Source of the DNA: Escherichia phage vB_EcoM_01
Direction: 5' to 3' (one strand)
DNA length: 64,000 bases
Sequence record: PP129558
Shown: positions 1 to 64,000 of the stretch, piece after piece
Position numbering within the stretch: position 1 is the first letter of the stretch
Layout: each line of letters begins with the position of its first letter
The notes under the pieces: model-generated
Databases searched by the model: none
Told to the model about the DNA's origin: nothing
What the model saw: the letters and a program-made list of their open reading frames with translations, nothing else
Position numbers and translations under genes: made by a program

Positions 1-236
<236 letters not shown>

Positions 237-682
237 GATAAATAAGTGTTTGTGTGATTTATAATCAGGTGGCCCACCTTGTCGCTATGTTGGCATGAGC
301 CTTGCATAAGTCATTGAATACGAATGATAATTATTCTCATTCGCATGATATTTGGGAATTGTCGCTGCGTGGACCTGACGGCCCGAAAATTCGCGTTAAG
401 CACTTCTTACGTATGCGCCATGATTTTTGCCATATGATATTGATTCTATTAGATATTCTTGCCATGATTGCCATGAAACAGGGTGTCCCGAAATAATCTC
501 TCCCCGTGGATATTTTGGGTTACTTTTTATACAAGAGTGGGGTGTCAAAAATAATCGGTATATATGGGATAATTGATAGGAATCCCCTATGATAATTCGA
601 TTGTAATTCCTTAAGATTGATCGTATGATGTTGGTGATTGATGATTGCCATGAAAGATGGCTAACGATGAGAGGAGATTATC
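237..682 (+). promoter_or_regulatory. Non-coding leader with repeated ATGATTGCCATGAAA-type motifs upstream of the first gene
   Basis: 15-nt motif at 464-478 and 641-655, related copies at 417-438 and 459-470; no ORF with RBS. Confidence 0.35.
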
Positions 683-1057
683 ATGCAAGAGAGTAAAAAT
701 GTTCCGTTGAGTAGTGCAACATTACTTCGCTTCTATAAAGCATGGATTGCCAACTATCCTGCAATGAATCGCACAACGAGTGGCTTATGTGGTTGTCTGG
801 TAGATTATGTAAATGATTTTGTTGGTGAGACACCTAGAGAAGAAGATAGAAAATGGCGTGATCATTTGTTGGACCGTTTGAAATATGAAATGAGGAAACA
901 ATTTACATGTGCAGGGCTGGACTACAATCTTCCGTTCAATGTGGATTGCATGGATTACCTTTCAGAGTGTATAAACTTGGCGTGTCATACCAACACGTTA
1001 CGTCTTCAGTGGGTGAAAGATCGGATTGAAGATGCAAATAATGCTTGCATTGAATAA
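683..1057 (+). CDS. Hypothetical protein; member of 5-copy paralog family (GLCxCL ... GL..PF ... RxxWVKxR)
   Basis: GAGGAG RBS; motifs shared with ORFs at 4886, 8106, 11403, 12708. Confidence 0.5.
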   Translation: MQESKNVPLSSATLLRFYKAWIANYPAMNRTTSGLCGCLVDYVNDFVGETPREEDRKWRDHLLDRLKYEMRKQFTCAGLDYNLPFNVDCMDYLSECINLACHTNTLRLQWVKDRIEDANNACIE

Positions 1058-1106
1058 AGATGTTTGTATAATGGATGACATAACAGATAGCCAATGAGGA
1101 GATGAA

Positions 1107-1316
1107 ATGAAGAATTTGAAAACTGTCACAATGTTCTTGACTGATCCTACACGTGTGCAAGCACTGGCTAAAGCCAGCCGTGTAGCTGTAGAATTCCAAA
1201 ACTTTAAGCCGTCCGTTGTGACAGGCAGTGAAACGTGTGTTATCGATTTCATTAACGAATACTTCCGAGGGAATCCGGTTGGTCGTTACTTTATTAAGGG
1301 TCTGAAGGATGCATAA
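1107..1316 (+). CDS. Hypothetical protein
   Basis: ORF with GAGGAG RBS. Confidence 0.4.
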   Translation: MKNLKTVTMFLTDPTRVQALAKASRVAVEFQNFKPSVVTGSETCVIDFINEYFRGNPVGRYFIKGLKDA

Positions 1317-1539
1317 TATGAAACGCATGAAAATTCGTATTGAGAATGATGGTGGTTATAAAGGATTGGCACATGCAAAATTTCCACTTGTGTTGGAAGC
1401 TACAGTGGAATACAGTGGGCTTGCTCATGTACGATTCTCGAAGATGATGGAAGTGCAGGAATGGTTTTGGGACGAGATAGATGCACGAGAAGGGGAAGAT
1501 TATGTTTTCTTTCCTCATGAATATAACATTGTTTATTAA
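1309..1539 (+). CDS. Hypothetical protein; C-terminal W-F-W-D-E-I-D...DYVFFPHEYNIV motif shared with ORF 5596..5817
   Basis: ORF; paralog similarity read by eye. Confidence 0.4.
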   Translation: MHNMKRMKIRIENDGGYKGLAHAKFPLVLEATVEYSGLAHVRFSKMMEVQEWFWDEIDAREGEDYVFFPHEYNIVY

Positions 1540-1542
1540 AGG

Positions 1543-1791
1543 TTGTGTGCAATGATCACACCACAACAGAACGCAGCAGCAATGGATCTTCTTGATAGTT
1601 TGTATTTCGATAATTGGTACTCTGAATGTGAATGGATGAATATGCAAACTCTGAAAGAGAAGACAGAAGCGTTGATTACAGTAGATCAATTTCTTGCAGA
1701 GACGGAAAGAATGAATTATGATATGGCATCTCGCGCACGACGCGTTTCCATTTTCAATAAAATGTTAGCATTATGGGGAGGTAGAAAATGA
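1543..1791 (+). CDS. Hypothetical protein
   Basis: ORF in dense same-strand array. Confidence 0.4.
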   Translation: MCAMITPQQNAAAMDLLDSLYFDNWYSECEWMNMQTLKEKTEALITVDQFLAETERMNYDMASRARRVSIFNKMLALWGGRK

Positions 1792-2249
1792 GACAATTCA
1801 CTGTACTGGCAGCTTATGTGCAATGTGTTCACGACTATGTTAGTGCTCATACAGGTGTGCTGGAAGTTACCAGTAAAATTGAAGGTAATATGGGTACTGT
1901 CTGTGTGCAACATACTTTATCCAATGTACCGTTTAAAGTGTTCACTGTTGTAGCTGCCGATTACAATCGTGTAGATGTGCGTTTCTTGGATCATAATTTT
2001 CGTAACGCGCTAGATAATATCGAAGATTATCTTCCCGTGAAACCTTTGTCATTTCCACCAAATCGTGCAAATAATGTAGTGACAAATCTTAATGAAAGGA
2101 ATGTGGCTATGCACAAAAAAGTCCGTCAACTGAAAACGCTGATGGAAATGCAAGAAGAGATTGAAAAAGAACTGAAAGAAGATTTTGGTATGCTTCCAAA
2201 AGACGCTTTGAAATGGTATGATGAGTTAGGAGGAGAGAACAATGTTTAA
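1788..2249 (+). CDS. Hypothetical protein
   Basis: ORF, GGAGG RBS, start overlaps upstream stop. Confidence 0.45.
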   Translation: MRQFTVLAAYVQCVHDYVSAHTGVLEVTSKIEGNMGTVCVQHTLSNVPFKVFTVVAADYNRVDVRFLDHNFRNALDNIEDYLPVKPLSFPPNRANNVVTNLNERNVAMHKKVRQLKTLMEMQEEIEKELKEDFGMLPKDALKWYDELGGENNV

Positions 2250-2691
2250 AGAAGGTCATGTTTACCGTTTCCAGGATGAAGATTATATGCGACTATATTC
2301 TACCTTTGATAACAGTATTGCTGCTATCATCGGAGAGAATTTTTTCGAGGTGTTGAGCACTGATGCAAATGGTAATATCTTGTCAATGGTTGTGATAGGT
2401 ATGAGGGACGGTATTATCACTGCTGGCGATGGGGATCGTTACATAATCAATTCTGCTCATATAGATTATTTTGTTGACGGCGGTGGTCGTGGAAAACCCC
2501 AAGAAGAGCCTGTTGATACAACAAAAGAAGAGTGGTATGTTGTAATGACTGGTGACACCTGTATCTCTGGATCTCAAAGTTATGAAGAAGCTTTGAAAGA
2601 AGCAGCAGAGCATAAAATGACTAATCCTACAGAAGAGGTTGAAGTTTATAAACGTTTGGTTGTTGCTACCATCGGCGTATCTTTTGTTTAA
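2242..2691 (+). CDS. Hypothetical protein
   Basis: ORF with AGGAGGAG RBS. Confidence 0.45.
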   Translation: MFKEGHVYRFQDEDYMRLYSTFDNSIAAIIGENFFEVLSTDANGNILSMVVIGMRDGIITAGDGDRYIINSAHIDYFVDGGGRGKPQEEPVDTTKEEWYVVMTGDTCISGSQSYEEALKEAAEHKMTNPTEEVEVYKRLVVATIGVSFV

Positions 2692-2703
2692 AAGGGGNNT
2701 NTT

Positions 2704-3141
2704 ATGTTNAAAGCTAATGCTGTTTACTGTTTCAAAAGTAAAGCTGCCTGTGAAGCTTTCTCTGTGATCTCGGATGAAAATTTCAAAATGGCAGCTTTGA
2801 TTGAAGGGTCTTGTTTTCGCGTCGAAGATGTTAGTGAATCAGGGTCTGTTTGCTCATTGACTTTATTGGACAGCGGGGATATTATTGAAGCTGGACAGTA
2901 TCCGTTCAGAAGTTGGGAGATATTGTTAGCTCGCGGAGAGCGTAACTTTTTTATGTGCGTGTCTGCGGGGGAAGTTGTGAAAGAAACTAAGGATGTTTCT
3001 GTTTACAATTCTGAATTTATAAGTTATAGTGAGTATCAACATCTGGAAGGCATTGTTGGTCACTTGTTATCTCTGATTGACATTGAATGTGACCTTCCTG
3101 AATCATTGAAAGAAGAGTTGAAAGCATTAGATCTGCTGTAA
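2704..3141 (+). CDS. Hypothetical protein (ambiguous bases near start)
   Basis: ORF; N bases at 2698-2709. Confidence 0.4.
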   Translation: MXKANAVYCFKSKAACEAFSVISDENFKMAALIEGSCFRVEDVSESGSVCSLTLLDSGDIIEAGQYPFRSWEILLARGERNFFMCVSAGEVVKETKDVSVYNSEFISYSEYQHLEGIVGHLLSLIDIECDLPESLKEELKALDLL

Positions 3142-3168
3142 TGTTTCGCACAACGAAAGGAGAATAAG

Positions 3169-3468
3169 ATGAATCTGACTGAACAGTTACGCCGTATTGC
3201 AAAAGAAGCTTCCTTCAACTTCCCTGTTGAAGAAGTGATCGAGACATGTTTTGCTGAAGCACGAGCGGGAAACTCTTCAAGAAATTTCACGCCATCTGAT
3301 TTTGGTCTGGATAATTCCCCTACCCACCCAGGGGCGATCTACAATCAGGTGAAGTGGATGGATGAAGCAGTAGCAATTCTTCGTGAGCGTGGGCTTATTG
3401 TTTATAAAGAAATGGATTTGAACGGGGCATACGAGTGGATCACTATTGATTGGTCGGAGGTGAAATAA
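3169..3468 (+). CDS. Hypothetical protein
   Basis: ORF with AAGGAG RBS. Confidence 0.45.
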   Translation: MNLTEQLRRIAKEASFNFPVEEVIETCFAEARAGNSSRNFTPSDFGLDNSPTHPGAIYNQVKWMDEAVAILRERGLIVYKEMDLNGAYEWITIDWSEVK

Positions 3469-3677
3469 TGGTTACTATCACATTGACAGTTACACAAGAG
3501 CAAGCAGAAGAATTACGTGATGCACTGGCATATATGGGACGCGCTTATTATATGCCTCACAAATCTCAAGATGTTTTTGCTACAGCCGTTGAGAAAGCTT
3601 TAAATAAATACCAAGAAACTCATGCCGTTCCTAAAGTATCAGCGGAAGAGTTTGGCACTTGGCACGAAGTTCACTGA
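3450..3677 (+). CDS. Hypothetical protein
   Basis: ORF with GGAGG RBS. Confidence 0.4.
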   Translation: MVGGEIMVTITLTVTQEQAEELRDALAYMGRAYYMPHKSQDVFATAVEKALNKYQETHAVPKVSAEEFGTWHEVH

Positions 3678-3687
3678 GGAGGTTTCG

Positions 3688-3921
3688 ATGAAAGGTAACA
3701 AGATGAAAGTTAATCAAGTGCCGAGCGCATACACTTTGTGGCTTGCACGAGCGTTACACCAGACGATCAAAAACCCTAAGAAGCCAATGAAGAGCGGGAA
3801 GAAGTTTATGTCTAAGGGCAAAACAACCTTTGGCTTCACTCGTATGTCTGTTAAGATGAAAAGACTGGGGTACAAGCCAAACTACGCTCGTTACCCTTCT
3901 GAATACAACTGGTTTGACTAA
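3688..3921 (+). CDS. Hypothetical Lys-rich basic protein
   Basis: ATG at 3688 preceded by GAGGAGG; table ORF 3622 trimmed to RBS-supported start. Confidence 0.4.
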   Translation: MKGNKMKVNQVPSAYTLWLARALHQTIKNPKKPMKSGKKFMSKGKTTFGFTRMSVKMKRLGYKPNYARYPSEYNWFD

Positions 3922-4019
3922 AAGGAGGAAGATTATGGCTACTTTTCAACAACTGAAAGATGTTTCACGTTTAGTAAGAAAAATCCGAGAAGCAGACGCT
4001 GCTGCTGTCTCTTATACAN

Positions 4020-4609
4020 NNNNNNNNNNNNNNNNNNNNNNNNNNNNNNNNNNNNNNNNNNNNNNNNNNNNNNNNNNNNNNNNNNNNNNNNNNNNNNNNN
4101 NNNNNNNNNNNNNNNNNNNNNNNNNNNNNNNNNNNNNNNNNNNNNNNNNNNNNNNNNNNNNNNNNNNNNNNNNNNNNNNNNNNNNNNNNNNNNNNNNNNN
4201 NNNNNNNNNNNNNNNNNNNNNNNNNNNNNNNNNNNNNNNNNNNNNNNNNNNNNNNNNNNNNNNNNNNNNNNNNNNNNNNNNNNNNNNNNNNNNNNNNNNN
4301 NNNNNNNNNNNNNNNNNNNNNNNNNNNNNNNNNNNNNNNNNNNNNNNNNNNNNNNNNNNNNNNNNNNNNNNNNNNNNNNNNNNNNNNNNNNNNNNNNNNN
4401 NNNNNNNNNNNNNNNNNNNNNNNNNNNNNNNNNNNNNNNNNNNNNNNNNNNNNNNNNNNNNNNNNNNNNNNNNNNNNNNNNNNNNNNNNNNNNNNNNNNN
4501 NNNNNNNNNNNNNNNNNNNNNNNNNNNNNNNNNNNNNNNNNNNNNNNNNNNNNNNNNNNNNNNNNNNNNNNNNNNNNNNNNNNNNNNNNNNNNNNNNNNN
4601 NNNNNNNNN
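4020..4609. other. Assembly gap (N run) with duplicated flanks and adapter remnants
   Basis: 3856-4006 repeats at 4630-4780; CTGTCTCTTATACA at 4007-4018 and ACACCACGTCTG at 4610-4621. Confidence 0.8.
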
Positions 4610-4708
4610 ACACCACGTCTGTTGTNNAGATGAAAAGACTGGGGTACAAGCCAAACTACGCTCGTTACCCTTCTGAATACAACTGGTTTGACTAAAAGGA
4701 GGAAGATT

Positions 4709-4885
4709 ATGGCTACTTTTCAACAACTGAAAGATGTTTCACGTTTAGTAAGAAAAATCCGAGAAGCAGACGCTGCTGTGCGGAATGCACTAACGCCAGC
4801 AGAGCGTGAAGATCTTGAAGAGGAGGTGAAAACAGCCGAGAATGCTTTTGCTGCGTATCTTTCAACACTGTATACAGGAGGTTAA
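4709..4885 (+). CDS. Hypothetical protein (5' end also present in duplicated flank at 3935)
   Basis: AAGGAGGAAG RBS then ATG; 59 aa. Confidence 0.4.
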   Translation: MATFQQLKDVSRLVRKIREADAAVRNALTPAEREDLEEEVKTAENAFAAYLSTLYTGG

Positions 4886-5200
4886 ATGTCAGAGGAACTT
4901 AAAGAATTTTATCAGGTATATCATAACTGGCTATTAGCTGGTGCTCCAGATAATAATCCTTTCTGGCATGATAAAGGGTTATGTAGCTGCCTATATCTTT
5001 GGTCTGGTGGTTATGATGACCTAAATTATGAAATGCAAATGCAATTCCGCGAAGCAGGTTTGTCTGAAGAATACCCGTTTGATGATGGGGATTGGTTTAA
5101 ATATGATTTTGCACAAAGAAACGGGCTGCTACATTTGAATGCTGCTCGTATAAAATGGGTAAAAGATCATGCCACACAGGAGGATGTGCAATGCCTATAG
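4886..5200 (+). CDS. Hypothetical protein; paralog family member (GLCSCL ... GLSEEYPF ... RIKWVKD)
   Basis: ORF with AGGAGG RBS; family motifs. Confidence 0.5.
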   Translation: MSEELKEFYQVYHNWLLAGAPDNNPFWHDKGLCSCLYLWSGGYDDLNYEMQMQFREAGLSEEYPFDDGDWFKYDFAQRNGLLHLNAARIKWVKDHATQEDVQCL

Positions 5201-5391
5201 TGTTTGTTTTCTTGGCAATTGTTATGGTGGTTCTTTTCGCTGCATGGCTTTGGGATTTTGACCCAGGAGCCGCGCAGCAAAGAGCTACAGACTTGAAAGA
5301 ACAATGTATTGTGCTCAAACATGAACGAAATGCGGAGAAATTTCTTGACCTGGAGTGTGATCGCCTTGTAAGATACAAGCAAGATAAATAA
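5191..5391 (+). CDS. Hypothetical small membrane protein
   Basis: Hydrophobic N-terminus IVFVFLAIVMVVLFAAWLW; AGGAGG RBS. Confidence 0.35.
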   Translation: MPIVFVFLAIVMVVLFAAWLWDFDPGAAQQRATDLKEQCIVLKHERNAEKFLDLECDRLVRYKQDK

Positions 5392-5405
5392 CCTTGAGGT
5401 GCAAA

Positions 5406-5594
5406 ATGGTAATTGAGATTAAACTTGAACATGCTGGGGCTGTTGCCTTGATCGCACAAATGCTTGGAGCAAAGATTGAAGAAGTGTATATCAACGCCTG
5501 GAGCGTAGAGATTGATGTTCCTATGGACAACATTGCTAATCGCTTGCTGGTGGCAGAGTGTGAACGCACCAACATAATCTACAAAGGAGCATAA
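5406..5594 (+). CDS. Hypothetical protein
   Basis: ORF with GAGGTG RBS. Confidence 0.35.
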   Translation: MVIEIKLEHAGAVALIAQMLGAKIEEVYINAWSVEIDVPMDNIANRLLVAECERTNIIYKGA

Positions 5595-5595
5595 T

Positions 5596-5817
5596 ATGAA
5601 AATTAGAGTTTGTGATGTATTGGGTTATGTTGGTTTTGAGAATGTTCAGATTCCTTTTGTTGTTGAAGCACATCTTGTTAGTGAGGATATGACAACATTC
5701 TTTGTTACGATAGAAGAAATGTCCAAAGTTGAGGGATGGGAGTGGTTTGAAGAAGATGTTTGGGAAGGTTGTGATTACGTATTTTTCTCTGACGAAGTGA
5801 ATGTTCTTGCGGAGTAG
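5596..5817 (+). CDS. Hypothetical protein; C-terminal DYVFF motif paralog of ORF 1309
   Basis: ORF with AAGGAG RBS. Confidence 0.4.
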   Translation: MKIRVCDVLGYVGFENVQIPFVVEAHLVSEDMTTFFVTIEEMSKVEGWEWFEEDVWEGCDYVFFSDEVNVLAE

Positions 5818-5819
5818 GT

Positions 5820-6026
5820 ATGTCTTGTTTTACAAAAGCAGTATCCATATGTAAGAAACAGTATGAAAGTGATTACGGAATATTTAATATTCCAGTAGAT
5901 CATACAGTGTATTGTTCATGTGGTAGCAGAATGAAGAAAACAGTGATTTATGCGGATAATGGAGATGAACTTGTTCCAGTTATGGTTTGCAAAGCTTGTC
6001 ATTCTGTTAAAACATTAAAAGCGTAA
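5820..6026 (+). CDS. Hypothetical small Cys-rich (zinc-ribbon-like) protein
   Basis: CSCGS ... CKACHS spacing. Confidence 0.4.
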   Translation: MSCFTKAVSICKKQYESDYGIFNIPVDHTVYCSCGSRMKKTVIYADNGDELVPVMVCKACHSVKTLKA

Positions 6027-6121
6027 GGAGTCGGGACACCCGACGATTGGAGCTAAAAATTTTGCGTACAACCCTTTCCGCCCAACAGGGGCGCGTCGGG
6101 TAAATAAAGAGGAGAGTTTAT

Positions 6122-6520
6122 ATGAAAAAGATCATTGTAGGTTTATTGCTACTCGTTGCATCACTTGGAACAGCAAATGCGTCTCAAGTTTATGAGTGTG
6201 TGTCAGATGTGGTTGTTAAAAATCTGAAAGGTGAAGTGATTTCTGGTCCTAAGAAAATGGCTTCTGTTGTCATTAATAAAGATAACTCCTTTATCCTTAA
6301 AAATTCAGGTGGTGCTTTGATGAGTGGCATTCTGCAATACACAGGAGAAAAAAGTAAAGATGGTAGTGCTATGTACGGTTCACAACAATTTATTGGCACT
6401 ACTGAAGTAGTAATGATGCGCACAGAGTATCGAGACACTTTGGCTTGGTTTGCATTTCTAAAAAATGATAAAACAATAACGAATGTTCTTACTCTAGAAG
6501 CTGATTGTACGCAACGATAA
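6122..6520 (+). CDS. Hypothetical secreted protein with N-terminal signal peptide
   Basis: MKKIIVGLLLLVASLGTANA signal-like N-terminus; GAGGAG RBS. Confidence 0.5.
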   Translation: MKKIIVGLLLLVASLGTANASQVYECVSDVVVKNLKGEVISGPKKMASVVINKDNSFILKNSGGALMSGILQYTGEKSKDGSAMYGSQQFIGTTEVVMMRTEYRDTLAWFAFLKNDKTITNVLTLEADCTQR

Positions 6521-6529
6521 GGGGGATTT

Positions 6530-6976
6530 ATGACTAAAATGAGACATTACGCTGTAAACTGCAACGATGTTTGGCGTTTGTGTCCTGATGATCCGACAGA
6601 AGGCACATTTGTAAGATATGAGGATTATAAAGAGTTATCGGATGCTGTAGTCGCATTGTTAACAGATATCCGTTCACGTTATCCAGGACAAGATTTCACT
6701 TGCCCTCACATCAAACTTCTTGCCCTTCTGGTAGAAGGTGAGAAAGAAGTGGAAGATGGCTTCAAGCGTGTAGAGTATCAAGGTGAAACTTTAGAGGTTC
6801 CTGAATTTGTTAATTATATTGCAACAGATTCGAGTGGCGAGCGTTATGGCTACAGCCATAAGCCAGAGATTCCTGATTGGATTCCCGCTTGGAGATATTC
6901 CGTTAGTACCGGAGACTATATCTTCCTTGGTGTAGGTAGTAGTAAGGATTGGCGTTTCTCTTTGACAGAGGTTTAA
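6530..6976 (+). CDS. Hypothetical protein
   Basis: ORF with GGGGG RBS. Confidence 0.45.
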   Translation: MTKMRHYAVNCNDVWRLCPDDPTEGTFVRYEDYKELSDAVVALLTDIRSRYPGQDFTCPHIKLLALLVEGEKEVEDGFKRVEYQGETLEVPEFVNYIATDSSGERYGYSHKPEIPDWIPAWRYSVSTGDYIFLGVGSSKDWRFSLTEV

Positions 6977-6980
6977 TAAT

Positions 6981-7244
6981 ATGAAAGAGACATTGCCAGC
7001 AGCATACCGTTTGAATGATGAACGTATTTGGGAGTGGACCGACGTTTCTTGTTTTTACCCTGAAATAGTTCAATATTGGCGAGCAAAAGGGTGTGTTGTA
7101 GTTATCAACCCTTGTGGACCAGTGGATGAAGATTGCTTGTATCTCGATGGAAAGTGGCACAGTTATTGTCGCTGGCCTTTTGAGTGGATGTGTAAAGAAG
7201 ATCTCCCAGAGGGTTGGGAGTATCCAAAAGCAAATAGGAGATAA
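6981..7244 (+). CDS. Hypothetical protein
   Basis: ORF. Confidence 0.4.
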   Translation: MKETLPAAYRLNDERIWEWTDVSCFYPEIVQYWRAKGCVVVINPCGPVDEDCLYLDGKWHSYCRWPFEWMCKEDLPEGWEYPKANRR

Positions 7245-7245
7245 T

Positions 7246-7608
7246 ATGTCTAAAGATTTTGTTGAAGTGTTTGTCAAAGATGAAGAAACTGGTTTAGGCA
7301 CGGGTTTCATTTGTGAAGAAACTTTTAAACGTGAACAAGAAAAAGCTATCCTTATGCGAAACTATGATCATGCATTAGAACAATGGAAAAATGCAGAACA
7401 AAAATGCAAAAACCTTTATGCAGAAAATAGAAAACTACAAGATCAAATGGAGTTGTTAGCTATCAGTTTACGATCTCTCATTTTGGCTGTAGAAGACGGT
7501 TTTAAAAATCCAGATGGTTTTCCTGTGAGCGATATTGAACATGATTTGTATCTTGCTCGTGGTGCTTACTTTTATGTTAAACAGAAGTCTGTAGAAGGAG
7601 AGAAGTGA
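7246..7608 (+). CDS. Hypothetical protein
   Basis: ATG at 7246 after GGAGA RBS; table ORF 7114 trimmed. Confidence 0.45.
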   Translation: MSKDFVEVFVKDEETGLGTGFICEETFKREQEKAILMRNYDHALEQWKNAEQKCKNLYAENRKLQDQMELLAISLRSLILAVEDGFKNPDGFPVSDIEHDLYLARGAYFYVKQKSVEGEK

Positions 7609-7805
7609 TGGAAGAAAAACTGGAACGTATTATCGAGTTAGCCATGTCTATTGGCTACGACGATTGTTTTCTCCAAACTATTGGAGAAACACAGAACGAT
7701 TACGACTCTTGGGTGAAAGAGTTGGAAGAACTCAAAACTTCCTTGATTGCTGACTTTGCTGAAGCCGAGGATAAAGCAGATCGTTACAACTATCTGTGTC
7801 GATAA
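7608..7805 (+). CDS. Hypothetical protein
   Basis: ORF with GAAGGAGAG RBS. Confidence 0.4.
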   Translation: MEEKLERIIELAMSIGYDDCFLQTIGETQNDYDSWVKELEELKTSLIADFAEAEDKADRYNYLCR

Positions 7806-7808
7806 ACC

Positions 7809-7836
7809 TTGACATTTATTTTATGTATGGTATACA
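7809..7836 (+). promoter_or_regulatory. Sigma70-like promoter (TTGACA-N16-TATACA)
   Basis: Consensus -35 with AT-rich -10 upstream of gene 7868. Confidence 0.45.
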
Positions 7837-7867
7837 TACATTATCAACGTGAGCAAGGTGGTGTAAT

Positions 7868-8140
7868 ATGAATAAAGATCGGTTTCTTTCTTTAGTCGCG
7901 GAAGCTCCTTTTGATGTTCTTGGGGTGAGATTATGGAAAGACAGAAACTATGGGTTAGATGTTCAAACATACTCTCTTTGGTTGGTTGGGGAGCACAGCT
8001 TAGATGAAAGCTTGTGCATGGGTAGGGATTCTCGTTCCCTCTGTTTAAAGTTCAGAAGCTTAGAACGCGCAAACAAAGAGCAAGAAAAACTAACGAGGTG
8101 GCTAAATGAAAACAAGCACAAGGTTGATGGAGTTTTATAA
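7868..8140 (+). CDS. Hypothetical protein
   Basis: ORF downstream of promoter. Confidence 0.4.
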   Translation: MNKDRFLSLVAEAPFDVLGVRLWKDRNYGLDVQTYSLWLVGEHSLDESLCMGRDSRSLCLKFRSLERANKEQEKLTRWLNENKHKVDGVL

Positions 8141-8432
8141 AATTTATCTAGCATGGATTGATGTTGGTGCTCCTGATGGTAAACCTTTTCGGCGGGATTG
8201 TGGTTTGTGTGCCAACTTGTTCGATTATGTGCACAGAGGTAATTACAACCCCATTATAACAACCTTGTCAGATGAAATGCACGCACAGTTTTACCACAAA
8301 GGGTTGAGTCAAGCACTCCCTTTCAATGAGAACTACGATGCATATATCTTAGAATCAGATGCAGAGGTATGTCACCTGAACGTGGACAGGATTAATTGGG
8401 TAAGAGATCGTATTGCAGAGGAGGATGAATAA
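8106..8432 (+). CDS. Hypothetical protein; paralog family member (GLCANL ... GLSQALPF ... RINWVRDR)
   Basis: ORF; family motifs. Confidence 0.5.
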   Translation: MKTSTRLMEFYKIYLAWIDVGAPDGKPFRRDCGLCANLFDYVHRGNYNPIITTLSDEMHAQFYHKGLSQALPFNENYDAYILESDAEVCHLNVDRINWVRDRIAEEDE

Positions 8433-8659
8433 TGTCGGATTATAACTGGTATGAACTTGAGGCTGTTTGTCAGTTTTATGACTCAATAGTTCTGCGTGAT
8501 CCAATCTGTCAAGAATTGAGTCGCCGTGCAAGTGCATTGGCAATCCGTGTTAAAATAAACGGTTGGAACGCAGATTTGGAAAAAGAGTTGGAATTTCTCT
8601 TAGAAAACACGCGGGTCTTCCGCAAAGTGTTCCCTGAATGGTTTGAGATGGAAGAATGA
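8432..8659 (+). CDS. Hypothetical protein
   Basis: ORF with GAGGAGG RBS. Confidence 0.4.
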   Translation: MSDYNWYELEAVCQFYDSIVLRDPICQELSRRASALAIRVKINGWNADLEKELEFLLENTRVFRKVFPEWFEMEE

Positions 8660-8877
8660 TCATGTGGATTGTGCGTCTTAAGTATGATGGCCCTAATCCT
8701 TGGGTGAGAACAGTTTGCGGATGTGATACTAAAGAGTCAGCAGATAAAGCTGGAAGAATGATAAGTGCCTTTTATAATAGTAAACCTCTTTGTTTAGAAA
8801 TGTCTGGTGTGGTTTGTATGAGCATGTTCGAATACTACTCTTATGAGATCAAAGAACACCAAGGGGAATGGAAATAA
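8656..8877 (+). CDS. Hypothetical protein
   Basis: ORF overlapping upstream stop. Confidence 0.4.
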   Translation: MIMWIVRLKYDGPNPWVRTVCGCDTKESADKAGRMISAFYNSKPLCLEMSGVVCMSMFEYYSYEIKEHQGEWK

Positions 8878-8881
8878 ATAG

Positions 8882-8910
8882 TTGACAGAAGGATCTGTCT
8901 TTGTCATAAT
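8882..8910 (+). promoter_or_regulatory. Sigma70-like promoter (TTGACA-N17-CATAAT)
   Basis: Motif upstream of gene 8940. Confidence 0.45.
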
Positions 8911-8939
8911 CATCTCATCGAAACAAAGAGGAGAAAATC

Positions 8940-9395
8940 ATGAAAAAATTTATTTGCACCCGTTCCACTAACAGTGATATCCTTGTAGGTAAGGTTATCA
9001 AAGGAGAACTCTTCCATGCAAACGGTAAGAAATATATTCTGCTGAAAGATTCTTTCAACGGGGAATATCCGCGCTGCACTTTCTTCAATTACAACACTCC
9101 ATTTGCTTTAGAAGGAGATGCTTGGGACTGGGCTGAACTTCATCCTTTCTGTGAAGATGGACAGACAGAAGAGCAGGAAGAATCTACGGGAAGTTTACGT
9201 GATAAACTGCGTAATAAAGCACTGCAAGCAAATTCCCATTTTACTGAAATGGTAGACGCCGTTCTATTAGAGANNNAAGANNGNGCAAATGTTGTAGCTA
9301 CAATGCTACGTGCAAAAGGTTTGGATGTAACATTGGCAACCGCAGAGCACAGTATTTTTGGGATTATCAAACACATCGTTATTAGTTGGAACTAA
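8940..9395 (+). CDS. Hypothetical protein (contains ambiguous bases)
   Basis: ORF with GAGGAG RBS. Confidence 0.45.
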   Translation: MKKFICTRSTNSDILVGKVIKGELFHANGKKYILLKDSFNGEYPRCTFFNYNTPFALEGDAWDWAELHPFCEDGQTEEQEESTGSLRDKLRNKALQANSHFTEMVDAVLLEXXXXANVVATMLRAKGLDVTLATAEHSIFGIIKHIVISWN

Positions 9396-9405
9396 AGGAG
9401 AGAAT

Positions 9406-9705
9406 ATGCAAGTTGAAGACCTGATCCACATTCTGAATAAAGCTAAAGAGAAGGGTGCTATCAAAGACTGGAAACGTGAAACAAGTGAAGATTTATCTCA
9501 TTGTTGCCGAGAGTTTTACATCGAAGGTATTGCTAACGATCATTATACTATCGAATGGTATATCAACTTAATGACCCTTAAGCACGGTTCGTTTGAGGTT
9601 TGGTTTGATGACATTGATGTAAATGGTTTTCATCCTGGCTATAAAATCGCTATGCAGTTATCTTATCGTAGAGAAGTTGTAGCACATTTGGGTTTACATA
9701 ACTAA
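9406..9705 (+). CDS. Hypothetical protein
   Basis: ATG at 9406 after AAAGGAGAG; table ORF 9358 trimmed. Confidence 0.4.
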   Translation: MQVEDLIHILNKAKEKGAIKDWKRETSEDLSHCCREFYIEGIANDHYTIEWYINLMTLKHGSFEVWFDDIDVNGFHPGYKIAMQLSYRREVVAHLGLHN

Positions 9706-9715
9706 GGAGAAAAGA

Positions 9716-10039
9716 ATGCAAGCAGTTGTTAACGAAGCTATTATGAACTTATCCTTCTTGTTGGCTGGTTTAGGAGGTGTTCTCATAGGTTTGGCTCTTA
9801 TCTGGTGTATTCGTCGATTAATCGGGTACCGACAAAAAGGTGTTTCATGTTTTGTATCTTACAATTTTACAACTGCTTACAGCAATGAGGTTGGATCTGG
9901 CAATGCTCAAGCATTTTTACCAACATATCCTCCTACGGTGGAAGATATTCGAAACTTGGAAGTAGAACTTATGGGACTAAGTGATAACTATACATCTCTA
10001 GTTATTCAAAATATTTTTCGACTAAAACAGGAGGCGTGA
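9716..10039 (+). CDS. Hypothetical membrane protein
   Basis: Hydrophobic segment LSFLLAGLGGVLIGLALIWCI; AAGGAG RBS. Confidence 0.4.
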   Translation: MQAVVNEAIMNLSFLLAGLGGVLIGLALIWCIRRLIGYRQKGVSCFVSYNFTTAYSNEVGSGNAQAFLPTYPPTVEDIRNLEVELMGLSDNYTSLVIQNIFRLKQEA

Positions 10040-10252
10040 ATGAAGGTACATTACCCTCATCCCTTTGATCCTAAAAACAAAGCCGTAATTCTTCGTCAGT
10101 GGCAACGGGTTTGTCGTACTAAATGTCCAATCAATAGCCCACACAATGTAGACAAGGACTATCTTGGGACATTTGTTGAATACACTTACATAGACAAAAA
10201 CAAGCGTAAACAACATGTCGAGGAATACTGCTTAAGAGTAGAATGGCTGTAA
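10040..10252 (+). CDS. Hypothetical protein
   Basis: ORF with AGGAGG RBS. Confidence 0.4.
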   Translation: MKVHYPHPFDPKNKAVILRQWQRVCRTKCPINSPHNVDKDYLGTFVEYTYIDKNKRKQHVEEYCLRVEWL

Positions 10253-10264
10253 ATAATAAATACC

Positions 10265-10293
10265 TTGACAAGTGTTTATTCGTTTTGTAAAGT
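10265..10293 (+). promoter_or_regulatory. Sigma70-like promoter (TTGACA-N17-TAAAGT)
   Basis: Motif upstream of recombinase gene. Confidence 0.45.
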
Positions 10294-10322
10294 GAGAATA
10301 CAGCAATGGTTTAGGAGTGGTT

Positions 10323-10994
10323 ATGAAAAAGTTTGTTGTTTACAGTCGTCTTTCTAAACAGAAAAAAGGTGAGGCACAATATGGTATGGAGAGCCAAGAG
10401 AATGATATCCGTTACTTCTTAGACTCTGTGCCTGATGCGGAAGTTATTGGTCAATTTTCTGAATACTATTCGGGTAAGGGCGATTGGAAGCAACGTAAGG
10501 AACTGGTTAAAGCGGTTGAAATGTGTAAAGCTACCGGAGCAACTTTATTGGTAGCTAAAGTTGACCGCTTGGGTCGTAACAACGCCTCCGTAGCAACTCT
10601 TCTAGAAATGATTGATGTTAAGATAGCCATCATGCCAGACGCAGATAAAATGGTTATACAGCTTCTGTCTGTTCTGGCTGAACAAGAAGTTAGAGGTATT
10701 GCTGATCGTATTAAAAAGGGGCTTGCTGTAGCAAAAAGCAAAGGTGTTTTATTAGGCAGTGCTAATCCTAAAACTGCCGCTGCACGTAGAAAAGGAAAAA
10801 TGGAATACAACTCTGTTAAAGCAGACGCTTTTGCAGAGACATTCCGTGAACGCTTGGAGATCCTTAGAGATTTAAATACACCTTACAAAACTATTGCTGA
10901 AAAATTCAATAGTAAGAAAATAGCAACAGCACGTGGTGGTAAATGGGATGCTAAAACTGTTTCTCGTTTGTGTGCCAGACTGAACATTAAATAG
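10323..10994 (+). CDS. Small serine recombinase (resolvase/invertase family) with C-terminal DNA-binding region
   Basis: N-terminal YSRLSKQ (candidate catalytic Ser) and VDRLGRN motifs typical of resolvase catalytic domain. Confidence 0.6.
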   Translation: MKKFVVYSRLSKQKKGEAQYGMESQENDIRYFLDSVPDAEVIGQFSEYYSGKGDWKQRKELVKAVEMCKATGATLLVAKVDRLGRNNASVATLLEMIDVKIAIMPDADKMVIQLLSVLAEQEVRGIADRIKKGLAVAKSKGVLLGSANPKTAAARRKGKMEYNSVKADAFAETFRERLEILRDLNTPYKTIAEKFNSKKIATARGGKWDAKTVSRLCARLNIK

Positions 10995-11002
10995 GAGAGG
11001 AT

Positions 11003-11413
11003 ATGAAACAAGAAAATGAATCTATAGATCACTTAATCATGCTGTCAGCCCTTTTTGCCGGATGGGACGTATTTTTTGAAAATTTGTTCAATTCTGCTAC
11101 AGATGGTTCCGATTTTATGCGCCAGTTTAAACGACGAACTGTTGAGGACTATGCTTTCTATTCAGGTCGGATTGAAAAAGGTTACGAAGATACAAATACA
11201 ACACTCACCATTAAAGTTTTAGATGTGATGTTTAGTGTTATAGATGCTATCGACGAAAGTCTTCCGATCCTAGATAATTGTAATACGAAAGCCTATGTTT
11301 ACAAAATAGCTCGTGCTTATGTGTCTGCAAACAGTTGTCTTCTTTCCACCCAAATTGCGGTGAACAATCTTGCCAACTTGTTCGATGAAGGAGAAACTTT
11401 TTATGACAATTGA
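11003..11413 (+). CDS. Hypothetical protein
   Basis: ORF with AGGAGAGG RBS. Confidence 0.4.
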   Translation: MKQENESIDHLIMLSALFAGWDVFFENLFNSATDGSDFMRQFKRRTVEDYAFYSGRIEKGYEDTNTTLTIKVLDVMFSVIDAIDESLPILDNCNTKAYVYKIARAYVSANSCLLSTQIAVNNLANLFDEGETFYDN

Positions 11414-11768
11414 TTTGAAGTGTAAGAGGATTCTTTTAGATTTCTATAATAATTGGTTAGAACACCTCCGTCTCTTTCCACGAGAAAGTGGTTACGCTGA
11501 TGTTGGCTTATGCCGAGGTCTACGTATGTATATAAGTGATGAATTTCGAGCCGATCATTCTTTAGCATATTCTGTTTATGGTATGCAATTAGCCAGTTTT
11601 GAAAATGCTGGTTTAGATACAACTTTCCCGTTTAACACAGCAAAATCTTTTGAGCAAGAGTGTAAGGAAAAACGTTGCATGTTTAATGAAAAACGTGTAC
11701 AGTGGGTTAAGGAGCGAGTTAAACAACTGGAACAAGAGTTAGATTTCTTCTATGATGAGGCAGAATAA
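11403..11768 (+). CDS. Hypothetical protein; paralog family member (GLCRGL ... GLDTTFPF ... RVQWVKER)
   Basis: ORF; family motifs. Confidence 0.5.
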   Translation: MTIDLKCKRILLDFYNNWLEHLRLFPRESGYADVGLCRGLRMYISDEFRADHSLAYSVYGMQLASFENAGLDTTFPFNTAKSFEQECKEKRCMFNEKRVQWVKERVKQLEQELDFFYDEAE

Positions 11769-12040
11769 TGGATAGACAAACCTTAAAAACAATGGCAGAT
11801 GCCACTAATTCCCCGTACTTTGAAAAAGTAAGTAAATTGGTAGCTCAAGCCGCAGAGGAAGGATATTATAACATAAACATCCACAACCCAAGTCTTATAC
11901 TAGAAATGCCAAGTGATAAGAAGATACAAGAGAGTATCTGTGAAGGTATTGTTAGTTATTGGCGCGAGCGTGGGTGTGGTGCAAACATGGCTTTAGACAG
12001 TGCAAACATTGTAAGATATATAAATATTTCTTGGGGGTGA
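11768..12040 (+). CDS. Hypothetical protein
   Basis: ORF. Confidence 0.4.
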   Translation: MDRQTLKTMADATNSPYFEKVSKLVAQAAEEGYYNINIHNPSLILEMPSDKKIQESICEGIVSYWRERGCGANMALDSANIVRYINISWG

Positions 12041-12044
12041 TTTT

Positions 12045-12656
12045 ATGATTCAATGCACTCATATCCAAATTACTTGGAGAGATGAACTTTACCATTTAGG
12101 ACAATTTACTGTAGGGGAAACATACCCTGTCATTAAACATAATCCTAACATCGCAAACTTTGACAGGATGGTTCTTGTTGAGGACGATTTAGGTCAAACT
12201 TATTCTTTAGATCTAAAATATCCGTTTTCTTACGGCTACGATTGGATCGTTACTTTTGAAGACGTGGAGGAAAATAAAGCAATGAACGAAAAAAATTCTT
12301 GGTATTATCGTTGTGAACTGCCGCCAGTAGGCGAAAAGGTTATCTTTGTTCCTGATTTGGAAAGATATTCTTGGGACAGTTCTTATTCTGTTCCTAAAGA
12401 AGGCACCGAAGTTGAAGTTATTGCACATCGCACAACTTCGCATGGTAACGATGTAGCAGTTGTTTTCTGGGATGATGAAGGCGCTGCTTGTGCAGGTGGC
12501 TTTGTTGCAGGTAATTTTGAACCCCTGCCAGATCCTTTGAAGGAGGCAATTTTAGGCGTAGCTTCTTTTGGACTCTCTTACACATCTGCACAAGAGATCG
12601 TAGAAGGTATTTTAAACGGTACCGTTCCAAACGAAATTTTTAAACAGATTAAATAA
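12045..12656 (+). CDS. Hypothetical protein
   Basis: ORF with GGGGGTG RBS. Confidence 0.45.
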   Translation: MIQCTHIQITWRDELYHLGQFTVGETYPVIKHNPNIANFDRMVLVEDDLGQTYSLDLKYPFSYGYDWIVTFEDVEENKAMNEKNSWYYRCELPPVGEKVIFVPDLERYSWDSSYSVPKEGTEVEVIAHRTTSHGNDVAVVFWDDEGAACAGGFVAGNFEPLPDPLKEAILGVASFGLSYTSAQEIVEGILNGTVPNEIFKQIK

Positions 12657-12661
12657 TAATT

Positions 12662-12690
12662 GCACCCCGTTCTGCGGGGTGTTATTGTAT
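12662..12690 (+). terminator. Rho-independent terminator-like hairpin (CACCCCG-TTCT-GCGGGGTG + T-rich)
   Basis: GC stem then TTATTGTAT directly after stop of gene 12045. Confidence 0.5.
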
Positions 12691-12707
12691 ACGTAAAGGA
12701 GGCGCTA

Positions 12708-13046
12708 ATGTATTACACTGAAGACTACATATTGTATAACTTTTTTAAAGGCTGGTTGGAATGGGCGGAAAAAGCTCCTGTTGGAGATTGTGTTTTTCCT
12801 TGGGACTCTCGTCAAGGTTTGTGTCGTTGTTTGGAAGACTGGCTTATAACCACAAGCTACAATTCAGAGACTAAGAAATCTACATCAAAGAGACTAAAAA
12901 TGTTATTTGAAGAAGATGGTTTAGATCCGATTTATCCTTTCGGTGCTGAAAGCTTCCACAATGGTCTTTTTCTTGGCACTCAACATTATGACAAAGATCG
13001 CGTAGATTGGGTAAAAGAAAAGGTAGCACAGTATGAATGGGGCTAA
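12708..13046 (+). CDS. Hypothetical protein; paralog family member (GLCRCL ... GLDPIYPF ... RVDWVKEK)
   Basis: ATG at 12708 after AAAGGAGG; family motifs. Confidence 0.5.
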   Translation: MYYTEDYILYNFFKGWLEWAEKAPVGDCVFPWDSRQGLCRCLEDWLITTSYNSETKKSTSKRLKMLFEEDGLDPIYPFGAESFHNGLFLGTQHYDKDRVDWVKEKVAQYEWG

Positions 13047-13236
13047 GACTTATCATCGTTGGTTAGAAAGTTATATTAAGAAATGTGAACTTGGTGTTCC
13101 AGGCTATACTTACGACACGGACGAGATTCTTGATGAAATGGAAGTTTGGTTTAAAGAGCCTCGTGAACTATTGGAAAACATTCTAATGGCTTGGGATGGT
13201 ACGGCACAAAGCATTGAAGGAGGTAGAAATGAGTAA
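13033..13236 (+). CDS. Hypothetical protein
   Basis: ORF, weak RBS. Confidence 0.35.
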   Translation: MNGAKTYHRWLESYIKKCELGVPGYTYDTDEILDEMEVWFKEPRELLENILMAWDGTAQSIEGGRNE

Positions 13237-13365
13237 GAAATTGTTTAATATTCGTGAGAACCGTGATGGATCGTTCTCTGTAGTCAATGAGTTTAACGTT
13301 TCGGTTGGGACTTTTATTACTAAACGTCAAGCAGAACAAGTAAGAGATACTTTAAACAAGTAAAT
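13229..13365 (+). CDS. Hypothetical small protein (44 aa)
   Basis: ATG after GAAGGAGG RBS. Confidence 0.3.
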
Positions 13366-13380
13366 TTTTAAGGGGGACTT

Positions 13381-13800
13381 ATGTTAGGTAAGATCAAAGC
13401 TTTTTTCAAACGTATTGTTGAAGGAAGTCCAACAGAAGGTGCATTAGGAAGATCTCTAACAGGAGAACCACTTGCCATAATTTCTATCAGTCGGCATGGT
13501 GGATATTCCATTCGACAAACACCTTTAGGTATAGAAGGTAGTATGCTTTCTTGGACAATATCTCAAGTTGGTGATAACAGACTTGCAGCTATAGCGTTAC
13601 TTCGTGGGGAGTATGACCACTGTTTATCAGCATCTTGTAAGAAGCACCTCATAGAGCACATTAGAGACAGAGTAGAAAGAGAAGGCGGATACTTCTTCGA
13701 AACTAAGAGAAACGAACAAGGAACTCTTGACTTCACTAAGGTTTACTGGGACAATCATACTCGTCAAACTGTTGAACAACTTCTGGAGGAAAGATGTTAA
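13381..13800 (+). CDS. Hypothetical protein
   Basis: ORF with AGGGGGA RBS. Confidence 0.45.
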   Translation: MLGKIKAFFKRIVEGSPTEGALGRSLTGEPLAIISISRHGGYSIRQTPLGIEGSMLSWTISQVGDNRLAAIALLRGEYDHCLSASCKKHLIEHIRDRVEREGGYFFETKRNEQGTLDFTKVYWDNHTRQTVEQLLEERC

Positions 13801-14003
13801 AAGCTTTTGCTGTATACTCTACTGTAGGATTCTTTTATTGGATTATAGTTGTTGTTGGATGTTGGTTGGGTTCTTCTGTTGTGATGGGAGAATGGTTAAC
13901 ATACAATGTATTTGAATGGGATGTAGTTTGTAGATCATTGCTTGTTATATGGACTGCTATTGTTTGTTGGATAACTGTTAGTCTAACATTAGATCTATAT
14001 TGA
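13794..14003 (+). CDS. Hypothetical small membrane protein
   Basis: Two hydrophobic segments. Confidence 0.35.
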   Translation: MLKAFAVYSTVGFFYWIIVVVGCWLGSSVVMGEWLTYNVFEWDVVCRSLLVIWTAIVCWITVSLTLDLY

Positions 14004-14363
14004 TTAATAGATGGTAGATAGATGATCATAGTTTATCTACCTTCACTTACGTTTCATACCTCACTATCGTGAGTAACATGAAACATTATTATATAGAAAT
14101 CTACTACTCGCTATCGCTCGTAAACATATGTTTAGGGTACCATATTTTTTTGAAAAAGTCAATGCTGACTCACCTATCAATTATCTGTTTAAGATAAGTC
14201 TTACCTATCAATCTAACTCTTAACTAGTATTGCACCTATAGTAAGACTATTCCTATAGTTATTAACCATCTTCTTCTGTAGAATGTAATTAGATCCTTGA
14301 CAAACTCACAAAGCTTGTGTTACATTGTGTCTCACAGGTGAATAATACCGAACAGGAGGAAGA
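14004..14363 (+). promoter_or_regulatory. 360-bp non-coding region with repeated CCTATCAAT / CCTATAGT motifs and a TTGACA-N17-TTACAT promoter (14297-14325)
   Basis: No ORF with RBS; direct repeats; promoter-like motif before gene 14364. Confidence 0.4.
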
Positions 14364-14579
14364 ATGAGTTCCAATTTTCTATACAAAGCAAAAGATTCAC
14401 GAGATGGAGAGAACCATTGGTGGTTGATCACAGTAGATGGTGTTATCATCCTACCGTGGGACGGAGAGACGAAAGTTCAAATACTAGAGAAAGTAAAAGG
14501 TGTTAGTTTTAATGTTAGTCATGACATAACAACTTTCAAAGCTTTTGCTATGAATCCTAGTCTTGTTGCTGAATGGTAA
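14364..14579 (+). CDS. Hypothetical protein
   Basis: ORF with AGGAGG RBS. Confidence 0.45.
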   Translation: MSSNFLYKAKDSRDGENHWWLITVDGVIILPWDGETKVQILEKVKGVSFNVSHDITTFKAFAMNPSLVAEW

Positions 14580-14592
14580 TCCAGGAGAAGAT

Positions 14593-14811
14593 ATGACTAA
14601 AATGTATGCAGCCGTTGATAAGCTGGATGGGTCTGATTCTGTTTTTATTTTGAATAAAATGGGTGTCTTAGTTTATGCCCGAACTTCTCAAAACATAGAG
14701 CACCAAGTGGAAGCAGCACAAATTTTAGAGCAAATAACCCCTCCATACCTATACTCAAATGTTGAGCGTTTTAACGATGCACTTGGTTTGACGTTAATAG
14801 CGGAATGGTAA
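14593..14811 (+). CDS. Hypothetical protein
   Basis: ATG after AGGAGAAG RBS. Confidence 0.4.
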   Translation: MTKMYAAVDKLDGSDSVFILNKMGVLVYARTSQNIEHQVEAAQILEQITPPYLYSNVERFNDALGLTLIAEW

Positions 14812-15011
14812 TAATGGCGAAAATGTTGAAAATTGATAATGTCGTAACAATCACTACGTCCATACCTTGTCCTCCTATGTCTTGCCCCTATTGTGGTGGT
14901 GCAGGATATGTTATGGCGGATGTAGGTCAAATTTACGAGTGTAACCCGTGCAAAACCACAGGTTATATCCAAATAGAATCAGAGGAGAAACACTATGAGC
15001 CAAAACGCTAA
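14805..15011 (+). CDS. Small protein with DnaJ-type zinc-finger repeats (CxxCxGxG x2)
   Basis: CPYCGGAGY and CNPCKTTGY motifs. Confidence 0.4.
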   Translation: MVIMAKMLKIDNVVTITTSIPCPPMSCPYCGGAGYVMADVGQIYECNPCKTTGYIQIESEEKHYEPKR

Positions 15012-15444
15012 AGAAAAAGAAGTAATCACGGTAATCCGTCAGATGGAAGGTGCCGAAAACAATGCTTTTGTTACTAAGATTCTTCTTAATATCTTTGAAG
15101 ATGTTATTTTAAACAATCCTGGTCATAAAGATTATCAGTATGATGTTATGATGGGTGCTTTGCTTGAGATTAACAAAAACACTTTTGCTGAATATGAGCA
15201 ACACATGCTTTTACCAGAGGAAGATCAGGATTATTTGTTATCTGGTGCTTTAAGTGCACAAGAAAATTTCTACCACGTTCTTAATATGGCTTATGCAGAT
15301 GAACTTGCTGTCTCCCTTGAAGAGCGGATTCAAATGGTTCGTGACGTAATGAATGAACAAATCCAAGAAGTTGAAGATCTGGTAGCAGAGCCTTTAGCAG
15401 AAATTCGTGCAGCTATTGAAAAACAAAAAGGAACTCAATCATGA
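14995..15444 (+). CDS. Hypothetical protein
   Basis: ORF with GAGGAG RBS. Confidence 0.45.
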   Translation: MSQNAKEKEVITVIRQMEGAENNAFVTKILLNIFEDVILNNPGHKDYQYDVMMGALLEINKNTFAEYEQHMLLPEEDQDYLLSGALSAQENFYHVLNMAYADELAVSLEERIQMVRDVMNEQIQEVEDLVAEPLAEIRAAIEKQKGTQS

Positions 15445-15606
15445 TGCAAGTAGGTGATGTGGTTTGTCTTAAAGGTGCAAACAAACAAATGACAGTAATA
15501 GAAAGTTATGGTGAATCTTGTAAAGTAACTTGGTTTGATGAAAACGGGGAGTTGCAACACGCTATATTCGATCAAAAAGCTTTGAGGAAGGTTGAAGAAA
15601 AAGAAT
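15441..15606 (+). CDS. Hypothetical small protein (55 aa)
   Basis: ATG after AAAGGA; fills gap between genes. Confidence 0.35.
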
Positions 15607-15868
15607 GAGCCATCCGTCAATATTTTTCTGTTTTGTAGATCTTGAAAACGAGTCTTTAATCGTTGATAGTGAGGGTTACTTCACTTATTGGGAATCCGAG
15701 CACGAAACTATAAGTGTAGTGAAAGAAATTATGCAAACCAATCCAAACCTACCAGCGCATAAGTACGGTATTGCAAAAGTGTTTGTTACTAAAACAGAGT
15801 ACACAAAAGAGCGAAGCACTTTGTACCATAATATTGAAGTGATTCACTATTTCAAAGATGTTATTTAG
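15605..15868 (+). CDS. Hypothetical protein
   Basis: ORF. Confidence 0.4.
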   Translation: MSHPSIFFCFVDLENESLIVDSEGYFTYWESEHETISVVKEIMQTNPNLPAHKYGIAKVFVTKTEYTKERSTLYHNIEVIHYFKDVI

Positions 15869-15876
15869 GAGGTTAT

Positions 15877-16485
15877 ATGGAAGAGAAGATTTGGGATGGT
15901 AAAGATCCTTTAGAAGTTGGACACGTAGCGCGTGTCAAAAAATCTACTACAGGTCCTGGTTTTTCTGGTTTGTATCATATACCAGAAGAAGGTCAGCACG
16001 TTACAATTTTGGCTCGTGACAAACAAAACGGAGCAACGCCTGTGTGGATTGTTCGTTGGTATGACAAAGATCTTAACATTTGCTTGTCACCTATTATGGC
16101 TCATTTGCTGGAAGCCCCTTGCTCTGAAGAAGCTCTAATTTTTGTTTCGGCTTTTCAGAAAGCCACAGGTTTAACATTAGATGCAAAAGATGTGCAAAAA
16201 GCATTTGACATTATTCAGGAAGACAACGATACTACATCTAACGACGAACTGGTTGAAGTTACAATCTTATCTTCAGCAGATATCCGAGAGATTGATAATT
16301 GTGATTTTCCAATCACATTTAAAATGTCGCAGAAAGACATGCAGTCATCTGGAAGTTGTTTTGGTATACCTCGTTGGTTTTTTGATTCTATCAAAAATTC
16401 TACTACAGAGGGATCAGACTATGATCAAGATGACATGCTTTGGTTCTTAAAAAACCGAGAGATTGTTCTCTCACCACTTAAATAA
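15877..16485 (+). CDS. Hypothetical protein
   Basis: ORF with AGGAGG RBS. Confidence 0.45.
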   Translation: MEEKIWDGKDPLEVGHVARVKKSTTGPGFSGLYHIPEEGQHVTILARDKQNGATPVWIVRWYDKDLNICLSPIMAHLLEAPCSEEALIFVSAFQKATGLTLDAKDVQKAFDIIQEDNDTTSNDELVEVTILSSADIREIDNCDFPITFKMSQKDMQSSGSCFGIPRWFFDSIKNSTTEGSDYDQDDMLWFLKNREIVLSPLK

Positions 16486-16495
16486 GGAGAAATAA

Positions 16496-16597
16496 TGGTT
16501 TCATTTATCGTAGGTGTAGTTGTAGGCTATCTTATTAACAAATATCAAGACGTTATCACGGCAAAAGTAAAAGACATTTTAGACTCATCTAAATAAT
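16496..16597 (+). CDS. Hypothetical tiny membrane peptide (33 aa)
   Basis: AAGGAG RBS; hydrophobic. Confidence 0.3.
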
Positions 16598-16648
16598 CTA
16601 TCAAAGCTGCATCTTCAATAGGTGCAGCCTTTTAAAAGGAGATATGGC

Positions 16649-16822
16649 ATGACTAAACGCACTGATTTTAAATGTATGCATTGTGGGAAATCTTTTGGGG
16701 ATCATCAAGCTCGCACATTCAACTGTCCACGTAAAGGTCGCGGAAATTTTAAAGGTTTTAATCCCGCACATGTTTATTCTCCAGATTACGATAAGCCAGA
16801 AGAAGAAAAATTTGTTATTTAA
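16649..16822 (+). CDS. Hypothetical small zinc-finger-like protein
   Basis: CMHCG ... CPRKG; ATG after AAAGGAG. Confidence 0.4.
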   Translation: MTKRTDFKCMHCGKSFGDHQARTFNCPRKGRGNFKGFNPAHVYSPDYDKPEEEKFVI

Positions 16823-16834
16823 TAAGGAGGTCAT

Positions 16835-17116
16835 ATGGAACTCGTTCAAGAATTGTATAATGCTTTAGGAGCAAAAGGAAAAGATTGGCCCGAACATGCG
16901 CTTATTGCTATAAGAGACTCCGATGGTGAGATTAAGTTTTCAAGTGTAAGTAAAGAGCACATCGTAGAAACAAAACTGGGTATTTACATGCGTGGAACTT
17001 ATTGCTTATTCAACACCAGAATGGTAGAAGCTCCTGTTATTGAAGATGGAACAAAAGATTGCCCCACAATCGTAACAAAAGCTGAATATGAGAAGTTTTT
17101 CTACGCTAAGGCTTGA
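16835..17116 (+). CDS. Hypothetical protein
   Basis: ORF with AAGGAGG RBS. Confidence 0.45.
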   Translation: MELVQELYNALGAKGKDWPEHALIAIRDSDGEIKFSSVSKEHIVETKLGIYMRGTYCLFNTRMVEAPVIEDGTKDCPTIVTKAEYEKFFYAKA

Positions 17117-17160
17117 CACAGAAACAATACTATAGGATAGTGATCCTATCGTAGCAATAG

Positions 17161-17183
17161 AACCCGCTTCGGCGGGTTTTTTC
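17161..17183 (+). terminator. Rho-independent terminator (CCCGC-TTCG-GCGGG + T6)
   Basis: GC stem, UUCG loop, T run. Confidence 0.65.
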
Positions 17184-17207
17184 ATATCTGTAGCAATAGG
17201 AGGTCGT

Positions 17208-17438
17208 GTGTTAAATAAAATCGAAGAAGGTTGTATGGCATTTTTGGTAGATAACCCGTTTCCCTTTATGGTTAAGGTCCATGTAGGAGAGTATTTAGGT
17301 TATGACGAATGGGATTGTAGTATCAATAGTGAAATGCACCACTACCAACCAACAATACTTAAGACGGATCAAATGGCGCGTATTACAGTAGAGGATGAAT
17401 TGATCATTGAGTTATACGAGAGAGCACTACACAAGTAA
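17208..17438 (+). CDS. Hypothetical protein
   Basis: ORF after AGGAGG. Confidence 0.4.
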   Translation: MLNKIEEGCMAFLVDNPFPFMVKVHVGEYLGYDEWDCSINSEMHHYQPTILKTDQMARITVEDELIIELYERALHK

Positions 17439-17480
17439 GCTAGAACCCACCTAAATCGAACAGAGACGCTCTAAAATAGA

Positions 17481-17509
17481 AAAGGCACCCACTTGGGTGC
17501 CTTTGTTTT
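17481..17509. terminator. Terminator-like hairpin at strand switch (GGCACCC-ACTT-GGGTGCC + T-rich)
   Basis: Between convergent genes. Confidence 0.5.
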
Positions 17510-17780
17510 ATTCTTCGTTAGATTGCGTTTCAGAGGCGTTAAATTCGGTTTCAGTACAGCTTGCTAGGTAACTTATGTTTTGCATCACTACAACTACAGG
17601 TGTTTGAAGTTTATCTTCTAGCCCAGCAGCCACTTGAGCCAAGGCGTTATCAATATTTGATTTCCTAACGCCTGTTCCATGCCCTGTTGCCAAGTAAAGA
17701 TTACCTTCCCCTTTTTGTGTAGCATTGGCAAAGTAGTAAACGTAATGTGCAAGGTAGTAATCACGGATTTCTTCAGTCAT
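17508..17780 (-). CDS. Hypothetical protein
   Basis: ORF with AGGAGA RBS. Confidence 0.4.
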   Translation of the reverse strand: MTEEIRDYYLAHYVYYFANATQKGEGNLYLATGHGTGVRKSNIDNALAQVAAGLEDKLQTPVVVVMQNISYLASCTETEFNASETQSNEE

Positions 17781-17798
17781 TTTATTCTCCTAATAAGA

Positions 17799-17816
17799 AA
17801 GGGGCCGAAGCCCCTT
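17799..17816 (-). promoter_or_regulatory. Intercistronic GGGGCTTCGGCCCC hairpin (UUCG tetraloop), copy 1 of 3
   Basis: Identical 14-nt hairpin also at 29844-29857 and 36012-36025. Confidence 0.5.
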
Positions 17817-17823
17817 GAGTGGT

Positions 17824-18624
17824 TTATTTGTTTAAGTGGTCTTCGACCATTTTAATGAAACCTTCATTGCTGAAGGCTGTTGCAGCTTTTTCTCGGTAAA
17901 CAAAAACTCCACGATCTTCATAGAGAAGTGTTTCTTCGTAATTAACTCCAGGGTTAACTACAACCATTTTTGTTCCGATGTTAAGAGCAGGAAAAAGCTC
18001 CCAGTTAAAATTGATAACTTGATTAGAGCAACCCACTACAATCACCATATCTTGAGCCGTCAAGCCGTCTAAGATGTGGTACATATCGTTATACAATGGG
18101 GCAGTCTCCCCAAAGAACACTACATTGGGCTTCACATACTTGTAATCATCTACATCGATAGCAGCATAGCCAACATCTTTGATGATTCTATTGTCTACGA
18201 TCACTTCAGGCAGGAAGCCGTGAACATGTAGAACATCTTCATGAACAACACCTGCTTGTTCCAGAAGATCATCTACGTTTGTCGTGATGTTGATAACACG
18301 ATCACAGCCGTACTCTTGGAACCACTCTGCGATCTGGTAATGCGCAGCGTTAGGAGACACACTATCCATCTCTACGCGACGTTTATTGTAGAAGTCATGA
18401 GTTTTACGGTAGAGGTTGTATCCCTCTGCATCTAATCCACCAACAGCGCCAGGAACACACTGTTCTTGCTGGTAGCCAGCACGGAAATTGAAAATATCGC
18501 ACACTTCAGAAAGGTCGTATTCATCCCACAAAGCTTTCCCACTATCTGTATCAGTGCGGAAAGTACGTACACCGCTATCGGCGCTTAGACCCGCGCCGCT
18601 GATCACTATTAATCGTCTTGGCAT
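17824..18624 (-). CDS. Sir2-family (sirtuin-like) NAD-binding protein without visible zinc-ribbon module
   Basis: ISGAGLSADSGVRTFR, TNVDDL, HG, VVFFGE, VVGCS motifs; GAGGAGG RBS. Confidence 0.7.
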   Translation of the reverse strand: MPRRLIVISGAGLSADSGVRTFRTDTDSGKALWDEYDLSEVCDIFNFRAGYQQEQCVPGAVGGLDAEGYNLYRKTHDFYNKRRVEMDSVSPNAAHYQIAEWFQEYGCDRVINITTNVDDLLEQAGVVHEDVLHVHGFLPEVIVDNRIIKDVGYAAIDVDDYKYVKPNVVFFGETAPLYNDMYHILDGLTAQDMVIVVGCSNQVINFNWELFPALNIGTKMVVVNPGVNYEETLLYEDRGVFVYREKAATAFSNEGFIKMVEDHLNK

Positions 18625-19112
18625 TCTTCCTCCTCATAATCATCATAATCTTCGTCATCCAAATCGTACACTTCGTCTTGAGAATAACTCACTTCAAAGT
18701 AAATATCAAACTCCGCAAACAAACGTAGAATGTTGGACATGCTGTAATAATTATCGTAGGCAGATTCAGCTTCATAGTAAACATAAAGCAAATGGTTAGC
18801 CTTATCATCTTCCAAATATTTCCCGTCTGCATACGCATAGTCTGCATATGCTTTACCTGCATCTTCCACAAGAGAACGATCAAGCAGAGTAGGAAATGGT
18901 TTCTCTTTTTCTTTTAGTTTGCTCACCAACCAGTGTGCAATATCATGCCAATCTGCATCCTCTCCGCTGAAGCAGCTTGCGACTTCGCCAAACTTGGCAT
19001 CTCCTAAGTCTCCGCTAATAGTGATCATGGTTGAACTATTGTAACCACAAGTCTCGCAATTTGAACAACTGTTGTGCACATGAATTTCTACTTGAAACAT
19101 ATTTCCTCCCAT
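18609..19112 (-). CDS. Hypothetical highly acidic protein, start-overlapped with Sir2-like gene
   Basis: D/E/Y-rich C-terminus; 16-nt overlap with downstream gene. Confidence 0.4.
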   Translation of the reverse strand: MGGNMFQVEIHVHNSCSNCETCGYNSSTMITISGDLGDAKFGEVASCFSGEDADWHDIAHWLVSKLKEKEKPFPTLLDRSLVEDAGKAYADYAYADGKYLEDDKANHLLYVYYEAESAYDNYYSMSNILRLFAEFDIYFEVSYSQDEVYDLDDEDYDDYEEEECQDD

Positions 19113-19114
19113 AA

Positions 19115-19145
19115 AAGAAAAGCCCCCTGAAACAGGAGGCTTTGT
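19115..19145 (-). terminator. Terminator-like hairpin on minus strand
   Basis: GCCTCCTG-TTTC-AGGGGGC + T-rich on minus strand. Confidence 0.45.
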
Positions 19146-19158
19146 TCAGATATCGGCA

Positions 19159-19771
19159 CTATACCAGACTTTCAAGGTATTTGTCAAGGGCTTCTTGATC
19201 ACCTTGACAAACATAGCAACGGAAGTCTTGAGCCGAAGGTTGTTTATTTTCATCCCAGTCCCAATAAACATTACCCTTATAACGTGAACCAGGAAACTCA
19301 AAAGAGGCTGTATGTGTAATGTATCCTGGGCCACCAGTGAAATCACAGAATGAGAATTGAGGATATGCCGCCTTTACTGCCTCAATAAACCAAGCTTTAC
19401 GATCTAAGGCTTCATTGATGCTATATGCATGTCTCTCCATTTCTTCCCAAGTTTTCCAGACACTTCTCTCATCAGGAGAAAAGACAAGCNATTCNGGANG
19501 NGNANNNAGNNGACTCCTCCAGTTTTGAGTAATCAAAAGCAGAATATACCCACCAACCATCCTCCAGTAAGGCTTTGATAGGGACGAAGCCTTTATCAGC
19601 ATATTGATCGAATTGTTTGACACGGTGGCTTGTGCAGTCTTCAAACTCACATTCTAAACGATATGCACCTTTTCGACGAGCCTCAAGACCGTGTGTACTG
19701 AAAATAACAACACTTCCTTCACCATCATTACGATCTACTTGATAAGCAACTACTGGTTTTGAATTTGACAT
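19159..19771 (-). CDS. Hypothetical protein (ORF interrupted by ambiguous bases at 19490-19512)
   Basis: Two table ORFs in same frame across N-containing stretch. Confidence 0.4.
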
Positions 19772-20454
19772 TATTTCTCCTTATCTAGAAGATTGTTAGA
19801 CAAAAACACGGCACGAGCAAAACCACGTGCGGTTAGGGATCTAAGTTGTTTTGTTTTTGCACTAGCTCCACCTAAGCTTTTCCAACCCCAGAAGCAGCCT
19901 ATATGATCTACTGGTTTCTTCACTGGTTGAACAAAACCATTGCCGTGCCAAATACAAGTTTTCTTTGTATACCCATCACGGGTAGGCATTTTAGGATGAA
20001 AGCTTCCTTCCTCTTCAAACAAATACTCACCATACTCATAAGGATCAAAGTAAAAATCGGGTTTACGCCATAAGGTTGAAAGTTTACCTACTGGGTTCTC
20101 AATCATCCAAGGAACATTATATTTGTTACCCAAAGCTTCCACTACACGAATATTAGCTAAAGCTTCATCCAATTCCTCTGTGCTGCGTTCGTGTTTGCTA
20201 CCACTACCTGCTAACATAGTGCAAGGTGGAAATCCAAAAATAATATCGGGTTTAGGTATCCCATGATCTTCAGGGTTGAATGTAGAATCTATCCAGGCAT
20301 TCACATAGGTTATGTTTGGGTGCTCCATCCTAACCTCGTATTTACCGTGATCCCCTTCATCAGCGTTTACACAAAAACACTTGTGACCTGCTTCGGCATA
20401 ACGTAACACCATGATCCCAGATCCGTCAAACATAGACAAAACTGTTTTACTCAT
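19771..20454 (-). CDS. Short DNA (cytosine-5)-methyltransferase-like protein
   Basis: FDGSG (motif I-like), GFPPC (motif IV-like), ENP (motif VI-like). Confidence 0.45.
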   Translation of the reverse strand: MSKTVLSMFDGSGIMVLRYAEAGHKCFCVNADEGDHGKYEVRMEHPNITYVNAWIDSTFNPEDHGIPKPDIIFGFPPCTMLAGSGSKHERSTEELDEALANIRVVEALGNKYNVPWMIENPVGKLSTLWRKPDFYFDPYEYGEYLFEEEGSFHPKMPTRDGYTKKTCIWHGNGFVQPVKKPVDHIGCFWGWKSLGGASAKTKQLRSLTARGFARAVFLSNNLLDKEK

Positions 20455-20860
20455 TACCCCTCCATTCAAGACAAGCCATAACTTTACGCCAATCACTTTC
20501 TGTAAGAAAAATCTCGTTTGCTTTCTTCCACAAATCTAAATCGTGAAGGGTTGGAATACGATATGTTAGTTCACAGAATCTATGCTCTGCTTCTGTAATA
20601 TAACCAAAATGCAGAGCCACATCGTGAAACCAACACCAACCATGCATCTCTCGAACAACATGGTCATGTTGAGACATTATTTTATGCCGTAAACCTAACC
20701 AACAAGGAACAGATACTTTAGTAGTCTTTAATCTGTGTTCAACAGTATTAGAGTATTCAATAATAGCTGTCAGTTTCAATCGTGCTTTTTCTAAATCCTC
20801 ATGCGTCACTTTGAAATAACTTTCTGAAAGATATCCACACATATTAATAACCTCCTTCAA
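20447..20860 (-). CDS. Hypothetical protein
   Basis: ORF. Confidence 0.4.
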   Translation of the reverse strand: MKEVINMCGYLSESYFKVTHEDLEKARLKLTAIIEYSNTVEHRLKTTKVSVPCWLGLRHKIMSQHDHVVREMHGWCWFHDVALHFGYITEAEHRFCELTYRIPTLHDLDLWKKANEIFLTESDWRKVMACLEWRGNE

Positions 20861-21785
20861 AAGGCTTTACTACATGTTGATTAGCTTTAAAACGTTCAAC
20901 ATAGTCGTTTTCGCCCATGTTTTCATATAGCTTAATAACAACATAAAAGTTTTCCCAAGCATATTCCCTAAACCAACCACTAGTGATGGATGTGCAGACT
21001 TTAGATAAAGCCATTATAAAACTTTGCTTAGGGGTTGGACCTCCGATCTCTTCACCGAAAGGAATTTGTGAACGTTCCAAAGCCAAAACACACGCTTCTT
21101 CATAAACACCTAACAGCCGCACATGTTTTGGTTGAGCAAAAAACTTTTCTTTGCTGGTCATAACTTCACTTCCATCTTTCATATAAGATTTATATGCTGG
21201 AGCATCCATTAACGCGATTGCTTCATGGATAGAATCATGATCATAAACATACGGAACCTCGTCACCTTTAAAGAACTCTTTACTTTTTACGTTTAAGTTC
21301 GGATGAGAGTAAGTGTATGTTTCTCTCTCACGCAACTCATAAATACTCTTAAGATTTTCTGGGATCTTTGCGCCCAGTGACCGCATGAAATGAATATCTT
21401 TCATAGTTTTAAAGAAGTGAGGACTATCCTTTTTAAAACGATGACTCATTTTAAGAAGGTAGAGCACATCTAAAGGAGCAACAACATGTCCAGCGTAAGT
21501 TCGACGAACATCATCAGAATCTTCACAATAACTAATCAAAGCTTCTGTGCTATCTCCTTGAGAAGCAATATCGTATTCCAAATGTGCACCAGCTATCATT
21601 TTGACATGGCCTTTGTTCCCTTTACGTTCTACAAGTTCAACAAACTCGTCTTGAGAGAACATTTTTGATAATTCTTCCCACTCTTGTTCTGTACACAGGT
21701 AATCTAAATCTACACAAGGGCGATACAAGTCTTTTCCCATGCCCATAGCATGAATTTGTAATGCACGGCTACCAATTAACACCAT
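20844..21785 (-). CDS. Hypothetical protein with N-terminal GS...DxD motif (possible nucleotidyltransferase fold)
   Basis: LIGSRA ... CVDLD near N-terminus; weak. Confidence 0.35.
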   Translation of the reverse strand: MVLIGSRALQIHAMGMGKDLYRPCVDLDYLCTEQEWEELSKMFSQDEFVELVERKGNKGHVKMIAGAHLEYDIASQGDSTEALISYCEDSDDVRRTYAGHVVAPLDVLYLLKMSHRFKKDSPHFFKTMKDIHFMRSLGAKIPENLKSIYELRERETYTYSHPNLNVKSKEFFKGDEVPYVYDHDSIHEAIALMDAPAYKSYMKDGSEVMTSKEKFFAQPKHVRLLGVYEEACVLALERSQIPFGEEIGGPTPKQSFIMALSKVCTSITSGWFREYAWENFYVVIKLYENMGENDYVERFKANQHVVKPFEGGY

Positions 21786-21845
21786 AATATTTCTCCTCTA
21801 TTGGTTGATAGGTTAAGTTTATCAAGCTTCCAGATTCCTGTCAAT

Positions 21846-21866
21846 AAAAAACCCGCCGAAGCGGGT
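21846..21866 (-). terminator. Rho-independent terminator on minus strand (CCCGC-TTCG-GCGGG + T6)
   Basis: Same stem as the plus-strand terminator at 17161. Confidence 0.6.
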
Positions 21867-21875
21867 TATTATTTA

Positions 21876-22148
21876 CTAACACATTGAGGAAGAAGAGATC
21901 CAAACACCTCTTGTGGTTAAACCATTTTCATCCAACTCTACACCATAATCTTCACAAATGAAATCAATATAGTGATCTGCGGCTGGCGTTCCTGTAGGGT
22001 AATAAGTTTCTCCGTTACCGTAGTCACCTATCCAAGCTTGTTCCTGAAACTGTTCACAAAGTTCTTCAATTTCCTTACGAAACTTTCTTTGTGCTTGTTC
22101 CATCTCTTTAACTTTCTTTTTTATCAGCAGTTCGCCTTCAGACTCCAC
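21876..22148 (-). CDS. Small acidic protein with C-terminal GVWISSSSMC tail
   Basis: ORF; tail shared with neighbours. Confidence 0.45.
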   Translation of the reverse strand: MESEGELLIKKKVKEMEQAQRKFRKEIEELCEQFQEQAWIGDYGNGETYYPTGTPAADHYIDFICEDYGVELDENGLTTRGVWISSSSMC

Positions 22149-22157
22149 AATCTCTCC

Positions 22158-22376
22158 TTAACAGCTACTACTGTGCCAAACGCCTTGAGAATTAACAACG
22201 AAACCATCATCACCTTCACCATAACAAGAAGAGGATTGCCAATCTTCAAAACAGATTGCGTCATCTTCTAAACTAAGACCAAAACCAGCATCTTCAGCTT
22301 CTTTTGTAAGTTCGTCCACCAAAGCCATAATAGCTTGGGCTTTTTCAGTTAATTCTTCAACATTACGATAACTCAT
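22158..22376 (-). CDS. Small acidic protein with internal WQSSSC and C-terminal GVWHSSSC
   Basis: ATG after GAGGAG RBS. Confidence 0.45.
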   Translation of the reverse strand: MSYRNVEELTEKAQAIMALVDELTKEAEDAGFGLSLEDDAICFEDWQSSSCYGEGDDGFVVNSQGVWHSSSC

Positions 22377-22684
22377 TAGTATTTCTCCTCTGGTTGGAAA
22401 ACGGAACGACAGGCCCACATAGAAGCTTCTTTCAACTTAGTCTTTGCTATTGAAATTTGGTCAAGGCGGGTGGATATATTGGTAGACTCTTCCAAATCTT
22501 CACAATCATCCAGTTCAGCCCACAATTCAGACATTAGAGCATCAAAGATTAATCCTAATCGAACTTCAGCATCTTTAATAGCATTCACTTTACCAATTTT
22601 GTCATCGGTATGCGGTTTATAACCTTTGATATCTTCGATTCCCACTTTACCTCCTATTAACAACTTAAAGAAGATGGATGCCAA
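22376..22684 (-). CDS. Hypothetical protein (weakly supported, overlaps neighbours)
   Basis: ORF only; no clear RBS. Confidence 0.3.
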   Translation of the reverse strand: MASIFFKLLIGGKVGIEDIKGYKPHTDDKIGKVNAIKDAEVRLGLIFDALMSELWAELDDCEDLEESTNISTRLDQISIAKTKLKEASMWACRSVFQPEEKY

Positions 22685-22854
22685 TTTGTTCCAGTATTCT
22701 CATTTTCATCTTCTGGATCATAATAACCACCCATCCCATATTCAGGGGAGAAACTGAAACCTTCACCAGTCTCGTCTGCTAACTGCTCTGCTTCCGCTAA
22801 AGCCTCATAAGCTGCTTTTACGGCTTCTTCTACTGTTTTAAACTTGGTCGTCAT
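22657..22854 (-). CDS. Small acidic protein with C-terminal NWHPSSLSC tail
   Basis: ORF; tail motif. Confidence 0.45.
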   Translation of the reverse strand: MTTKFKTVEEAVKAAYEALAEAEQLADETGEGFSFSPEYGMGGYYDPEDENENTGTNWHPSSLSC

Positions 22855-23128
22855 AAAATTTCTCCTCTCCTAAAGACATGTTGACATGAAATGCGCGGTA
22901 TGTAAATTCGTTGTCCGTTGTGTTAGAATAAAACTCAAATTGAACAACACCGTCTTGAGAAGACAAATACATGCCAATTTGAACTGTTCCTTCTGGTACC
23001 AGGTAAGCATACTCTGGGCGTAGTGTTACATTGTAAAAATAAAGTTCCCCAACACCCATTTCATCCCAAGCTTCCCAAGCGGTAACGAAGTTACTTTCAA
23101 AACTTGTTACTGATCCGAACTCTGCCAT
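22838..23128 (-). CDS. Hypothetical protein
   Basis: ORF. Confidence 0.4.
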   Translation of the reverse strand: MAEFGSVTSFESNFVTAWEAWDEMGVGELYFYNVTLRPEYAYLVPEGTVQIGMYLSSQDGVVQFEFYSNTTDNEFTYRAFHVNMSLGEEKFYDDQV

Positions 23129-23619
23129 AAAACCTCCTCAATCTTGTAGTTTGACTCCATCTCCAACACATTTCCACGAACGTCTCTCCGAAGAAAGGCA
23201 TAAGCTTTATTAGGTATTGTAGACTCATATTTAACCATATCTGGCACAGCAAAAGATACTACTACTCCTGCTGGGCTTCTGTCAAGAGCCTTATTAATAT
23301 TTCTAAGGATATCGTTAGCCAAGATTTCTGCCAATTCTCCAAGAACAGTTTCGGTTATATCTTTATATCCCATTAAATATTTGTTGATATCTTTCATCTC
23401 TGTATTGTTCAGAGTATAGTCCAAAGGATAGAAATTCAAAGCGGAGTCACTTTTATGTGTCCACATGAAATGCACCCGATCCGAGCAGAATCGTAACCCT
23501 CTACGAAGAATATCTTCTACAACAGGCAGAATTTCTTTTGTCACATCATTAACCATGTTGTAATCTAAGATTTCTGCCAAGTTTGTTCTTTGTTCACCAC
23601 GTTTACGTCTAGGAATCAC
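23107..23619 (-). CDS. Hypothetical protein
   Basis: ORF. Confidence 0.4.
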   Translation of the reverse strand: MIPRRKRGEQRTNLAEILDYNMVNDVTKEILPVVEDILRRGLRFCSDRVHFMWTHKSDSALNFYPLDYTLNNTEMKDINKYLMGYKDITETVLGELAEILANDILRNINKALDRSPAGVVVSFAVPDMVKYESTIPNKAYAFLRRDVRGNVLEMESNYKIEEVLWQSSDQ

Positions 23620-24187
23620 TTGTTATCGCCCTCATTACCAAAGGTCGTAGAAAATCGTAAATCTCTTGTTTTGTTTTCCCACGAATGTTTAAACAAGGAA
23701 CATTATTGGCTTTAGCTATCTTCCAAGCCGTAGCTGTTCCACCTTTTGCATCTCCATGTTTATCAGTATTAGCACAAGCCAACAAGAAACATGATGGAGC
23801 AGGATTCTCCAAATCTCTGCCTAACACTTGATGCACATTACGTTGGTGCAATTTTCTAGCACCCTGCTTAAGCTTTTCATAAGCTGGGTGAACATCTTTG
23901 ATCCATTGCACAGAGATAGCATAGTTCATTGTATCTGGTTTTGCAAGAACAATAACATCACCTGGAATCTGATTACCTTTGAAATTTTCCCAAGGAACAT
24001 AAATCTCCTTGTTAGTAGGATTTTCAGACTCTTGGACACCTGTTTCAAAAGCAGAATCACTACCCTCTGCCTTCCCAGACCGTAATTTAAACCCAAGGTT
24101 TGAAAGCCATTTCCCTATGCCTACCATCAAAGCCCACTCTTCTTCAGATATGTCCCTACTTCCAACTCCCGTATAGAACAGTTCTGC
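23609..24187 (-). CDS. DprA/SLOG-like Rossmann-fold protein
   Basis: GVGSR ... SGKAEGSDSAFETG ... GGTATAWKIA pattern; GAGGTG RBS. Confidence 0.4.
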   Translation of the reverse strand, partial: AELFYTGVGSRDISEEEWALMVGIGKWLSNLGFKLRSGKAEGSDSAFETGVQESENPTNKEIYVPWENFKGNQIPGDVIVLAKPDTMNYAISVQWIKDVHPAYEKLKQGARKLHQRNVHQVLGRDLENPAPSCFLLACANTDKHGDAKGGTATAWKIAKANNVPCLNIRGKTKQEIYDFLRPLVMRAITSDS

Positions 24188-24197
24188 CATAATCACC

Positions 24198-24506
24198 TCA
24201 ACAAGTAATTTCAAAAGGTGTATAGGGTTCCGTATTTCTCATGATCCAAGGACTGCTAGGATTGCTCGGATCATAAGGACCAAAAGGTTTTATGGTAGGT
24301 TGTGTTTCTTTCTTCTGAATCTCTTCAAAAATACGACGAAGTTCAGAATATTCTTGATCCACCATAAGATTCGGTGCATCTGATTCTACAGCTTGCAGGT
24401 TATCTTCCTTAAGAACAATCTCACGAACAAGATTAACATCTTCTGTTTCTAAGATAACTTCTTTACGGATATTACCTACACTTTGAATAATTGTAATCTT
24501 ATACAT
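24198..24506 (-). CDS. Hypothetical protein
   Basis: ORF. Confidence 0.4.
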   Translation of the reverse strand: MYKITIIQSVGNIRKEVILETEDVNLVREIVLKEDNLQAVESDAPNLMVDQEYSELRRIFEEIQKKETQPTIKPFGPYDPSNPSSPWIMRNTEPYTPFEITC

Positions 24507-25249
24507 TAATCCTCCTCAAGAGTTGAATAAAATTGAAGACCACCGTCCATATCGAAATAAGCAAATGTTAAGTTATTATTGAACACAGATCCAGTATCCA
24601 TATAAACACGATTCGCATTGATAATAGGTGTTTTTACATAAGAGTGTCCATGAAACACATAATCCACACCCATCACAACAGGAAGTTTCATTCCCTCTTT
24701 AGCACAGTCTACCATATCTCTGTCCCACATAAGTGCTTCAGCAAAACGGTTTTCCTGTGTTTTTGTCATCTTCGAAATGTATTCTGGAATATCTGTTACA
24801 GGGAGATATTCCAAAGAAGATGGATACCCACCATGAATAAACGCAAGTTTCATGCCTCTGTAGTTAACAATGAGAACAACAGGTAAATCTTCTGTCATCA
24901 TTGCTAAGGCTGTAGCTCCTTCTTCACCACATTCTTCAAAGACCGTATATCCTCCATTTTGATACCAACACTCGTAGTAGCTACGATCTCCTTCCAGCAT
25001 ACCTTTAATCATCATGTCTTCATGATTGCCACGAATAGCATAGCGATTGTGTTTACGAGTAAATTCTAAAACACAACGAAAGTTTTGCTTTCCACGGTCA
25101 GTAAGATCTCCTAGAGATACAACCACATCTGTATCTCGGATACCTAACTTTGCCTTTCCTTTTTCATACAAATTATAACAACCGTGTAGATCTCCAATTA
25201 TAAAAAGATCTTGATCGCTTTTAACAGTAATTTCTCTGTGTATGATCAC
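24506..25249 (-). CDS. Ser/Thr protein phosphatase (calcineurin-like metallophosphoesterase, PP-lambda type)
   Basis: GDLHGCY, GDLTDRG, GNHE motifs. Confidence 0.75.
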   Translation of the reverse strand: MIIHREITVKSDQDLFIIGDLHGCYNLYEKGKAKLGIRDTDVVVSLGDLTDRGKQNFRCVLEFTRKHNRYAIRGNHEDMMIKGMLEGDRSYYECWYQNGGYTVFEECGEEGATALAMMTEDLPVVLIVNYRGMKLAFIHGGYPSSLEYLPVTDIPEYISKMTKTQENRFAEALMWDRDMVDCAKEGMKLPVVMGVDYVFHGHSYVKTPIINANRVYMDTGSVFNNNLTFAYFDMDGGLQFYSTLEED

Positions 25250-25575
25250 TTATCCTCCTCAAAATCTAAGAAAATAAAAATATTCACCTTTCCTTCAATC
25301 TCTTGTTCTAAAACAAGATCGGCAAATTCTGCATAAGCTTTCTCTTCAACTTTTTCAATATGTTCTGCGGCATCTTTAAAAGGCGTATCCCCATCCACCT
25401 TTACTAATAAGAAAAGAGATCGCATTTCGACGTTTTTACTGTTACGAGGAAGGAAATCTACAGCTTCAACAATTCTCCAACCCAAATAGCCAGGGGTTTT
25501 ATGAATCTCCCCTAAATACTTTTCTAAGATTTTACGACCCTCGTCGATAAGGGCTTGTTCTGTAGTAATTTCCAT
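25246..25575 (-). CDS. Hypothetical protein
   Basis: ORF. Confidence 0.4.
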   Translation of the reverse strand: MEITTEQALIDEGRKILEKYLGEIHKTPGYLGWRIVEAVDFLPRNSKNVEMRSLFLLVKVDGDTPFKDAAEHIEKVEEKAYAEFADLVLEQEIEGKVNIFIFLDFEEDK

Positions 25576-25585
25576 TCCTTCCTCC

Positions 25586-26158
25586 TCAAATTATTAACGA
25601 AACCGCATGACTAAATCTTGGTTCAGATATAACCTCTGCTACAGTCACATATGTATCGTGCAGCCAAAAAGATTCTACTCTACAAACACAAATACCGTTG
25701 ATAATGAAATCTACACAGGCTTTATTATTTTCGCACACTTGTTGACTATAAACAACCCCTAAAGAGTCATAAAGTGATCTCACTGTTGCTACCATTTCAT
25801 CTGTTTCGTCTTCCTGTGAAACAAAGAAAACGAATACAGACAAGTTATTAGCGAAAGTATTGCTATTCTCTACTTCAACCGACTTACAAGGTAAAAAGGA
25901 GTAATATTTACCGTTAGGTATCAATTTCGCCTCAACCTGGTTAAGTATGCTTTGAGATGGTTTTGTTACATAAAAAAGATTTTCTGTTGGGTTTTCAACA
26001 TTACTCCTTACTATGCAACGAGTGGGGTTCGAAGGATCAAAAACATGATCGAAATCGACACACACAGGTAAGTTAACAACTTTAAACTTTTTGCTAAGAA
26101 TGCTTACTGCTGTAAAAATCAAACCAGCATTTATTTTGCCAGTGAAAGTTGAACGCAT
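25586..26158 (-). CDS. Hypothetical protein
   Basis: ATG after GAGGAG RBS; table ORF trimmed. Confidence 0.4.
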   Translation of the reverse strand: MRSTFTGKINAGLIFTAVSILSKKFKVVNLPVCVDFDHVFDPSNPTRCIVRSNVENPTENLFYVTKPSQSILNQVEAKLIPNGKYYSFLPCKSVEVENSNTFANNLSVFVFFVSQEDETDEMVATVRSLYDSLGVVYSQQVCENNKACVDFIINGICVCRVESFWLHDTYVTVAEVISEPRFSHAVSLII

Positions 26159-26172
26159 AACTACTCCTCGGA

Positions 26173-26367
26173 TCATTCTACCAAAGAGAATTCCGCCTCT
26201 TCCAGGTAGATTACAGACCTTGTTGCATGATATTTAACGCTCCAGAAATTACCTTCGCGCCGTAAAAGTATCTCATTCACATCAAGATTGCTTAGAAAAA
26301 CCATATAACTTAAAGCTTGTTGACGCGTTGAGAATTGTTTCTCTAAAAGTTCTTCTCCGCTCTGCAT
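26173..26367 (-). CDS. Hypothetical protein
   Basis: ORF. Confidence 0.35.
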   Translation of the reverse strand: MQSGEELLEKQFSTRQQALSYMVFLSNLDVNEILLRREGNFWSVKYHATRSVIYLEEAEFSLVE

Positions 26368-26412
26368 AATCCCTCCTTAAAATACTCCCTCCGAAAAGGG
26401 AGTATAAGTATA

Positions 26413-26616
26413 TCACGTAGTTGTTATGTTGTCTTCTTGGATTCTAGAATCCACTTCTGCAAACATATCTTCTGCACTGTAATTATTTCCAGTCCAGCGT
26501 GATAAAAGGATAGCACCAATCTCTTTTGCATGAGATTCGGACTCCGCATAAACGTTAGTCCCAGTGTCACCTTTTTTCTTTTCATGTGCATAAATGCAGT
26601 AATAATTGTAAGCCAT
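26413..26616 (-). CDS. Hypothetical protein
   Basis: ORF. Confidence 0.35.
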   Translation of the reverse strand: MAYNYYCIYAHEKKKGDTGTNVYAESESHAKEIGAILLSRWTGNNYSAEDMFAEVDSRIQEDNITTT

Positions 26617-26852
26617 TAATCTTCCCAGTCATTGCCCTCGGTAGAGTGAACTAAAGCTCGCACGATACCACCGTAATCTACTGCCTGATTTGCAGCATGT
26701 TCGGCATAAACTTCAATGGCTTTTTTGAAGAAAAGAGCAGTAGCTGCTTCAATATTATCCATTTCGCCATCTACGTCAGTAGAAAGTGAAAGGTTGAGGC
26801 TTTCATCTACTTCATCAAAATCAATAGCCACTGTCATAATTAGTTTACCCAT
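26616..26852 (-). CDS. Hypothetical acidic protein
   Basis: ORF. Confidence 0.35.
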   Translation of the reverse strand: MGKLIMTVAIDFDEVDESLNLSLSTDVDGEMDNIEAATALFFKKAIEVYAEHAANQAVDYGGIVRALVHSTEGNDWED

Positions 26853-26864
26853 AGTTCACACTCC

Positions 26865-27374
26865 TTAAACAAAATAAAATGGTTGAGAGAGGCCCAAACG
26901 ATTCTTTGGGTCGTATACATACCAAGCGTATGCTGTCTTATCTGTTCCACCTGCAACAAACGAAGGCCGTTCTGAAAGGACTATAAGGTTTGTTGGTGGA
27001 TTCTTTTGATGGAACTCTCGTCGTTTCTTTGACTCCAAGAAGCCCAACCGAAGAAGATAAATACAAACATCCGCCTCTTTTAAGCTCTTTTCCAAGAACT
27101 CCATTGCTAACTTAAATGGAGGATTTGTGATTATAATGTCGGGACGATTTTCCCATTCATGACTAAAATAATCTTTACCTTCTTCAAGTTCGCAATATTC
27201 TGAACCTTCAGGAAAATGGCGATAAATCGCTTCAGCTTCACCTCTGCAAGGTTCTGCAAAAACCCAACCTTCTTCCTTTAGATTTTTGAAATCTATAACA
27301 CTAAACAAACTATTGATTGCTTTTTGCGGTGTCGGATAATAATCGCTCGTTGGGCGATCATAATCTAATGCCAT
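26865..27374 (-). CDS. DNA N6-adenine (amino) methyltransferase
   Basis: DYYPTPQ near N-terminus and catalytic NPPF motif. Confidence 0.6.
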   Translation of the reverse strand: MALDYDRPTSDYYPTPQKAINSLFSVIDFKNLKEEGWVFAEPCRGEAEAIYRHFPEGSEYCELEEGKDYFSHEWENRPDIIITNPPFKLAMEFLEKSLKEADVCIYLLRLGFLESKKRREFHQKNPPTNLIVLSERPSFVAGGTDKTAYAWYVYDPKNRLGLSQPFYFV

Positions 27375-27792
27375 CTAAAATCTCCTCTTTTGTAATATTA
27401 TCCAACTCTTTAAAGGATGAAATCTCGTTTAATAATCCTATTTGATCAGCCTCTAGAGGATAAGTGTTTTTATCTGTTTTTCTAGACAGAATATCTTCAA
27501 CAAACTTATCAATAGCCAAAGAAGAATCATAAAATTTTAAAAGTTGGTAATCCATAGGAGATATTTTGTCATCTCTTAGAAATATTTCTAACATGTTTTC
27601 AGGAGTATCGTGGTTTAGTTTATGTTCACCAAAAATATTAACTTCGTAAACATCTTTGCCAAACCAACGTTTTTTCTTTTCAACAGTATAGGTTTTTGCC
27701 ACCAGACCATCTAAACAGTTTCTTGCCCTCTTACATGTTTGACGGTAAGAGTGGATAGCGCCTTCAACAAACTTAGCAGGAACTTGTAACAT
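27358..27792 (-). CDS. Hypothetical protein
   Basis: ORF. Confidence 0.4.
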   Translation of the reverse strand: MLQVPAKFVEGAIHSYRQTCKRARNCLDGLVAKTYTVEKKKRWFGKDVYEVNIFGEHKLNHDTPENMLEIFLRDDKISPMDYQLLKFYDSSLAIDKFVEDILSRKTDKNTYPLEADQIGLLNEISSFKELDNITKEEILDGIRL

Positions 27793-27837
27793 TATTAATC
27801 TCCTATGTTTAAGAAATGCCCCCGAAGGGGCAGTTTG

Positions 27838-28530
27838 TTAAATAGCGGTTCCTTCGAAATCCGCCACATTTACGAGATTAATATTTTCAGATTTAGAAGT
27901 CAAGTTGTTTTCTGCAACAGATTTTTCTTCAGTATCCGCCTCGTTACCTGCCACGTTACGAGGTTCTTCTTCACCGTAGGGATTACCGAATTTCAAAAGA
28001 TTGATCAATTCTTCTTTGGAGAAGTTTTCTAAATCATCGTCTGTTAATTCAATAATCTCGTCTTGTTCTTCAATAAATGTTTCACCACCAGAAAAAGCAT
28101 CTCGCTTTTTAGCTACTTCCATAGCCTGTTCTGGTGTTGCCCCTGCATCAAGAGCAGCTAAAGCAAAGTCTGACCCACTTCCTACCGCATAATATTCTTC
28201 ATCAATCGGATATGCACGTGTTGGGTTGTTACCTTCGTGCAGGAAAATACGTCCGTCTGGATGAACAACAAGTGCAATAAACTCTTCATCTTCTTTATCT
28301 GGATCAGAGTGAATCATCAAACCAGGGACAGCATCACGTGCTGCTTCGCACTGTAGATTTTGTTCAAACCATTGAAAGAAAGAAAGCACGGAGGTCAGAC
28401 GACCAGCACCACCTACAAGGTAATCTCCAATTTTTCGGACCTTTTTGAAATTAATAGAATCTACACGTCCACCAAAAGTTACCTTACCATCACTCAAAAT
28501 CTTATTTTTGGTTGCAATAATTGTCGTCAC
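27838..28530 (-). CDS. HslV-like N-terminal-nucleophile peptidase (proteasome beta-like) with acidic C-terminal extension
   Basis: MTTIIATKN (Thr after Met), KKVRK, GGAGR, AVGSGSDFALAA resemble HslV. Confidence 0.65.
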   Translation of the reverse strand: MTTIIATKNKILSDGKVTFGGRVDSINFKKVRKIGDYLVGGAGRLTSVLSFFQWFEQNLQCEAARDAVPGLMIHSDPDKEDEEFIALVVHPDGRIFLHEGNNPTRAYPIDEEYYAVGSGSDFALAALDAGATPEQAMEVAKKRDAFSGGETFIEEQDEIIELTDDDLENFSKEELINLLKFGNPYGEEEPRNVAGNEADTEEKSVAENNLTSKSENINLVNVADFEGTAI

Positions 28531-29033
28531 TATTCTTCCTCCTCTGTTAATGTTTTAAGAACCGCTTTCCCACCATTCACATATTTGCAGATGTATTCTA
28601 TCGCACGTAGTGTCTCTTTGTCAACAAAAATTTGATCAGACGTTGCGAGCGGGTTATTAAGAAGATCACTGCAATCACGAACAAGCAGTGCTTTCTTATT
28701 AAACAAATTACTTAAGAACAGTAACTTCGCCTCTTCTTCTGTTATGTGCAGAAGGCTAGGATCGGAGCCAGCTATTCCTATTATACAATCAAACAAGCTT
28801 TCTTTACTATCAGAAAGTTCTTGAAAATGGTTTAAAAGCCAATCTTCTCCTAGACACCAACATTTAAACATTTCCAGTTTATCTCGGAGGGTCATATTCT
28901 CTAAAGTAAGAGCAATCTCTTTTTCAATATGGTTTACACAAATTTGACGAAATTCGTTAGGTTTTACGAGTCCCGTTTGATAGCACTCATCTATACCGCT
29001 TCTTCCGATAGCTATTGTTGCTACACCCATCAA
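28530..29033 (-). CDS. Hypothetical protein
   Basis: ORF. Confidence 0.4.
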   Translation of the reverse strand: MMGVATIAIGRSGIDECYQTGLVKPNEFRQICVNHIEKEIALTLENMTLRDKLEMFKCWCLGEDWLLNHFQELSDSKESLFDCIIGIAGSDPSLLHITEEEAKLLFLSNLFNKKALLVRDCSDLLNNPLATSDQIFVDKETLRAIEYICKYVNGGKAVLKTLTEEEE

Positions 29034-29065
29034 TCCTCCTTATAAATGGCTTCCCTGCCATGTTA

Positions 29066-29824
29066 TTAAATAAACACTTCAGTAATCAGTTTAGACAAAC
29101 GTCCACGTTTATTATCGTCCGTTGTCAGTTCAACGTATCCAATAAAATCTACAATTGGCTCACGAACACCTTCTTCATTTTCTGGATATAAAAGTTCCAA
29201 AATTTGATGCAGACCATTGCTACGTTTTTTAATTGCATATGTCTGGCGAACATCGCCTAATACAATAACATGCGTATTAATACCTGCACGTTCAATAAGA
29301 AGTTTAAGTGTTTCTGTTGACATAAGTTGTGCTTCGTCAATAATGACGATTGTATTATCCAGGGTGGCCCCCAACAAATAGTTAGGAATATTCAATTCGA
29401 TCTTACCTGATCCAATATCGTTTTCCAATTTGTTGGCTGTCATGAATTGCTGGAAAATACGTTTTGTAGATTCATAGTGTGCTGCTAGTTTATCTGTTTT
29501 ATCTCCAGACAAGAAACCAATCTGGTCATCTCCGACTTCAGTAGGGTTCTTGATAAAAAGTAGTTTACGGAAGTCTCCTGAACGAAGCATCTGCAAAGCT
29601 TTCCATAAAGCAACAGAGGTTTTACCAGTCCCTGCCGGAGCATTTACAACAGTCAGATCATTCCAAATCATGCTTTGAACAATCTTATTTTGGTCCCCTT
29701 CAGGCATAAATTCATCTAAACGGTAATCGTCATTACCTACCGCTTTTGCTGCATAACGGCTTTCAATCTTTGCTGAATTAGCCAGTTTCTGCCGTTGTGT
29801 TTTAGCTGCGGTTTTATTTCCCAT
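29066..29824 (-). CDS. phoH: PhoH-like P-loop ATPase
   Basis: Walker A APAGTGKTS; Walker B IIDEAQ; start set at internal ATG with AAAGGAG RBS. Confidence 0.75.
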   Translation of the reverse strand: MGNKTAAKTQRQKLANSAKIESRYAAKAVGNDDYRLDEFMPEGDQNKIVQSMIWNDLTVVNAPAGTGKTSVALWKALQMLRSGDFRKLLFIKNPTEVGDDQIGFLSGDKTDKLAAHYESTKRIFQQFMTANKLENDIGSGKIELNIPNYLLGATLDNTIVIIDEAQLMSTETLKLLIERAGINTHVIVLGDVRQTYAIKKRSNGLHQILELLYPENEEGVREPIVDFIGYVELTTDDNKRGRLSKLITEVFI

Positions 29825-29843
29825 AGTAGCACTCCTTTTAGAA

Positions 29844-29857
29844 GGGGCCGAAGCCCC
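29844..29857 (-). promoter_or_regulatory. Intercistronic GGGGCTTCGGCCCC hairpin, copy 2 of 3
   Basis: Identical to copies at 17803 and 36012. Confidence 0.5.
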
Positions 29858-29861
29858 TTTA

Positions 29862-30362
29862 TTAGTTGTAAGCATCTAAAGTTCCAGAAGTCAGAACTTT
29901 AATTACTCGTTCAGCACGGTTTGGCGTCTGGCTATACCATCGGCTTTTACGCATGTTTTTACCTGCTTGAGTATAATATGCATTGCTGATTAAAGTCAAG
30001 CTATTTTGAAACCCTTCAGCACCTTTTAACCCCAACTGGAAAACCATGTTGATTATTCCCAATTTACGAGTATCACTCACCTTATCATAGATTGGTGATA
30101 AGATAGCACTGTTTTTTATGTCTCTCTTCACTTTTGCAACATCATCAGCAAAGATTTGACGGGCTTCTTTTTCTGTGATAACTCCATTGGTCTTACGACC
30201 AAGAAGATTATCTAAGATTTGAATAGCCTTTGCTTTATCTTTTATTTTAGTCAGAAGGTGTCCTATGCCGACTGTCCAATAACCAAGATGGTCTTGATAA
30301 ACAGTAAGCTTCAGTCCTTCATCGACTCGTAGCATATCAAACTCATCTACTACTTTAGCCAT
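29862..30362 (-). CDS. T4-type lysozyme (endolysin, muramidase)
   Basis: LRVDEGLKLTVYQD ... GYWTVGIGHLLT and SRWYSQTPNRAERVI closely match T4 gene e lysozyme. Confidence 0.85.
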   Translation of the reverse strand: MAKVVDEFDMLRVDEGLKLTVYQDHLGYWTVGIGHLLTKIKDKAKAIQILDNLLGRKTNGVITEKEARQIFADDVAKVKRDIKNSAILSPIYDKVSDTRKLGIINMVFQLGLKGAEGFQNSLTLISNAYYTQAGKNMRKSRWYSQTPNRAERVIKVLTSGTLDAYN

Positions 30363-30364
30363 TT

Positions 30365-30520
30365 ACTTCCTATTCGTCGTCTCCTACTCCGTGATCCAAC
30401 TCATTAAACAACAGGTGTTCTGGAGAAGTTTCACGTTTTGGTTTCGTTTTCTTTATGTTGGACTTCAGCTCATTTGCCAAAGCACGAGAAAAGATCTTAC
30501 GTTTCTGTTTACTTTTCATA
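30365..30520 (-). CDS. Hypothetical small basic protein (51 aa)
   Basis: Small ORF filling gap; Lys-rich. Confidence 0.3.
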
Positions 30521-30524
30521 ATTG

Positions 30525-30785
30525 TTACTCCGCAATTTGAGCCATGAGATCACGCAGTTCGGTAAAACCGCCTACGTATGTTACCTCCCCGTTCACTTCA
30601 GACAGAATTTGTGGAAATGTGCGTGGAGGAACTCCGGTAAGATCAACAACTGTTTTAGTCATTGATTCTAAATCATAGTCTTGGTCAAGACTTAAATATT
30701 CAAACTGTTTATTGCGCATGGTTAATAGTTGTTTTGACATTTCACAAAATTGACAGTTAGGTTTACCAAAAATTACAAATTCCAT
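30525..30785 (-). CDS. Glutaredoxin (NrdH/Grx-like redoxin)
   Basis: CQFC active site, TFPQI, GGF motifs. Confidence 0.75.
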   Translation of the reverse strand: MEFVIFGKPNCQFCEMSKQLLTMRNKQFEYLSLDQDYDLESMTKTVVDLTGVPPRTFPQILSEVNGEVTYVGGFTELRDLMAQIAE

Positions 30786-31627
30786 TACCTCTCCTTATTA
30801 AGTAATACTGCTAAAGACTGTTCAATACCTTTATTTAAATCTGATTTTGTAAGATAGTGACTGGTTACTAGTTGTGACTTCACCGGACGTGCTGCTGGAG
30901 CATTATAGGTTGAAGCTGATACCGCCGATATCTTAACAGGTTCTGGCATCTGTGTCAAGATCTTTTCCGCAAACTCCGCCCAAGAAATAAGATGGCTTCC
31001 TGCAAAATGGTAAGTCTTAACAGACCTTGACCAACCTGTTTTTAATACTTCAAAAATAGCTTCTGCTAAATCTGGAGCATATGTTGGACAAGAGAACTGA
31101 TCAGCAACAATAATAAAATCACGTTGTCCATCATTATAGCGAGACAACATGGTTTTTAGAAAGTTATTTCCAAATTCACTATATACCGAGGCTGTTCGAA
31201 TAATATATGCATTTGGATTAACTCCTCGCACCATTTTTTCACCAAGTTCTTTCGTATACCCATAATTGTTTATTGGGTTAGGTGTAGTATCTTCAAAAAT
31301 AGGATGAGAATAATTAAAAATATAGTCTGTAGAAATATGCACAAAATCAATTCTAAGTTTGCTGCACACTGCTGCAATGTTTGCAGGTCCATACGCATTA
31401 ACAGCCAAAGCAGTAGCAAAATCCTGTTCAGCTTTATCTACAGCCGTATAAGCGGCGCAATTAATAACGCCATCTACATAATCTTCAACAATAGCGTTTC
31501 GCACAGCTTCAAAATTTGTAATATCTACACGTTCTTTAGGATAAATTAAAGATACATTTGAAGGAGCCACTTTACGTAAAGCTTGTCCCAGTTGTCCATT
31601 ACCACCCAATACCAGATATGTTAGCAT
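30785..31627 (-). CDS. rmlD: dTDP-4-dehydrorhamnose reductase
   Basis: N-terminal GGNGQLG Rossmann motif, YGYTK (YxxxK), last in rml gene order. Confidence 0.75.
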   Translation of the reverse strand: MLTYLVLGGNGQLGQALRKVAPSNVSLIYPKERVDITNFEAVRNAIVEDYVDGVINCAAYTAVDKAEQDFATALAVNAYGPANIAAVCSKLRIDFVHISTDYIFNYSHPIFEDTTPNPINNYGYTKELGEKMVRGVNPNAYIIRTASVYSEFGNNFLKTMLSRYNDGQRDFIIVADQFSCPTYAPDLAEAIFEVLKTGWSRSVKTYHFAGSHLISWAEFAEKILTQMPEPVKISAVSASTYNAPAARPVKSQLVTSHYLTKSDLNKGIEQSLAVLLNKER

Positions 31628-32187
31628 ACACCCTCGCTACGTAACTGTTGAAAAGATTTAGCCATTGCATCTTTTGTTGATAGAATAGGTTTAAAACCTT
31701 CGTCAAAAATCATATCGAAGCCCCAATCGATCCCTATATCAGGATCATCCCAACGTAAACTTTGTTCACTAGAAGGGTCGTATGGAGTTGTGCATTTGTA
31801 TTCAAAGATAGCATCCATACTCAAAACTATAAAACCATGTGCCAAACCAGGTGGAAGCCAAAACTGCGTATGGTGCCGTGCACGAAGAACAACACCGTCC
31901 CAAGCACCGTAAGTTGGACTATCTTTACGTAAATCTACAGCGAAATCCAAGACTTCTCCGCTTACACAACGAACAAGCTTACCTTGCGGGTTATTTGTTT
32001 GAAAGTGCATTCCTCGCAAAACACCGAAGTTTGATTTAGACATGTTATCTTGAACGAAAGTTTGTCTACCAATGATATCTTCGTATTTTTGTTCATTATA
32101 TGTTTCTAAAAAGAAACCACGATCATCTTTATAAACATCTGGTTTGATAATTACCGCACCTTCAATTTTTGTTTTTTCTACTTTCAT
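31621..32187 (-). CDS. rmlC: dTDP-4-dehydrorhamnose 3,5-epimerase
   Basis: [15 protein letters not shown] motif; ATGA start/stop overlap with rmlA. Confidence 0.7.
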
Positions 32188-33062
32188 TTTCTCTCCGCTA
32201 ATTTGAGTAGGTATTGCCCGTACTCTGTTTTCTTCAGTGAGTTTCCATGATATACCAAAGTCTCTAAAGAAATCCACCCTTTTTTGAAAGCAATTTCTTC
32301 CAGGCACGCAATCTTCAATCCTTGACGGTTCTCAATAGTCTGCACGAATTGACCAGCTTCCATCAGACTGGCGTGTGTTCCTGTGTCAAGCCAAGTAAAT
32401 CCTCGTCCGAGAACTTCCACTTGTAACTTCCTGTCTTCGAGGTAGCTGCGATTGATATCTGTGATCTCCAGTTCTCCACGCGCGGAAGGGGTTACTTCTA
32501 ATGCACGTTGAACAACAGAGTTATCATAGAAATACAAACCTGTGACAGCATAATCTGATTTAGGATTTTCAGGTTTCTCTTCAATAGAAATAGCTTGACG
32601 ATTACTCCCAAATTCAACCACACCAAATCGTTCAGGATCTTTCACCAAATACCCGAAGATACAAGCTCCGCCACAAACATCTACCATCTCACTGGCGTTA
32701 ATCAGTAGTTTACCAAAGCTTTGTCCGAAGAATAGGTTGTCACCTAAAATAAGAGCAACAGAGTCTTCTCCGATAAAATCTTTACCGATGATGAAAGCGT
32801 CCGCAAGACCTCGTGGCTCGGATTGGATTGCGTAAGTGAGTTTTATCCCAAACATAGACCCATCTCCGAGAAGATACTCAAAGTCTTCCTGATCGCCTGG
32901 TGTGGTGATGATTAAGATATCCTTAATGTCAGCCAACATCAATACCGATAAAGGGTAGTAGATCATGGGTTTGTCATACACAGGGAGCAATTGCTTGCTC
33001 ACACTGCGTGTTACCGGATGAAGGCGGGTTCCACTTCCTCCCGCCAAAATAATACCTTTCAT
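32184..33062 (-). CDS. rmlA: Glucose-1-phosphate thymidylyltransferase
   Basis: [19 protein letters not shown]-terminus. Confidence 0.85.
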
Positions 33063-33070
33063 AACCCTCC

Positions 33071-34063
33071 TTAAATCTTCTCACTCCACCATTGAGGGTT
33101 GTTTAAGTACCATTCAATCGTTGAGTAGAGATCTTGTTCAAATGTAGAGTTTGCACTCCAACCCAGTTCAGACTCTATTTTAGAAGGATTGATTTCATAA
33201 CGCAAGTCATGTCCTTTACGATCTTCAACAAAAGTTATCAAGTTGGAAGAAGGGTAGGTTCCTGCTTCTGGATGTACAGTATCCATGTAGTCACAAACCA
33301 TATAGATGATCTCCATATTGGTTTTGGGATTACGTGTTCCAACATTATACGTTTGACCTGGTTCTCCACCTGTTGCCACTTGAAGAATAGCTCGCGCATG
33401 ATCCTCAACAAAAAGCCAGTCTCGCACCTGATCGCCTTTACCATACACCGGAATCTCTTTATTCGTCAAGATACTTGTGATGATTTTTGGGATCAGCTTT
33501 TCTGGATGTTGATAAGGTCCAAAGTTATTGGAGCAGTTGGTTATCACAACAGGTAAACCGTAGGTACGGTACCAAGCTTTCACAAGATGGTCAGATGCTG
33601 CCTTAGACGCACTGTACGGGCTTGAAGGGGCATAAGCTGTCTCTTCGGTAAAGGGAACGCCAGAGTCTGCCATATCACCGTACACTTCGTCTGTGGAGAC
33701 GTGTACGAACATCTTCAGTTTATTTTTTGGGAGGAGCCTTGCAGCTTCCAATAAATTGTATGTACCAATAATATTGGAGTCGATGAAAACTCGTGGATTC
33801 TTGATAGAATTATCCACATGACTCTCTGCCGCTAAGTGAATGATGAAATCGGGATTGCACTCTACTACTAAACTTTTTACTTGGGCTTCGTTTGCCAAAT
33901 CTGTCATGCTTAGTTTAACGTGAGTGATATCGCCTACATTCTCAATATCTGCTGCATAGCTCATCTTATCAACGACAAAAACTTCGTTATTAGGATCTTG
34001 ACAAAGAGAGCGCACCACGGCACTCCCAATAAAACCAAGACCACCTGTTACCAGATAGCGCAT
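33071..34063 (-). CDS. rmlB: dTDP-glucose 4,6-dehydratase
   Basis: TGGLGFIGS Rossmann motif; YSASK catalytic motif. Confidence 0.85.
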
Positions 34064-34072
34064 CAGTTCTCC

Positions 34073-34399
34073 TTACCAGACGTTTTGTGATACTAATGTT
34101 TCAGTTTCAATATTATACTTATTAAGCAGTTCAAAATAGATCTCATTCGCTTTTTTATTTAAGCTTGTGAGGTCTATGGCACAAGCACCACAGCCGCTAC
34201 ACAGCTTGACACCGAAGACACAATCTTCAGGATCTGCATCGTACCACGGGGAAATGTTGTCCAAGCCCAAACCTTCGCAGAGAAACCAATTAAAGTCCCC
34301 ATCGAACTGGTCTTCAACTTGTGGGTCGTCTCCAAATATTTCTTTCCATTTATCATATGGTGCACCCTGTAACATATGCCATTCGATATCAATACCCAT
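34073..34399 (-). CDS. Hypothetical Cys-rich protein
   Basis: CSGCGAC cluster. Confidence 0.4.
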   Translation of the reverse strand: MGIDIEWHMLQGAPYDKWKEIFGDDPQVEDQFDGDFNWFLCEGLGLDNISPWYDADPEDCVFGVKLCSGCGACAIDLTSLNKKANEIYFELLNKYNIETETLVSQNVW

Positions 34400-34553
34400 T
34401 ATTCATCTCCTCCTCTTCTTGAGCAGCTTTAATAATTGCTTCATAAATATCGTAAGCAATACCTCCACAACATCTAGCTTCGAAAGCTATTGCTTCTGCA
34501 ATGTGATCTGTTAATTCTCGTGGAATGCGGACATACTCTTTTTCACTCTCCAT
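34389..34553 (-). CDS. Hypothetical small acidic protein (54 aa)
   Basis: Small ORF overlapping neighbours at both ends. Confidence 0.3.
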   Translation of the reverse strand: MESEKEYVRIPRELTDHIAEAIAFEARCCGGIAYDIYEAIIKAAQEEEEMNNGY

Positions 34554-34695
34554 CTTCTACCTCCAACCCTTCTTTTTCAAAGACTACTACTCGTCCCTCA
34601 CCATGACAATTCAGGCAAGGAAATGTTACCATAATTTCCACTTCCATCTGTCCCGTCCCACCGCACACAGGACAAAAAATAAGTTTTTCAGCCAC
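34543..34695 (-). CDS. Small DnaJ-type zinc-finger protein (50 aa)
   Basis: CPVCGGTG and CLNCHGEG; GTG start after AAGGAGG. Confidence 0.35.
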   Translation of the reverse strand: MAEKLIFCPVCGGTGQMEVEIMVTFPCLNCHGEGRVVVFEKEGLEVEDGE

Positions 34696-34904
34696 TATTC
34701 CTCCTTAATTATTTCAAACTTGGCAACACCATTTACAATAATATGACCACAAGACATAACTCCTAGCCAAGGATCGCCGTTTTTCTTCAGGCGTTTACCG
34801 AATACATCACAAAAACCATTCTTCATTTCAGAGGCTTCATAAGAAGCCCCTTTGTCAAAAACGTCTTTGAATGTGTCGATTATACCAACACATTTCAAAA
34901 TCAT
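34695..34904 (-). CDS. Hypothetical protein
   Basis: ORF. Confidence 0.35.
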   Translation of the reverse strand: MILKCVGIIDTFKDVFDKGASYEASEMKNGFCDVFGKRLKKNGDPWLGVMSCGHIIVNGVAKFEIIKEE

Positions 34905-35989
34905 TCGAAGTCAAGCTCCTCATCATCAGAGAGATCTTTGTTAGCTGAATTCAATTTGTAGTTAGTTAACTGAATCTCTTGGGCTGCTGACTGAATCAAA
35001 TCAGGATTCAACCATTTTTCCATCCAAGCTAAAGGACTATGTTTAGGTGCTTTAAACTTGGCTTTCATTTTCAATCGACGATAAATAGGGGCAGCATTGA
35101 AATAAACCCACTGTTTAGACAATTCGGCGTTAAGACCTACAATAAAACGCCCTTCACTAAACAGGTAGTCACACCACTGTTCCTCTTGTTCAACAACAGT
35201 GTCGAGAATCAAAGTCAACTCTTCGATATTGTCTTCGTAAATTTTACGCCAAATTGGGTCATGCATCAATGCATCAATTACAGCATAATCCATCTTAACA
35301 TGCAAGATTTCATCTAGCATAATTTTCTGGATCAGTTTACAAGCCCCAACAAACAGTTGTTGTTCTGCCATAGCAAAAGTAGCAGAGAAGGAAGATATAA
35401 ACTGAATACCTTCTAATCCAATCAGGGCTACCATCCCTTTAAGAATCAGCAGTCGAAGTTCATCGTTAGCTTCAATCAATCCTAGAGCATACTTATGACC
35501 AGCTTCTTCCAACTGACCCATGATATCAGCAATGATACCCATACGATTGAAAATTTTATCATTAATCATAATCTGATTGATGACTTCGATTGGATCTGGA
35601 GTACATTGACGGATTATTTCAGAATACGTTAACGCATGGAGAACTTCCATTTCACTCTGCTTCATCATCATAGCACAGGCTTCATTGTTACTCAAGAATG
35701 GAGAGAACAAAGTGATGATTGATTTTGCAAGAGAATCATTTTCCCATTGGAACGATAAGTTTTTAATCATAACATCATAGTTGTTTTTAGAACAAGCTAC
35801 GAAATCTTTACGTGTCTGATCCAGATTGACTTCATTCTCATCCCAATCTTGTGCTTTTTGAAGTTTGTAGAGTTTGTGCATCTCTGGATAAGTTACGTTA
35901 ACAGAATCAAAGATCCCTAATTGTTCCCCTAAAAATACTGGATATTTTCCTGTTTTGTAAACTTCATTGTGTAAATTAATTGCTGCCAT
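34901..35989 (-). CDS. nrdB: Ribonucleotide reductase small (beta) subunit
   Basis: Size and position next to nrdA; assigned mainly by context and family resemblance. Confidence 0.75.
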   Translation of the reverse strand: MAAINLHNEVYKTGKYPVFLGEQLGIFDSVNVTYPEMHKLYKLQKAQDWDENEVNLDQTRKDFVACSKNNYDVMIKNLSFQWENDSLAKSIITLFSPFLSNNEACAMMMKQSEMEVLHALTYSEIIRQCTPDPIEVINQIMINDKIFNRMGIIADIMGQLEEAGHKYALGLIEANDELRLLILKGMVALIGLEGIQFISSFSATFAMAEQQLFVGACKLIQKIMLDEILHVKMDYAVIDALMHDPIWRKIYEDNIEELTLILDTVVEQEEQWCDYLFSEGRFIVGLNAELSKQWVYFNAAPIYRRLKMKAKFKAPKHSPLAWMEKWLNPDLIQSAAQEIQLTNYKLNSANKDLSDDEELDFE

Positions 35990-36011
35990 TTAAAATTCTC
36001 CTCAATAAAAA

Positions 36012-36025
36012 GGGGCCGAAGCCCC
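36012..36025 (-). promoter_or_regulatory. Intercistronic GGGGCTTCGGCCCC hairpin between nrdA and nrdB, copy 3 of 3
   Basis: Hairpin + T-run then GAGGAG RBS and nrdB ATG; duplicated at 37013-37026 by assembly. Confidence 0.5.
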
Positions 36026-36123
36026 TAGTTTCATCACATCTTGCAAGCTTCACAACCACCATCAGAATCTTCTTGTGCTAAAGAGTCTGCTGATTTTGTT
36101 CTACTATTAAGGTAATACAATGA

Positions 36124-36975
36124 NNNNNNNNNNNNNNNNNNNNNNNNNNNNNNNNNNNNNNNNNNNNNNNNNNNNNNNNNNNNNNNNNNNNNNNNNNNNN
36201 NNNNNNNNNNNNNNNNNNNNNNNNNNNNNNNNNNNNNNNNNNNNNNNNNNNNNNNNNNNNNNNNNNNNNNNNNNNNNNNNNNNNNNNNNNNNNNNNNNNN
36301 NNNNNNNNNNNNNNNNNNNNNNNNNNNNNNNNNNNNNNNNNNNNNNNNNNNNNNNNNNNNNNNNNNNNNNNNNNNNNNNNNNNNNNNNNNNNNNNNNNNN
36401 NNNNNNNNNNNNNNNNNNNNNNNNNNNNNNNNNNNNNNNNNNNNNNNNNNNNNNNNNNNNNNNNNNNNNNNNNNNNNNNNNNNNNNNNNNNNNNNNNNNN
36501 NNNNNNNNNNNNNNNNNNNNNNNNNNNNNNNNNNNNNNNNNNNNNNNNNNNNNNNNNNNNNNNNNNNNNNNNNNNNNNNNNNNNNNNNNNNNNNNNNNNN
36601 NNNNNNNNNNNNNNNNNNNNNNNNNNNNNNNNNNNNNNNNNNNNNNNNNNNNNNNNNNNNNNNNNNNNNNNNNNNNNNNNNNNNNNNNNNNNNNNNNNNN
36701 NNNNNNNNNNNNNNNNNNNNNNNNNNNNNNNNNNNNNNNNNNNNNNNNNNNNNNNNNNNNNNNNNNNNNNNNNNNNNNNNNNNNNNNNNNNNNNNNNNNN
36801 NNNNNNNNNNNNNNNNNNNNNNNNNNNNNNNNNNNNNNNNNNNNNNNNNNNNNNNNNNNNNNNNNNNNNNNNNNNNNNNNNNNNNNNNNNNNNNNNNNNN
36901 NNNNNNNNNNNNNNNNNNNNNNNNNNNNNNNNNNNNNNNNNNNNNNNNNNNNNNNNNNNNNNNNNNNNNNNNNNN
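36124..36975. other. Assembly gap (N run) flanked by 148-bp exact duplication
   Basis: 35976-36123 equals 36976-37123. Confidence 0.8.
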
Positions 36976-37034
36976 ATTAATTGCTGCCATTTAAAATTCT
37001 CCTCAATAAAAAGGGGCCGAAGCCCCTAGTTTCA

Positions 37035-39275
37035 TCACATCTTGCAAGCTTCACAACCACCATCAGAATCTTCTTGTGCTAAAGAGTCTGCTGATTTTGT
37101 TCTACTATTAAGGTAATACAATGATTTGCCACCCAGTCTAGCAAAATTCAAAATAAACTGCATCTCAGCTTTCACGGATAAACGTCCACCTACCAATTTA
37201 GAATAATCTAGCCAAGAATCACAAGAAATTCCTTGGTCAGTAAACTTGGTAAAGATACCATACATTTCTGCAAGGTCTTTAGCCGGAGTATCCCAGGCAG
37301 ATTGGTAGAACATTTTCAGTTTTTCGTAGTCTGGAACAATAAATAATACACTACCTTTCTGACTTTGTTTATACATAATGGTATCACGAACAGGATACAG
37401 AGAGTTAGTAGTATTGCTTACCAAACTGCTGGACTCATTAGGTGCAATAGCAGCCAATACACTGTTACGGATACCACCTTGTTCAATGATTTCAGCACGT
37501 AAGCCTTCCCAGTCCATTTTAAGATCAAAATTACCGATACTATCTACTGTTTTAGCATAAGTGTCAATTGGTAGCCAACCTTGAGGCCATTTGGTCTTAT
37601 CGATCCATTCTGCATTACCTTTTTCCTTAGCCAGACGCAGAGAGGCTTTTGCCAACCAGAAGTAATGACGTTCTGCAAGTTCATGCATTAATTTTTTAGC
37701 ATAAGCATCTGAATAATTTACAAAATTACTTGCCAAGTAATGCGCTAAGTTTGTAATGCCTACACCAATAGATCTACGTGCTTTAGCAGTTATTTCGTTA
37801 TGTTTAAATGGATAATCCATTGTTTCAATAACGTTGTCAATTGTCAATACAGTGTAGTATGCAACATCTTCATATTCTTCAGGTAATACACGACCAGCAA
37901 CAATAGAAGATAAGAAGCATAAAGCCAATTCTTGATCTTCTGTATTCTCACCAGTAAAGAGATCCGGCATACTGTGGAAAGCTTTAGTTGGTAAGAAGAT
38001 CTCTTGACACAGGTTTGATTGATACACCGTATCCAGGAAAGGTGTATGGTTGTTAACGTTGTCAGCAAAGAACATGTAAATACGTCCTGTTTCTGCACGT
38101 TGAACAATAATCTCTGTCAGAAGATCACGAGCCTTAACAAATTTTTTCTTAATGCGACGACGGCTTACTTTGTCATAAACTGCATCAAACTCTTCTTCAC
38201 TTTTATACAAAGCTTCATAAAGTTCTGGAGCATCATCACAACTAACTAACATCCAATCTTCGTTTTTTGCTGCTCGACGCAAGAATGAACGGTTAACAAC
38301 AATAGAATAATCCAGTTTGTCTACTCGTTTATCTATAGGTGTTGTTGGATTCTTCAGTCGAATCAGATCGTCGAAGTCTGGTTCAAGTATGGTAAAGGTA
38401 ACTGTAGCACTACCTCCACGGCTTGCTTGCTTCGAAGCTCCAACACTATCTTCCATCCATTTCAGATATGGAAGAAGACCACCATGAATAATACGATTAT
38501 TCTTAACACCTTGACCTGTGGCACGAGTTTGAAGATTAACACCAATACCTGCGTTATTTAACGTATACTCATGAGCTAAGTAATTAGCAATGGCTAAAGA
38601 CTCTGCTGTATCGTCTGCGCGGAATAAACAACAAGACGCACTTCCTTTGATTGGAGTTCGTAGAGTTGTCAGATACGGCGATGGCAGATTAATCTTAAGA
38701 TCGCTAACATAAGTATAAAGTTTTTTAATATCTTCTATACGGCGTTCTTTTGGTTGGATCTCCATAACCTTCATTGCGATACCAATGAAAAGAAACTGTG
38801 GAGACTCATGCACAACATCGTTTACTGCATCTCGAATAAGATATTTATCTACCATCTGACGTAAAACAGAATAACCATAAGTTAGATTTTTATTATGCTT
38901 TACAATCTTACCGATTTCTTTGATCTCTTCATCAGTATAATCCATTTTAGCCCAATGTCCACGTTCTACCATATCATGATAAAAGGTATTCAGTGAAGGG
39001 ATACTGTGGTATCCCCCATGAGCCTGTTTGTAAATCATACCCAGAAGAAGTCTTCCTGCCATATCACTGTAAGCTTGTGTTTTCTTGTCAATACACGCTG
39101 CAATCATTGCTTTATGCAGATCACGTGTAGACACACCGTCATAACACCGCTTCACAGCTTCTAATTCAATTTCAGACCAGTTTAGTTTACCTGCTGCAAA
39201 TTCAGACCACTTGCGAAGTTTTTCTGGATTAAACTCCTCTGTCTTACCGTTAGATTTAGTTACAAAACGAATCAA
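37035..39275 (-). CDS. nrdA: Ribonucleotide reductase large (alpha) subunit, class I
   Basis: 746 aa; multiple conserved Cys including C-terminal pair; context with nrdB and glutaredoxin. Confidence 0.8.
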   Translation of the reverse strand: MIRFVTKSNGKTEEFNPEKLRKWSEFAAGKLNWSEIELEAVKRCYDGVSTRDLHKAMIAACIDKKTQAYSDMAGRLLLGMIYKQAHGGYHSIPSLNTFYHDMVERGHWAKMDYTDEEIKEIGKIVKHNKNLTYGYSVLRQMVDKYLIRDAVNDVVHESPQFLFIGIAMKVMEIQPKERRIEDIKKLYTYVSDLKINLPSPYLTTLRTPIKGSASCCLFRADDTAESLAIANYLAHEYTLNNAGIGVNLQTRATGQGVKNNRIIHGGLLPYLKWMEDSVGASKQASRGGSATVTFTILEPDFDDLIRLKNPTTPIDKRVDKLDYSIVVNRSFLRRAAKNEDWMLVSCDDAPELYEALYKSEEEFDAVYDKVSRRRIKKKFVKARDLLTEIIVQRAETGRIYMFFADNVNNHTPFLDTVYQSNLCQEIFLPTKAFHSMPDLFTGENTEDQELALCFLSSIVAGRVLPEEYEDVAYYTVLTIDNVIETMDYPFKHNEITAKARRSIGVGITNLAHYLASNFVNYSDAYAKKLMHELAERHYFWLAKASLRLAKEKGNAEWIDKTKWPQGWLPIDTYAKTVDSIGNFDLKMDWEGLRAEIIEQGGIRNSVLAAIAPNESSSLVSNTTNSLYPVRDTIMYKQSQKGSVLFIVPDYEKLKMFYQSAWDTPAKDLAEMYGIFTKFTDQGISCDSWLDYSKLVGGRLSVKAEMQFILNFARLGGKSLYYLNSRTKSADSLAQEDSDGGCEACKM

Positions 39276-39291
39276 CTTCTCCTCCCTATTA

Positions 39292-39546
39292 TTAATGCAT
39301 ATTCAAAACATCTACATCATAACCGAACTTCATTTCATTAAAAAGTCCATTAGCATATAGAAAACCTTCAAAATGAGTTATGTCATCAAACCCTTTTGCT
39401 TTTGCTCGACGGTCTGCTTCTTGTCTTTTAGGAGATAAACGTTTTGAAGTGTCTAGAATTACAGTTACATTACAACCAACAGTTTCATCAAAATAGACTT
39501 CGATTTCACAGCCTTCATATTTATTATCAGTCATTGTCCCTCTCAT
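39292..39546 (-). CDS. Hypothetical protein
   Basis: ORF. Confidence 0.35.
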   Translation of the reverse strand: MRGTMTDNKYEGCEIEVYFDETVGCNVTVILDTSKRLSPKRQEADRRAKAKGFDDITHFEGFLYANGLFNEMKFGYDVDVLNMH

Positions 39547-39953
39547 TGATTAGTATCATCTGCTTTCGCAGGATCATAAGAGTTACCGAAATCATCCATC
39601 TTAATATGTGACGCACCCCAACCTGTAAATTCTTCATCACCAAAATGAAAAATATCATTTTCTTGGTAGATTCGTTTAAAACCACAATTAGGTGAAACAG
39701 GGAAAGTGAAAAGCGTTGTATTTGCAAACACTACTCGCTTATCGTTATTGCTTCGGATATTCACATTACGCTCAACAGAATAGTGTGAATCTTCAGCCAT
39801 ACCCAGCATTACAAGCGACGCTCTAATAACAGCATTTTGTTTCTCGTGTGGGATATTGCCATTGTGTTTATTTGATTCTAGTTTCCAGATAGGGGTAGAC
39901 ATTACAGTAGACATGCTTACGGTAGCCCAAGTTGTAGTATTTACTAATGACAT
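39543..39953 (-). CDS. Hypothetical protein in nucleotide-metabolism cluster
   Basis: ATG after AAGGAG RBS; no confident motif. Confidence 0.4.
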   Translation of the reverse strand: MSLVNTTTWATVSMSTVMSTPIWKLESNKHNGNIPHEKQNAVIRASLVMLGMAEDSHYSVERNVNIRSNNDKRVVFANTTLFTFPVSPNCGFKRIYQENDIFHFGDEEFTGWGASHIKMDDFGNSYDPAKADDTNQ

Positions 39954-40051
39954 ATTTTCTCCTTCATTTTGAATGGGAGGACTCACCTCCTCCCAGTATT
40001 GTGCTATATTATACTAAAACTAATACTAAAGTCAATAATTATTTAAACAGA

Positions 40052-41050
40052 TCACCATTTAGTATGATTTGTTAAAAGTTGACGATGTTGAATCCAGCCT
40101 TTGAAATTGCCAGACCAAAACTTACCATTACGATCTACATGGGTAATACCTGGTTCCCAAGAGTTAAAATCCCAAGGAGCATTGATAAACAAATCTTCAA
40201 AACAGTTCTCTCCATATTGTTCGCATGTTTCTTGCATTGGAGTCGCTTGATGTTCAAACGGAGAAGCATGAACCTTGCGCCCAGTCAGCAAACGACCATA
40301 GATATCTAAAGCTTTATCTTTAGTTGCATTTAAACGACGATAGCTAACCTGTGCACAACACGAAGCTGAAATAGCTTTGGCTTCTTCCAAAGTAAGCACA
40401 ACAACTTCTCCAGATTCATCTTGAACGTAGTATCCACCAAAAACAAAATGATCGTCACCTTCTGTGCCAATATTATCATAGAAATGGTCTACATAAGGTG
40501 TGTGCCATTGCCCTGGTTTCAGCACTTCTGGTGTAGATTCTTCATACTCTTTGTGCATCTCTTTAGCCAAAGCTTCGATAGTAGGATCGGCTTCTTTGTC
40601 ATCACGTAGCCACCAGAAATTTTCATATTCTGTTGCTGTCAGAACTGTTTTAATTCGTTGGAAAGGTTCCAGAAGACGGTTTGCAACTTGTTTGTGGTAC
40701 CCTGCCAAAGAGAATTCTTCTGCAAAACGTGCTGCACTAAGCGCGGCAAGATCCCACCACTCTTGAGCAGTATAACCTGCATCAATAAGAGCGTCATGAT
40801 CAACACCTTTATCCTGCATACCAGGTTGGTTAGCCCCAAAACGATAAGGACGAGCAGGTTGATTTCGCACCATTTCAATCAGTGTTTTAACAGGTATAGC
40901 ACGGCTAGAAGCAGCATTACGACTGAACAGGCGGTGAGTCATCAATTCTGAATGAATAATACGTGGATATTCTAGTTCAAAAGTTACAATCTCTTTTCCG
41001 TCTTCAGTGATGGAATGCGCAATAATACTAGCCGAAATCTGTTTTGTCAT
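40052..41050 (-). CDS. thyX: ThyX-like flavin-dependent thymidylate synthase (variant THR in place of RHR)
   Basis: ELMTHRLFSRNAASSRAIP resembles ThyX RHRxxxxxxxS signature; 332 aa is longer than typical. Confidence 0.55.
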   Translation of the reverse strand: MTKQISASIIAHSITEDGKEIVTFELEYPRIIHSELMTHRLFSRNAASSRAIPVKTLIEMVRNQPARPYRFGANQPGMQDKGVDHDALIDAGYTAQEWWDLAALSAARFAEEFSLAGYHKQVANRLLEPFQRIKTVLTATEYENFWWLRDDKEADPTIEALAKEMHKEYEESTPEVLKPGQWHTPYVDHFYDNIGTEGDDHFVFGGYYVQDESGEVVVLTLEEAKAISASCCAQVSYRRLNATKDKALDIYGRLLTGRKVHASPFEHQATPMQETCEQYGENCFEDLFINAPWDFNSWEPGITHVDRNGKFWSGNFKGWIQHRQLLTNHTKW

Positions 41051-41059
41051 TTTTTCTCC

Positions 41060-41668
41060 TTAGTTTTTAAAATTGTTCAAAGTGTTAAAAACATCCAAAC
41101 ATGTTAGCCACTGATCTTCTAAACCTGTGATCACAACATTTGGTTTTTTCTTTAGTTCTTCTAGATGGTTATCTTTATAAGGCGTATTAAAATATATTTT
41201 AACCACTTCATCTGGAAAATATAGTAGGTTATCAGCCCTGTCATCTATTGCTATATCACAAGGCAATAAATATTTTTCTTTCGTAGCAAAAAAGCCGTTG
41301 CCAGATCCTTTGCTAAAATCAATCGTATCTAATGTTCTTAAAACATGCTTATGTTTAGAACTTAAGTGACCACCTTTTGTCACACTTGCGATCAAAAGAT
41401 TGCTACCTTTTCTTGAAACATACTTTAAGAAATCTGGCATACCTGTAACAAAACCCATTGTATCATAGAGATGAGGATTATCCAGAAATCCGTAAGGATC
41501 TATGTTGAACTCTTCCCTGAAACCAGGAAAATAGTTGGTAAGATCGTAATCTGCATTTTTTGTGAATGTGTCGATTTTAACACCAAGTCCACTAATCTTA
41601 TTCAACCATTCTAACCAAGCAACATCTAATGGAGCCACAACTAAATCCCAATCACATACTATCTGCAT
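41060..41668 (-). CDS. HAD-superfamily phosphatase, possible 5'-deoxyribonucleotidase
   Basis: N-terminal VCDWDLV (DxD); context. Confidence 0.45.
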   Translation of the reverse strand: MQIVCDWDLVVAPLDVAWLEWLNKISGLGVKIDTFTKNADYDLTNYFPGFREEFNIDPYGFLDNPHLYDTMGFVTGMPDFLKYVSRKGSNLLIASVTKGGHLSSKHKHVLRTLDTIDFSKGSGNGFFATKEKYLLPCDIAIDDRADNLLYFPDEVVKIYFNTPYKDNHLEELKKKPNVVITGLEDQWLTCLDVFNTLNNFKN

Positions 41669-41704
41669 AAAACCTCCTCTCTCTTTTAGTATAGTTATCT
41701 TATA

Positions 41705-42280
41705 CTAACTTTCAATTTCCTGCAATAGGATTTTGACTATTTGTTTACGGCGTTTAGCTACTGTGCTTTCAGGTTCTATTTTACGCTTCTTCAACCAAGC
41801 TTTATCTTTCTTAGCTCTACACAAAGCTATCGCTTCTTTTTCAGCTTTTGCTTCTTCAAAAGATATGCCTTGCTTGTCTGCATAAGCAAGAATAGAGTTG
41901 CACAATTTACAAACCATGCGCAAATCTTCTTCTTTCACATAGATTAAACGGAAAACAAAAAGAGGAATATCATCAAAACATTGAAGTTGTTTTGCTGCGT
42001 GAATATGATCCACTTGGAAGTCTTTCATTCCTCCTCTATGTCCACATATTTCGCACTCACAATTCCAAACTTGTTTTGGTTTTCCAGTTTTCTTGTCTAT
42101 CATCACATTGCCGTCTTTATCTACGCGATCAACTTTAAAACGCCTTGCATTGATAACCTTAATTTTATTAGGGTGTCTCATCCATGCTTTTCTAAAACAT
42201 CCTCTAAGATAAGTATAAAATTCCGCTTGTGTTTTCCAGGGTGTTCCTTCACCCCACATTATTTTTGGTTCACCTGCCAA
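41705..42280 (-). CDS. HNH endonuclease (free-standing, homing-endonuclease-like)
   Basis: CECEICGH ... VDHIHA ... CKLCNS. Confidence 0.65.
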   Translation of the reverse strand: MAGEPKIMWGEGTPWKTQAEFYTYLRGCFRKAWMRHPNKIKVINARRFKVDRVDKDGNVMIDKKTGKPKQVWNCECEICGHRGGMKDFQVDHIHAAKQLQCFDDIPLFVFRLIYVKEEDLRMVCKLCNSILAYADKQGISFEEAKAEKEAIALCRAKKDKAWLKKRKIEPESTVAKRRKQIVKILLQEIES

Positions 42281-42329
42281 TATTGCTCACCTTTTTAGCT
42301 GTATATTCCCCTGGTGGGATATTGTGTTT

Positions 42330-42357
42330 AAAAAACAAAAGGCGGTCTAACCCCGCC
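42330..42357 (-). terminator. Rho-independent terminator on minus strand upstream of HNH gene
   Basis: AAGGCGG-GGTTAGA-CCGCCTT + T-rich on minus strand. Confidence 0.5.
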
Positions 42358-42447
42358 TTGCACATTGTTTCTGGAATAGTCAAAGTTAGTAAAAGTTTAT
42401 CACCTTTTCGGTTGAATATTTTATAAACTTCTCCTGCTCCATATTGT

Positions 42448-42849
42448 TTAGTATTGCTCGCCACTAATACGTTCCTTAAGTTGTTTAATAGCTTCAACTG
42501 CATCTACATAAGAAGAGTTATACATGTGTTTCAGTGCCACTCGGATTAAAGGATCTTTTGTGAAGAAATCAATAAGAAGCATAGCTTGATCATGTTTAGC
42601 TGCATTTGTCATAGATGGATAATTTTCACGAACCATATACGTGTTATTTTGCATAAGGGTTCTTTCTAGTTCGATACAATGAATAGCTTTATCTAGGTTA
42701 ATCTGACGTTCACCTTTAATACGTGTTGCGTATTTTGCCAATTTGCAAAAACAAGGTGTGCCACCAACCAAATAAGTTAGTTCGATAGGTTGCATTGCCA
42801 TTTTTGTGTAGTGATCACCGTCAACCTGATTATCAAAAGCATTAGACAT
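42448..42849 (-). CDS. Conserved phage protein of unknown function (GDHY motif)
   Basis: VDGDHYTKMAMQPIE N-terminal motif. Confidence 0.4.
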   Translation of the reverse strand: MSNAFDNQVDGDHYTKMAMQPIELTYLVGGTPCFCKLAKYATRIKGERQINLDKAIHCIELERTLMQNNTYMVRENYPSMTNAAKHDQAMLLIDFFTKDPLIRVALKHMYNSSYVDAVEAIKQLKERISGEQY

Positions 42850-43114
42850 AATTTTCCTCCTGAATTCCTACTGCGCCTTCTTCTGGGTAATCTGTATAAT
42901 AAGCTACCCTACCTTGATAGATAACATCACCATCATCATTGTAGATTGCTGTATCTTCTTGAATTGTTATTTTAACGTCAAGTAAATCGGGGTCTTTCTC
43001 GATGGTGTAGTTTAAACCTAACATTTCAAACAGTTCGAAAATTTCGTTACCTGTTAATGTAATGCTCATATTTCCTCCTTTTATTGTGGTTAGCAGAGTA
43101 TACACTAATATCAA
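42842..43114 (-). CDS. Hypothetical protein
   Basis: ORF. Confidence 0.4.
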   Translation of the reverse strand: MILVYTLLTTIKGGNMSITLTGNEIFELFEMLGLNYTIEKDPDLLDVKITIQEDTAIYNDDGDVIYQGRVAYYTDYPEEGAVGIQEENYV

Positions 43115-43155
43115 ATTTTTGTCAATAAAAAAGGGAGCAATAAGCTCCCTGATTA

Positions 43156-44115
43156 TTAGATTCCAATAATAGTTGCTGCTCGTTTATCTTTGGATCTGGT
43201 GTTTGCTCTACTACGTGACAAACCTCCACAAGATTCACAACGAATGATATCGAAAGAACTTACCGCAGTGTGGTATTGTTTACCAGTAACAACGTGAACG
43301 TGATCACTGCCACAACGAGAACAACGGACCTTCTCATCTGGGTAATAAGCGGATAAGTTAGGATGCTGTGGAATCCACGGAAGGATTTTCATATACAAAT
43401 CACGGAGCGAAACAACATCACCATCATTGTAAATCTGCATACGTTCAAAAGCATCACGATCACCTTCACAACATGCTTTCCATAAAGGGAACCCCTCGTT
43501 ATCCAGTTTTTCACTTTCTGTTTCGAAATATGCTCCCATTTCTTTAAGGGAATTGGAAGGAAGTGCAAATTGTTTCTTAGCTGCCTTCAATGTATCAACA
43601 ACTACATAATTAGAAGGAGGAGCCATATCGTGATATGCAAATCGTTGGTTAATGTATGCACGGTCAAACTTATATCCGTTGTGTGCCACAACTACATCTG
43701 CCTCATTCAGAAGGTTCCAAAGATCTTGGCAAAGCTCCCAATCATCTGTATGATCAATATCAAAAAGAGGATAAGAAGACAAGTTCTTACCTTCCACTTC
43801 ACCAGTATACAGGTCGGCAGAAGAGTAAGATAACAAATAACCCCTACGAATTACTTGATCTGGAGAAATGAAGGCTTTGAATCGACGGAAAGTATATGCA
43901 ATCTCTGGTGCAGTTTCAACATCAATAATTTTAATAACTGGTTGTTTCTTTTTAACTGGCTCTTGTTTACTTGCTCCGAATCGTGCAAGGAAATCGTTCA
44001 CTGTGCTTTTTCTTGTTGGACTACCTAAAACAATTGCTGCAATATTGCGAGAAGACATACCCTCTGCACTCATACTAAGGATATCTGCTTTCTGCTCTTC
44101 TGTTAATCTGCTCAC
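43156..44115 (-). CDS. DEDD-family 3'-5' exonuclease with N-terminal HTH-like region
   Basis: IIDVETA, VVAHNGYKFDR, YNDGDVV exo motifs; C-terminal Cys cluster. Confidence 0.6.
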   Translation of the reverse strand: MSRLTEEQKADILSMSAEGMSSRNIAAIVLGSPTRKSTVNDFLARFGASKQEPVKKKQPVIKIIDVETAPEIAYTFRRFKAFISPDQVIRRGYLLSYSSADLYTGEVEGKNLSSYPLFDIDHTDDWELCQDLWNLLNEADVVVAHNGYKFDRAYINQRFAYHDMAPPSNYVVVDTLKAAKKQFALPSNSLKEMGAYFETESEKLDNEGFPLWKACCEGDRDAFERMQIYNDGDVVSLRDLYMKILPWIPQHPNLSAYYPDEKVRCSRCGSDHVHVVTGKQYHTAVSSFDIIRCESCGGLSRSRANTRSKDKRAATIIGI

Positions 44116-45230
44116 TCTGCCTCCTGTTGCGAGATGTATGACTGAAGCATACTCTCAAATGTTGTATCGTCATTATCCCAGCGTTTCATGTATACCAACT
44201 GGAAAATTGTTTCTATCCATTCATCTGTTGTCATATGGACTTCTTCTCCATCCCAAGAAGTAAAATTAACACCATCTGGGAACCATGAGTAGTAAGTATC
44301 TTTAACTGTTTGGAAAAGTTCTGCTTGAGTTTTACAAGCTGAAAGAAGATTAAAACAAGTAATATCTCCGAACTTAATATCAAAATCTTGATAAGGTCGG
44401 ATACTATCTGTTTTATCTCCCATTAGCATCTGATATGCTAACCAGTAACTGCCCCAACCTTTAACTTCTTTCTTTTTACCTTTATCTACGATCCATATGT
44501 CGCCAATAGACTCGTCAATAAGAATTATATCTGGATTTTTAAATACTCCATCCTCTTTGTAGAAATTAAAAAGGATACTAGGAGTATGTAAACTATCTTT
44601 ATCTATAGATACAACGATATAAGAAAATTTACCCGTCCTTTTATAATCTTTATAACCTTGGAAACCATACTTCTCTAACTCATCATCAGCTTCTATTACA
44701 GTAACAACATCACCATTGTGGAACTCCACAAGATAATCTTTGGTTTCTGAAAGCTGGAGTGGTTTGATATCTAATCGTTCAGATTTATATTCTACAGGCA
44801 TTTTGAAGGCGTGTCTGAAAGTTTTTCCTACGCCAATAACTCCGCAATATTTTTCTAAACGTAGATGTTTTAGAATACCTAAGACTTTTGTTTTAGCTGC
44901 TTGGAAGGTGTGTCCGATATCTTCTGGCGGGTATTGCTTATCAATGATTTCGAACTCTTCCTTTGTGAAGGGACGTTTGTTTTTGGAGGCTCTTTCTGCA
45001 TTTGTATCTCCTAGCCAACCTCCAATTTTAGTCTTGCTTTTACCCCAAAACTCTGTCTTATTTTTAAATTCCTTTTGAGCACCTGAAGGGATGTGCTTCG
45101 CAATGATTGTTCTTTTCTCTAATGCAGACGCTGCTTGGAAAGCGATCTGATCGTAATCAATTGCAGCTATTGTTTCTTCGTTGACATATAAATGAAGATC
45201 TTCAGGTTTAATTAAAATATAACCGCTAAT
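44112..45230 (-). CDS. rnh: T4 RNase H-like 5'-3' exonuclease / flap endonuclease; start codon uncertain (no in-frame ATG/GTG/TTG upstream of 44801)
   Basis: IAAIDYDQIA and MGDKTDSI resemble T4 RNase H; ORF open to stop at 45240 with GGGGGG SD and in-frame ATT at 45230. Confidence 0.55.
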   Translation of the reverse strand: MSGYILIKPEDLHLYVNEETIAAIDYDQIAFQAASALEKRTIIAKHIPSGAQKEFKNKTEFWGKSKTKIGGWLGDTNAERASKNKRPFTKEEFEIIDKQYPPEDIGHTFQAAKTKVLGILKHLRLEKYCGVIGVGKTFRHAFKMPVEYKSERLDIKPLQLSETKDYLVEFHNGDVVTVIEADDELEKYGFQGYKDYKRTGKFSYIVVSIDKDSLHTPSILFNFYKEDGVFKNPDIILIDESIGDIWIVDKGKKKEVKGWGSYWLAYQMLMGDKTDSIRPYQDFDIKFGDITCFNLLSACKTQAELFQTVKDTYYSWFPDGVNFTSWDGEEVHMTTDEWIETIFQLVYMKRWDNDDTTFESMLQSYISQQEAE

Positions 45231-45243
45231 ATTTCCCCCCTAA

Positions 45244-45453
45244 TTATTCATCGTCATCCTCTGTTGAGAATGTTTTAGTATACGGACATTGACGACTTTT
45301 CGGGATTGCTATAACTTCATCTTGGTTAGCGTTAGAATAGTAGCAATATTTTGTATTGCCATTAACTTCAGAATCAGACAAGATTAAAGTAATTTGACCT
45401 GCTGCTACTGTGAAACTAAAAGCTAAAAGAACGACTGTCAGAATCTTTTTCAT
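45244..45453 (-). CDS. Small secreted protein with signal peptide
   Basis: MKKILTVVLLAFSFTVAAG N-terminus. Confidence 0.45.
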   Translation of the reverse strand: MKKILTVVLLAFSFTVAAGQITLILSDSEVNGNTKYCYYSNANQDEVIAIPKSRQCPYTKTFSTEDDDE

Positions 45454-45456
45454 AAC

Positions 45457-45490
45457 GCCTCCTAAAAAGCCTACCTCATTAAGTAGGTAG
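45457..45490 (-). terminator. Terminator-like hairpin on minus strand
   Basis: GCCTACCT ... AGGTAGGC + T-rich. Confidence 0.45.
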
Positions 45491-45525
45491 GCATAATATC
45501 ATAACTAATCCCGCAAGTCAAGAAC

Positions 45526-46404
45526 TTATTTAAGGATTGTTGCTTTGGTTAAATCTTCCATCAGACCTCGAATCTCATTGAAGCACAGAAGGACCGAAGC
45601 TTCAATACTACCTTCTTCGTCTGCAAAATATTTCGGAAAACGTAGTTTAGAAAGTTTAAACTCTTTATCCACTACAAAATCTACAACACCGTCATATTCA
45701 AGACCGATTGCAACAACATCTTTACCATCTTCTTTTAGTTCGACAGCTTTAGACTCGTATAGGGATTCTTTACTCCAAACAACAACGCCCTCGCTATCCT
45801 CCATTTTGATATAATTTCCGAGAGTAATACGATCTGCTTCGTGATTCTCCAGCAATTCACCAAAACCTTTCACAATAGCTTCTTCATGCACACTAAAACC
45901 TACCGAAGGGAAAGTCCCCAGAACGGAACGGAGGAAAGAAGTAATCTCTTCTGCAACCTTTTTACTTCCATTAAGAACATAAAGAAGATTCGTAGTTTTA
46001 TCCAGAACCACATAATTGAAGAAATCTTCCGGTTCGGTTTCTGGGAGCAGACCAAATTCAATATCAGCTTTCAGGACTTTCATGTCTTCTTTAGCTACAA
46101 AGAATTCTTGGCCTTGGCTTTCCATATCTACTCGAATTTCTTCCAGGCGTTCATTAAGAAGACGTTTAACTTTCTTCTTGTCAACTTTCTTAACAGATTG
46201 ACCAACCTGGAGGAGTTCCAGATCGGAGAACTCTTTTACGTATTTCCCATCATCTTCAAAACGAACCAGACCAATAGTATGGGCTTGAGATCCTTCGGCA
46301 GGTACAAAGTCAATCGGAAATTCGTTGAACTCGTTCAGAGACGCTACAGAAGCATTATCACCAGCAACCATCGGAAGTGCAGATTTAAAAGATTTAACGA
46401 ACAT
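45526..46404 (-). CDS. Hypothetical protein
   Basis: ORF. Confidence 0.4.
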   Translation of the reverse strand: MFVKSFKSALPMVAGDNASVASLNEFNEFPIDFVPAEGSQAHTIGLVRFEDDGKYVKEFSDLELLQVGQSVKKVDKKKVKRLLNERLEEIRVDMESQGQEFFVAKEDMKVLKADIEFGLLPETEPEDFFNYVVLDKTTNLLYVLNGSKKVAEEITSFLRSVLGTFPSVGFSVHEEAIVKGFGELLENHEADRITLGNYIKMEDSEGVVVWSKESLYESKAVELKEDGKDVVAIGLEYDGVVDFVVDKEFKLSKLRFPKYFADEEGSIEASVLLCFNEIRGLMEDLTKATILK

Positions 46405-46461
46405 ATATTTCCTCCTATTATTTAACTCTCACAATAACCGCCCCGAAGGGCGGCTTACAGA

Positions 46462-47190
46462 TTATTTCTTAGCAATGATTTTTGCAATATCAGGTTTAAC
46501 AAAGGTAGAAGGCTTCATGATCTTACCTTTATCATCAAAGAACACATACACTTTCTGTTTTTCATTATAAACAGCATGAACACCAGTGTATGCCCCTTCT
46601 GGACGATTGGCATTTCGTTCTTCAATTGCAGCGCATTCTTGTGCAATGGCTGAATCGATATCCGAAGTTTTCCAAGTTTTCAGCAACTGTTGTTTAGTTG
46701 GATACTTGGAATCATTACTTTTCAATACCTCTTTAATAACTTTCTTTTCTGGATATTTTGAACGGATTAGAGTGTCACGAGACATACGCATAATACCAGC
46801 AGCCATTAGTGCCATTTGAACTGGCTCTGTAAATGTTTGTTCCAAAGCATCAAAATCAGTATACACAGTTGGAGTAAAAACATCGCCTACAACATAGTCC
46901 AAGAAATTCATCGTATGTTCTTCACCAAAGAACATGTAAGTAAGATAACTGGATACTACAAAAATATCCGCTGCTGCATCCAAGAGTTCTACATGATCGT
47001 TTACTTTCGCGGCTGTTTCATACTCTTTAAGCTCTTCACGAACGAACCCGATTTGGGACATAAATAGCTCTTGAGTGAATTCAGGTTGTTCACCACCTCG
47101 TGCTTTGGCATTCCAATCAATTACGTGCTTTGCTGCATTTTTGAAAAATTCAGTATCGAATTTAATATCTTTAAAAAAATTCTCGATCAT
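46462..47190 (-). CDS. MazG-like nucleoside triphosphate pyrophosphohydrolase (tentative)
   Basis: REELKEYETA (EExxE) and ELLDAAADI (ExxD) motifs. Confidence 0.45.
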   Translation of the reverse strand: MIENFFKDIKFDTEFFKNAAKHVIDWNAKARGGEQPEFTQELFMSQIGFVREELKEYETAAKVNDHVELLDAAADIFVVSSYLTYMFFGEEHTMNFLDYVVGDVFTPTVYTDFDALEQTFTEPVQMALMAAGIMRMSRDTLIRSKYPEKKVIKEVLKSNDSKYPTKQQLLKTWKTSDIDSAIAQECAAIEERNANRPEGAYTGVHAVYNEKQKVYVFFDDKGKIMKPSTFVKPDIAKIIAKK

Positions 47191-47199
47191 TATAACTCC

Positions 47200-47382
47200 T
47201 TATTTAAAATAGCTTTCTAGAAAGTTGCTAATATTTACTACAGACTCACCCATGTAAATCCCTGCGAAACCGAAAACAAGCATACGTGGAATATTGAAAT
47301 ACCATTTATCTGCCGGAAAAGATGCCAGAATTACGATAGCAATTGCTATCAACATCATAAGAATTGTTGCTAAAATTATCAT
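47200..47382 (-). CDS. Small hydrophobic membrane protein (lies in duplicated segment)
   Basis: MIILATILMMLIAIAIVILA; GGAGG RBS. Confidence 0.35.
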   Translation of the reverse strand: MIILATILMMLIAIAIVILASFPADKWYFNIPRMLVFGFAGIYMGESVVNISNFLESYFK

Positions 47383-47622
47383 AAAAATGCCTCCAGGTAT
47401 TTTGCACAATGATAAGCTAAGAACATTTTTCCTCCTTATTCTGCTGGTTCCCAAGTGCCTGGGATCATTTCTCGAATACGATAGCAATTGCTATCAACAT
47501 CATAAGAATTGTTGCTAAAATTATCATAAAAATGCCTCCAGGTATTTTGCACAATGATAAGCTAAGAACATTTTTCCTCCTTATTCTGCTGGTTCCCAAG
47601 TGCCTGGGATCATTTCTCGAAT
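47339..47622. repeat. Exact tandem duplication of ~142 bp (probable assembly artifact)
   Basis: 47339-47480 identical to 47481-47622, includes 3' end of ligase gene. Confidence 0.7.
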
Positions 47623-48708
47623 ACGAACACCAACAGGTTTTGTTGGAATACCTTCATCTGAAAATTCTTCATACTCTATTTCAACGAACTGATTAATCAA
47701 GGTAGAAGCATTCTCTGCTTTACGATAATTGATAGTCTCATGAGCATCTTTACGCATTAAGAATTCGACTACTTTACCATTTTCCATCTCACCTGTCAAC
47801 ACTCCATCACCATTTTTATCACTTTTTGAATTTGTTACTTTAACTTCAAGGGTGTGGCGAGGCTTACGTTTAATAACGTCATAAGAACGTTTATCAAATT
47901 CGTAAACTCCGTGAGCATTACGATATACTACACCTTCAGCTTTCTCAAGTAAAGCTTTTTCATAGAAAGCATCAAACTGTTCTTGGTTTTCAATATACTC
48001 TGTATGAACTACGCAAATAAGCTCGTCAAGACCATAATCTTCAACTACTGCCTTAAGAGCAGCAAGAACATCAACACGTTTTTCAAACGGTAGATCTGGA
48101 ACTGGAATATCGTATACGTAATAATTCAGCAAAGGTGTATTTGCATTATGCTTCTTCCAGGCACTGTTAATTTGTTGCAGACTAAGGACACCTAACCCAG
48201 CAAACACTTCACCATCAAGAGGATGACCAACAACTTCACTAATAAAGTTTGGAATACCTTTCCAATGAGGTGGCAGGTTATACACTTCTCCAGCTTTTGA
48301 TAAACACTCCCCTTTCATGTTAATCATAGAACGTAACCCGTTCAGTTTGTATTGTGCATAACCAGGGAACACAACCCTTTCAGGATAATCTTTATAATCC
48401 TGGCATTTCATTGGTGTGGAAGGAACATGGTTTTCAGCTTCTTCTTTTGTTTTATAATAGCCATTCTTTAACTGTTTTGTCCATTTGGCAAAAGCTTCAA
48501 GTTCAGCTTGTTCTTCTGGTGTTGTTTCATTGGAACGACCGATGTTTTTTGCTTCTGCTGTATAAGATTTTTCTGTGATTTTTCCACCTACCCTTCCATG
48601 AGCTACAGTAACAACTGCACCATCTGTATACACTGTCCACTGTTTAAGTTTTCCTTTTGAATCTTTACCATACAGCGTTTGATTTGTTTGTTGCATTAGT
48701 CCTCCCAT
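47581..48708 (-). CDS. ATP-dependent DNA ligase
   Basis: KLNGLR adenylation motif, DGEVF, 375 aa. Confidence 0.6.
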   Translation of the reverse strand: MGGLMQQTNQTLYGKDSKGKLKQWTVYTDGAVVTVAHGRVGGKITEKSYTAEAKNIGRSNETTPEEQAELEAFAKWTKQLKNGYYKTKEEAENHVPSTPMKCQDYKDYPERVVFPGYAQYKLNGLRSMINMKGECLSKAGEVYNLPPHWKGIPNFISEVVGHPLDGEVFAGLGVLSLQQINSAWKKHNANTPLLNYYVYDIPVPDLPFEKRVDVLAALKAVVEDYGLDELICVVHTEYIENQEQFDAFYEKALLEKAEGVVYRNAHGVYEFDKRSYDVIKRKPRHTLEVKVTNSKSDKNGDGVLTGEMENGKVVEFLMRKDAHETINYRKAENASTLINQFVEIEYEEFSDEGIPTKPVGVRIREMIPGTWEPAE

Positions 48709-48917
48709 TTAAAAACTGAAATTTTCAATCTGTTACACACTTCATCCAAATCTGCGTCGAGTAACGTTGTAGATGTTGCCAACATATAATCAATGCTTGT
48801 GAAACCTTGCCCTTTGGCATAGTCAAGCATATCTTCATACATATCTTCAAGATCACCGTCATCAAAAGTAGCTAGAAAATCCTCGTCCCCACTACGAACA
48901 TAAAATGCAGTACTCAT
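48696..48917 (-). CDS. Hypothetical acidic protein
   Basis: ORF. Confidence 0.35.
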   Translation of the reverse strand: MSTAFYVRSGDEDFLATFDDGDLEDMYEDMLDYAKGQGFTSIDYMLATSTTLLDADLDEVCNRLKISVFKWED

Positions 48918-49102
48918 TCATCTTCATCCCAAGATTCAAAAACGCAGCAATCATCGGTTTCTATAATACCAACACGTCCGCAGGTATTGCAAGTGATTTT
49001 ATCACCGTAGAATAAATAATTTTTATCACCCTCTGTGTTTACAGTTATGTCATTACTACCACAAGGGCAAGTCAGCCAACCAACAACGATATCTTTTTTC
49101 AT
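48914..49102 (-). CDS. Small zinc-ribbon protein
   Basis: CPCG ... CNTCG. Confidence 0.4.
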   Translation of the reverse strand: MKKDIVVGWLTCPCGSNDITVNTEGDKNYLFYGDKITCNTCGRVGIIETDDCCVFESWDEDE

Positions 49103-49111
49103 AATCCCTCC

Positions 49112-49438
49112 TTAAGCGTTCAGTTCGTTGTTGAGTTCGTAAATCTCTTCTTGAAGAGCATCAATCTCTTCCTCCAAACGGGAGATCTCTTCTTTTAGAT
49201 ATACCATTTCTGATTCTTTCTCTTCTAATTCATTTTCAAATTTTACTTTATTCGCCTCATTTTCATAATGCAGTTCAGCGTAATCATCACGCATTTGTTC
49301 AATAAGATGAATCAGAGATAAGATATAGTTATCCCCAGTTTCATCTCGCCACTCTTCCCCGTGGCGCAAGATTGTGATTCGTCCAGTATCTTCATCTAAA
49401 ATTGTCTCATATTTACGATCATCTGTATAAATCTGCAT
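49112..49438 (-). CDS. Hypothetical coiled-coil protein
   Basis: Heptad-rich E/L C-terminus. Confidence 0.4.
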   Translation of the reverse strand: MQIYTDDRKYETILDEDTGRITILRHGEEWRDETGDNYILSLIHLIEQMRDDYAELHYENEANKVKFENELEEKESEMVYLKEEISRLEEEIDALQEEIYELNNELNA

Positions 49439-49447
49439 TATTTCTCC

Positions 49448-49852
49448 TTATTGAAGTTTAAGTGAACCACGAAGACGCTTCTCTTGCTGATCACGAATAT
49501 ATTGTGGAACCTCGTGAATTGAATCATTACCGTGCCTATTTTCAACAACTAAAGAGATAACTTGATAACCAAACTCTTCAGCAAGAGTTAGATAAGGTTT
49601 AAGTTCTTTCTCTGTGGTTGAAGTGTTAGAAACAATAATCTTGTTAAGATTAGATGCCATAGCATCACGAACAATACTCTGACACCATGCGTGTGCTTTA
49701 CCTACATTTTCTGGCTTCCAATCGTAAACACCACTTTCTGTGTAATGATATTGATCTGCCTCACAGATAGGCCAATAACCTTCAGAAATAATTTCTGCTA
49801 CTGTAGATTTACCAGCACCTGAAACGCCACGTAAAATGATAAGTTGTTTCAT
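49448..49852 (-). CDS. Polynucleotide 5'-kinase (T4 Pnk kinase-domain-like P-loop kinase)
   Basis: Walker A GVSGAGKST at N-terminus, ~134 aa, adjacent to ligase. Confidence 0.6.
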   Translation of the reverse strand: MKQLIILRGVSGAGKSTVAEIISEGYWPICEADQYHYTESGVYDWKPENVGKAHAWCQSIVRDAMASNLNKIIVSNTSTTEKELKPYLTLAEEFGYQVISLVVENRHGNDSIHEVPQYIRDQQEKRLRGSLKLQ

Positions 49853-50785
49853 TTATCCTCCAAAGAAGTTTTCGATTTTTTCACGTCGCTCTTGCTGATT
49901 TAAAGCAGCCCATTGAGTCTTCGTAAAATTATTTCGAATCCATTCTAACAAAGCGTAATATTCTTCGTCAACAATTTGTTTGGCATTTTTTGGATTATCC
50001 CAAATCAGATCCCACTTTTTATCTCCACCGCGCATAAGAAACTTCTTAGTAAGATAGTGTGGTGATTTAATTTTTAAAAGTAAGTTGAACGGATAGTTTG
50101 TTTCACGAACTACAAACCCTTCGTGTTTACAATGCTTAGACATTTCAACAACATCTGAAAACTTAACCATTGGATGAACTTCAGGACGCTTAAATTTGGT
50201 GACAGAAGCAATCCCATCAAGAGCACCTTCAGGTAACATAAAACTTGTCCCATCAGGATTTTGAATTCTGGCACCAATTAAGTATGCACCTGGTTCTTCT
50301 TCGACAATATGTGGATCAGAAGGATCACAGATTTCAAAAAGGAAAGTTGCTTTTGCACTCTCTGTCCATTTGATGAAATGTTCTATGTCATCACACTCTG
50401 AAACAATACGATTCTTTGCAATACTTGCAAAATCTGATTCAAGGCTTCCTGTTGTCGATACAATAAGCTGACCTTTATATACACCTACAGAGGCCATAAA
50501 ACCATTTACTTTACGAACCACATCTACAAATTCATCCGCTGGTAGATCTGTGCCATTCTCAAAACGATTAAAAATCTTAGTGAAAGGCCAAATAACAACA
50601 TTGTCATCAGCGTCAACAACGATTCCGCGACATTCTAGAAGACGAGAATCAATGTTCCACAGGTTATCCCAGAAAACTTTGTTCTTATACTTAAGAACAG
50701 ATAGACCAGAATACTCTCCTTCTTTATATGTTTTCTTATGAACTAAACCTTTTTCAACCAAATCGTCGCAATTAAATTTAGTCAC
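49853..50785 (-). CDS. Nucleotidyltransferase-type ligase, probable RNA ligase
   Basis: KVNGFM (KxNG), EGFVVRE, LLKIKS motifs; RNA assignment from operon context. Confidence 0.5.
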   Translation of the reverse strand: MTKFNCDDLVEKGLVHKKTYKEGEYSGLSVLKYKNKVFWDNLWNIDSRLLECRGIVVDADDNVVIWPFTKIFNRFENGTDLPADEFVDVVRKVNGFMASVGVYKGQLIVSTTGSLESDFASIAKNRIVSECDDIEHFIKWTESAKATFLFEICDPSDPHIVEEEPGAYLIGARIQNPDGTSFMLPEGALDGIASVTKFKRPEVHPMVKFSDVVEMSKHCKHEGFVVRETNYPFNLLLKIKSPHYLTKKFLMRGGDKKWDLIWDNPKNAKQIVDEEYYALLEWIRNNFTKTQWAALNQQERREKIENFFGG

Positions 50786-50786
50786 A

Positions 50787-51338
50787 TTACTCTCCTTTGA
50801 TTATTTTGTGATGGTCTACAGTTACGATATCTCGTTTACTCATCATAGAAATTATCTCATCAAAATGTAAGATTTTTCCATGTGCATCCCAACCCACATC
50901 TAACATTTTACCATAAGCTTCATCAGGGAAAGATCCGTGGGAATGCCCATGTAGCATGATTGATCCACGACCTTGTTTATTCCAGGAGGCCATAGGGTAA
51001 TGGCTTAAGACGAAGAACAGCTTCTGATATTTCACTTCGTCATAATACACCACTTCTCCATACTCTGCAAGCACTTCTCGGTGTTTGCTGTAATCATGGT
51101 TCCCAACACAATAAGTGATATCCCCTTGGAGGCGGGAAGCAATCTTACGGGTATCTTCTTCAGTCCCGAAACAGAAGTCACCCAAATGCCACATCTTGAC
51201 ACCTGGACTCGTAGCGCATTTATTCCATGCTTCGATCAGTGCTTCTGTCATGTGGTCCATATCTTCCCACGGTCGATATTCAGGAGCAAACTCTCGTATA
51301 CGTTTGTGCATAAAATGCAAATCACTTGTAATAAACAT
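50787..51338 (-). CDS. Calcineurin-like metallophosphoesterase (candidate 2',3'-phosphatase of repair cassette)
   Basis: SDLHFMH, GDFCFG, GNHD, HGHSH motifs. Confidence 0.6.
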   Translation of the reverse strand: MFITSDLHFMHKRIREFAPEYRPWEDMDHMTEALIEAWNKCATSPGVKMWHLGDFCFGTEEDTRKIASRLQGDITYCVGNHDYSKHREVLAEYGEVVYYDEVKYQKLFFVLSHYPMASWNKQGRGSIMLHGHSHGSFPDEAYGKMLDVGWDAHGKILHFDEIISMMSKRDIVTVDHHKIIKGE

Positions 51339-51694
51339 TAGTATAATCCCTCGCTAAATAGGTCACGATCATGACCATTACGTTCGTAGTCAATCTGGTC
51401 TGCGTGTTTTGCAATAATGTATGCATCTTCACGACTCCACCAATTGTAGTATTGATCAATAAAACCTTGATTGTTTGGAAGACAATGCACTTTATCAAGC
51501 ACACCTGCTTCTTTCAATACATTCAATTGTGCTGATAATACAGGATTTGCATGTCGAACACAAGGAATAATTAACTCTTCACCATTATTCAAAATATATT
51601 TATTCGCAGCACAGACGATAACACGTTGCGCATAATGACCCTCACCAATCCAGGTAAGAGGTTGGTAACAAATGTTCTGATCAATACTACTCAT
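51338..51694 (-). CDS. Hypothetical protein
   Basis: ORF. Confidence 0.4.
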   Translation of the reverse strand: MSSIDQNICYQPLTWIGEGHYAQRVIVCAANKYILNNGEELIIPCVRHANPVLSAQLNVLKEAGVLDKVHCLPNNQGFIDQYYNWWSREDAYIIAKHADQIDYERNGHDRDLFSEGLY

Positions 51695-51912
51695 TAAGTT
51701 TCTCCTTAATAGTGAACACGAATCATTTTAATACCATAACGCAGCATGGATTCTTTTGCAAGCATATAACACGTTGCGCATAATGACCCTCACCAATCCA
51801 GGTAAGAGGTTGGTAACAAATGTTCTGATCAATACTACTCATTAAGTTTCTCCTTAATAGTGAACACGAATCATTTTAATACCATAACGCAGCATGGATT
51901 CTTTTGCAAGCA
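51619..51912. repeat. Exact tandem duplication of ~147 bp (probable assembly artifact)
   Basis: 51619-51765 identical to 51766-51912. Confidence 0.7.
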
Positions 51913-52210
51913 TGAATTTATCCCCAGCGGCGGGGTTAGAAGTATGCACGAAAATGGTAGGTGAACCAAAGCAAGGTTTACCAAACGCCAGAAGTTCTTC
52001 CAGGTACAGGAAAACATCATACCCATCTTGGTCTGACTCCATACCCAAATCGTTGTCAAAATGCCACTCGTCTACAAAACGATAACCCTTCTGCACCTCA
52101 TTCATGTAACGAGAGGCAAGAAGTTCCTGTGAGGTTTTAAACCAGATTGCATCTGGACAACCATAATCTTTTGGATCACGTAAATCATCAAGCCAAATAA
52201 TAGTACCCAT
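51854..52210 (-). CDS. Hypothetical protein with N-terminal IIWLDDxRDP motif
   Basis: ORF. Confidence 0.4.
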   Translation of the reverse strand: MGTIIWLDDLRDPKDYGCPDAIWFKTSQELLASRYMNEVQKGYRFVDEWHFDNDLGMESDQDGYDVFLYLEELLAFGKPCFGSPTIFVHTSNPAAGDKFMLAKESMLRYGIKMIRVHY

Positions 52211-52220
52211 ATAACCTCCT

Positions 52221-52691
52221 CTAAGCTGGCATTATTAAAAAAGAACTCTCCACTTCAAAATGCCAATCATCCACAAGCCCTGATTCCCAATCCTTCTCTT
52301 CATGGAAAGAGCAAATCCAACGGTACATACCTGGCGGTGTATTCTCAACATCTTCTGGCAACCCGTAATCCAAAGCTGTCAAACCGTTCTCTGTAAAACT
52401 AGGATGGAGATTAGGAGCTTTCAATACAGAAACCATGCCTCCAACATCTACAGCCACAATCCACTCTGTCATGTATGGGCTGTCATATTGAGGCTCATCA
52501 GAACCTACCTCAACAGCCTCTGTGCGTAAGATGATAATAGCCTGCTCTGTGATTGGGGCTTTGACAATATAACCTTGGTCCTCAAAAAGATCGATAACCT
52601 CGAACTCATCGCCGTTTTCGACACCATAACTCTTATTCAAAGAGATAAACTTCGGGTTATCATCGTAAGCTTTAGTTACTTTAATTTTCAT
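52221..52691 (-). CDS. Hypothetical protein
   Basis: ORF. Confidence 0.4.
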   Translation of the reverse strand: MKIKVTKAYDDNPKFISLNKSYGVENGDEFEVIDLFEDQGYIVKAPITEQAIIILRTEAVEVGSDEPQYDSPYMTEWIVAVDVGGMVSVLKAPNLHPSFTENGLTALDYGLPEDVENTPPGMYRWICSFHEEKDWESGLVDDWHFEVESSFLIMPA

Positions 52692-52912
52692 TTTTCCTCC
52701 TTCACTTTAACCTCAAATTCTACAGGCTTACCCTCAATGTAAAAACACTGATACTCTGCCTTATCATCCTCATCACGAGGCCAAGTTACCAAGGAGTTAT
52801 AGCAATCTTCTGGTGCTTTGAAGATGGTTTTAGTCTCCACAGTAACATTCCCATTAAGTGTTGCCAATACCACCCAACCAGCTACAGGGATCATAGTGTC
52901 TCCACTTTCCAC
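52688..52912 (-). CDS. Hypothetical protein
   Basis: ORF. Confidence 0.35.
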   Translation of the reverse strand: MESGDTMIPVAGWVVLATLNGNVTVETKTIFKAPEDCYNSLVTWPRDEDDKAEYQCFYIEGKPVEFEVKVKEEK

Positions 52913-53073
52913 GTTTTACCATTATCAACCAAGGTCTTTGCTACAGCATACTCCTTCCCATTAACAAGGAAATAATAAACTATAAAAGATTTCCCGATTG
53001 TTACTGTCTTAGTAACCTCTACACGTTTAACACCTTGCATGTATTTTGCCTTACCGGAATAGAGTAAAATCAT
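52891..53073 (-). CDS. Hypothetical protein
   Basis: ORF. Confidence 0.35.
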   Translation of the reverse strand: MILLYSGKAKYMQGVKRVEVTKTVTIGKSFIVYYFLVNGKEYAVAKTLVDNGKTWKVETL

Positions 53074-53351
53074 TTTGCATTCCTCTTGTTGTTGATAACA
53101 TCCATAGCAGTATATGGTTTATTAGTGCCATGATACTCCAGAATCATTGGAGAGCCTTCTTGCACTACTTCAAAGATACCATAAACAGAACTTTCAGCAA
53201 ATACCATTTGCTTCGTGCCTTCATCGTTTACAACGAGAGAAAACTTCTTGCCTGTCCCGTTGAGGATCTCGTATTTCTTGCCAGCAGTGAATAATCCAGA
53301 GTACCACTCATTATCTGTTGCTTTTACACACTTCAGGAAAGTCTTGATCAT
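53070..53351 (-). CDS. Hypothetical protein
   Basis: ORF. Confidence 0.4.
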   Translation of the reverse strand: MIKTFLKCVKATDNEWYSGLFTAGKKYEILNGTGKKFSLVVNDEGTKQMVFAESSVYGIFEVVQEGSPMILEYHGTNKPYTAMDVINNKRNAK

Positions 53352-53463
53352 TTCTTTTTGCTCCTCTTTTTAGATTTCTCATACAAACCTAACACAGCCG
53401 CTTCTTTTGCACAAGTAGGAACTGAAGTCATTCCTCTTCTTTTTGCTTCTGGCAGTTGCAAAG

Positions 53464-53844
53464 TCCATATTCNGTCTCTTATNNNNNNNNNNNNNNNNNN
53501 NNNNNNNNNNNNNNNNNNNNNNNNNNNNNNNNNNNNNNNNNNNNNNNNNNNNNNNNNNNNNNNNNNNNNNNNNNNNNNNNNNNNNNNNNNNNNNNNNNNN
53601 NNNNNNNNNNNNNNNNNNNNNNNNNNNNNNNNNNNNNNNNNNNNNNNNNNNNNNNNNNNNNNNNNNNNNNNNNNNNNNNNNNNNNNNNNNNNNNNNNNNN
53701 NNNNNNNNNNNNNNNNNNNNNNNNNNNNNNNNNNNNNNNNNNNNNNNNNNNNNNNNNNNNNNNNNNNNNNNNNNNNNNNNNNNNNNNNNNNNNNNNNNNN
53801 NNNNNNNNNNNNNNNNNNNNNNNNNNNNNNNNNNNNNNNNNNNN
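53464..53844. other. Assembly gap (N run) with duplicated flanks
   Basis: 53322-53463 repeats at 53860-54002; AGAGACAG adapter remnant at 53845-53852. Confidence 0.8.
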
Positions 53845-53879
53845 AGAGACAGCTTTTACACACTTCAGGAAAGTCTTGA

Positions 53880-54233
53880 TCATTTCTTTTTGCTCCTCTT
53901 TTTAGATTTCTCATACAAACCTAACACAGCCGCTTCTTTTGCACAAGTAGGAACTGAAGTCATTCCTCTTCTTTTTGCTTCTGGCAGTTGCAAAGTCCAT
54001 ATTCCCCACCAATAGATTTGGTCTGCCGTGAGTGGTTCAGCCATTGGATCTGCCTCCTGCTCCTCAAGACGTTGCAACGCTTCTTCAATCTTCTCGATTG
54101 GTGTGTCAAAGACGAATGCCTCCGTATCAAACTTATCTTTCTTAGGAACTGATTTGGCTACTTTGAGAACCTCGTTTTTCGGTTTCTTAGTAACGTTCTT
54201 TGGCTTTGATAACTTCTTCGGTGTTTTCGCCAC
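53880..54233 (-). CDS. Hypothetical Lys-rich protein
   Basis: ORF. Confidence 0.4.
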   Translation of the reverse strand: MAKTPKKLSKPKNVTKKPKNEVLKVAKSVPKKDKFDTEAFVFDTPIEKIEEALQRLEEQEADPMAEPLTADQIYWWGIWTLQLPEAKRRGMTSVPTCAKEAAVLGLYEKSKKRSKKK

Positions 54234-54426
54234 TTACTACCTCCATACGATCTAAAAAGTCATTCACAAATCTCCAGTAACGTTGACCTGTTCTAAGATC
54301 TTCATAGATAACCACAGGATCAAACACTTTAGATATTCCGGCAGGTTTTGGAAATTCCACTACTGTATATAAACCACCTTTTGCTACACAAGAATAGGTT
54401 ACGCCTGTAATTGGATAGTTGCTCAT
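54187..54426 (-). CDS. Hypothetical protein
   Basis: ORF. Confidence 0.35.
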   Translation of the reverse strand: MSNYPITGVTYSCVAKGGLYTVVEFPKPAGISKVFDPVVIYEDLRTGQRYWRFVNDFLDRMEVVSGENTEEVIKAKERY

Positions 54427-54617
54427 TTCTTTACGTACTCCATGATTGGGGTATGGTCGCCAGTAAGCGTAACACGGCTGTAGGACACATCTTGTGTCTT
54501 CAATGTATCAATCCACTCTAAGAAGTGTTCTTTAGCTTCTGTGTAGTTCTGTGTGCCTTTAACAACGTGTATACCATCTAGCGTTACACGGAATACCATT
54601 TGAATAACGTCTTTCAT
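54423..54617 (-). CDS. Hypothetical protein
   Basis: ORF. Confidence 0.35.
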   Translation of the reverse strand: MKDVIQMVFRVTLDGIHVVKGTQNYTEAKEHFLEWIDTLKTQDVSYSRVTLTGDHTPIMEYVKK

Positions 54618-54730
54618 TTCTTACCTCCTTTGTTGTCAAAGTAGCTTACCAGAACATCGTGAACCACACACATGGCAAAAATCAGAACAATTGTTGCCAG
54701 GATTGGGTTCTCACTAATTAGTGCTATCAT
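54614..54730 (-). CDS. Tiny membrane peptide (38 aa)
   Basis: ATG after GGAGGTGG; hydrophobic. Confidence 0.3.
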   Translation of the reverse strand: MIALISENPILATIVLIFAMCVVHDVLVSYFDNKGGKK

Positions 54731-55037
54731 CTTTAACCACCTCCAATTGCCTTTCGAGTTTGACTCTGTTTGAGAACTGATAATGACACAACTTACATTG
54801 CATGTCAACAATCTGATCGTGATTTAACCCTACAATTTTAACTTCCTTTGCACCATCCCACTCCAAATACTCAAAGCCATCTAAATGATTACTCTTGTCC
54901 AACAGGAATGCTATCTGCTGCCATTCAATCTGAATATCATTTAAATGATATGCTGCACAGAAGATATCCTCATAGTAAAAGACGATCATTGTCATTGCTT
55001 CGTCTAGTACAACTACCTCTTGTCTTGTAAATCTCAT
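54714..55037 (-). CDS. Hypothetical protein (first gene of minus-strand block)
   Basis: ORF with GGAGG RBS. Confidence 0.4.
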   Translation of the reverse strand: MRFTRQEVVVLDEAMTMIVFYYEDIFCAAYHLNDIQIEWQQIAFLLDKSNHLDGFEYLEWDGAKEVKIVGLNHDQIVDMQCKLCHYQFSNRVKLERQLEVVKDDSTN

Positions 55038-55049
55038 TCTAGCCTCCTA

Positions 55050-55517
55050 AACGCGTCTCTGACACACTTTTTATATATAAGATGATAAATCACCTTACCT
55101 AGTAAGTAAACTTGCTCTACGAGCCTCTTATGAAGCTTATGTTATAGGCTATACTATTACTACCTGTTTAAGCAAGGTTTTGCACACAGAAATAATTTTT
55201 TAATAAAACTCTTGACTTTTGTGTTCGAAGTATGCTACCCTAGAAATCTATTAACGAGCGCAGCGAGTTAAGGTTTTAGGTTGTTGATGTAGTACTCTGT
55301 ACTCAAGTACTGTACTCCGTACTAGATTAATAATTATTAAATATTAATAATAAATAATTATTAGATCTAACAAACAGGTACAGTGTATCAGAACTGGTAC
55401 GTACAGATCAACTTCTATCAATTAAAAATAAAATAATAAATTATTATAAATAATACTTGATCTATAGATCAGTATGAAGTACAGTACGTAACATCTTAAC
55501 AAGAATGGAGGTGTGCA
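55050..55517. promoter_or_regulatory. AT-rich divergent intergenic control region with GTACT(C) iterons and a perfect palindrome
   Basis: Five GTACT repeats 55292-55324; palindrome TGATCTATAGATCA ~55458-55471; no ORF. Confidence 0.5.
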
Positions 55518-55703
55518 ATGATTAGTGAGAATCCGTGCAAATGGCATCATGTGCCTATTAAAGATTGTATGTCTTGTAATCCACGTTCTATTTATAACAT
55601 TGCATCTTATGATGATGACAATGTGTTAGACGATGATGAAGGCTGGGAGGATTTAGATTGGACTGGTTATGAAACCAAAAGGGATAAAATTATTCCTAGT
55701 TGA
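55518..55703 (+). CDS. Hypothetical small Cys-containing protein
   Basis: ORF with GGAGG RBS. Confidence 0.4.
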   Translation: MISENPCKWHHVPIKDCMSCNPRSIYNIASYDDDNVLDDDEGWEDLDWTGYETKRDKIIPS

Positions 55704-55740
55704 CTTAAGATATCCTTCGTGCTAAACTAGAAGTGAGGAG

Positions 55741-55992
55741 ATGCCGATCACTCCCCATTTGGGGTTCGAAGGATATATGCAAAATAGCTTTTATTTTAGG
55801 TGCCGTGCTTGTAATAGGCATTTGACAAACCACTCCAGACGTGATAAAAATGGAGTCATCAAGGAATCAGACCTCTGTTCTATTTGCACAGGTTTGGCTT
55901 TTGATGATAGTCCCGAAAGGGTTTATCAGCATCAATATATAACAGACGTTCTCGTGTCAAACTTGGTAGAGGACGAACAACTAACAGATTAG
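55741..55992 (+). CDS. Hypothetical zinc-ribbon-like protein
   Basis: CRACNRH ... CSICTG. Confidence 0.4.
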   Translation: MPITPHLGFEGYMQNSFYFRCRACNRHLTNHSRRDKNGVIKESDLCSICTGLAFDDSPERVYQHQYITDVLVSNLVEDEQLTD

Positions 55993-56000
55993 GAGGAACA

Positions 56001-56249
56001 ATGTCTCTATTAGAAAAACACGTGTTTGAAGATGGTAACGGCAATGCAGTTTTTCTTTTCCATCCAGAAAAATACACATCTGAAAATAATGGTACAACTT
56101 CTATTGTAATCACTAAAGATGTTAAAGTTATTGATTTCTTGGCTCTGATGCGAGAGATGGATCTTGAAATTAATACTTTTAACGCAGAAGCTTTGGTTGT
56201 TGCTCTTCTGGAAAAGAAAGATAGTGAAGAAGTAGCAGAATATGCTTAA
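56001..56249 (+). CDS. Hypothetical protein
   Basis: ORF with AGGAGG RBS. Confidence 0.4.
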   Translation: MSLLEKHVFEDGNGNAVFLFHPEKYTSENNGTTSIVITKDVKVIDFLALMREMDLEINTFNAEALVVALLEKKDSEEVAEYA

Positions 56250-56256
56250 ATAACTA

Positions 56257-56286
56257 TTGACAAACGTATCCTTCATATGTTAGGAT
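56257..56286 (+). promoter_or_regulatory. Candidate sigma70-like promoter ahead of ncRNA/tRNA region
   Basis: TTGACA at 56257, TAGGAT 18 nt downstream. Confidence 0.35.
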
Positions 56287-56299
56287 ACGTTCATCAAGT

Positions 56300-56490
56300 G
56301 TGGTAACAGGGTCGTTGATTTTTGTTAAGAGGGGCTTGCACTGCGGTAGTGTTAGAGACTACTTCTTCAGAGGTTAGCTACCAAAGAGGAAAAGGAATAG
56401 TCTCGGCTCAAGAACTTTTACGCTGAAAGTTGGGCTTGGTCTTAGAGAATGTAGCGATTCTCTACAATCGTCAGCGTCTCTGTTACCACA
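56300..56490 (+). ncRNA. Candidate structured small RNA closed by a long-range helix
   Basis: GTGGTAACAG (56302-) pairs with CTGTTACCAC (56480-); internal hairpins GAGACTA/TAGTCTC and AGAGAAT/ATTCTCT; no ORF. Confidence 0.35.
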
Positions 56491-56495
56491 TTTAT

Positions 56496-56570
56496 GGCCC
56501 TGTAGCTCAATGGGAGAGCTGTCGGCTCATAACCGATAGGTAGCTGGATCGAAACCAGCCAGGGCCACCA
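56496..56570 (+). tRNA. tRNA with CAT anticodon (Met, or Ile via lysidine)
   Basis: Hand-folded cloverleaf: acceptor GGCCCTG/CAGGGCC, anticodon loop CTCATAA, CCA encoded. Confidence 0.65.
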
Positions 56571-56572
56571 AC

Positions 56573-56647
56573 GTCTTTATGGTGTAATGGATAGCACAGG
56601 AGTCTTCTAAACTCTTAGTCAAGGTTCGATTCCTTGTAAAGACACCA
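56573..56647 (+). tRNA. tRNA-Arg (anticodon TCT)
   Basis: Acceptor GTCTTTA/TAAAGAC, T-arm CAAGG-TTCGATT-CCTTG, loop CTTCTAA. Confidence 0.6.
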
Positions 56648-56844
56648 GAACATTTTAACATGAATTAGCTCAAGTGATTTGAACCCACTACTGATCATGG
56701 TGGCAGAGAATGAGGCAAGTATGTCAGACATTATAAACAAAGGCCACGGTTATATTAGAAGACATAAATGCTCGAAGAGCACCGTTCGTGGAGAGCGGGG
56801 GTTGGTGGAGTCACCATTCATGGTAAAATGTTTTAAAAAACTAT

Positions 56845-56879
56845 TGACAACTAACATTATTTTATGTTAGATTATAAGT
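56845..56879 (+). promoter_or_regulatory. Sigma70-like promoter upstream of tRNA-Ser genes
   Basis: TTGACA at 56845; TTAGAT/TATAAG -10 candidates; upstream A tract. Confidence 0.4.
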
Positions 56880-56881
56880 AT

Positions 56882-56972
56882 GGAAGGGCAAATCGACGTG
56901 GCGACGAAAACGGTCTTGAAAACCGCCGAGCTTGAAAGAGCCTTGGGAGTTCGACTCTCCCTCCTTCCGCCA
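56882..56972 (+). tRNA. tRNA-Ser (anticodon TGA), long variable arm
   Basis: Acceptor GGAAGGG/TCCTTCC, loop CTTGAAA, T-arm GGGAG-TTCGACT-CTCCC; D-arm irregular. Confidence 0.55.
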
Positions 56973-56977
56973 GATTA

Positions 56978-57063
56978 GGTAGATTGGTGAAATGGTAGCC
57001 ACGACAGTTTGCTAAACTGTAGTCGGAAACGGCGTGTAGGTTCGAGTCCTACATCTACCGCCA
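56978..57063 (+). tRNA. tRNA-Ser (anticodon GCT), long variable arm
   Basis: Acceptor GGTAGAT/ATCTACC, anticodon arm ACAGT-TTGCTAA-ACTGT. Confidence 0.7.
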
Positions 57064-57193
57064 AGTTCTTTTTAATGTAGCTTACTTTAGCAGAGTAAAT
57101 CTTCGGCAAGTGGCGGTAACCACTTTACCGATACCTCATAGTTAGTGGTGAGAACACTGGCTATTTTAAAAAGAATTTAAATATTAGTATTTA

Positions 57194-57281
57194 GGTGAGT
57201 TAATTCCGTAGGGGTAGCGGGGCAGACTGTAAATCTGTTATCATTGCGATTCGGGTGGTTCGACTCCATCACTCACCACCA
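57194..57281 (+). tRNA. tRNA-Tyr (anticodon GTA), long variable arm
   Basis: Acceptor GGTGAGT/ACTCACC, loop CTGTAAA. Confidence 0.6.
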
Positions 57282-57287
57282 AATTAA

Positions 57288-57373
57288 GATGAGTTGGCTG
57301 AATGGTTTAAGCGGCGGACTGTTAATCCGTGTTCGAAAGAACAATATAGGTTCGAATCCTATACTCATCGCCA
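57288..57373 (+). tRNA. tRNA with long variable arm, anticodon uncertain (best fold reads GTT)
   Basis: Acceptor GATGAGT/ACTCATC, T-arm ATAGG-TTCGAAT-CCTAT; D-arm poorly formed. Confidence 0.45.
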
Positions 57374-57463
57374 GAATTATGGACTTGTAGAGTTAAGGTA
57401 AACCCCCAGTCGCCAATAGGCTTCTGGAATTGCAGGTATCGAATCCTGCCGAGTCCCAGCATT

Positions 57464-57538
57464 GCTCCTATAGTATAATGGCTATTACAACGGTTTTGTA
57501 ATCCGTGGATCTCTGTTCGATTCAGTGTGGGAGCACCA
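57464..57538 (+). tRNA. tRNA-Thr (anticodon TGT)
   Basis: Acceptor GCTCCTA/TGGGAGC, loop TTTGTAA, T-loop TTCGATT. Confidence 0.55.
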
Positions 57539-57811
57539 ACACAACATTAAGAGCACTGTGATTGATCGTCGTATCCTGTGCACAAGGTCTGCTCGAAAGA
57601 CAGTGTTCTTAGTATTGTGTTGATCACAAAAAGAGTCACCCGAAACTTGACCGGAGTAGGGTTGGATGGGGCAAAATGAGAAGCGGCTCTCCCATCGACA
57701 GCAACGAAGAATAATATTTGACTTTGGTTTTGTATTATTTTAAGTTAGCTTACCGAACGTAGGGCTAGTCACCCAACGGGATACTCGTCACTGTCCCAAT
57801 CAATAAAAGTC

Positions 57812-57840
57812 TTGACAACAAATAGTAAAATGTAGTATAG
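57812..57840 (+). promoter_or_regulatory. Sigma70-like promoter (TTGACA-N16-TAGTAT) inside tRNA region
   Basis: Motif upstream of tRNA-Gly. Confidence 0.45.
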
Positions 57841-57852
57841 TAAATATATAGG

Positions 57853-57926
57853 GCGTTCTTGGTGTAGCGGTAGCATTCCGTCCTTCCAAGTCGGCGGCAC
57901 GAGTTCGATCCTCGTAGAACGCTCCA
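57853..57926 (+). tRNA. tRNA-Gly (anticodon TCC)
   Basis: Acceptor GCGTTCT/AGAACGC, T-arm ACGAG-TTCGATC-CTCGT, loop CTTCCAA. Confidence 0.6.
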
Positions 57927-58024
57927 AATTATTTAATAAAGGGTTGCCAGAAAACTTTCTCTTTTACTCATGGTTTTCTCCTTCTCTCACACTTCTTCTG
58001 GTTGCCCTTCATTAAATGATTTAT

Positions 58025-58100
58025 TGGTTTGTAGTGTAGTCCGGTAGCACACGACACTTTGACTGTCGTAGGTTTGGTTCAAATCCAGACAGACCAGCCA
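58025..58100 (+). tRNA. tRNA-Gln (anticodon TTG)
   Basis: Acceptor TGGTTTG/CAGACCA, anticodon arm CGACA-CTTTGAC-TGTCG. Confidence 0.65.
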
Positions 58101-58267
58101 TATAACGGAATTTAGCTCAGTTTGGTAGAGCGTACGCTTTGGGAGCGTAGGGTCGCAGGTTCGAATCCTGCAATNCNGACAGACCAGCCATATAACGGAA
58201 TTTAGCTCAGTTTGGTAGAGCGTACGCTTTGGGAGCGTAGGGTCGCAGGTTCGAATCCTGCAATTCC
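58088..58267. repeat. Exact ~90-bp tandem duplication spanning tRNA-Gln 3' end and tRNA-Pro, N bases at junction (probable assembly artifact)
   Basis: 58088-58177 equals 58178-58267; Ns at 58175 and 58177. Confidence 0.7.
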
Positions 58268-58272
58268 GACCA
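58196..58272 (+). tRNA. tRNA-Pro (anticodon TGG); a redundant copy at 58106-58182 lacks a proper 3' end
   Basis: Acceptor CGGAATT/AATTCCG, anticodon arm TACGC-TTTGGGA-GCGTA, T-loop TTCGAAT. Confidence 0.65.
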
Positions 58273-58278
58273 ATTAAA

Positions 58279-58352
58279 TGTTTCGTAGTTCAATGGTAGA
58301 ACCCACGACTGATAATCGTGAGACACAAGTTCGATTCTTGTCGAAACAACCA
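58279..58352 (+). tRNA. tRNA-Ile (anticodon GAT)
   Basis: Acceptor TGTTTCG/CGAAACA, anticodon arm CACGA-CTGATAA-TCGTG. Confidence 0.7.
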
Positions 58353-58430
58353 GTTTCCCGTTAGACTTACAGGATAAGAGATCCACAATTTATTGTGACG
58401 CTGGTTCGAATCCAGCACGGGATACCTAAT

Positions 58431-58509
58431 AGCGGGATAGAGGAGTCTGGTCGTCCTCGCCAGTTTCATATGCTGGAGATCATTGGTTCAAATCCAATTC
58501 CCGCCTCCA
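58431..58509 (+). tRNA. Second tRNA with CAT anticodon (Met/fMet or Ile2), A1-C72 mismatch
   Basis: T-arm ATTGG-TTCAAAT-CCAAT, anticodon arm CCAGT-TTCATAT-GCTGG. Confidence 0.5.
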
Positions 58510-58623
58510 AATATCGCTTGCCAGCGGTATCTTTGAAGACCTTGCCTGGTTCCTTCTAAGATGGAGGGGTGCGACTCCTTAACGCACAATTATAATAAAT
58601 CATTTCAAATTAACAGTATTTAT

Positions 58624-58650
58624 TAGCCTCCTTATTGGAGGCTTTTTGCT
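58624..58650 (+). terminator. Rho-independent terminator after tRNA cluster
   Basis: AGCCTCC-TTATT-GGAGGCT + TTTTT. Confidence 0.55.
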
Positions 58651-58666
58651 ATCTATTGAATAAAAC

Positions 58667-58695
58667 TTGACTTATTATTTTTTATATGTTAAGAT
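58667..58695 (+). promoter_or_regulatory. Sigma70-like promoter (TTGACT-N17-TAAGAT)
   Basis: Motif upstream of gene 58717. Confidence 0.4.
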
Positions 58696-58716
58696 AAAGT
58701 TTAGGAGGATTTTATT

Positions 58717-59013
58717 ATGCCTAAACTAAAACGTGGTCGTGGAAGACCAACAGCCGAAATGCAACAGATTTACGCAATGGATGCGGCGCAAGCAAGTGTA
58801 AAAGAATTATTTGCAGAGCATTATTTAGAAGCTATGCGGTATATTGTTGAACTTGTTAATGATAAGGATGCAGCAAAACCTCTCCGCTTCCAAGCAGCTA
58901 AAGCTATTAAAGAGCAAGTAGAAGAATGGTTAGAAGAACATTATGAAGCTATGGAAGAAGAAACCCCTGCCGTGCAGAATACAGATGACGTTCCTAAAAA
59001 GATCGTAATCTAA
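58717..59013 (+). CDS. Hypothetical protein with N-terminal RGRGRP basic motif (possible DNA-binding)
   Basis: AGGAGG RBS; KRGRGRPT AT-hook-like motif. Confidence 0.45.
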   Translation: MPKLKRGRGRPTAEMQQIYAMDAAQASVKELFAEHYLEAMRYIVELVNDKDAAKPLRFQAAKAIKEQVEEWLEEHYEAMEEETPAVQNTDDVPKKIVI

Positions 59014-59153
59014 TCCCTCTCCTCTCTTGGGGCTTTGCCCCTCCTCCTTGTTATTTTTAACACCCCTCTCCGAAAGGTTAGGGGCTTTTTTATTTTTAAT
59101 GCTTGCAATTGTATATCATTTTATGATAAGATCAGATATGAGGAGGATAAAAT

Positions 59154-59324
59154 ATGCGCAATTTTGTAGTTAAAAATGATTTTAACCGTTCTTCTTATCA
59201 TAAAGATAAAAAGAATGATTACACACGGGTTTGGAACTTGGAGGAAGAACTTTATGATGACAGAGAAGACTTGGGAAGAGATCCTAGCGGAGGCTCAACC
59301 AATGGAAGTGAAGAAGATAGTTAA
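59154..59324 (+). CDS. Hypothetical small protein (56 aa)
   Basis: Strong GAGGAGG RBS then ATG; preferred over out-of-frame table ORF 59176..59391. Confidence 0.35.
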   Translation: MRNFVVKNDFNRSSYHKDKKNDYTRVWNLEEELYDDREDLGRDPSGGSTNGSEEDS

Positions 59325-59374
59325 CAACGCCCCTTCTCTTCCTAAAATAAAATTTTATGAGGAAGTAGAAGATA

Positions 59375-59767
59375 ATGAATCTAAAGACTAAAACTGTATT
59401 AAGTTTTGTTTTAATTGTTGTTCTTATTCTTGCCGGAATGTTTGCTTATAACAAGATACGTGAGTCTGGCTACAAAGATGGTGTTGCCTATCAAACGCAA
59501 GTATATCAAGCAGCCCAAGCAAAAGCAAAACAAGATTTTGATGTTCTTCAAAAAAGAGCAGATGAAGAAAGAGCATTATTAAATACTCAAATAAACAACT
59601 TGTCTAAAAACAATGCACAATTAAAAGCAGATTTAGAGAAGAAGAAACAAACGATCAATGAGGATACAACGAATTATGCAAAAACTAATTCTGGCAGTAT
59701 GTCTTGCTTTGCCCCTAATGATGACGGGTTGTTCATCATCAACAAAAGTTTCCCCAGTTCTTATTGA
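59375..59767 (+). CDS. i-spanin (Rz-like): N-terminal TM anchor plus coiled-coil periplasmic domain
   Basis: TM segment VLSFVLIVVLILAGMFAY; charged coiled-coil; contains nested out-of-frame lipoprotein ORF. Confidence 0.55.
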   Translation: MNLKTKTVLSFVLIVVLILAGMFAYNKIRESGYKDGVAYQTQVYQAAQAKAKQDFDVLQKRADEERALLNTQINNLSKNNAQLKADLEKKKQTINEDTTNYAKTNSGSMSCFAPNDDGLFIINKSFPSSY

Positions 59768-60002
59768 TGAGTGTAAGGCTGTAGCCATAGAAAAGGTTAA
59801 AGGTCCAGATTCGGACTTGATGGATAAAGTATCGACACCTGTGCCATACACTAAAAATCAAATTGCAAAAGGGGTTAGTAGATCTGAAGTTGTTAACAAC
59901 CAAACTCAAAACAATGCTCTTTGGGAGCAAGATAGACGAAAGGTTCTAGGTTTACAAACATATATTAAAACACTGCAAGAAAAAGGTATTATTGCTGAAT
60001 AA
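59676..60002 (+). CDS. o-spanin (Rz1-like) outer-membrane lipoprotein, overlapping Rz in another frame
   Basis: Signal peptide with lipobox-like LMMTG-C; GAGGAT RBS; 92-nt overlap with Rz 3' end. Confidence 0.5.
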   Translation: MQKLILAVCLALPLMMTGCSSSTKVSPVLIDECKAVAIEKVKGPDSDLMDKVSTPVPYTKNQIAKGVSRSEVVNNQTQNNALWEQDRRKVLGLQTYIKTLQEKGIIAE

Positions 60003-60011
60003 GGAGGGAAT

Positions 60012-62087
60012 GTGGCAAAGAAAAAGGCAGCAGGTAGTTTAGCTGGAGTAGATATTGAAGTAAAGGCTCAACCAGGTAAACAGACTCTTGCAATGGATTT
60101 AATGCCAGAAGTTATGATTTATGGTGGTGCCGCTGGATGTGTTTCGGCTGAAACGGAATATCTTACAAAAGATGGTTGGAGGCAGATTAGTGAATATTCG
60201 GGAGAGGATATTTACCAATACAATCCTAAGAATAAGCGTTTAGAATTGGTAACACCTTATTTTGTAGAATATGATTTAAATGGAGATAACCTATACAGAA
60301 TAACAAATGGTGTAGGATTGTTCCAAGAACTTAGTATGGAACACCGTTTTGTATTCTATAAGAAAAAGAAATCAAAGAAACATTTCGAGATTCTTGTAGG
60401 AGATCTTATTGCATTACAGCAAATAGGAAAACCCCTGCAAGGTTATGTAGAAAATCCATTCGGTAAACGTGTTCCTTTTAACATACCTGGTAAAAAGAGC
60501 ACTTACTTAAAAATACACGAGGTTATTTCAACAGATGATAAGAAATATTGTTTTGAGACTCCAAGCAGCTATATTGTCTTTAGACGTGGCGATCACTGCT
60601 TCGTTACTGGGAATAGCGGCAAGTCTCGTCTGCTATTGCTGAAAGCTTTAAAATACGCCTACAAAGACCCTTTGTTTGGTGGAATACTTTTCCGTAAGAA
60701 CACCACTGCTCACCGTAAACCAGGTGGTCTGTTTACAGAAGCAAAACGTTTGTATCTTCCTTTACAACCACACGTAAAAGAAAGTACAATGGATATCATT
60801 TTTGAAGCCACTGGTGGTGGAACCCTCAAATTTGACCATTTGGAAAATGATAACGTAACAGCAGAAACAAACCATCAGGGTACACAGTATTCAATGGTAG
60901 GTTTTGACGAGTTAACCCACTTCACACAATATGAAATGCTCTATCTTCTGGGACGTATGCGTTCAGAGTCAGAAACAAGTTTCATGTTGTGCACATGTAA
61001 CCCTGACGCAGATAGTTGGGTTTTGAATTGGGTGTTACCTTATCTTGATGAGGGTGGTTATCCTAGAGAAGATATGTGTGGTAAACAAAAATATTTCATC
61101 ATTGTTAACGATGAACCTGTTTTTGCTGACACACCTGAAGAACTGAAAGAAAAATATCCAGAAAACTGTTTCATGGAAAACCCTAATACAGGGGAGACAG
61201 TTGTTATTGAACCACAAACTTTCGTATTTATTGGTGGGACAATATTTGATAACCCAGAACTCATTAGGCTTAACCCTAATTACCTAGCACAGCTTAAATC
61301 ACAAACAGCGATCAAAAGAGCACAGCTTCTGGACGGTTGTTGGTTTGCACGTATCCAGAAAGAATCTTTCTTTCAACGTGAATGGTTACATAAAATATCT
61401 TATAAAGATGTTCCTAACAATCTTAAACTAATGCGAGCATGGGATAAAGCTGTTTCAGTTCCTACAGAAACTTACCGTTATCCAGACTATACAACATCTG
61501 TCAAAATGGGTAAAGATCAAGATGGTAATATCTACATCTTTGGCGACTATGATTATGATGCTGTGGATGAGAAAAGTAAAATTTTCGGAAGGTTTCGAAG
61601 ACTACCTGGGGAAAGGGATAATTTGATTCTAAATCAATGTAAGATTGATGGACCAGAAGTTACAGTAGTGCTTCCTAAAGACCCATCTGGTGCTGGGACA
61701 ATAGAATACACAGAGTCTGCAAAGAAACTTATTCTAGAAGGTTTTGTTGTTAAACCAGATGCTATGCCAGGTAACAAGAAAAAGCTTCAGCGTTTTATGC
61801 CTTTTAGTAGTGCGTGTCAAAACGGCTTTGTTTATATTGTTGAAGATTCTTTCCCTAATGTGGAAACTTTAACCCACTTTTATAAAGAATTGGAATCTTT
61901 CAATGGTGAAAGATCTACAGCCACTATTAAAGATGACATTCCCGATGCTGCTGCCTCTTGTTTTAATACTCTGTCAAAAGAGAATACTTTCAAAGCAGTA
62001 GCAATCCCTACAACAACAAATGCTCCTACAGGATACAGTAGAATGAACAGCGGATTTCACCAACCGTATAGTGTCCGTAAAAGATAA
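60012..62087 (+). CDS. terL: Terminase large subunit (ATPase + nuclease), interrupted by a probable mini-intein
   Basis: Walker B MVGFDE; P-loop GGAAG / SGKS split by ~159-aa insert; GTG start after AGGAGGG. Confidence 0.75.
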   Translation: MAKKKAAGSLAGVDIEVKAQPGKQTLAMDLMPEVMIYGGAAGCVSAETEYLTKDGWRQISEYSGEDIYQYNPKNKRLELVTPYFVEYDLNGDNLYRITNGVGLFQELSMEHRFVFYKKKKSKKHFEILVGDLIALQQIGKPLQGYVENPFGKRVPFNIPGKKSTYLKIHEVISTDDKKYCFETPSSYIVFRRGDHCFVTGNSGKSRLLLLKALKYAYKDPLFGGILFRKNTTAHRKPGGLFTEAKRLYLPLQPHVKESTMDIIFEATGGGTLKFDHLENDNVTAETNHQGTQYSMVGFDELTHFTQYEMLYLLGRMRSESETSFMLCTCNPDADSWVLNWVLPYLDEGGYPREDMCGKQKYFIIVNDEPVFADTPEELKEKYPENCFMENPNTGETVVIEPQTFVFIGGTIFDNPELIRLNPNYLAQLKSQTAIKRAQLLDGCWFARIQKESFFQREWLHKISYKDVPNNLKLMRAWDKAVSVPTETYRYPDYTTSVKMGKDQDGNIYIFGDYDYDAVDEKSKIFGRFRRLPGERDNLILNQCKIDGPEVTVVLPKDPSGAGTIEYTESAKKLILEGFVVKPDAMPGNKKKLQRFMPFSSACQNGFVYIVEDSFPNVETLTHFYKELESFNGERSTATIKDDIPDAAASCFNTLSKENTFKAVAIPTTTNAPTGYSRMNSGFHQPYSVRKR
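60138..60614 (+). other. Probable mini-intein (159 aa) in terminase Walker A motif
   Basis: Starts with Cys (CVSAETEYL), ends ...FVTGN followed by Ser; removal restores GGAAGSGKS. Confidence 0.55.
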
Positions 62088-62090
62088 TTG

Positions 62091-62119
62091 TTGACAAAAG
62101 TCACTTTAAAGTGTATTAT
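62091..62119 (+). promoter_or_regulatory. Sigma70-like promoter (TTGACA-N17-TATTAT)
   Basis: Motif between terL and downstream gene. Confidence 0.5.
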
Positions 62120-62188
62120 AACTAGATAGGTGAGGTTGTATATAATACAGCCTTGCCTTAACGATTTTATACCTGACTGGAGGAACAA

Positions 62189-63754
62189 GTGTCAACAGGA
62201 AAAAGAACGTACACTAAAAAGTCAGAATACTGGGACAAAGGTGCTGCAAATAAAGCTGCTCTCTCTCCAACAAAAGAGGCAGAGAAAGAGAAAACGTTAC
62301 TCCTGTCACCTGAAATAGGAACGATCGGATTAAACTCAATCAAAGCATTTACGAATTTCATGCAACCTTATGAGACTCGTTTCCCAGAATGTATTCGCAC
62401 TTTTAAAGAGATGGGTGAAGACCCTGATGTAGCTACTGCTCTTGATGCTACATATATCTTTGTAGATAGAGCATTCTTTGATTTCAAGATAAAATACAAT
62501 GTAAACTCGGCAAAGTCAAGAAAAGCTGCTAAGTTTATTGATTACATGTTACGCAATATGCAAGCCCCTCTACGTCAATATGTTAGATCACTTTTGACAT
62601 ATAAGCAATATGGTTTTGCATTTGCAGAGAAAGTTTATGAGTTGGATGAAGATCCTAAAAGTCCTTACTTTGGGTATTGGCGATTAACCAAACTGGCTTT
62701 TAGACCACAAGACACTCTTCACATGGCTCAACCTTTTACATATTCGGCAGACGGACGTTCTATTCTATCTGTTAACCAGAATATCACCAATACGATGTTA
62801 GCTCCAGGCAATACAACTTTAGAAACTGGTATTAAAGAAATTCCTTTCAGTAAAGTTTTATTTGTTGGTAGCAACATTACAGAGAATAACCCACTAGGAG
62901 TTAGTCCGCTTTTAGCTGTATATCGTAGCTGGCGTGAAAAATCTCTTATTCAGGAATTTGAGGTTATTGGGGTATCTAAAGATTTAGGTGGTATGCCAGT
63001 TCTTAAGGTTCCAAGTGACATTCTAAACAGGGCATCTTTAGATCCTGCTGGGGATGAAGCACAATCTCTTCGAGTTCTCCAAGCCAACATCGCTAACCTG
63101 CACTCTGGTGAGCAAGCCTACATGGTATTGCCTTCAGACGTTTATGAAGGCACAGTGATGCGTCAATACGATCTTGTATTCCAAGGTGTTGATGGCACAG
63201 GTAAACAGTTTGACACTCAAGCACTAATCAAACAACGCAAGCTAGATATTTATAACCGCTTTGGTGCGGGTGTGTTGATTATGGGTGATGGTGATGCAGG
63301 AAGTTTTGCGCTTTCTGACAACAAACAAACACTATTGTCTCATTTTATTGAGCGAGATGTAGATATTGTTGTAGAAGCTATAAACTCTCAACTGATCCCT
63401 CAAACACTACGACTAAACAATATCTTCCTTTCTGATGAAGATATGCCTAAGTTTGTCAGTGGTGAAATGGGTGATCCTGATATTGAAGTAAATGCTAAAG
63501 CTATTCAGCAGTTGGTAGCCTCTGGTGCAATACCTTTAACCCCAGAAGTTATTAACGAGTTCCTTGAAAAAATTGGTTTTGAATATCGCATCCCTGACGA
63601 TATTGTTGCCAATAAAGAGAAATTCTTTGAATTCATGGATAACTATATGCCTGACAAAACTTCACGATCAGGAGATGGTTTAGCTACAGCGGGAACTGGA
63701 ACATCTGATACTGTTTCTGCTTTAGATCCTTCAGCACAAAACCTGTCGAATTAA
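62189..63754 (+). CDS. Probable portal protein
   Basis: 521-aa ORF directly after terL; assigned by position and size only. Confidence 0.5.
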   Translation: MSTGKRTYTKKSEYWDKGAANKAALSPTKEAEKEKTLLLSPEIGTIGLNSIKAFTNFMQPYETRFPECIRTFKEMGEDPDVATALDATYIFVDRAFFDFKIKYNVNSAKSRKAAKFIDYMLRNMQAPLRQYVRSLLTYKQYGFAFAEKVYELDEDPKSPYFGYWRLTKLAFRPQDTLHMAQPFTYSADGRSILSVNQNITNTMLAPGNTTLETGIKEIPFSKVLFVGSNITENNPLGVSPLLAVYRSWREKSLIQEFEVIGVSKDLGGMPVLKVPSDILNRASLDPAGDEAQSLRVLQANIANLHSGEQAYMVLPSDVYEGTVMRQYDLVFQGVDGTGKQFDTQALIKQRKLDIYNRFGAGVLIMGDGDAGSFALSDNKQTLLSHFIERDVDIVVEAINSQLIPQTLRLNNIFLSDEDMPKFVSGEMGDPDIEVNAKAIQQLVASGAIPLTPEVINEFLEKIGFEYRIPDDIVANKEKFFEFMDNYMPDKTSRSGDGLATAGTGTSDTVSALDPSAQNLSN

Positions 63755-63782
63755 AAATATTTAATATTTTTTAATTTTTCTA

Positions 63783-63811
63783 TTGACAAAACAACAAATA
63801 TCCTGTAGACT
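63783..63811 (+). promoter_or_regulatory. Sigma70-like promoter (TTGACA-N17-TAGACT)
   Basis: Motif upstream of partial gene. Confidence 0.4.
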
Positions 63812-63847
63812 AAGATTTATGGGATATCTGTTTTTAAGAGGTTTCAA

Positions 63848-64000
63848 ATGGAACTCAATAAAGATACACTGTGGGAACTCTTCAAAACCTTCGCTGGTTT
63901 TAAAGAGAATTCTGAATCCCAACAAGATTCTATACCATCTCAAAAACCTGAAACTCTAGTCAAACAAAATAAATTTGATGAAGAAAAGATGCAGGTTATT
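63848..64000 (+). CDS. Hypothetical protein, 3'-truncated at window end
   Basis: ATG after AAGAGG RBS; ORF open to window edge. Confidence 0.4.
   Translation, partial: MELNKDTLWELFKTFAGFKENSESQQDSIPSQKPETLVKQNKFDEEKMQVI

Follow-up and report, generated by a model that had tools for sequence, protein, structure and literature searches.

The window, that is, the whole 64,000-nucleotide stretch of Escherichia phage vB_EcoM_01 DNA that was analyzed, covers the initial 64 kb of the genome of a Phapecoctavirus (phAPEC8-like, Stephanstirmvirinae). Its positions 13700-14700 are 99.7% identical to Escherichia phage KKP 3954, and 64 phage records match this segment at an identity of at least 95%. Within an early block of small plus-strand genes, an island of 360 bp (14004-14363) separates an open reading frame that terminates at 14003 from its successor, which begins at 14364. 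The upstream gene (13794-14003, plus strand), which forms the left bound of the island, encodes a hydrophobic protein of 69 residues (phrog_24123), and its plus frame is kept in phage phiWec190 at 43.5% amino acid identity. The downstream gene (14364-14579, plus strand; phrog_16110) encodes 71 residues and is preceded by the RBS AGGAGG at 14354-14359. PHROG and Pfam annotation gave no function for any of the genes flanking the island. In the well-annotated relative ASO2A, the gaps near the equivalent site range from overlaps to 95 bp, and gaps above 95 bp elsewhere in the plus-strand early block are found only closer to its start. The 360-bp gap thus stands out locally, which bears out the unusual length ascribed to it in a preliminary description of this DNA. 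The island is mildly AT-rich, with 29-33% GC as against ~38% in the genes, and the GC skew is inverted between 14050 and 14300. A tRNA/tmRNA scan of the island returned nothing, and Rfam searches of the island and of the bacterial loci described below, performed at the gathering threshold and at E <= 10, returned no credible family.

GenBank records of relatives annotate a 39-residue ORF, phAPEC8_0059, at 14078-14197 on the plus strand. Its frame is open in the window, but in phiWec190 it is interrupted by a stop at codon 3 and by another one later, despite 82% identical DNA. By eye, the conserved box of Justusliebigvirus muut would be translated in another codon phase than that of phAPEC8_0059, and no RBS-like purine run precedes its ATG (14078) within 15 nt. 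The ORF matched no Pfam or PHROG family and is the sole one in its neighborhood without a PHROG; it was judged to be spurious. A minus-strand ORF starting from the ATG at 14029 was likewise rejected, as ukendt has ATA at this position and the frame stops early in phiWec190 and PsgM04F. Because of the stop codons in phiWec190, the designation of the island as non-coding holds, and neither of its strands has coding potential.

At the left end of the island, a terminator-like hairpin on the plus strand (14013-14041) has the form GGTAGATA(GAT)...(GTT)TATCTACC and is followed by a weak T-tail, TTCACTTA, with T in four of eight positions. The fold of the plus-strand RNA gives an 11-bp stem (range 8-11 bp, with three G-C pairs). 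A simple terminator scan did not detect this hairpin; in the ASO2A record, the positions corresponding to 14013-14051 are annotated as a rho-independent terminator on the basis of TransTermHP and WebGeSTer predictions. The changes that phiWec190 shows in the hairpin produce G.U pairs on the plus-strand RNA and C.A mismatches on the minus strand. Since the G.U pairs are kept on the plus strand only, the hairpin was assigned to the upstream plus-strand genes.

The right end of the island carries a predicted plus-strand promoter at 14297-14326, for which the preliminary description had proposed the form TTGACA-N17-TTACAT. Both elements are present, with TTGACA at 14297-14302 and TTACAT/TACATT further on, but the 17-nt spacing gives way to a better reading, TTGACA-N18-TGtTACATT, with 10 of 12 hexamer matches and the additional TG. 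The site is well placed, with AGGAGG 28 nt and the ATG 38 nt downstream and a start expected at about 14333, and both hexamers are unchanged in ukendt. Promoter-like matches as a class are at chance level in this region (23 found, 19.3 expected from shuffled sequence). With the terminator annotated in ASO2A, the G.U pairs specific to the plus strand and an extended -10 promoter before the next gene, the suggestion that the island constitutes a transcriptional boundary is plausible.

The paired direct repeats reported for the island lie where the preliminary description had placed them, and their significance differs. A 13-mer pair, CTCACCTATCAAT at 14169 and CTTACCTATCAAT at 14200, is spaced by 31 bp, and CCTATAGT occurs at 14235 and at 14252 (together spanning 14235-14259). 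In Markov simulations of the island, repeated 8-mers appeared in 84% of cases, and a 13-mer pair with one mismatch had p ~0.07, which is marginal when taken alone; by themselves, the repeats therefore prove little. The CCTATAGT repeats are at chance level and unconserved: ukendt has mutated versions of the pair (minus-strand reading, ACCATAAG and ACTATGGG), and phiWec190 lacks it. The 13-mer pair, on the other hand, is constant in a lineage in which the amino acid identity of the flanking genes has fallen to 44-56%. Its ACCTATCAAT boxes, a proximal one at 14172-14181 (ATTGATAGGT on the minus strand) and a distal one at 14203-14212, are invariant in all Phapecoctavirus-like lineages examined (ukendt, phiWec190, PsgM04F, and phiWec181). 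They are located 9-10 bp and 40-41 bp upstream of a minus-strand -35 hexamer described below, with centers at about -50 and -81, respectively. Tr1 and FKP3 have a GATAGG or ATAGG motif at the same distance as the proximal box. A further ACCTAT at 14234 extends the exact 31-bp period, but this third copy is mutated in ukendt. Elsewhere in the window, a long non-coding stretch repeats the proximal box together with its flank on the plus strand, without mismatch over 13 nt (568-580; shared stretch ATAATTGATAGG). Regulator binding, as had been proposed for the repeats, is thus plausible for the invariant ACCTATCAAT pair and implausible for CCTATAGT.

Comparison with related phages, which the preliminary description had suggested, revealed both a conserved block and a covarying hairpin. 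Positions 14013-14220 are 82% identical in phiWec190, which forms one divergent group with phiWec181 and PsgM04F, whereas the flanking genes of phiWec190 have DNA identities of 63 and 70% and protein identities of 44 and 56%. The non-coding block is therefore more constrained than its coding neighbors. The conservation ends at the distal ACCTATCAAT box, beyond which phiWec190 has other genes. A sensitive DNA search extended the conservation to Justusliebigvirus (for example phi92), with 79% identity over 14070-14166, and to Citrobacter phage Tr1, with 85% identity over 14104-14163.

The core of the conserved block is a cassette on the minus strand (copy A, 14099-14168). An alignment of 16 distinct cassette copies from different phages was the basis of a covariance model, which copy A matches over its full length with 75 bits and E = 1.3e-16. 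On the minus strand, copy A contains a -35 hexamer TTGACT (14157-14162; five of six matches to TTGACA) and, after a 17-nt spacer, an extended -10 element TGgTACCCT (14134-14142). From the usual spacing, the start site is predicted at ~14127. TTGAC is found in 13 of the 16 copies, and invariant in all of them are the -35 letters TT.A, the TG, TACCCTA, and CGAGCG...GCGAG. The letters of the spacer vary between copies, and its length is 17 nt (copy A) or 18 nt (copy B). The fixed hexamers and TG, together with a spacer constrained in length but not in sequence, form the pattern that a promoter, and not a single binding site, would be expected to show. TACCCT matches TATAAT at only three of six positions, although the A at position 2 and the T at position 6 are present in 16/16 copies, and a generic promoter scan did not list the minus-strand site (14162-14134). 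The extended TG could offset the weak -10 hexamer. Apart from this, the invariance of the -10 region TGCTACCCTA exceeds what a sigma-70 promoter needs. A literature search found no transcriptome, start-site or promoter study for Stephanstirmvirinae.

Thirteen nt past TACCCT, and ~6 nt past the predicted start, the minus strand encodes the leader hairpin hp1 (14105-14122), UACGAGC-GAUA-GCGAGUA. Its stem contains tandem G.A mismatches, and its core consensus is CGAGC-GNA/GNNA-GCGAG. Among the 16 copies, 81% of the stem cells in the alignment are paired, and the covariation score is 0.326, compared with 0.173 for shuffled alignments (0/500 reached the observed value) and at most 0.155 when the stem was slid. 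One of the pairs is C-G in eight copies and A-U in five; another is U-A in six, U-G in six, C-G in three, and G-U in one. On the opposite strand, the seven wobble pairs would become A.C mismatches and the two internal G.A pairs would become pyrimidine mismatches. The wobble and G.A pairs fit one strand only, and hence the structure of hp1 belongs to the promoter-sense strand. An extra hairpin between the -10 element and hp1 ("hp0") was considered and dropped, because it is present in some copies and missing in most.

Beyond hp1, the minus strand passes through a two-tier hairpin, hp2 (14086-14053), and then through the hairpin at 14041-14013. The former has the form GTTTCAT..CTCAC-tatc-GTGAG..ATGAAAC, with GAUA as the inner loop on the minus strand, and its outer stem is re-paired by other bases in phiWec190. 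A CATGTTA motif of the hp2 region is common to other copies, as CATGTTAY in the A-type copies and in the chromosomal islands described below. The phiWec190 minus strand beyond hp1 folds no better than shuffled sequence (z = -0.65), and inspection by eye of five A-type lineages found no canonical, U-tract terminator on the minus strand. An unannotated small RNA, the other possibility raised at the outset, may exist. It would lie on the minus strand, opposite to the one implied, where a conserved promoter is predicted and hp1 covaries; among the features of a stand-alone small RNA, a U-tract terminator and an Rfam match are absent from that strand. Minus-strand polarity had been missed in the earlier work, as had the paralogues elsewhere in the genome and the conservation across the subfamily.

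Within the 64-kb window, just two cassettes match the covariance model, copy A on the minus strand (14099-14168) and copy B on the plus strand (55206-55275; 65.3 bits), with TTGACT at 55212-55217, TACCCT at 55236-55241, a hairpin with a GCA loop at 55251-55271, and a start expected at about 55247. Copy B is located in a 480-bp divergent gap upstream of a tRNA block, toward which it points, and is followed by a stretch of 22% GC with a long AT-only inverted repeat. A consensus scan of 55087-55517 gave no other plus-strand promoter candidate. ASO2A has a third cassette, copy C, at about 136.85-136.90 kb, which is co-directional with its neighbors and leads, by way of a structured leader and an RBS, into a gene. 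The phi92 copy, too, has an RBS with its gene downstream. In copies B and C, A/T-rich sequence takes the place of the boxes. Two metagenomic contigs of ~150 kb contain three copies each; for the search of IMG/VR, a stricter pattern was used, the first pattern scan having yielded mostly chance matches. The cassette is present in all examined Stephanstirmvirinae. Copy A faces against both of its flanks in the window, phiWec190, PsgM04F, Tr1, muut, FKP3, and two metagenomic genomes. In Justusliebigvirus muut, the A-type cassette is followed by the orthologue of gene 14364-14579, lying just upstream of it, so that the position is syntenic across genera. No description of the cassette was found in the literature searched.

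The cassette also occurs in bacterial chromosomes. A scan with the strict pattern, applied to one genome per bacterial species, returned 14 matches, of which about half were due to chance (GC-rich DNA, no -35) and two to phage contamination. Five are genuine full-length cassettes: one in the complete chromosome of Citrobacter sp. OP27 (CP191518.1), two in Buttiauxella MAGs, one in a Scandinavium MAG, and one in an unclassified MAG. They score 48-64 bits over the full length of the model, from whose building set they were absent. An IMG/VR contig provided a sixth member of the same kind. Four of the six cassettes start within tens of bases after the stop codon of a tyrosine integrase gene and point away from it; in the Citrobacter chromosome, the far side of the integrase is occupied by ordinary chromosomal genes (LysE, amidase). 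The leader that follows has a common order of hp1, a GAA-loop hairpin, a third hairpin, an RBS, and a small ORF. Compensatory substitutions are apparent in the stem of the GAA-loop hairpin (UAUCCC/GGGAUA, CUCCU/AGGAG, and CUCUC/GAGAG), and the third hairpin, CUUUCAUG...CAUGAAAG, resembles hp2 of the window. A DUF5906 primase-like gene is found 2.5-3 kb downstream in six of six islands, and an endonuclease-VII-like gene lies downstream in the IMG/VR member. The island cassette is nearest to a phage B-type copy (alignment rows L081 and L110). None of the island proteins compared with phage sequence was shared, and the phage and island cassettes showed no similarity to any of 5,426 complete E. 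coli genomes. These loci have the look of small integrative elements equipped with the same promoter-leader unit, and they may be phage satellites.

Because the cassette is predicted to head mRNAs at two other phage sites as well as the operons of the islands, it was read as a promoter with a 5' leader hairpin. The island at 14004-14363 would then combine a plus-strand terminator, a plus-strand promoter with RBS, and a conserved minus-strand promoter-hairpin producing a non-coding antisense RNA, a reading to which a probability of about 0.6 was given. On the plus strand, the terminator-like hairpin at the left end would close the upstream early genes, and the extended -10 promoter of the sigma-70 type at the right end, with its RBS, would start the next gene. 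The minus-strand core would consist of the boxes at about -50 and -81, TTGACT-N17-TGgTACCCT, and hp1 ~6 nt past the start. Host RNA polymerase would initiate at ~14127 and transcribe leftwards, giving an RNA that bears hp1 near its 5' end, encodes no protein, and would extend in antisense orientation over the plus-strand terminator and into the early genes upstream of it. Further left, at 12662-12682, lies a bidirectional hairpin. The predicted promoter of copy A faces early genes and is accordingly a candidate antisense or timing switch. As a 5' tag shared among the transcripts, hp1 may serve RNA stability or a trans-acting factor. The phAPEC8- and phi92-like phages are widely isolated for therapy and little is known of their gene control; a three-copy cassette that is more conserved than nearby genes offers a handle on their transcription program. 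Its sharing with islands that carry integrase and primase genes points to a possible new helper-satellite relationship.

Among known systems, lambdoid antitermination sites include the nut boxB hairpins and the PR'-qut site with its short 6S transcript. As here, a short conserved element with a G...A-type loop is placed just past a few promoters per genome. Copies A and C have a terminator-like hairpin within the next ~100 nt, and the genome is rich in predicted internal terminators, with 55 in ASO2A. Unlike in the lambdoid phages, no N- or Q-like protein was identified and boxA is absent, and the downstream hairpins are without U-tracts. The cis-antisense phage RNAs lambda oop and P22 sar have defined terminators and targets. 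Copy A resembles them in a promoter directed against its neighbors and in an untranslated RNA, predicted here, over the 3' end of the upstream unit. It differs from them in that the same promoter-leader is predicted to head ordinary mRNAs elsewhere.

A further extension of the promoter-leader reading, possible but doubtful, is that hp1 and the odd -10 region TGCTACCCTA together form a recognition tag for a phage-made factor, and that satellite islands have copied the tag. Such a factor could be an antiterminator, an RNA-binding protein, or an RNA polymerase modifier. If the extension were true, the phage would have three control points, one of them a backward-firing promoter stopping or timing early genes, and the operons of the Citrobacter, Buttiauxella, and Scandinavium islands would switch on upon phage infection, as expected for satellites sensing a helper.

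An alternative is that only the plus-strand features act, namely a terminator, boxes bound by protein, and the promoter of the next gene. The minus-strand cassette would then be a shuffling or recombination cassette, or a site that RNA polymerase binds unproductively and that insulates the two plus-strand units from each other. The terminator hairpin tuned to the plus strand and the good plus-strand promoter agree with this, as do the different flanks in Tr1 and, in phiWec190, a switch in gene content (an insertion of extra genes) that coincides exactly with the border of the conserved block. Such a pattern is reminiscent of T4-like phages, in which shuffling is mediated by PeSL cassettes (PMC4122927). 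These promoter/stem-loop units, the closest described objects, are composite terminator/promoter units, reported to have simple stems and a preference for hyperplastic regions (PMC2839356, PMC4122927). Like the cassette described here, they join an early promoter of the sigma-70 type to a stem-loop, are conserved as DNA and repeated within the genome, and occupy gaps among small early genes at breakpoints of gene content. The present cassette, however, has only three copies per genome, one of which faces backward; its hairpin, in which the core CGAGC-loop-GCGAG with its tandem G.A is invariant, lies downstream of the predicted start and is not a terminator; and it is also found in chromosomal islands. 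Copy number, hairpin position, and the orientation of copy A thus place it outside the PeSL group. Copy A, moreover, retains its backward orientation, promoter hexamers, TG, and hairpin pairing from genus to genus, which a mere patch of homology would not need, and the boxes stay at a fixed distance from the minus-strand -35 in distant relatives. Confinement of function to the plus strand is therefore considered unlikely.

A different role for the minus-strand promoter would be that of a transcription-primed replication origin, in which the promoter makes a primer or R-loop RNA, the displaced strand folds into a DNA mini-hairpin for a primase or helicase loader, and the boxes are iteron-like. 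In T4, oriF and oriG consist of a promoter and an A+T-rich unwinding element, oriE of an early promoter and evenly spaced direct repeats, and several origins per genome lie near switches of transcription direction (PMC3016281). The cassette shares with oriE, oriF, and oriG the promoter in a non-coding gap, the evenly spaced repeats (here the 31-bp box spacing), and the presence of several sites per genome, three in this case. Copy B in particular sits at a divergent junction, where direction switches, and is followed by the AT-rich stretch of 22% GC with its AT-only inverted repeat. In addition, 15 of the 16 hairpin cores fit GCGNAGC or GCGNNAGC. DNA mini-hairpins of the GCGN(N)AGC type are found at the primase sites of phages G4 and St-1, at RSF1010 ssiA, and in the N4 early promoters (PMC13037366). 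The three N4 hairpin promoters parallel the cassette in motif and in copy number per genome, but they take the form of single-stranded hairpins, recognized by a virion RNA polymerase, and, unlike the cassette, lack -35 and -10 elements; the ASO2A annotations outside 68-118 kb list no phage RNA polymerase. In the window, GCGN(N)AGC shows no enrichment (18 occurrences, 19.7 expected), the AT bias of the 14-kb island is only mild (29-33% GC), and the conserved boxes are only two, the third ACCTAT being lost in ukendt. There is also no sequence relationship to the T4 origins. Downstream of copy C, of the phi92 copy, and of every island copy there is a structured leader with an RBS and its gene, as for an mRNA promoter, and the island cassettes head an operon right after the integrase gene. 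These arrangements make an origin decidedly improbable and favor the promoter-leader reading.

That the island instead encodes the small protein phAPEC8_0059 (14078-14197, plus strand) is hardly credible, since the frame, although uninterrupted in the window and listed by several GenBank records, meets in-frame stops in phiWec190 at 82% DNA identity, shifts phase in muut and has no purine run before the ATG at 14078 (both by eye), and matches neither Pfam nor PHROG. The 39-residue gene that many GenBank records carry at the position of the island should be dropped.

The promoter-hairpin cassette is also found outside phage genomes, in a family of six loci comprising the chromosome of Citrobacter sp. 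OP27 (L144, CP191518.1), four loci in metagenome-assembled genomes (L151, L154, L143, and L145) and an IMG/VR contig (L110). These are compact integrative islands, in which the cassette comes after an integrase gene and is itself followed by a structured leader, by small ORFs, and by a gene for a DUF5906 primase-like protein. The integrase is present in four of the six members, and L110 has a gene identified as endonuclease-VII-like. Apart from the cassette, the six islands share no sequence with the phages. Such islands could possibly be phage satellites.

A repeat of similar appearance, TACCCTATCCCCCCC(A/T)ACGAGCG(A/G)AG(G)CGAG, occurs in IMG/VR soil contigs (L027, L031, L049, L051, L069, and similar ones), where its copies are paired in inverted orientation at a spacing of about 100 bp. 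Its core, ACGAGC-GAA-GCGAG(T), resembles that of the cassette hairpin, and the -35 element is absent from the repeat in these contigs. The soil repeat is probably a distinct element, unrelated to the phage cassette.

Within the window, the predicted minus-strand transcript starting in the 14-kb island, the 360-bp gap that holds cassette copy A, would meet its next plausible stop at 12662-12682, where a strong hairpin (GCACCCCG...CGGGGTG) resembles a terminator in both directions. In the well-annotated relative ASO2A, many adjacent promoter-then-terminator pairs are annotated between small early genes (1-6000 and 146-151 kb; L014 and L015), and these look similar to the PeSL cassettes of T4-like phages. 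The early block of the window starts with a long non-coding stretch (231-682), the equivalent of which in ASO2A belongs to a 1.5-kb gap. Within this stretch, the 13 nt at 568-580 exactly match the proximal box of the 14-kb island and its flank (shared stretch ATAATTGATAGG); this box, conserved over 10 bp at 14172-14181, lies upstream of the minus-strand -35 of copy A.

The record itself opens (1-230) with about 150 consecutive C residues at 4-155, after which comes Illumina/Nextera P5 adapter sequence (GATACGGCGACCACCGAGATCTACAC...TCGTCGGCAGCGTCAGATGTG); the whole stretch is an artefact of sequencing or assembly and not phage DNA. The window also contains 1,837 N, in runs at 4019-4609, 36124-36975, and 53483-53844 and at several sites of 1-4 nt, representing either masked or unresolved sequence. 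None of the runs touches the 14-kb island and its cassette.

Downstream of cassette copy B (55206-55275, plus strand), a cluster of five GTACT motifs lies at about 55290-55325. The region 55270-55517 further includes an AT-only 16-bp inverted repeat (TAGATTAATAATTATT / AATAATTATTAGATCTA) and a stretch of 22% GC ahead of the gene that opens the tRNA block; these features may represent an unwinding element or several sites for protein binding. A twelfth tRNA was detected by Rfam at 57194-57278 (39 bits), where ARAGORN made no call, and a tRNA-Tyr is annotated at the matching place in ASO2A.

Follow-up and report, generated by a model that had tools for sequence, protein, structure and literature searches.

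Identical short UUCG hairpins at three gene ends of a phAPEC8-like Escherichia phage are probably ordinary intrinsic-terminator-type hairpins

A repeated GGGGCUUCGGCCCC stem-loop is found on the transcribed (minus) strand in the intergenic spaces at the 3' ends of a Sir2-like gene, a lysozyme gene and nrdA in the window, that is, in the whole stretch of 64,000 nucleotides of Escherichia phage vB_EcoM_01 (PP129558) that was analysed. These are most probably ordinary hairpins of the intrinsic-terminator type located at the 3' ends of the upstream cistrons, those after the Sir2-like gene and nrdA (sites 1 and 3) being leaky terminators and that after the lysozyme gene (site 2) a stability or processing hairpin. 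The element is of a known kind that is already annotated in relatives. The one feature slightly out of the ordinary is a hairpin at site 2 that is conserved without a U-tract.

Genomic context

Positions 17000-21000 of the window are 99.3% identical to Escherichia phage phAPEC8 and 99.5% identical to Dompiswa phage TSP7_1 (126 related records), and the match to phAPEC8 places the window in Phapecoctavirus (Stephanstirmvirinae), a virulent myovirus of ~150 kb. Gene names were carried over from the 99% identical phAPEC8 record, and the gene contexts given in an earlier, sequence-only reading of this DNA (Sir2-like/next gene, lysozyme/phoH, nrdA/nrdB) agree with this annotation. The genes are arranged in a plus-strand block up to ~17.45 kb, a minus-strand block from 17.5 to ~55 kb, and a further plus-strand block that begins at ~55.5 kb and holds a tRNA cluster. 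The window holds many N runs and is therefore a consensus assembly or a masked one. For the comparison of hairpins, ASO2A (MZ726793), a relative that is ~95% identical, was rebuilt as a complete genome.

An Rfam scan of the whole window at the gathering threshold returned tRNAs only, with no family for the UUCG hairpins. A twelfth tRNA-like sequence in the tRNA cluster (57194-57278, plus strand) was recognized by the Rfam tRNA model at 39 bits, and ARAGORN made no call there. A promoter scan of the window gave 67 matches against 50.5 +/- 9 expected, which is too close to background to serve as evidence.

Position and structure of the repeated hairpins

Site 1: 17799-17816, minus strand; AAGGGGC-UUCG-GCCCCUU, which is the 18-nt AAGGGGCUUCGGCCCCUU; 3' of the Sir2-like gene
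Site 2: 29842-29859, minus strand; AAGGGGC-UUCG-GCCCCUU, the same 18 nt as site 1; 3' of the lysozyme gene
Site 3: 36011-36026, minus strand; AGGGGC-UUCG-GCCCCU; 3' of nrdA

The 14-nt hairpin GGGGCTTCGGCCCC has four exact copies in the window (17801-17814, 29844-29857, 36012-36025 and 37013-37026), all on the minus strand, versus 0 matches in dinucleotide-preserving shuffles, and a search of the window with up to 2 mismatches allowed found no further copy. The sequence-only reading had reported the same 14-nt hairpin at three intercistronic positions plus the copy at 37013-37026, with the UUCG loop on the minus strand; the four exact matches and their location on the transcribed strand bear this out. 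Its coordinates were right for sites 2 and 3, and those for site 1 (17803-17816) were 2 nt off, the true position being 17801-17814.

The stem at all three sites consists of 5 G-C pairs, to which 1-2 A-U pairs are added, under a C(UUCG)G cap. Predicted free energies are -9.6 kcal/mol for the core and -11.2 to -12.1 kcal/mol for the extended hairpins (-12.1 kcal/mol for extended site 1). The hairpin begins 7 nt after the stop codon of the Sir2-like gene, 2 nt after that of the lysozyme gene and 7 nt after that of nrdA, and the distance from the hairpin to the next ATG is 20-27 nt at the three sites. Site 1 is followed by UUUCUUAUU-AGGAG-N6 and the ATG of the next gene (17780), site 2 by UUCUAAA-AGGAG (AAGGAG)-N7 and the phoH ATG (~29822), and site 3 by UUUUUAUUG-AGGAG-N8 and the nrdB ATG (35989). 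Pairing of the 3' arm of site 2 with the phoH Shine-Dalgarno sequence was considered by hand as an alternative structure and rejected, as it offers at most 4 weak pairs against a hairpin of -12 kcal/mol.

Sites 1 and 3 are alike over 32 nt at 88% identity, a stretch that includes the hairpin, the U-tract and the Shine-Dalgarno sequence. Site 2 has the hairpin alone in common with them, so that similarity among the copies spans 18-20 nt, and no extension of the repeat upstream of the hairpin was found among the window copies. The likeness of sites 1 and 3 may reflect either an old duplication or convergence on the same functional parts.

The fourth copy lies within the following feature:
36124-37124: a run of 852 N (36124-36975), then positions 35976-36123 (148 bp) once more without any change, displaced by exactly 1001 nt

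The nrdB-hairpin-nrdA junction is unbroken in at least 47 complete phage records and, among the matches listed, occupies a single place in each of 25. Because the copy at 37013-37026 sits inside the 148-bp repeat beside the N run and complete relatives hold the junction once, it is an assembly or masking artefact, just as the earlier phrase "duplicated by assembly" had it. From nrdA onward, window coordinates equal those of Schickermooser (MK373788) minus 1; this match and the 1001-nt offset suggest an artefact of reference-guided or tiled assembly.

The position of site 2 also bears on the annotation of phoH. A long phoH ORF that starts at ATG 29875, as in ASO2A, spans hairpin 2 and overlaps the lysozyme gene. 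It was rejected: an in-frame TAA is present in relatives with a GUAA loop, and AAGGAG-N7-ATG is kept in all relatives compared. The short start (~29822) is thus likely to be the true one.

Downstream U-tracts and existing terminator annotation

The tails that follow the hairpins were scored in the style of TransTermHP and compared with random tails, with the following results:
Site 1 tail: score -4.45; 6 U in the first 8 nt; 0.6% of random tails as good or better
Site 2 tail: score -3.29; 3 U in the first 8 nt; 7% of random tails as good or better
Site 3 tail: score -5.06; 7 U in the first 8 nt; 0.1% of random tails as good or better

U-rich tails follow sites 1 and 3 in all relatives compared, and the site 2 tail is poor in every one. 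Terminator predictor results were taken from the annotation of public records. In ASO2A (MZ726793), the identical sequence of site 1 is annotated as a rho-independent terminator (TranstermHPv2.09 and WebGeSTer), as is the homologue of site 3, which has the loop UUCA (same predictors). In Schickermooser (MK373788), the 14-nt hairpin of site 3 is annotated as a putative transcriptional terminator (ARNOLD, -13.90). Site 2 is absent as an annotated terminator from all three records examined (phAPEC8, ASO2A and Schickermooser), and a consensus terminator scan of the window listed the minus-strand hairpins with the exception of site 2.

The sequence-only reading had described each hairpin as followed by a U-rich stretch, AGGAG and an ATG, which is accurate at sites 1 and 3 and weakly true at site 2 (UUCUAAA, 3 U in 8). 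Its treatment of the three sites as equivalent therefore fails, since site 2 has no U-tract in any relative and no terminator annotation in the three records.

A recent model of termination, the HUB model, assigns the bubble-edge dinucleotides GC to -11/-10 and RU to -2/-1, and GC at -11/-10 was important for strong termination in an in vitro study (bioRxiv 10.64898/2026.05.29.728758). The stems in the window end in CC, which makes -10C possible and -11G impossible, with a phasing that depends on the termination point. In the tails of sites 1 and 3, an A-U step occurs at 6-8 nt, with the same dependence of its phasing on the termination point.

Conservation of stems and loops in relatives

The relatives compared were IMG/VR loci with 69-92% identity in the flanking proteins. 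In these relatives, all three sites retain the GGGGC/GCCCC stem, and the loops found in the window and relatives are as follows:
Site 1 (Sir2-like gene): UUCG, UACG, GAAA
Site 2 (lysozyme gene): UUCG, GCAA, GUAA
Site 3 (nrdA): UUCG, GAAA

Loop changes in the IMG/VR relatives are confined to the hyperstable UNCG and GNRA tetraloops, and the sites vary independently within one genome. Distant relatives have another GC stem with a U-tract at the same position (L017 after the Sir2-like gene, L033/34 after nrdA), and in still more distant relatives the genes overlap and there is no hairpin. As the stems are invariant among close relatives, sites 1-3 show no compensatory covariation there and formal counts would be uninformative; what supports the structure is the classes of loop and the turnover of stems in distant relatives. 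This pattern of conservation is the one predicted by selection for a small, very stable hairpin and argues against recognition of the loop sequence.

The hairpins are linked to the upstream gene: they stay in place when the downstream gene is swapped or an ORF is inserted. In one relative (L005), the gene after the Sir2-like gene is replaced, and the hairpin and U-tract stay. In phAPEC8, ASO2A and four IMG/VR loci (L028-31), nrdB is separated from the nrdA hairpin by an extra ORF of ~110 codons. This ORF (L001 39040-39360) is absent from the window (35989-36011), Schickermooser and at least 47 other records. The borders of the insertion or deletion are Shine-Dalgarno-like repeats, GAGGAGGATT and GGAGGATTT.

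Other hairpins in the window and in ASO2A

UUCG is the commonest loop among the GC-rich perfect tetraloop hairpins of the window, where four further UUCG hairpins were identified:
21850-21867, minus strand: AACCCGC-UUCG-GCGGGUU, then U6; annotated terminator in phAPEC8 and ASO2A
17161-17178, plus strand, in the plus-transcribed block: AACCCGC-UUCG-GCGGGUU, then U6; annotated terminator in ASO2A
27817-27832, minus strand, between two minus-strand genes: UGCCCC-UUCG-GGGGCA; annotated terminator in ASO2A
46438-46453, minus strand, between two minus-strand genes: CCGCCC-UUCG-GGGCGG; annotated terminator in ASO2A (record 51767-51795)

Related UUCG hairpins had been pointed out in the sequence-only reading and do exist; two of them were given coordinates that are 4-6 nt off, and the plus-strand hairpin at 17161-17178 was missed. 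The hexamer CTTCGG occurs 18 times in sense and 7 times in antisense orientation in the window, with ~8 expected for each. The copies embedded in hairpins are all in sense (7/7) and all intergenic (7/7), and the non-hairpin hexamers (11 sense, 7 antisense) are scattered. In the complete ASO2A genome, the UUCG hairpins (7/7) and the GNRA hairpins (5/5) are likewise all in sense orientation, and no hairpin with the reverse-complement loop CGAA was found on its transcribed strand.

A second reused hairpin in the window is AACCCGCUUCGGCGGGUU, which is present at 17161-17178 (plus strand) and 21850-21867 (minus strand) and is in sense orientation at both. The tail of the latter copy runs directly into a promoter-like site, TTGACA-N17-TAAACT with an extended-10 TG (21844-21816), which gives a terminator-promoter pair. 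At the convergent junction of the plus and minus blocks, a 10-bp palindromic hairpin (17481-17504), AAAGGCACCC-ACUU-GGGUGCCUUU, is followed by a T-rich tail on either strand; ASO2A annotates this hairpin as a bidirectional terminator, which it probably is.

Two additional elements were observed in ASO2A. One of these, outside the window (105600-105617; L037 43600-43617), is an AAGGGGC-N4-GCCCCUU hairpin immediately 3' of the DNA polymerase gene; this hairpin has the loop UUCU and a poor U-tract, UAUAGGAG, and is annotated as a terminator. The other is the hairpin GCGGCAAUGGUGCCGC, which occurs five times in the early-gene regions (567-582, 1798-1813, 146672-146687, 150032-150047 and 151469-151486; L036, L038). 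Several of its copies adjoin annotated sigma-70-like promoters, an arrangement reminiscent of promoter/stem-loop cassettes. A search of the window for GCGGCAAUGGUGCCGC with up to 2 mismatches returned no match.

Occurrence of the 18-mer in other viruses and in bacteria

An IMG/VR scan for AAGGGGC-N4-GCCCCTT returned at least 120 loci. Among the 123 IMG/VR sites listed, the loop is UUCG in 71, another UNCG loop in 7 and a GNRA loop in 21, so that UNCG and GNRA loops together make up 80% of these sites versus 9.4% by chance. Nucleotide similarity to this phage was seen in 3 of the 120 IMG/VR loci listed. The exact 18-mer AAGGGGCTTCGGCCCCTT is present in at least 71 viral contigs, nearly all of which are unrelated to this phage, and lies within 45 nt of the 3' end of a sense ORF (at least 60 codons) in 67 of the 71 matches listed.

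The bacterial scan was made for exact AAGGGGCTTCGGCCCCTT with one genome per species and gave at least 120 genomes. Among the matches listed, the hosts include Yersinia, Citrobacter, Escherichia, Pseudomonas, Bacteroidota, Firmicutes and others, and the 18-mer is located within 45 nt 3' of a sense ORF in 102 of 120. The bacterial copies listed have a mean of 6.2 U in the next 8 nt, with 6-7 U in most, and site 2 with its 3 U in 8 falls in the low tail of this distribution.

The location of the 18-mer 3' of genes across viruses and bacteria therefore marks it as a generic, repeatedly evolved terminator hairpin and not as a private phage element. The earlier suggestion of a special conserved element reused by this phage is not supported, given these occurrences and the terminator annotation of sites 1 and 3 in close relatives. 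The three copies are identical because a near-minimal hairpin of maximal stability was either inherited or reached by convergence, and no phage-specific recognition sequence is implied.

Proposed mechanism and alternative explanations

A literature search for transcript mapping (3' ends, RNA-seq) in Phapecoctavirus found none. For these hairpins, the analysis shows the sequence, the strand and position, the predicted stability, how they are conserved, how widespread they are and how public records annotate them; from this we infer termination, a level of read-through and stabilisation at these sites. The same applies to the proposed effect of the hairpins on expression ratios. The sequence-only reading had offered an attenuator or a processing/stability hairpin at gene 3' ends; as to type and place, this proposal is favoured by the strand, the spacing from the stop codons, the link to the upstream gene, the loop classes and the U-tracts.

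Sites 1 and 3 are most likely intrinsic terminators that act part of the time and leave a protective 3' hairpin. Host RNA polymerase would pause on the U-tract of these sites, the hairpin would fold in the exit channel of the paused polymerase, and a fraction of the complexes would release RNA ~7-9 nt downstream of the hairpin, just before the next Shine-Dalgarno sequence. RNAs that are terminated or processed in this way would keep a 3' hairpin that blocks 3'-to-5' exonucleases, and the net result would be more of the upstream product than of the downstream product. Termination is expected to be partial for several reasons: the 20-27 nt to the next ATG leave no room for a promoter and nrdB is needed alongside nrdA; a ribosome on the stop codon would cover the hairpin with its footprint; and the stem ends in CC, not in the GC that is optimal for termination. 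Proximity of a stop codon is reported to alter termination efficiency, and a 3' terminator hairpin to raise expression of the upstream gene (PMC9257418).

For site 2, the most likely role is mainly protection of the mRNA 3' end or a barrier to processing, or else a very weak terminator. A stability or processing hairpin is favoured at this site because it is without a U-tract in any relative. One could go further and regard site 2 as one of a class of non-terminating intercistronic hairpins at which a phage or host RNA factor sets the lysozyme:PhoH ratio through sequence-specific recognition of the GGGGC stem, a proposal that we consider highly improbable. If it were true, processing at site 2 could for instance be coupled to the RNA ligase or nucleotidyltransferase genes that the phage itself carries, and the invariant GGGGC stem at 3-4 sites would signify sequence-specific recognition beyond stability.

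A role in mRNA stability or processing may also be extended to all three hairpins, with no meaningful termination at any of them. Transcription would then read through, the A/U-rich spacer would be cleaved and a 3' exonuclease would halt at the hairpin, so that the upstream cistron outlasts the downstream one. Several observations fit this explanation, namely a site 2 that keeps its hairpin and never has a U-tract, a gap to the ATG that is too short for promoters of the downstream genes, very short stems inside the footprint of the terminating ribosome, and the gain in upstream expression that a 3' hairpin confers (PMC9257418). However, the conserved U-tracts at sites 1 and 3 are well above composition, ARNold or TransTermHP/WebGeSTer calls terminators at both sites in the records of relatives, and most of the bacterial 18-mers listed are followed by 6-7 U in 8 nt, which makes an explanation by stability alone rather unlikely.

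It is very unlikely that a factor of the phage or the host, for instance an RNA-binding regulator or a nuclease, recognizes the GGGGC/GCCCC stem by its sequence, or that this stem marks a boundary of DNA recombination. Such a site would agree with a stem that is invariant at three sites in 4-5 lineages while loops and flanks vary, with the fourth AAGGGGC-N4-GCCCCUU hairpin 3' of the DNA polymerase gene in ASO2A, and with the 32-nt likeness of sites 1 and 3 at 88%. Gene content also shifts directly behind the hairpin, both in L005 and between nrdA and nrdB, but the nrdA-nrdB insertion or deletion is bordered by the Shine-Dalgarno-like repeats and not by the hairpin. A phage-specific factor cannot explain an 18-mer whose occurrences 3' of genes take in at least 71 viral contigs, nearly all unrelated, and bacteria of many phyla (at least 120 genomes); other UUCG hairpins of the same genome have different stems, and purifying selection on a 5-bp stem accounts for the invariance. 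A role at the DNA level is contradicted by the strict strand bias, and the reading as a DNA-level element or mobile cassette was ruled out on account of this sense-strand bias and because the repeat is short and the 18-mer ubiquitous. Chance or base composition, with no function at all, might be considered for an element just 14-18 nt long. This is scarcely credible and has already been refuted by the absence of matches in shuffles against 4 observed, by copies that are all intergenic and in sense, and by conservation in relatives with changes restricted to tetraloop classes.

With the hairpins taken as ordinary terminator-type elements, the main gain is in the operon punctuation of phAPEC8-like phages, to which they add probable transcript ends or damping points and the right phoH start, with little weight beyond annotation. 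AAGGGGCUUCGGCCCCUU is a generic optimum at gene ends in phages and bacteria, and identical short hairpins within one genome need neither a common ancestry nor a dedicated regulatory system. Phage engineering could draw on the hairpins as compact terminator parts of natural origin that are probably leaky.

Comparison with known systems

Sites 1 and 3 resemble the rho-independent terminators known from E. coli and its phages in having a short GC hairpin with A-tract and U-tract flanks and a stable tetraloop, only a few nt past the stop codon. Unlike typical terminators of this kind, the stems in the window are very short (5 G-C and 1-2 A-U pairs) and end in CC, the hairpins are inside operons with no downstream promoter, and site 2 has no U-tract. 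Their location within operons without a downstream promoter implies that the hairpins must be leaky.

The REP/BIME elements of enterobacteria are intercistronic palindromes that act as mRNA 3' stabilisers (e.g., malE-malF). REP units are imperfect palindromes of ~35-40 nt with a consensus of their own and hundreds of copies in the host. The hairpins of the window resemble them as intercistronic structures able to shield the upstream cistron from 3' exonucleases, which is the best analogy for site 2. Membership in this family was rejected, as the element is 18 nt long and lacks the REP consensus, with similarity among copies over 18-20 nt (32 nt for sites 1 and 3). The PeSL cassettes of T4-type phages, attributed to Arbiol et al. 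in 2010, are reportedly repeats of ~50-70 bp that combine an early promoter with a stem-loop. A cassette of this type was also rejected, since no promoter fits the 20-27 nt gap between hairpin and ATG and the repeat has no upstream extension.

In phiKZ, 61 terminators were mapped by ONT-cappable-seq, and one common motif was found (PMC10914365). The reuse of near-identical GC hairpins with a short T-rich motif at the gene ends of one genome is similar to the situation in the window. The phiKZ motif is longer, phage-specific and experimentally mapped, whereas the 18-mer is generic, occurs across bacteria and is known from sequence.

The C(UUCG)G hairpins of T4 provide a further parallel. T4 and other phages are described as rich in intergenic CUUCGG hairpins (PMC8948821, citing Tuerk 1988; PMC4371310), and the roles associated with the T4 hairpins are transcript stability and 3'-end formation. 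The three sites and the four further window hairpins belong to the C(UUCG)G class, being closed by C-G when read on the RNA strand. As in T4 (Tuerk et al. 1988, PNAS 85:1364, as presented in PMC4371310 and PMC8948821), the host genome is that of a large virulent coliphage, and CUUCGG is set on a GC stem, is intergenic, lies on the mRNA strand and is present in several copies. Nothing of substance differs between the two; the lineages are Stephanstirmvirinae for the window phage and Tevenvirinae for T4, and in relatives of the window phage the UUCG loop is exchanged for a GNRA loop at the corresponding positions.

Follow-up and report, generated by a model that had tools for sequence, protein, structure and literature searches.

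A phage-clade sirtuin with a ligand-less zinc-ribbon remnant encoded downstream of an acidic protein in a Phapecoctavirus

Organization of the locus

The window, by which we mean the whole 64,000-nucleotide stretch from Escherichia phage vB_EcoM_01 (sequence record PP129558) that was analysed, comes from a Phapecoctavirus and carries two overlapping genes on its minus strand: one for a stand-alone 266-aa Sir2-family domain (henceforth Sir2) and, upstream of it, one for a highly acidic protein (Table 1). At this locus the DNA is 99.5% identical to phAPEC8, in which the counterpart gene is already annotated as Sir2; the window is a mosaic Phapecoctavirus rather than phAPEC8 itself. Matches to PHROG families and low dN/dS values establish both ORFs as real genes. 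Two ORFs of 266 and 167 aa with a 16-nt overlap had been recognized in an earlier, sequence-only reading of this DNA, and both are present at 17824-18624 and 18609-19112; that reading had placed the acidic ORF downstream, an order that is reversed because both genes lie on the minus strand. The acidic ORF probably begins at the ATG at 19100, just after GGAGGAAAT, which gives a protein of 163 aa. The genes preceding Sir2 code for a C5-methyltransferase-like protein, a gp195-like protein and the acidic protein; none of the gp192-, gp194- and gp195-like neighbours had a significant match when compared by sequence with the PDB.

The junction between the two genes reads ...GAT TAT GAG GAG GAA GAA TGC CAA GAC GAT TAA, such that the Sir2 start codon falls within codons E159-C160 (GAA TGC) of the acidic ORF, whose tail supplies the Shine-Dalgarno sequence. 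In the homologous gene block of phAPEC8, 35 of the 68 same-strand junctions overlap, eight of them by at least 16 nt, and the overlap seen here is therefore unremarkable: it reflects ordinary tight gene packing and not a dedicated two-component system. The acidic ORF and Sir2 are predicted to be transcribed together from their own sigma-70-like promoter. A promoter with 12/12 consensus matches occurs at the same place in phage Nernie, and the -10 element is kept in four genomes from two genera. The hairpin between promoter and acidic ORF retains its pairing in Nernie and FKP3 despite different stem and loop sequences, and Nernie has an equivalent of the hairpin 3' of Sir2 (positions 4300-4317 of locus L003). 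An Rfam scan of 17300-19400 returned nothing above threshold.

Table 1. Positions of the genes, sites and signals discussed in the text
Feature	Position	Strand	Evidence or remark
Terminator-like hairpin directly 3' of the Sir2 stop codon	17799..17816	-	
Sir2-family gene, 266 aa, CobB/SIRT5-like sirtuin of the phage clade	17824..18624	-	PF02146, PHROG 2162, CobB 1s5p match, AF2 model, dN/dS
Cysteine-less zinc-ribbon remnant FLPEVIVDNRIIKDVGYAAIDVDDYKYVKP	18127..18216	-	residues 137-166; no Cys in 137-167
Codon of catalytic His135 (HG motif)	18220..18222	-	aligns with CobB H147; His in 144/144 aligned representatives
Y79-N-K-R82-R83 codons, YxxR pocket motif common to CobB/SIRT5	18377..18390	-	alignment with CobB
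Acidic ORF, PHROG 9509 (163 aa from ATG 19100, or 167 aa from 19112)	18609..19100/19112	-	
Sir2 Shine-Dalgarno GAGGAGG, made by Glu codons of the acidic tail	18629..18635	-	read from junction sequence
Terminator-like hairpin and U-tract between promoter and acidic ORF	19119..19143	-	11-bp stem
Sigma-70-like promoter TTGACA-18-TATAGT with extended TG; overlaps the upstream gp195-like gene at its end	19158..19187	-	11/12 consensus matches
RNA-repair cassette: cREC, phosphoesterase, RNA ligase 1, P-loop kinase, three small ORFs, ATP-dependent DNA ligase, MazG	46462..52210	-	tblastn with reference proteins, ORF list, annotations of matching phages

A canonical sirtuin fold and catalytic core

Profile and structure comparisons converge on the classical sirtuins. 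Sir2 matches the Pfam SIR2 family PF02146 (E = 5.9e-20; score 72.4 bits, cutoff 24) and PHROG 2162 (E = 8e-102), and its best match in a PDB sequence search is CobB (1s5p; E = 1.3e-15, ~26% identity), the ranking there being CobB, SIRT5 and Af-Sir2, all ahead of SIRT2/3. With the NCBIfam CobB models it scores far under the cutoffs (97.9 bits against 243 and 80.5 against 320). The AF2 model (pLDDT 81.5) has a six-stranded canonical Rossmann sheet, which Foldseek matches to 1s5p with E = 5e-14 and a target-normalised TM of 0.80; the best 50 fold matches in the PDB are all deacylase sirtuins, with CobB, SIRT5 and Af-Sir2 nearest by fold as they are by sequence. Structure prediction and comparison, which the sequence-only reading had proposed as a check, thus returned the canonical sirtuin fold, nearest to CobB, with no ThsA/DSR-type protein among the top 50 fold matches; the protein is a member of PF02146 with a CobB-like fold, and not of another Rossmann family, and it has its catalytic His.

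All the sirtuin motifs quoted in that reading are present, namely GAGLSADSGVRTFR at residues 10-23, TNVDDL at 115-120, HG at 135-136, VVFFGE at 168-173 and VVGCS at 196-200. The NAD-binding loop G10-R23, N116/D118 and H135 align with their CobB counterparts and are invariant or nearly so across 144 representatives drawn by clustering at 50%. In the acyl-binding pocket, too, the alignment to CobB is informative: Y79 equals Y92, R82 equals R95 and C42 equals A76, with V117, V168 and H135 corresponding to I131, V187 and H147. The CobB numbering agrees with the engineered variants that entries 6rxm and 6rxs name in their titles, and A76, Y92, I131 and V187 are the positions named in PDB titles as mutated in the engineered variants Ac2/Ac3. 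We take CobB A76 to correspond to Ala86 of SIRT5. The Tyr and Arg of the YxxR pocket are found in 136 and 106 of the 144 representatives, respectively, and pocket and catalytic residues are also kept across phage lineages. The proline of the VxP substrate loop, which is typical of deacylases, is Asn in Sir2, and the position varies across the clade. The gene is under strong purifying selection (dN/dS 0.06-0.12). We consider it almost certain, as a prediction, that Sir2 is a working enzyme of the canonical sirtuin type and belongs to the phage clade described below.

Transfer of ADP-ribose is within the reach of sirtuin chemistry, and most non-deacylase sirtuins have been classed as ADP-ribosyltransferases (Iyer et al., 2022; PMC9503650), so that an enzyme of the SirTM type, modifying a host protein or a small molecule, has to be weighed. 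The combination of the catalytic His with the Tyr/Arg pocket is, however, typical of deacylases, and the hallmark of SirTM systems, an adjacent Macro-domain gene, is lacking: scans of neighbouring genes with Pfam and PHROGs matched no Macro domain, and none is annotated at the locus. We regard this role as highly improbable.

The phage sirtuin clade

Relatives of Sir2 occur in 978 phage records, that is, in about a thousand sequenced phages, among them T5-like, rV5-like, phAPEC8-like, KVP40-like and jumbo phages. In tblastn comparisons the identities are 39% with Serratia phage BF (E = 5e-39), 53% with SP15, 50% with rV5-like phages and 58% with Mydovirus, and on this sequence similarity Sir2 is a member of the phage sirtuin clade delineated by Iyer et al. 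(2022). The occurrence of Sir2 in phages and its loss of zinc ligands are known features, already published. Searches of the literature on phage sirtuins yielded no experimental work and no biochemical assay of a clade member.

A zinc ribbon that has lost its ligands

The sequence-only reading described a Sir2 protein with a catalytic His and no zinc ligands, which is borne out by the PF02146 match, H135 and the absence of any ribbon Cys: the stretch of 31 residues that separates HG from KPN has no Cys. It also took the zinc module to be missing, and here the picture is different. The segment aligns with the intact CxxC...CxxC ribbons of relatives that are 40-50% identical to Sir2, such as that of protein P0157 (FLPEIYCNNCQKIYNIGYEKF...KCTHCGSTFSKPN), and is similar to them in length, with common (I/V)GY and KPN motifs. 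Hence, only the ligands have been lost and the module has not been deleted; the ribbon persists as a ligand-less hairpin, which AF2 models as a short beta-hairpin with a pLDDT of 56-78. At least four Cys are found in 82 of the 144 representatives and none in 40, the zinc-less ones grouping together in a neighbour-joining tree. Around Sir2 in this comparison, short sirtuins retain Cys4 ribbons. Two further candidates concerning zinc were considered and set aside. First, Sir2La was not used as a known zinc-less deacylase, as the preprint text does not state this. Second, the provision of a zinc site in trans by the acidic protein (CETCG, C43, C160) was dropped as unsupported: C160, although near-invariant, shares its position with the Sir2 ATG and disappears in phage nepoznato, in which a different gene comes after the acidic ORF.

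The zinc module has been reported as required for deacetylation in canonical sirtuins (PMC12700824), and it is therefore possible that the substrate has changed. A similar loss of the zinc site of the 'finger' domain was noted, by sequence analysis only, for the Sir2/CobB proteins of KVP40, phiSt2 and phiGrn1 (Skliros et al., 2016; PMC5107563).

The acidic neighbour and the defence-type SIR2 domains

The acidic ORF (PHROG 9509, E = 6e-63, function unknown) has a pI of 4.05 and a net charge of -30; no other ORF in the window, among the 97 with 80 aa or more, is as acidic. Its product has a disordered poly-Asp/Glu/Tyr tail and a fold with no meaningful match in the PDB, and its dN/dS is 0.13-0.23. 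It is far less widespread than Sir2 (128 phage records as against 978): a profile search recovered only 26 protein clusters, and the protein is confined to Stephanstirmvirinae, being missing from Sir2-bearing phages outside this subfamily. The gene is also absent from locus L016, though Sir2 there is 70% identical, and in nepoznato and FKP3 inserted genes separate it from Sir2. Of the highly acidic, translationally coupled partner proposed from the sequence, the acidity and the co-expression stand, and the overlap loses its special meaning given the packing of the phAPEC8 block. Regulation of Sir2 by the acidic protein is possible but unsupported; the gene is a neighbour limited to one subfamily rather than a conserved partner of Sir2.

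This bears directly on the proposal that Sir2 is a zinc-less effector that hydrolyses NAD+ to serve in host takeover, counter-defence or superinfection exclusion, and that it is checked or targeted by the acidic protein. The absent zinc ligands are consistent with such an effector, as are the conserved promoter and terminator-like hairpins shared by the gene pair; the acidic tail could, speculatively, mimic nucleic acid or phosphate, and the NAD-salvage genes beside Sir2 in Serratia phage BF would fit heavy NAD+ turnover. However, a Pfam search of Sir2 with E values up to 1 listed only PF02146 and not PF13289 (SIR2_2), and the PADLOC defence models gave only a marginal 38-residue match to PDC-S65. 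Sir2 also retains the FGE loop and the ribbon remnant, unlike SIR2 domains of the ThsA type that have no such module (PMC12700824), and no SLOG, TIR, HerA, pAgo or C-terminal sensor domain, and no sensor partner, was found among its neighbours. Moreover, draining NAD+ would be counterproductive for a lytic phage, given that its relatives devote genes to NAD salvage. We reject a defence-type SIR2 identity since PADLOC, Pfam and the PDB fold search gave no link to one. The step from zinc loss to an NADase effector of that type is not supported, given in addition the six-stranded sheet and the Cys4-bearing relatives, and the effector role as a whole appears improbable.

Genomic contexts and a possible role in RNA repair

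In Vequintavirinae and Mydovirus, Sir2 lies between the kinase and the ligase of an RNA-repair cassette. The full array of phosphoesterase, RnlA, cREC, kinase, Sir2, DNA ligase and MazG is seen in 13 of 57 IMG/VR loci as well as in phages nomine and KpS11, where the gap from the kinase to Sir2 is in most cases 16-236 nt. In Serratia phage BF a Nudix gene follows Sir2 and NAD-salvage genes lie upstream. Given the RNA-repair context in Vequintavirinae and the NAD-salvage/Nudix context in phage BF, a non-protein substrate fits at least as well. It is for this very clade that Iyer, Burroughs, Anantharaman and Aravind (2022; PMC9503650, section 3.7.3) put forward an RNA-repair role, and the main rival to a deacylase is a sirtuin analogous to Tpt1/KptA that would remove 2'-phosphates from RNA. 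Here, the RNA 2'-phosphate would attack C1'' of NAD+, after which the 2''-OH of the ADP-ribose, activated by H135, would attack the phosphate. Such an enzyme might finish restoring tRNAs that anticodon nucleases of the host have cleaved, following end-healing by cREC and the phosphoesterase and sealing by RNA ligase 1. The two-step sirtuin mechanism would map chemically onto the Tpt1 reaction, the carboxylate-binding Tyr/Arg pocket could bind phosphate, and a complete cassette is present in the window's own phage.

Against this, Sir2 in the present phage lies among different genes, ~31 kb downstream of the cassette and thus outside it. RnlA and the kinase, both of which the window carries, are gone from the phAPEC8 reference, yet its Sir2 locus is kept and is 99.5% identical. 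The T5-like phages, which account for ~32 of the 57 loci, have no RNA ligase within 6 kb of Sir2, the genes near it being just NrdD and a HAD phosphatase. Sir2 is strongly acidic, with a net charge of -19 as against -2 to -9 for the enzymes of the RNA-repair cassette, and literature searches found no RNA-acting sirtuin. Synteny in phages may, furthermore, be inherited rather than functional. On balance, we hold 2'-phosphate removal to be a tentative proposition. Broader still is the conjecture that the whole clade, Sir2 included, acts not on proteins but uses NAD+ to remove RNA 2'-phosphates or to ADP-ribosylate another phosphorylated nucleic-acid end, thereby completing tRNA repair, with the loss of the zinc ligands and the acidic protein of Stephanstirmvirinae being adaptations to a non-peptide substrate; this we think rather doubtful.

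The most likely function

The most likely function of Sir2, with a probability of about 0.4, is that predicted from its fold, its pocket and its closest matches, an NAD+-dependent protein deacylase. The enzyme would cleave NAD+ with release of nicotinamide, the ADP-ribose passing to an oxyanion nucleophile that the Tyr/Arg pocket keeps in place, whereupon H135 would activate the ribose 2'-OH for the second step. The substrate we favour is acyl-lysine on host or phage proteins, either acetylated or carrying a negatively charged acyl group such as succinyl or malonyl, and the outcome would be a reset of protein acylation during infection.

Either way, purifying selection strongly maintains a sirtuin in about a thousand sequenced lytic phages, including the T5-like and rV5-like models, and many bacterial defence systems deliberately deplete NAD+. 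To settle whether it edits the acyl-proteome or repairs RNA would explain why these phages spend NAD+; an RNA-acting sirtuin, if that is what it is, would be one of which the literature searches found no report.

Comparison with known systems

The closest parallels are to CobB of E. coli and human SIRT5, class III NAD+-dependent deacetylases/desuccinylases, with which Sir2 shares the GAGxS...G(I/V)xxFR loop, the N-x-D motif, the catalytic HG, the K/R-P-x-V-V-x-F-G-E motif and the YxxR pocket, together with a small side chain where CobB has A76. It differs from them in the loss of all four zinc Cys and in a ~24-residue insertion in the helical module. The Sir2/CobB proteins of KVP40, phiSt2 and phiGrn1 are ~35% identical to it, and those phages carry NAMPT/NMNAT; no such NAD-salvage genes were found in the phAPEC8 genome or in the window. 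The members of the clade of Iyer et al. (2022), namely those of Serratia phage BF (AQW88637), phage V5, Mydo and SP15, are homologues at 39-60% identity, with the difference that Sir2 in this phage is not beside the RNA-repair genes.

The defence SIR2 NADases (ThsA, DSR1/2, SIR2-HerA and SPARSA; SIR2_2) have in common with Sir2 the use of NAD+, the catalytic His and Asn and the absence of bound zinc. In contrast to its six strands and ribbon remnant, their sheet has seven strands and a ribbon module is absent (PMC12700824), and they are fused to or paired with sensor proteins, whereas Sir2 is not. Finally, Tpt1/KptA would be a functional analogue by virtue of two-step NAD+-dependent ADP-ribosyl transfer, a possibility that comes from the literature. 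Its fold is unrelated to that of Sir2 and the two are not homologous, the likeness between them being chemical and contextual only.

A canonical sirtuin with a degenerate zinc ribbon

The 266-aa Sir2 protein is a canonical sirtuin rather than a defence-type SIR2. In Pfam it scores well over threshold for SIR2 (PF02146), with SIR2_2 unlisted even at E up to 1, and in PHROGs it matches family 2162 at E 8e-102; the NCBIfam CobB-family matches are all sub-threshold. By sequence, its top solved relatives are E. coli CobB (E 1e-15), followed by SIRT5 and archaeal Sir2. The structure comparison suggested in the sequence-only reading agrees: with the AlphaFold model (pLDDT 81.5, pTM 0.81, six Rossmann strands) as a query against the PDB, each of the top 50 Foldseek matches is a deacylase sirtuin, with CobB in first place (1s5p; E 5e-14, target-normalised TM 0.80). 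These family and fold matches, along with the lack of any PADLOC defence-model match other than a marginal one over 38 residues, run counter to the earlier view of a defence-type NADase. A SirTM-like ADP-ribosyltransferase seems the remotest of the activities considered here.

All the sequence motifs quoted in that reading are found in the protein, and the 31-residue stretch that separates the catalytic HG from KPN indeed contains no cysteine. However, its description of the zinc module as lacking was overstated: the ribbon is degenerate, not deleted, as the segment persists and aligns with intact ribbons. An exhaustive HMMER search recovered 1,682 relatives (E up to 1e-3), many of which, at 40-50% identity, bear an intact CxxC...CxxC at this position and share with the Sir2 protein a mid-segment (I/V)GY and a terminal KPN; for instance, one such search relative has FLPEIYCNNCQKIYNIGYEKF...KCTHCGSTFSKPN (P0157), against FLPEVIVDNRIIKDVGYAAIDVDDYKYVKPN here. 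Four or more cysteines occur in the segment in 82 of 144 aligned representatives (median length 37 residues), and none in 40 (34 residues). The zinc-less sequences, the query among them, fall into essentially one block of a neighbour-joining tree, and this block also holds all five named phage proteins that we added (T5-like, Mydovirus, Erwinia phage KEY, Justusliebigvirus and Pectobacterium phage). The model places a short hairpin of modest confidence at this segment. Loss of the zinc site has been described from sequence analysis for the Sir2/CobB proteins of phages KVP40 and phiSt2 (Skliros et al., 2016; PMC5107563).

The protein retains the residues needed for sirtuin chemistry, and they are conserved. 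All 144 representatives, drawn from 50%-identity clusters, have H135 and N116, followed by G10/G12 (143), F171 (142), D118 (140), Y79 (136) and R82 (106). Alignment with CobB, whose numbering we verified against the engineered variants in PDB titles, pairs C42, Y79, R82, V117, H135 and V168 with A76, Y92, R95, I131, H147 and V187, respectively; thus, the CobB/SIRT5-type YxxR motif is retained. CobB A76, Y92, I131 and V187 are named as mutated positions of the variants Ac2 and Ac3 in the titles of 6rxm and 6rxs.

The gene pair and its acidic member

As both ORFs lie on the minus strand, the acidic ORF is the upstream gene, reversing the order originally proposed; the 16-nt overlap noted at the same time is borne out by the coordinates. 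The acidic ORF likely starts at the ATG at 19100, after GGAGGAAAT, yielding 163 aa. At the junction (...GAT TAT GAG GAG GAA GAA TGC CAA GAC GAT TAA), its Glu159-Cys160 codons contain the Sir2 ATG, and Glu codons of its acidic tail double as the Sir2 Shine-Dalgarno sequence, GAGGAGG. Such overlaps are usual in this genome, occurring at 35 of 68 junctions (at eight of these by at least 16 nt). Purifying selection acts on the two genes alike: dN/dS is 0.06-0.12 in Sir2 and 0.13-0.23 in the acidic ORF, with dS near saturation.

Features on the minus strand around the Sir2 gene and in the RNA-repair cassette
Feature	Coordinates	Strand	Remark
313-aa protein	20844-21785	minus	DUF7277 + DUF7275, PHROG 2141
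C5-methyltransferase-like protein	19771-20496	minus	227-241 aa
Near-consensus sigma-70 promoter	19187-19158	minus	before acidic ORF; overlaps last codons and stop of gp195-like gene
Terminator-like hairpin with U-tract	19143-19119	minus	before acidic ORF
Acidic ORF	19112-18609	minus	ORF call, 167 aa
Sir2 ORF	18624-17824	minus	266 aa
Hairpin	17816-17799	minus	after Sir2
RNA-repair cassette	52210-46462	minus	full extent
cREC	52210-51854	minus	then 118-aa ORF
Metallophosphoesterase	51338-50787	minus	
RNA ligase 1	50785-49853	minus	
P-loop kinase	49852-49448	minus	
Three small, very acidic ORFs	49438-48696	minus	
ATP-dependent DNA ligase	48708-47581	minus	
MazG	47190-46462	minus	

The hairpin before the acidic ORF comes within about 15 nt downstream of the promoter, an unusual order. 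This layout, together with the hairpin after Sir2, recurs in phages Nernie (promoter and first hairpin at L003 2855-2920) and FKP3, where stem and loop sequences differ and pairing is preserved. This arrangement favours co-expression of the two genes, and the first hairpin could be a terminator of transcription from upstream, an mRNA 5'-end stabiliser or an attenuator. Further upstream, the methyltransferase-like protein (motifs FDGSG, FPPC and ENP) has no Pfam match and a weak one to the M.HaeIII N-terminus (E 0.11), and appears to be without a target-recognition domain. The N-terminus of the 313-aa protein has a G-S...D-L-D pattern reminiscent of Pol-beta-type nucleotidyltransferases; its gene is the first after a promoter-like site and terminator at 21816-21867.

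The acidic protein (pI 4.05, net charge -30, of which -15 falls in the final 23 residues) is the most acidic of the 97 window ORFs of at least 80 aa. It conserves S-x-CETCG, GDLG and C43, and its near-invariant C160 is explained by the overlap of that codon with the Sir2 ATG; C160 is missing in phage nepoznato, whose acidic ORF precedes another gene. Members of the family occur in Stephanstirmvirinae alone (128 phage records; a profile search gave 26 protein clusters), and they diverge much faster than Sir2, with between-genus identity of ~38% versus 71%. In an IMG/VR locus with a 70% identical Sir2 (L016), the gp195 homologue abuts Sir2 and the acidic ORF is missing, while a 246-aa hypothetical-protein ORF in nepoznato (L005 3477-4217) and an HNH endonuclease in FKP3 (L004 3480-4130) separate the pair, which suggests that mobile genes insert preferentially at this junction. 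These loci tell against the acidic protein being a constant Sir2 partner: it is the product of a subfamily-restricted gene, and co-transcription is the one sign of partnership. We consider it unlikely that Sir2 is a free NADase or a counter-defence effector under the control of the acidic protein.

Phage identity and annotation

Escherichia phage phAPEC8 (Phapecoctavirus, Stephanstirmvirinae) matches this locus at 99.5% identity; its gp197 is annotated 'Sir2 (NAD-dependent deacetylase)' and its gp196 as hypothetical. However, other parts of the window are nearer other phapecoctaviruses (~98% to ASO2A and ZCKP1), and the phAPEC8 reference retains Sir2 without the RnlA and kinase of the RNA-repair cassette, which a deletion of some 2.3 kb appears to have removed, whereas the cassette is complete here; hence, this phage is a mosaic relative, not phAPEC8 itself. 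Runs of N occupy 4019-4609, 36124-36975 and 53483-53844. The gp195-like gene contains scattered N as well (19490-19511), which leave the window ~41 nt shorter than phAPEC8 there. Near-identical Phapecoctavirus sequences carry the labels 'Campylobacter phage', 'Acinetobacter phage' or 'Pseudomonas phage' in public records, and some homologues bear plainly wrong product names, 'tail assembly protein' (Sir2) or 'major head protein' (acidic ORF); these are probably host-label or annotation errors.

Distribution and genomic contexts

Homologues of the Sir2 protein occur in 978 phage records (tblastn), including Stephanstirmvirinae, Vequintavirinae, T5-like Demerecviridae, Sugarland-type Klebsiella phages, KVP40-like vibriophages and jumbo phages. 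Four contexts emerged from 57 IMG/VR loci and annotated phages. First, 13 loci, with nomine and KpS11, have in this order phosphoesterase, RNA ligase 1, cREC, P-loop kinase, Sir2, DNA ligase and MazG, with Sir2 lying 16-236 nt beyond the kinase in most. Second, ~32 T5-like loci have, in order, NrdD, small ORFs, Sir2, a HAD phosphatase and two more ORFs. Third, six Stephanstirmvirinae-like loci have, again in order, gp192, gp193, the methyltransferase-like gene, gp195, the acidic ORF, Sir2 and gp198. In more distant loci with only ~50% identical Sir2 (L052, L059, L061), the methyltransferase stays beside Sir2 without the acidic ORF, mostly with a gp195-like gene between (kept in two); its linkage to Sir2 is thus wider than that of the acidic ORF. 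Fourth, in Serratia phage BF, Sir2 is preceded by NMNAT/ADP-ribose pyrophosphatase and NAMPT genes and followed by a Nudix gene.

Directly after the true Sir2 gene, nomine has a gene annotated 'putative Sir2-like protein' (L007 4779-5492), which matches the phAPEC8 nucleotide pyrophosphohydrolase gp140 (tblastn, 31% identity over 220 aa) and, by this similarity, looks MazG-like rather than a sirtuin. Likewise, judged by position alone, gp118 of SP15, the second 'Sir2' of that phage, seems to be the HAD phosphatase that Iyer et al. described.

The surveyed contexts make the RNA-repair association real in one large lineage. In the present phage it is co-occurrence without adjacency: Sir2 lies ~31 kb beyond the full cassette in the same transcription direction, and the three small acidic ORFs fill the slot that it holds in Vequintavirinae. 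In T5-like phages the association is absent within 6 kb.

Reaction and substrate

The protein would be expected to cleave NAD+ with release of nicotinamide, after which a substrate oxyanion would attack C1' and the ribose 2'-OH would attack in turn, assisted by H135. This chemistry is compatible with either acyl-lysine or RNA 2'-phosphate. We favour a deacylase acting on acyl-lysine, at a probability of roughly 40%, because of the homology and because the YxxR, FGE and small-residue pocket is intact. RNA 2'-phosphate is a somewhat less probable substrate, to which the gene contexts in Vequintavirinae and jumbo phages point; the loss of the zinc ligands and the replacement of the VxP proline by Asn cut against a protein substrate, as does the reported requirement of the zinc module for deacetylation by canonical sirtuins (PMC12700824). 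The net charge of the Sir2 protein (-19) speaks weakly against RNA. Overall, the sequence-only reading was largely correct in what it observed, strand order and the state of the zinc module apart, and partly supported in its interpretation.

No experimental study of any phage-sirtuin clade member came up in literature searches. Iyer, Burroughs, Anantharaman and Aravind (2022; PMC9503650) defined these phage sirtuins as a 'distinct clade', with Serratia phage BF, V5, Mydo and SP15 as exemplars, and proposed from gene neighbourhoods a KptA/Tpt1-like role in RNA repair. The gene, the clade, the zinc loss and a functional hypothesis are hence all in the literature already, and the question of interest is the biochemical activity of this widespread clade.
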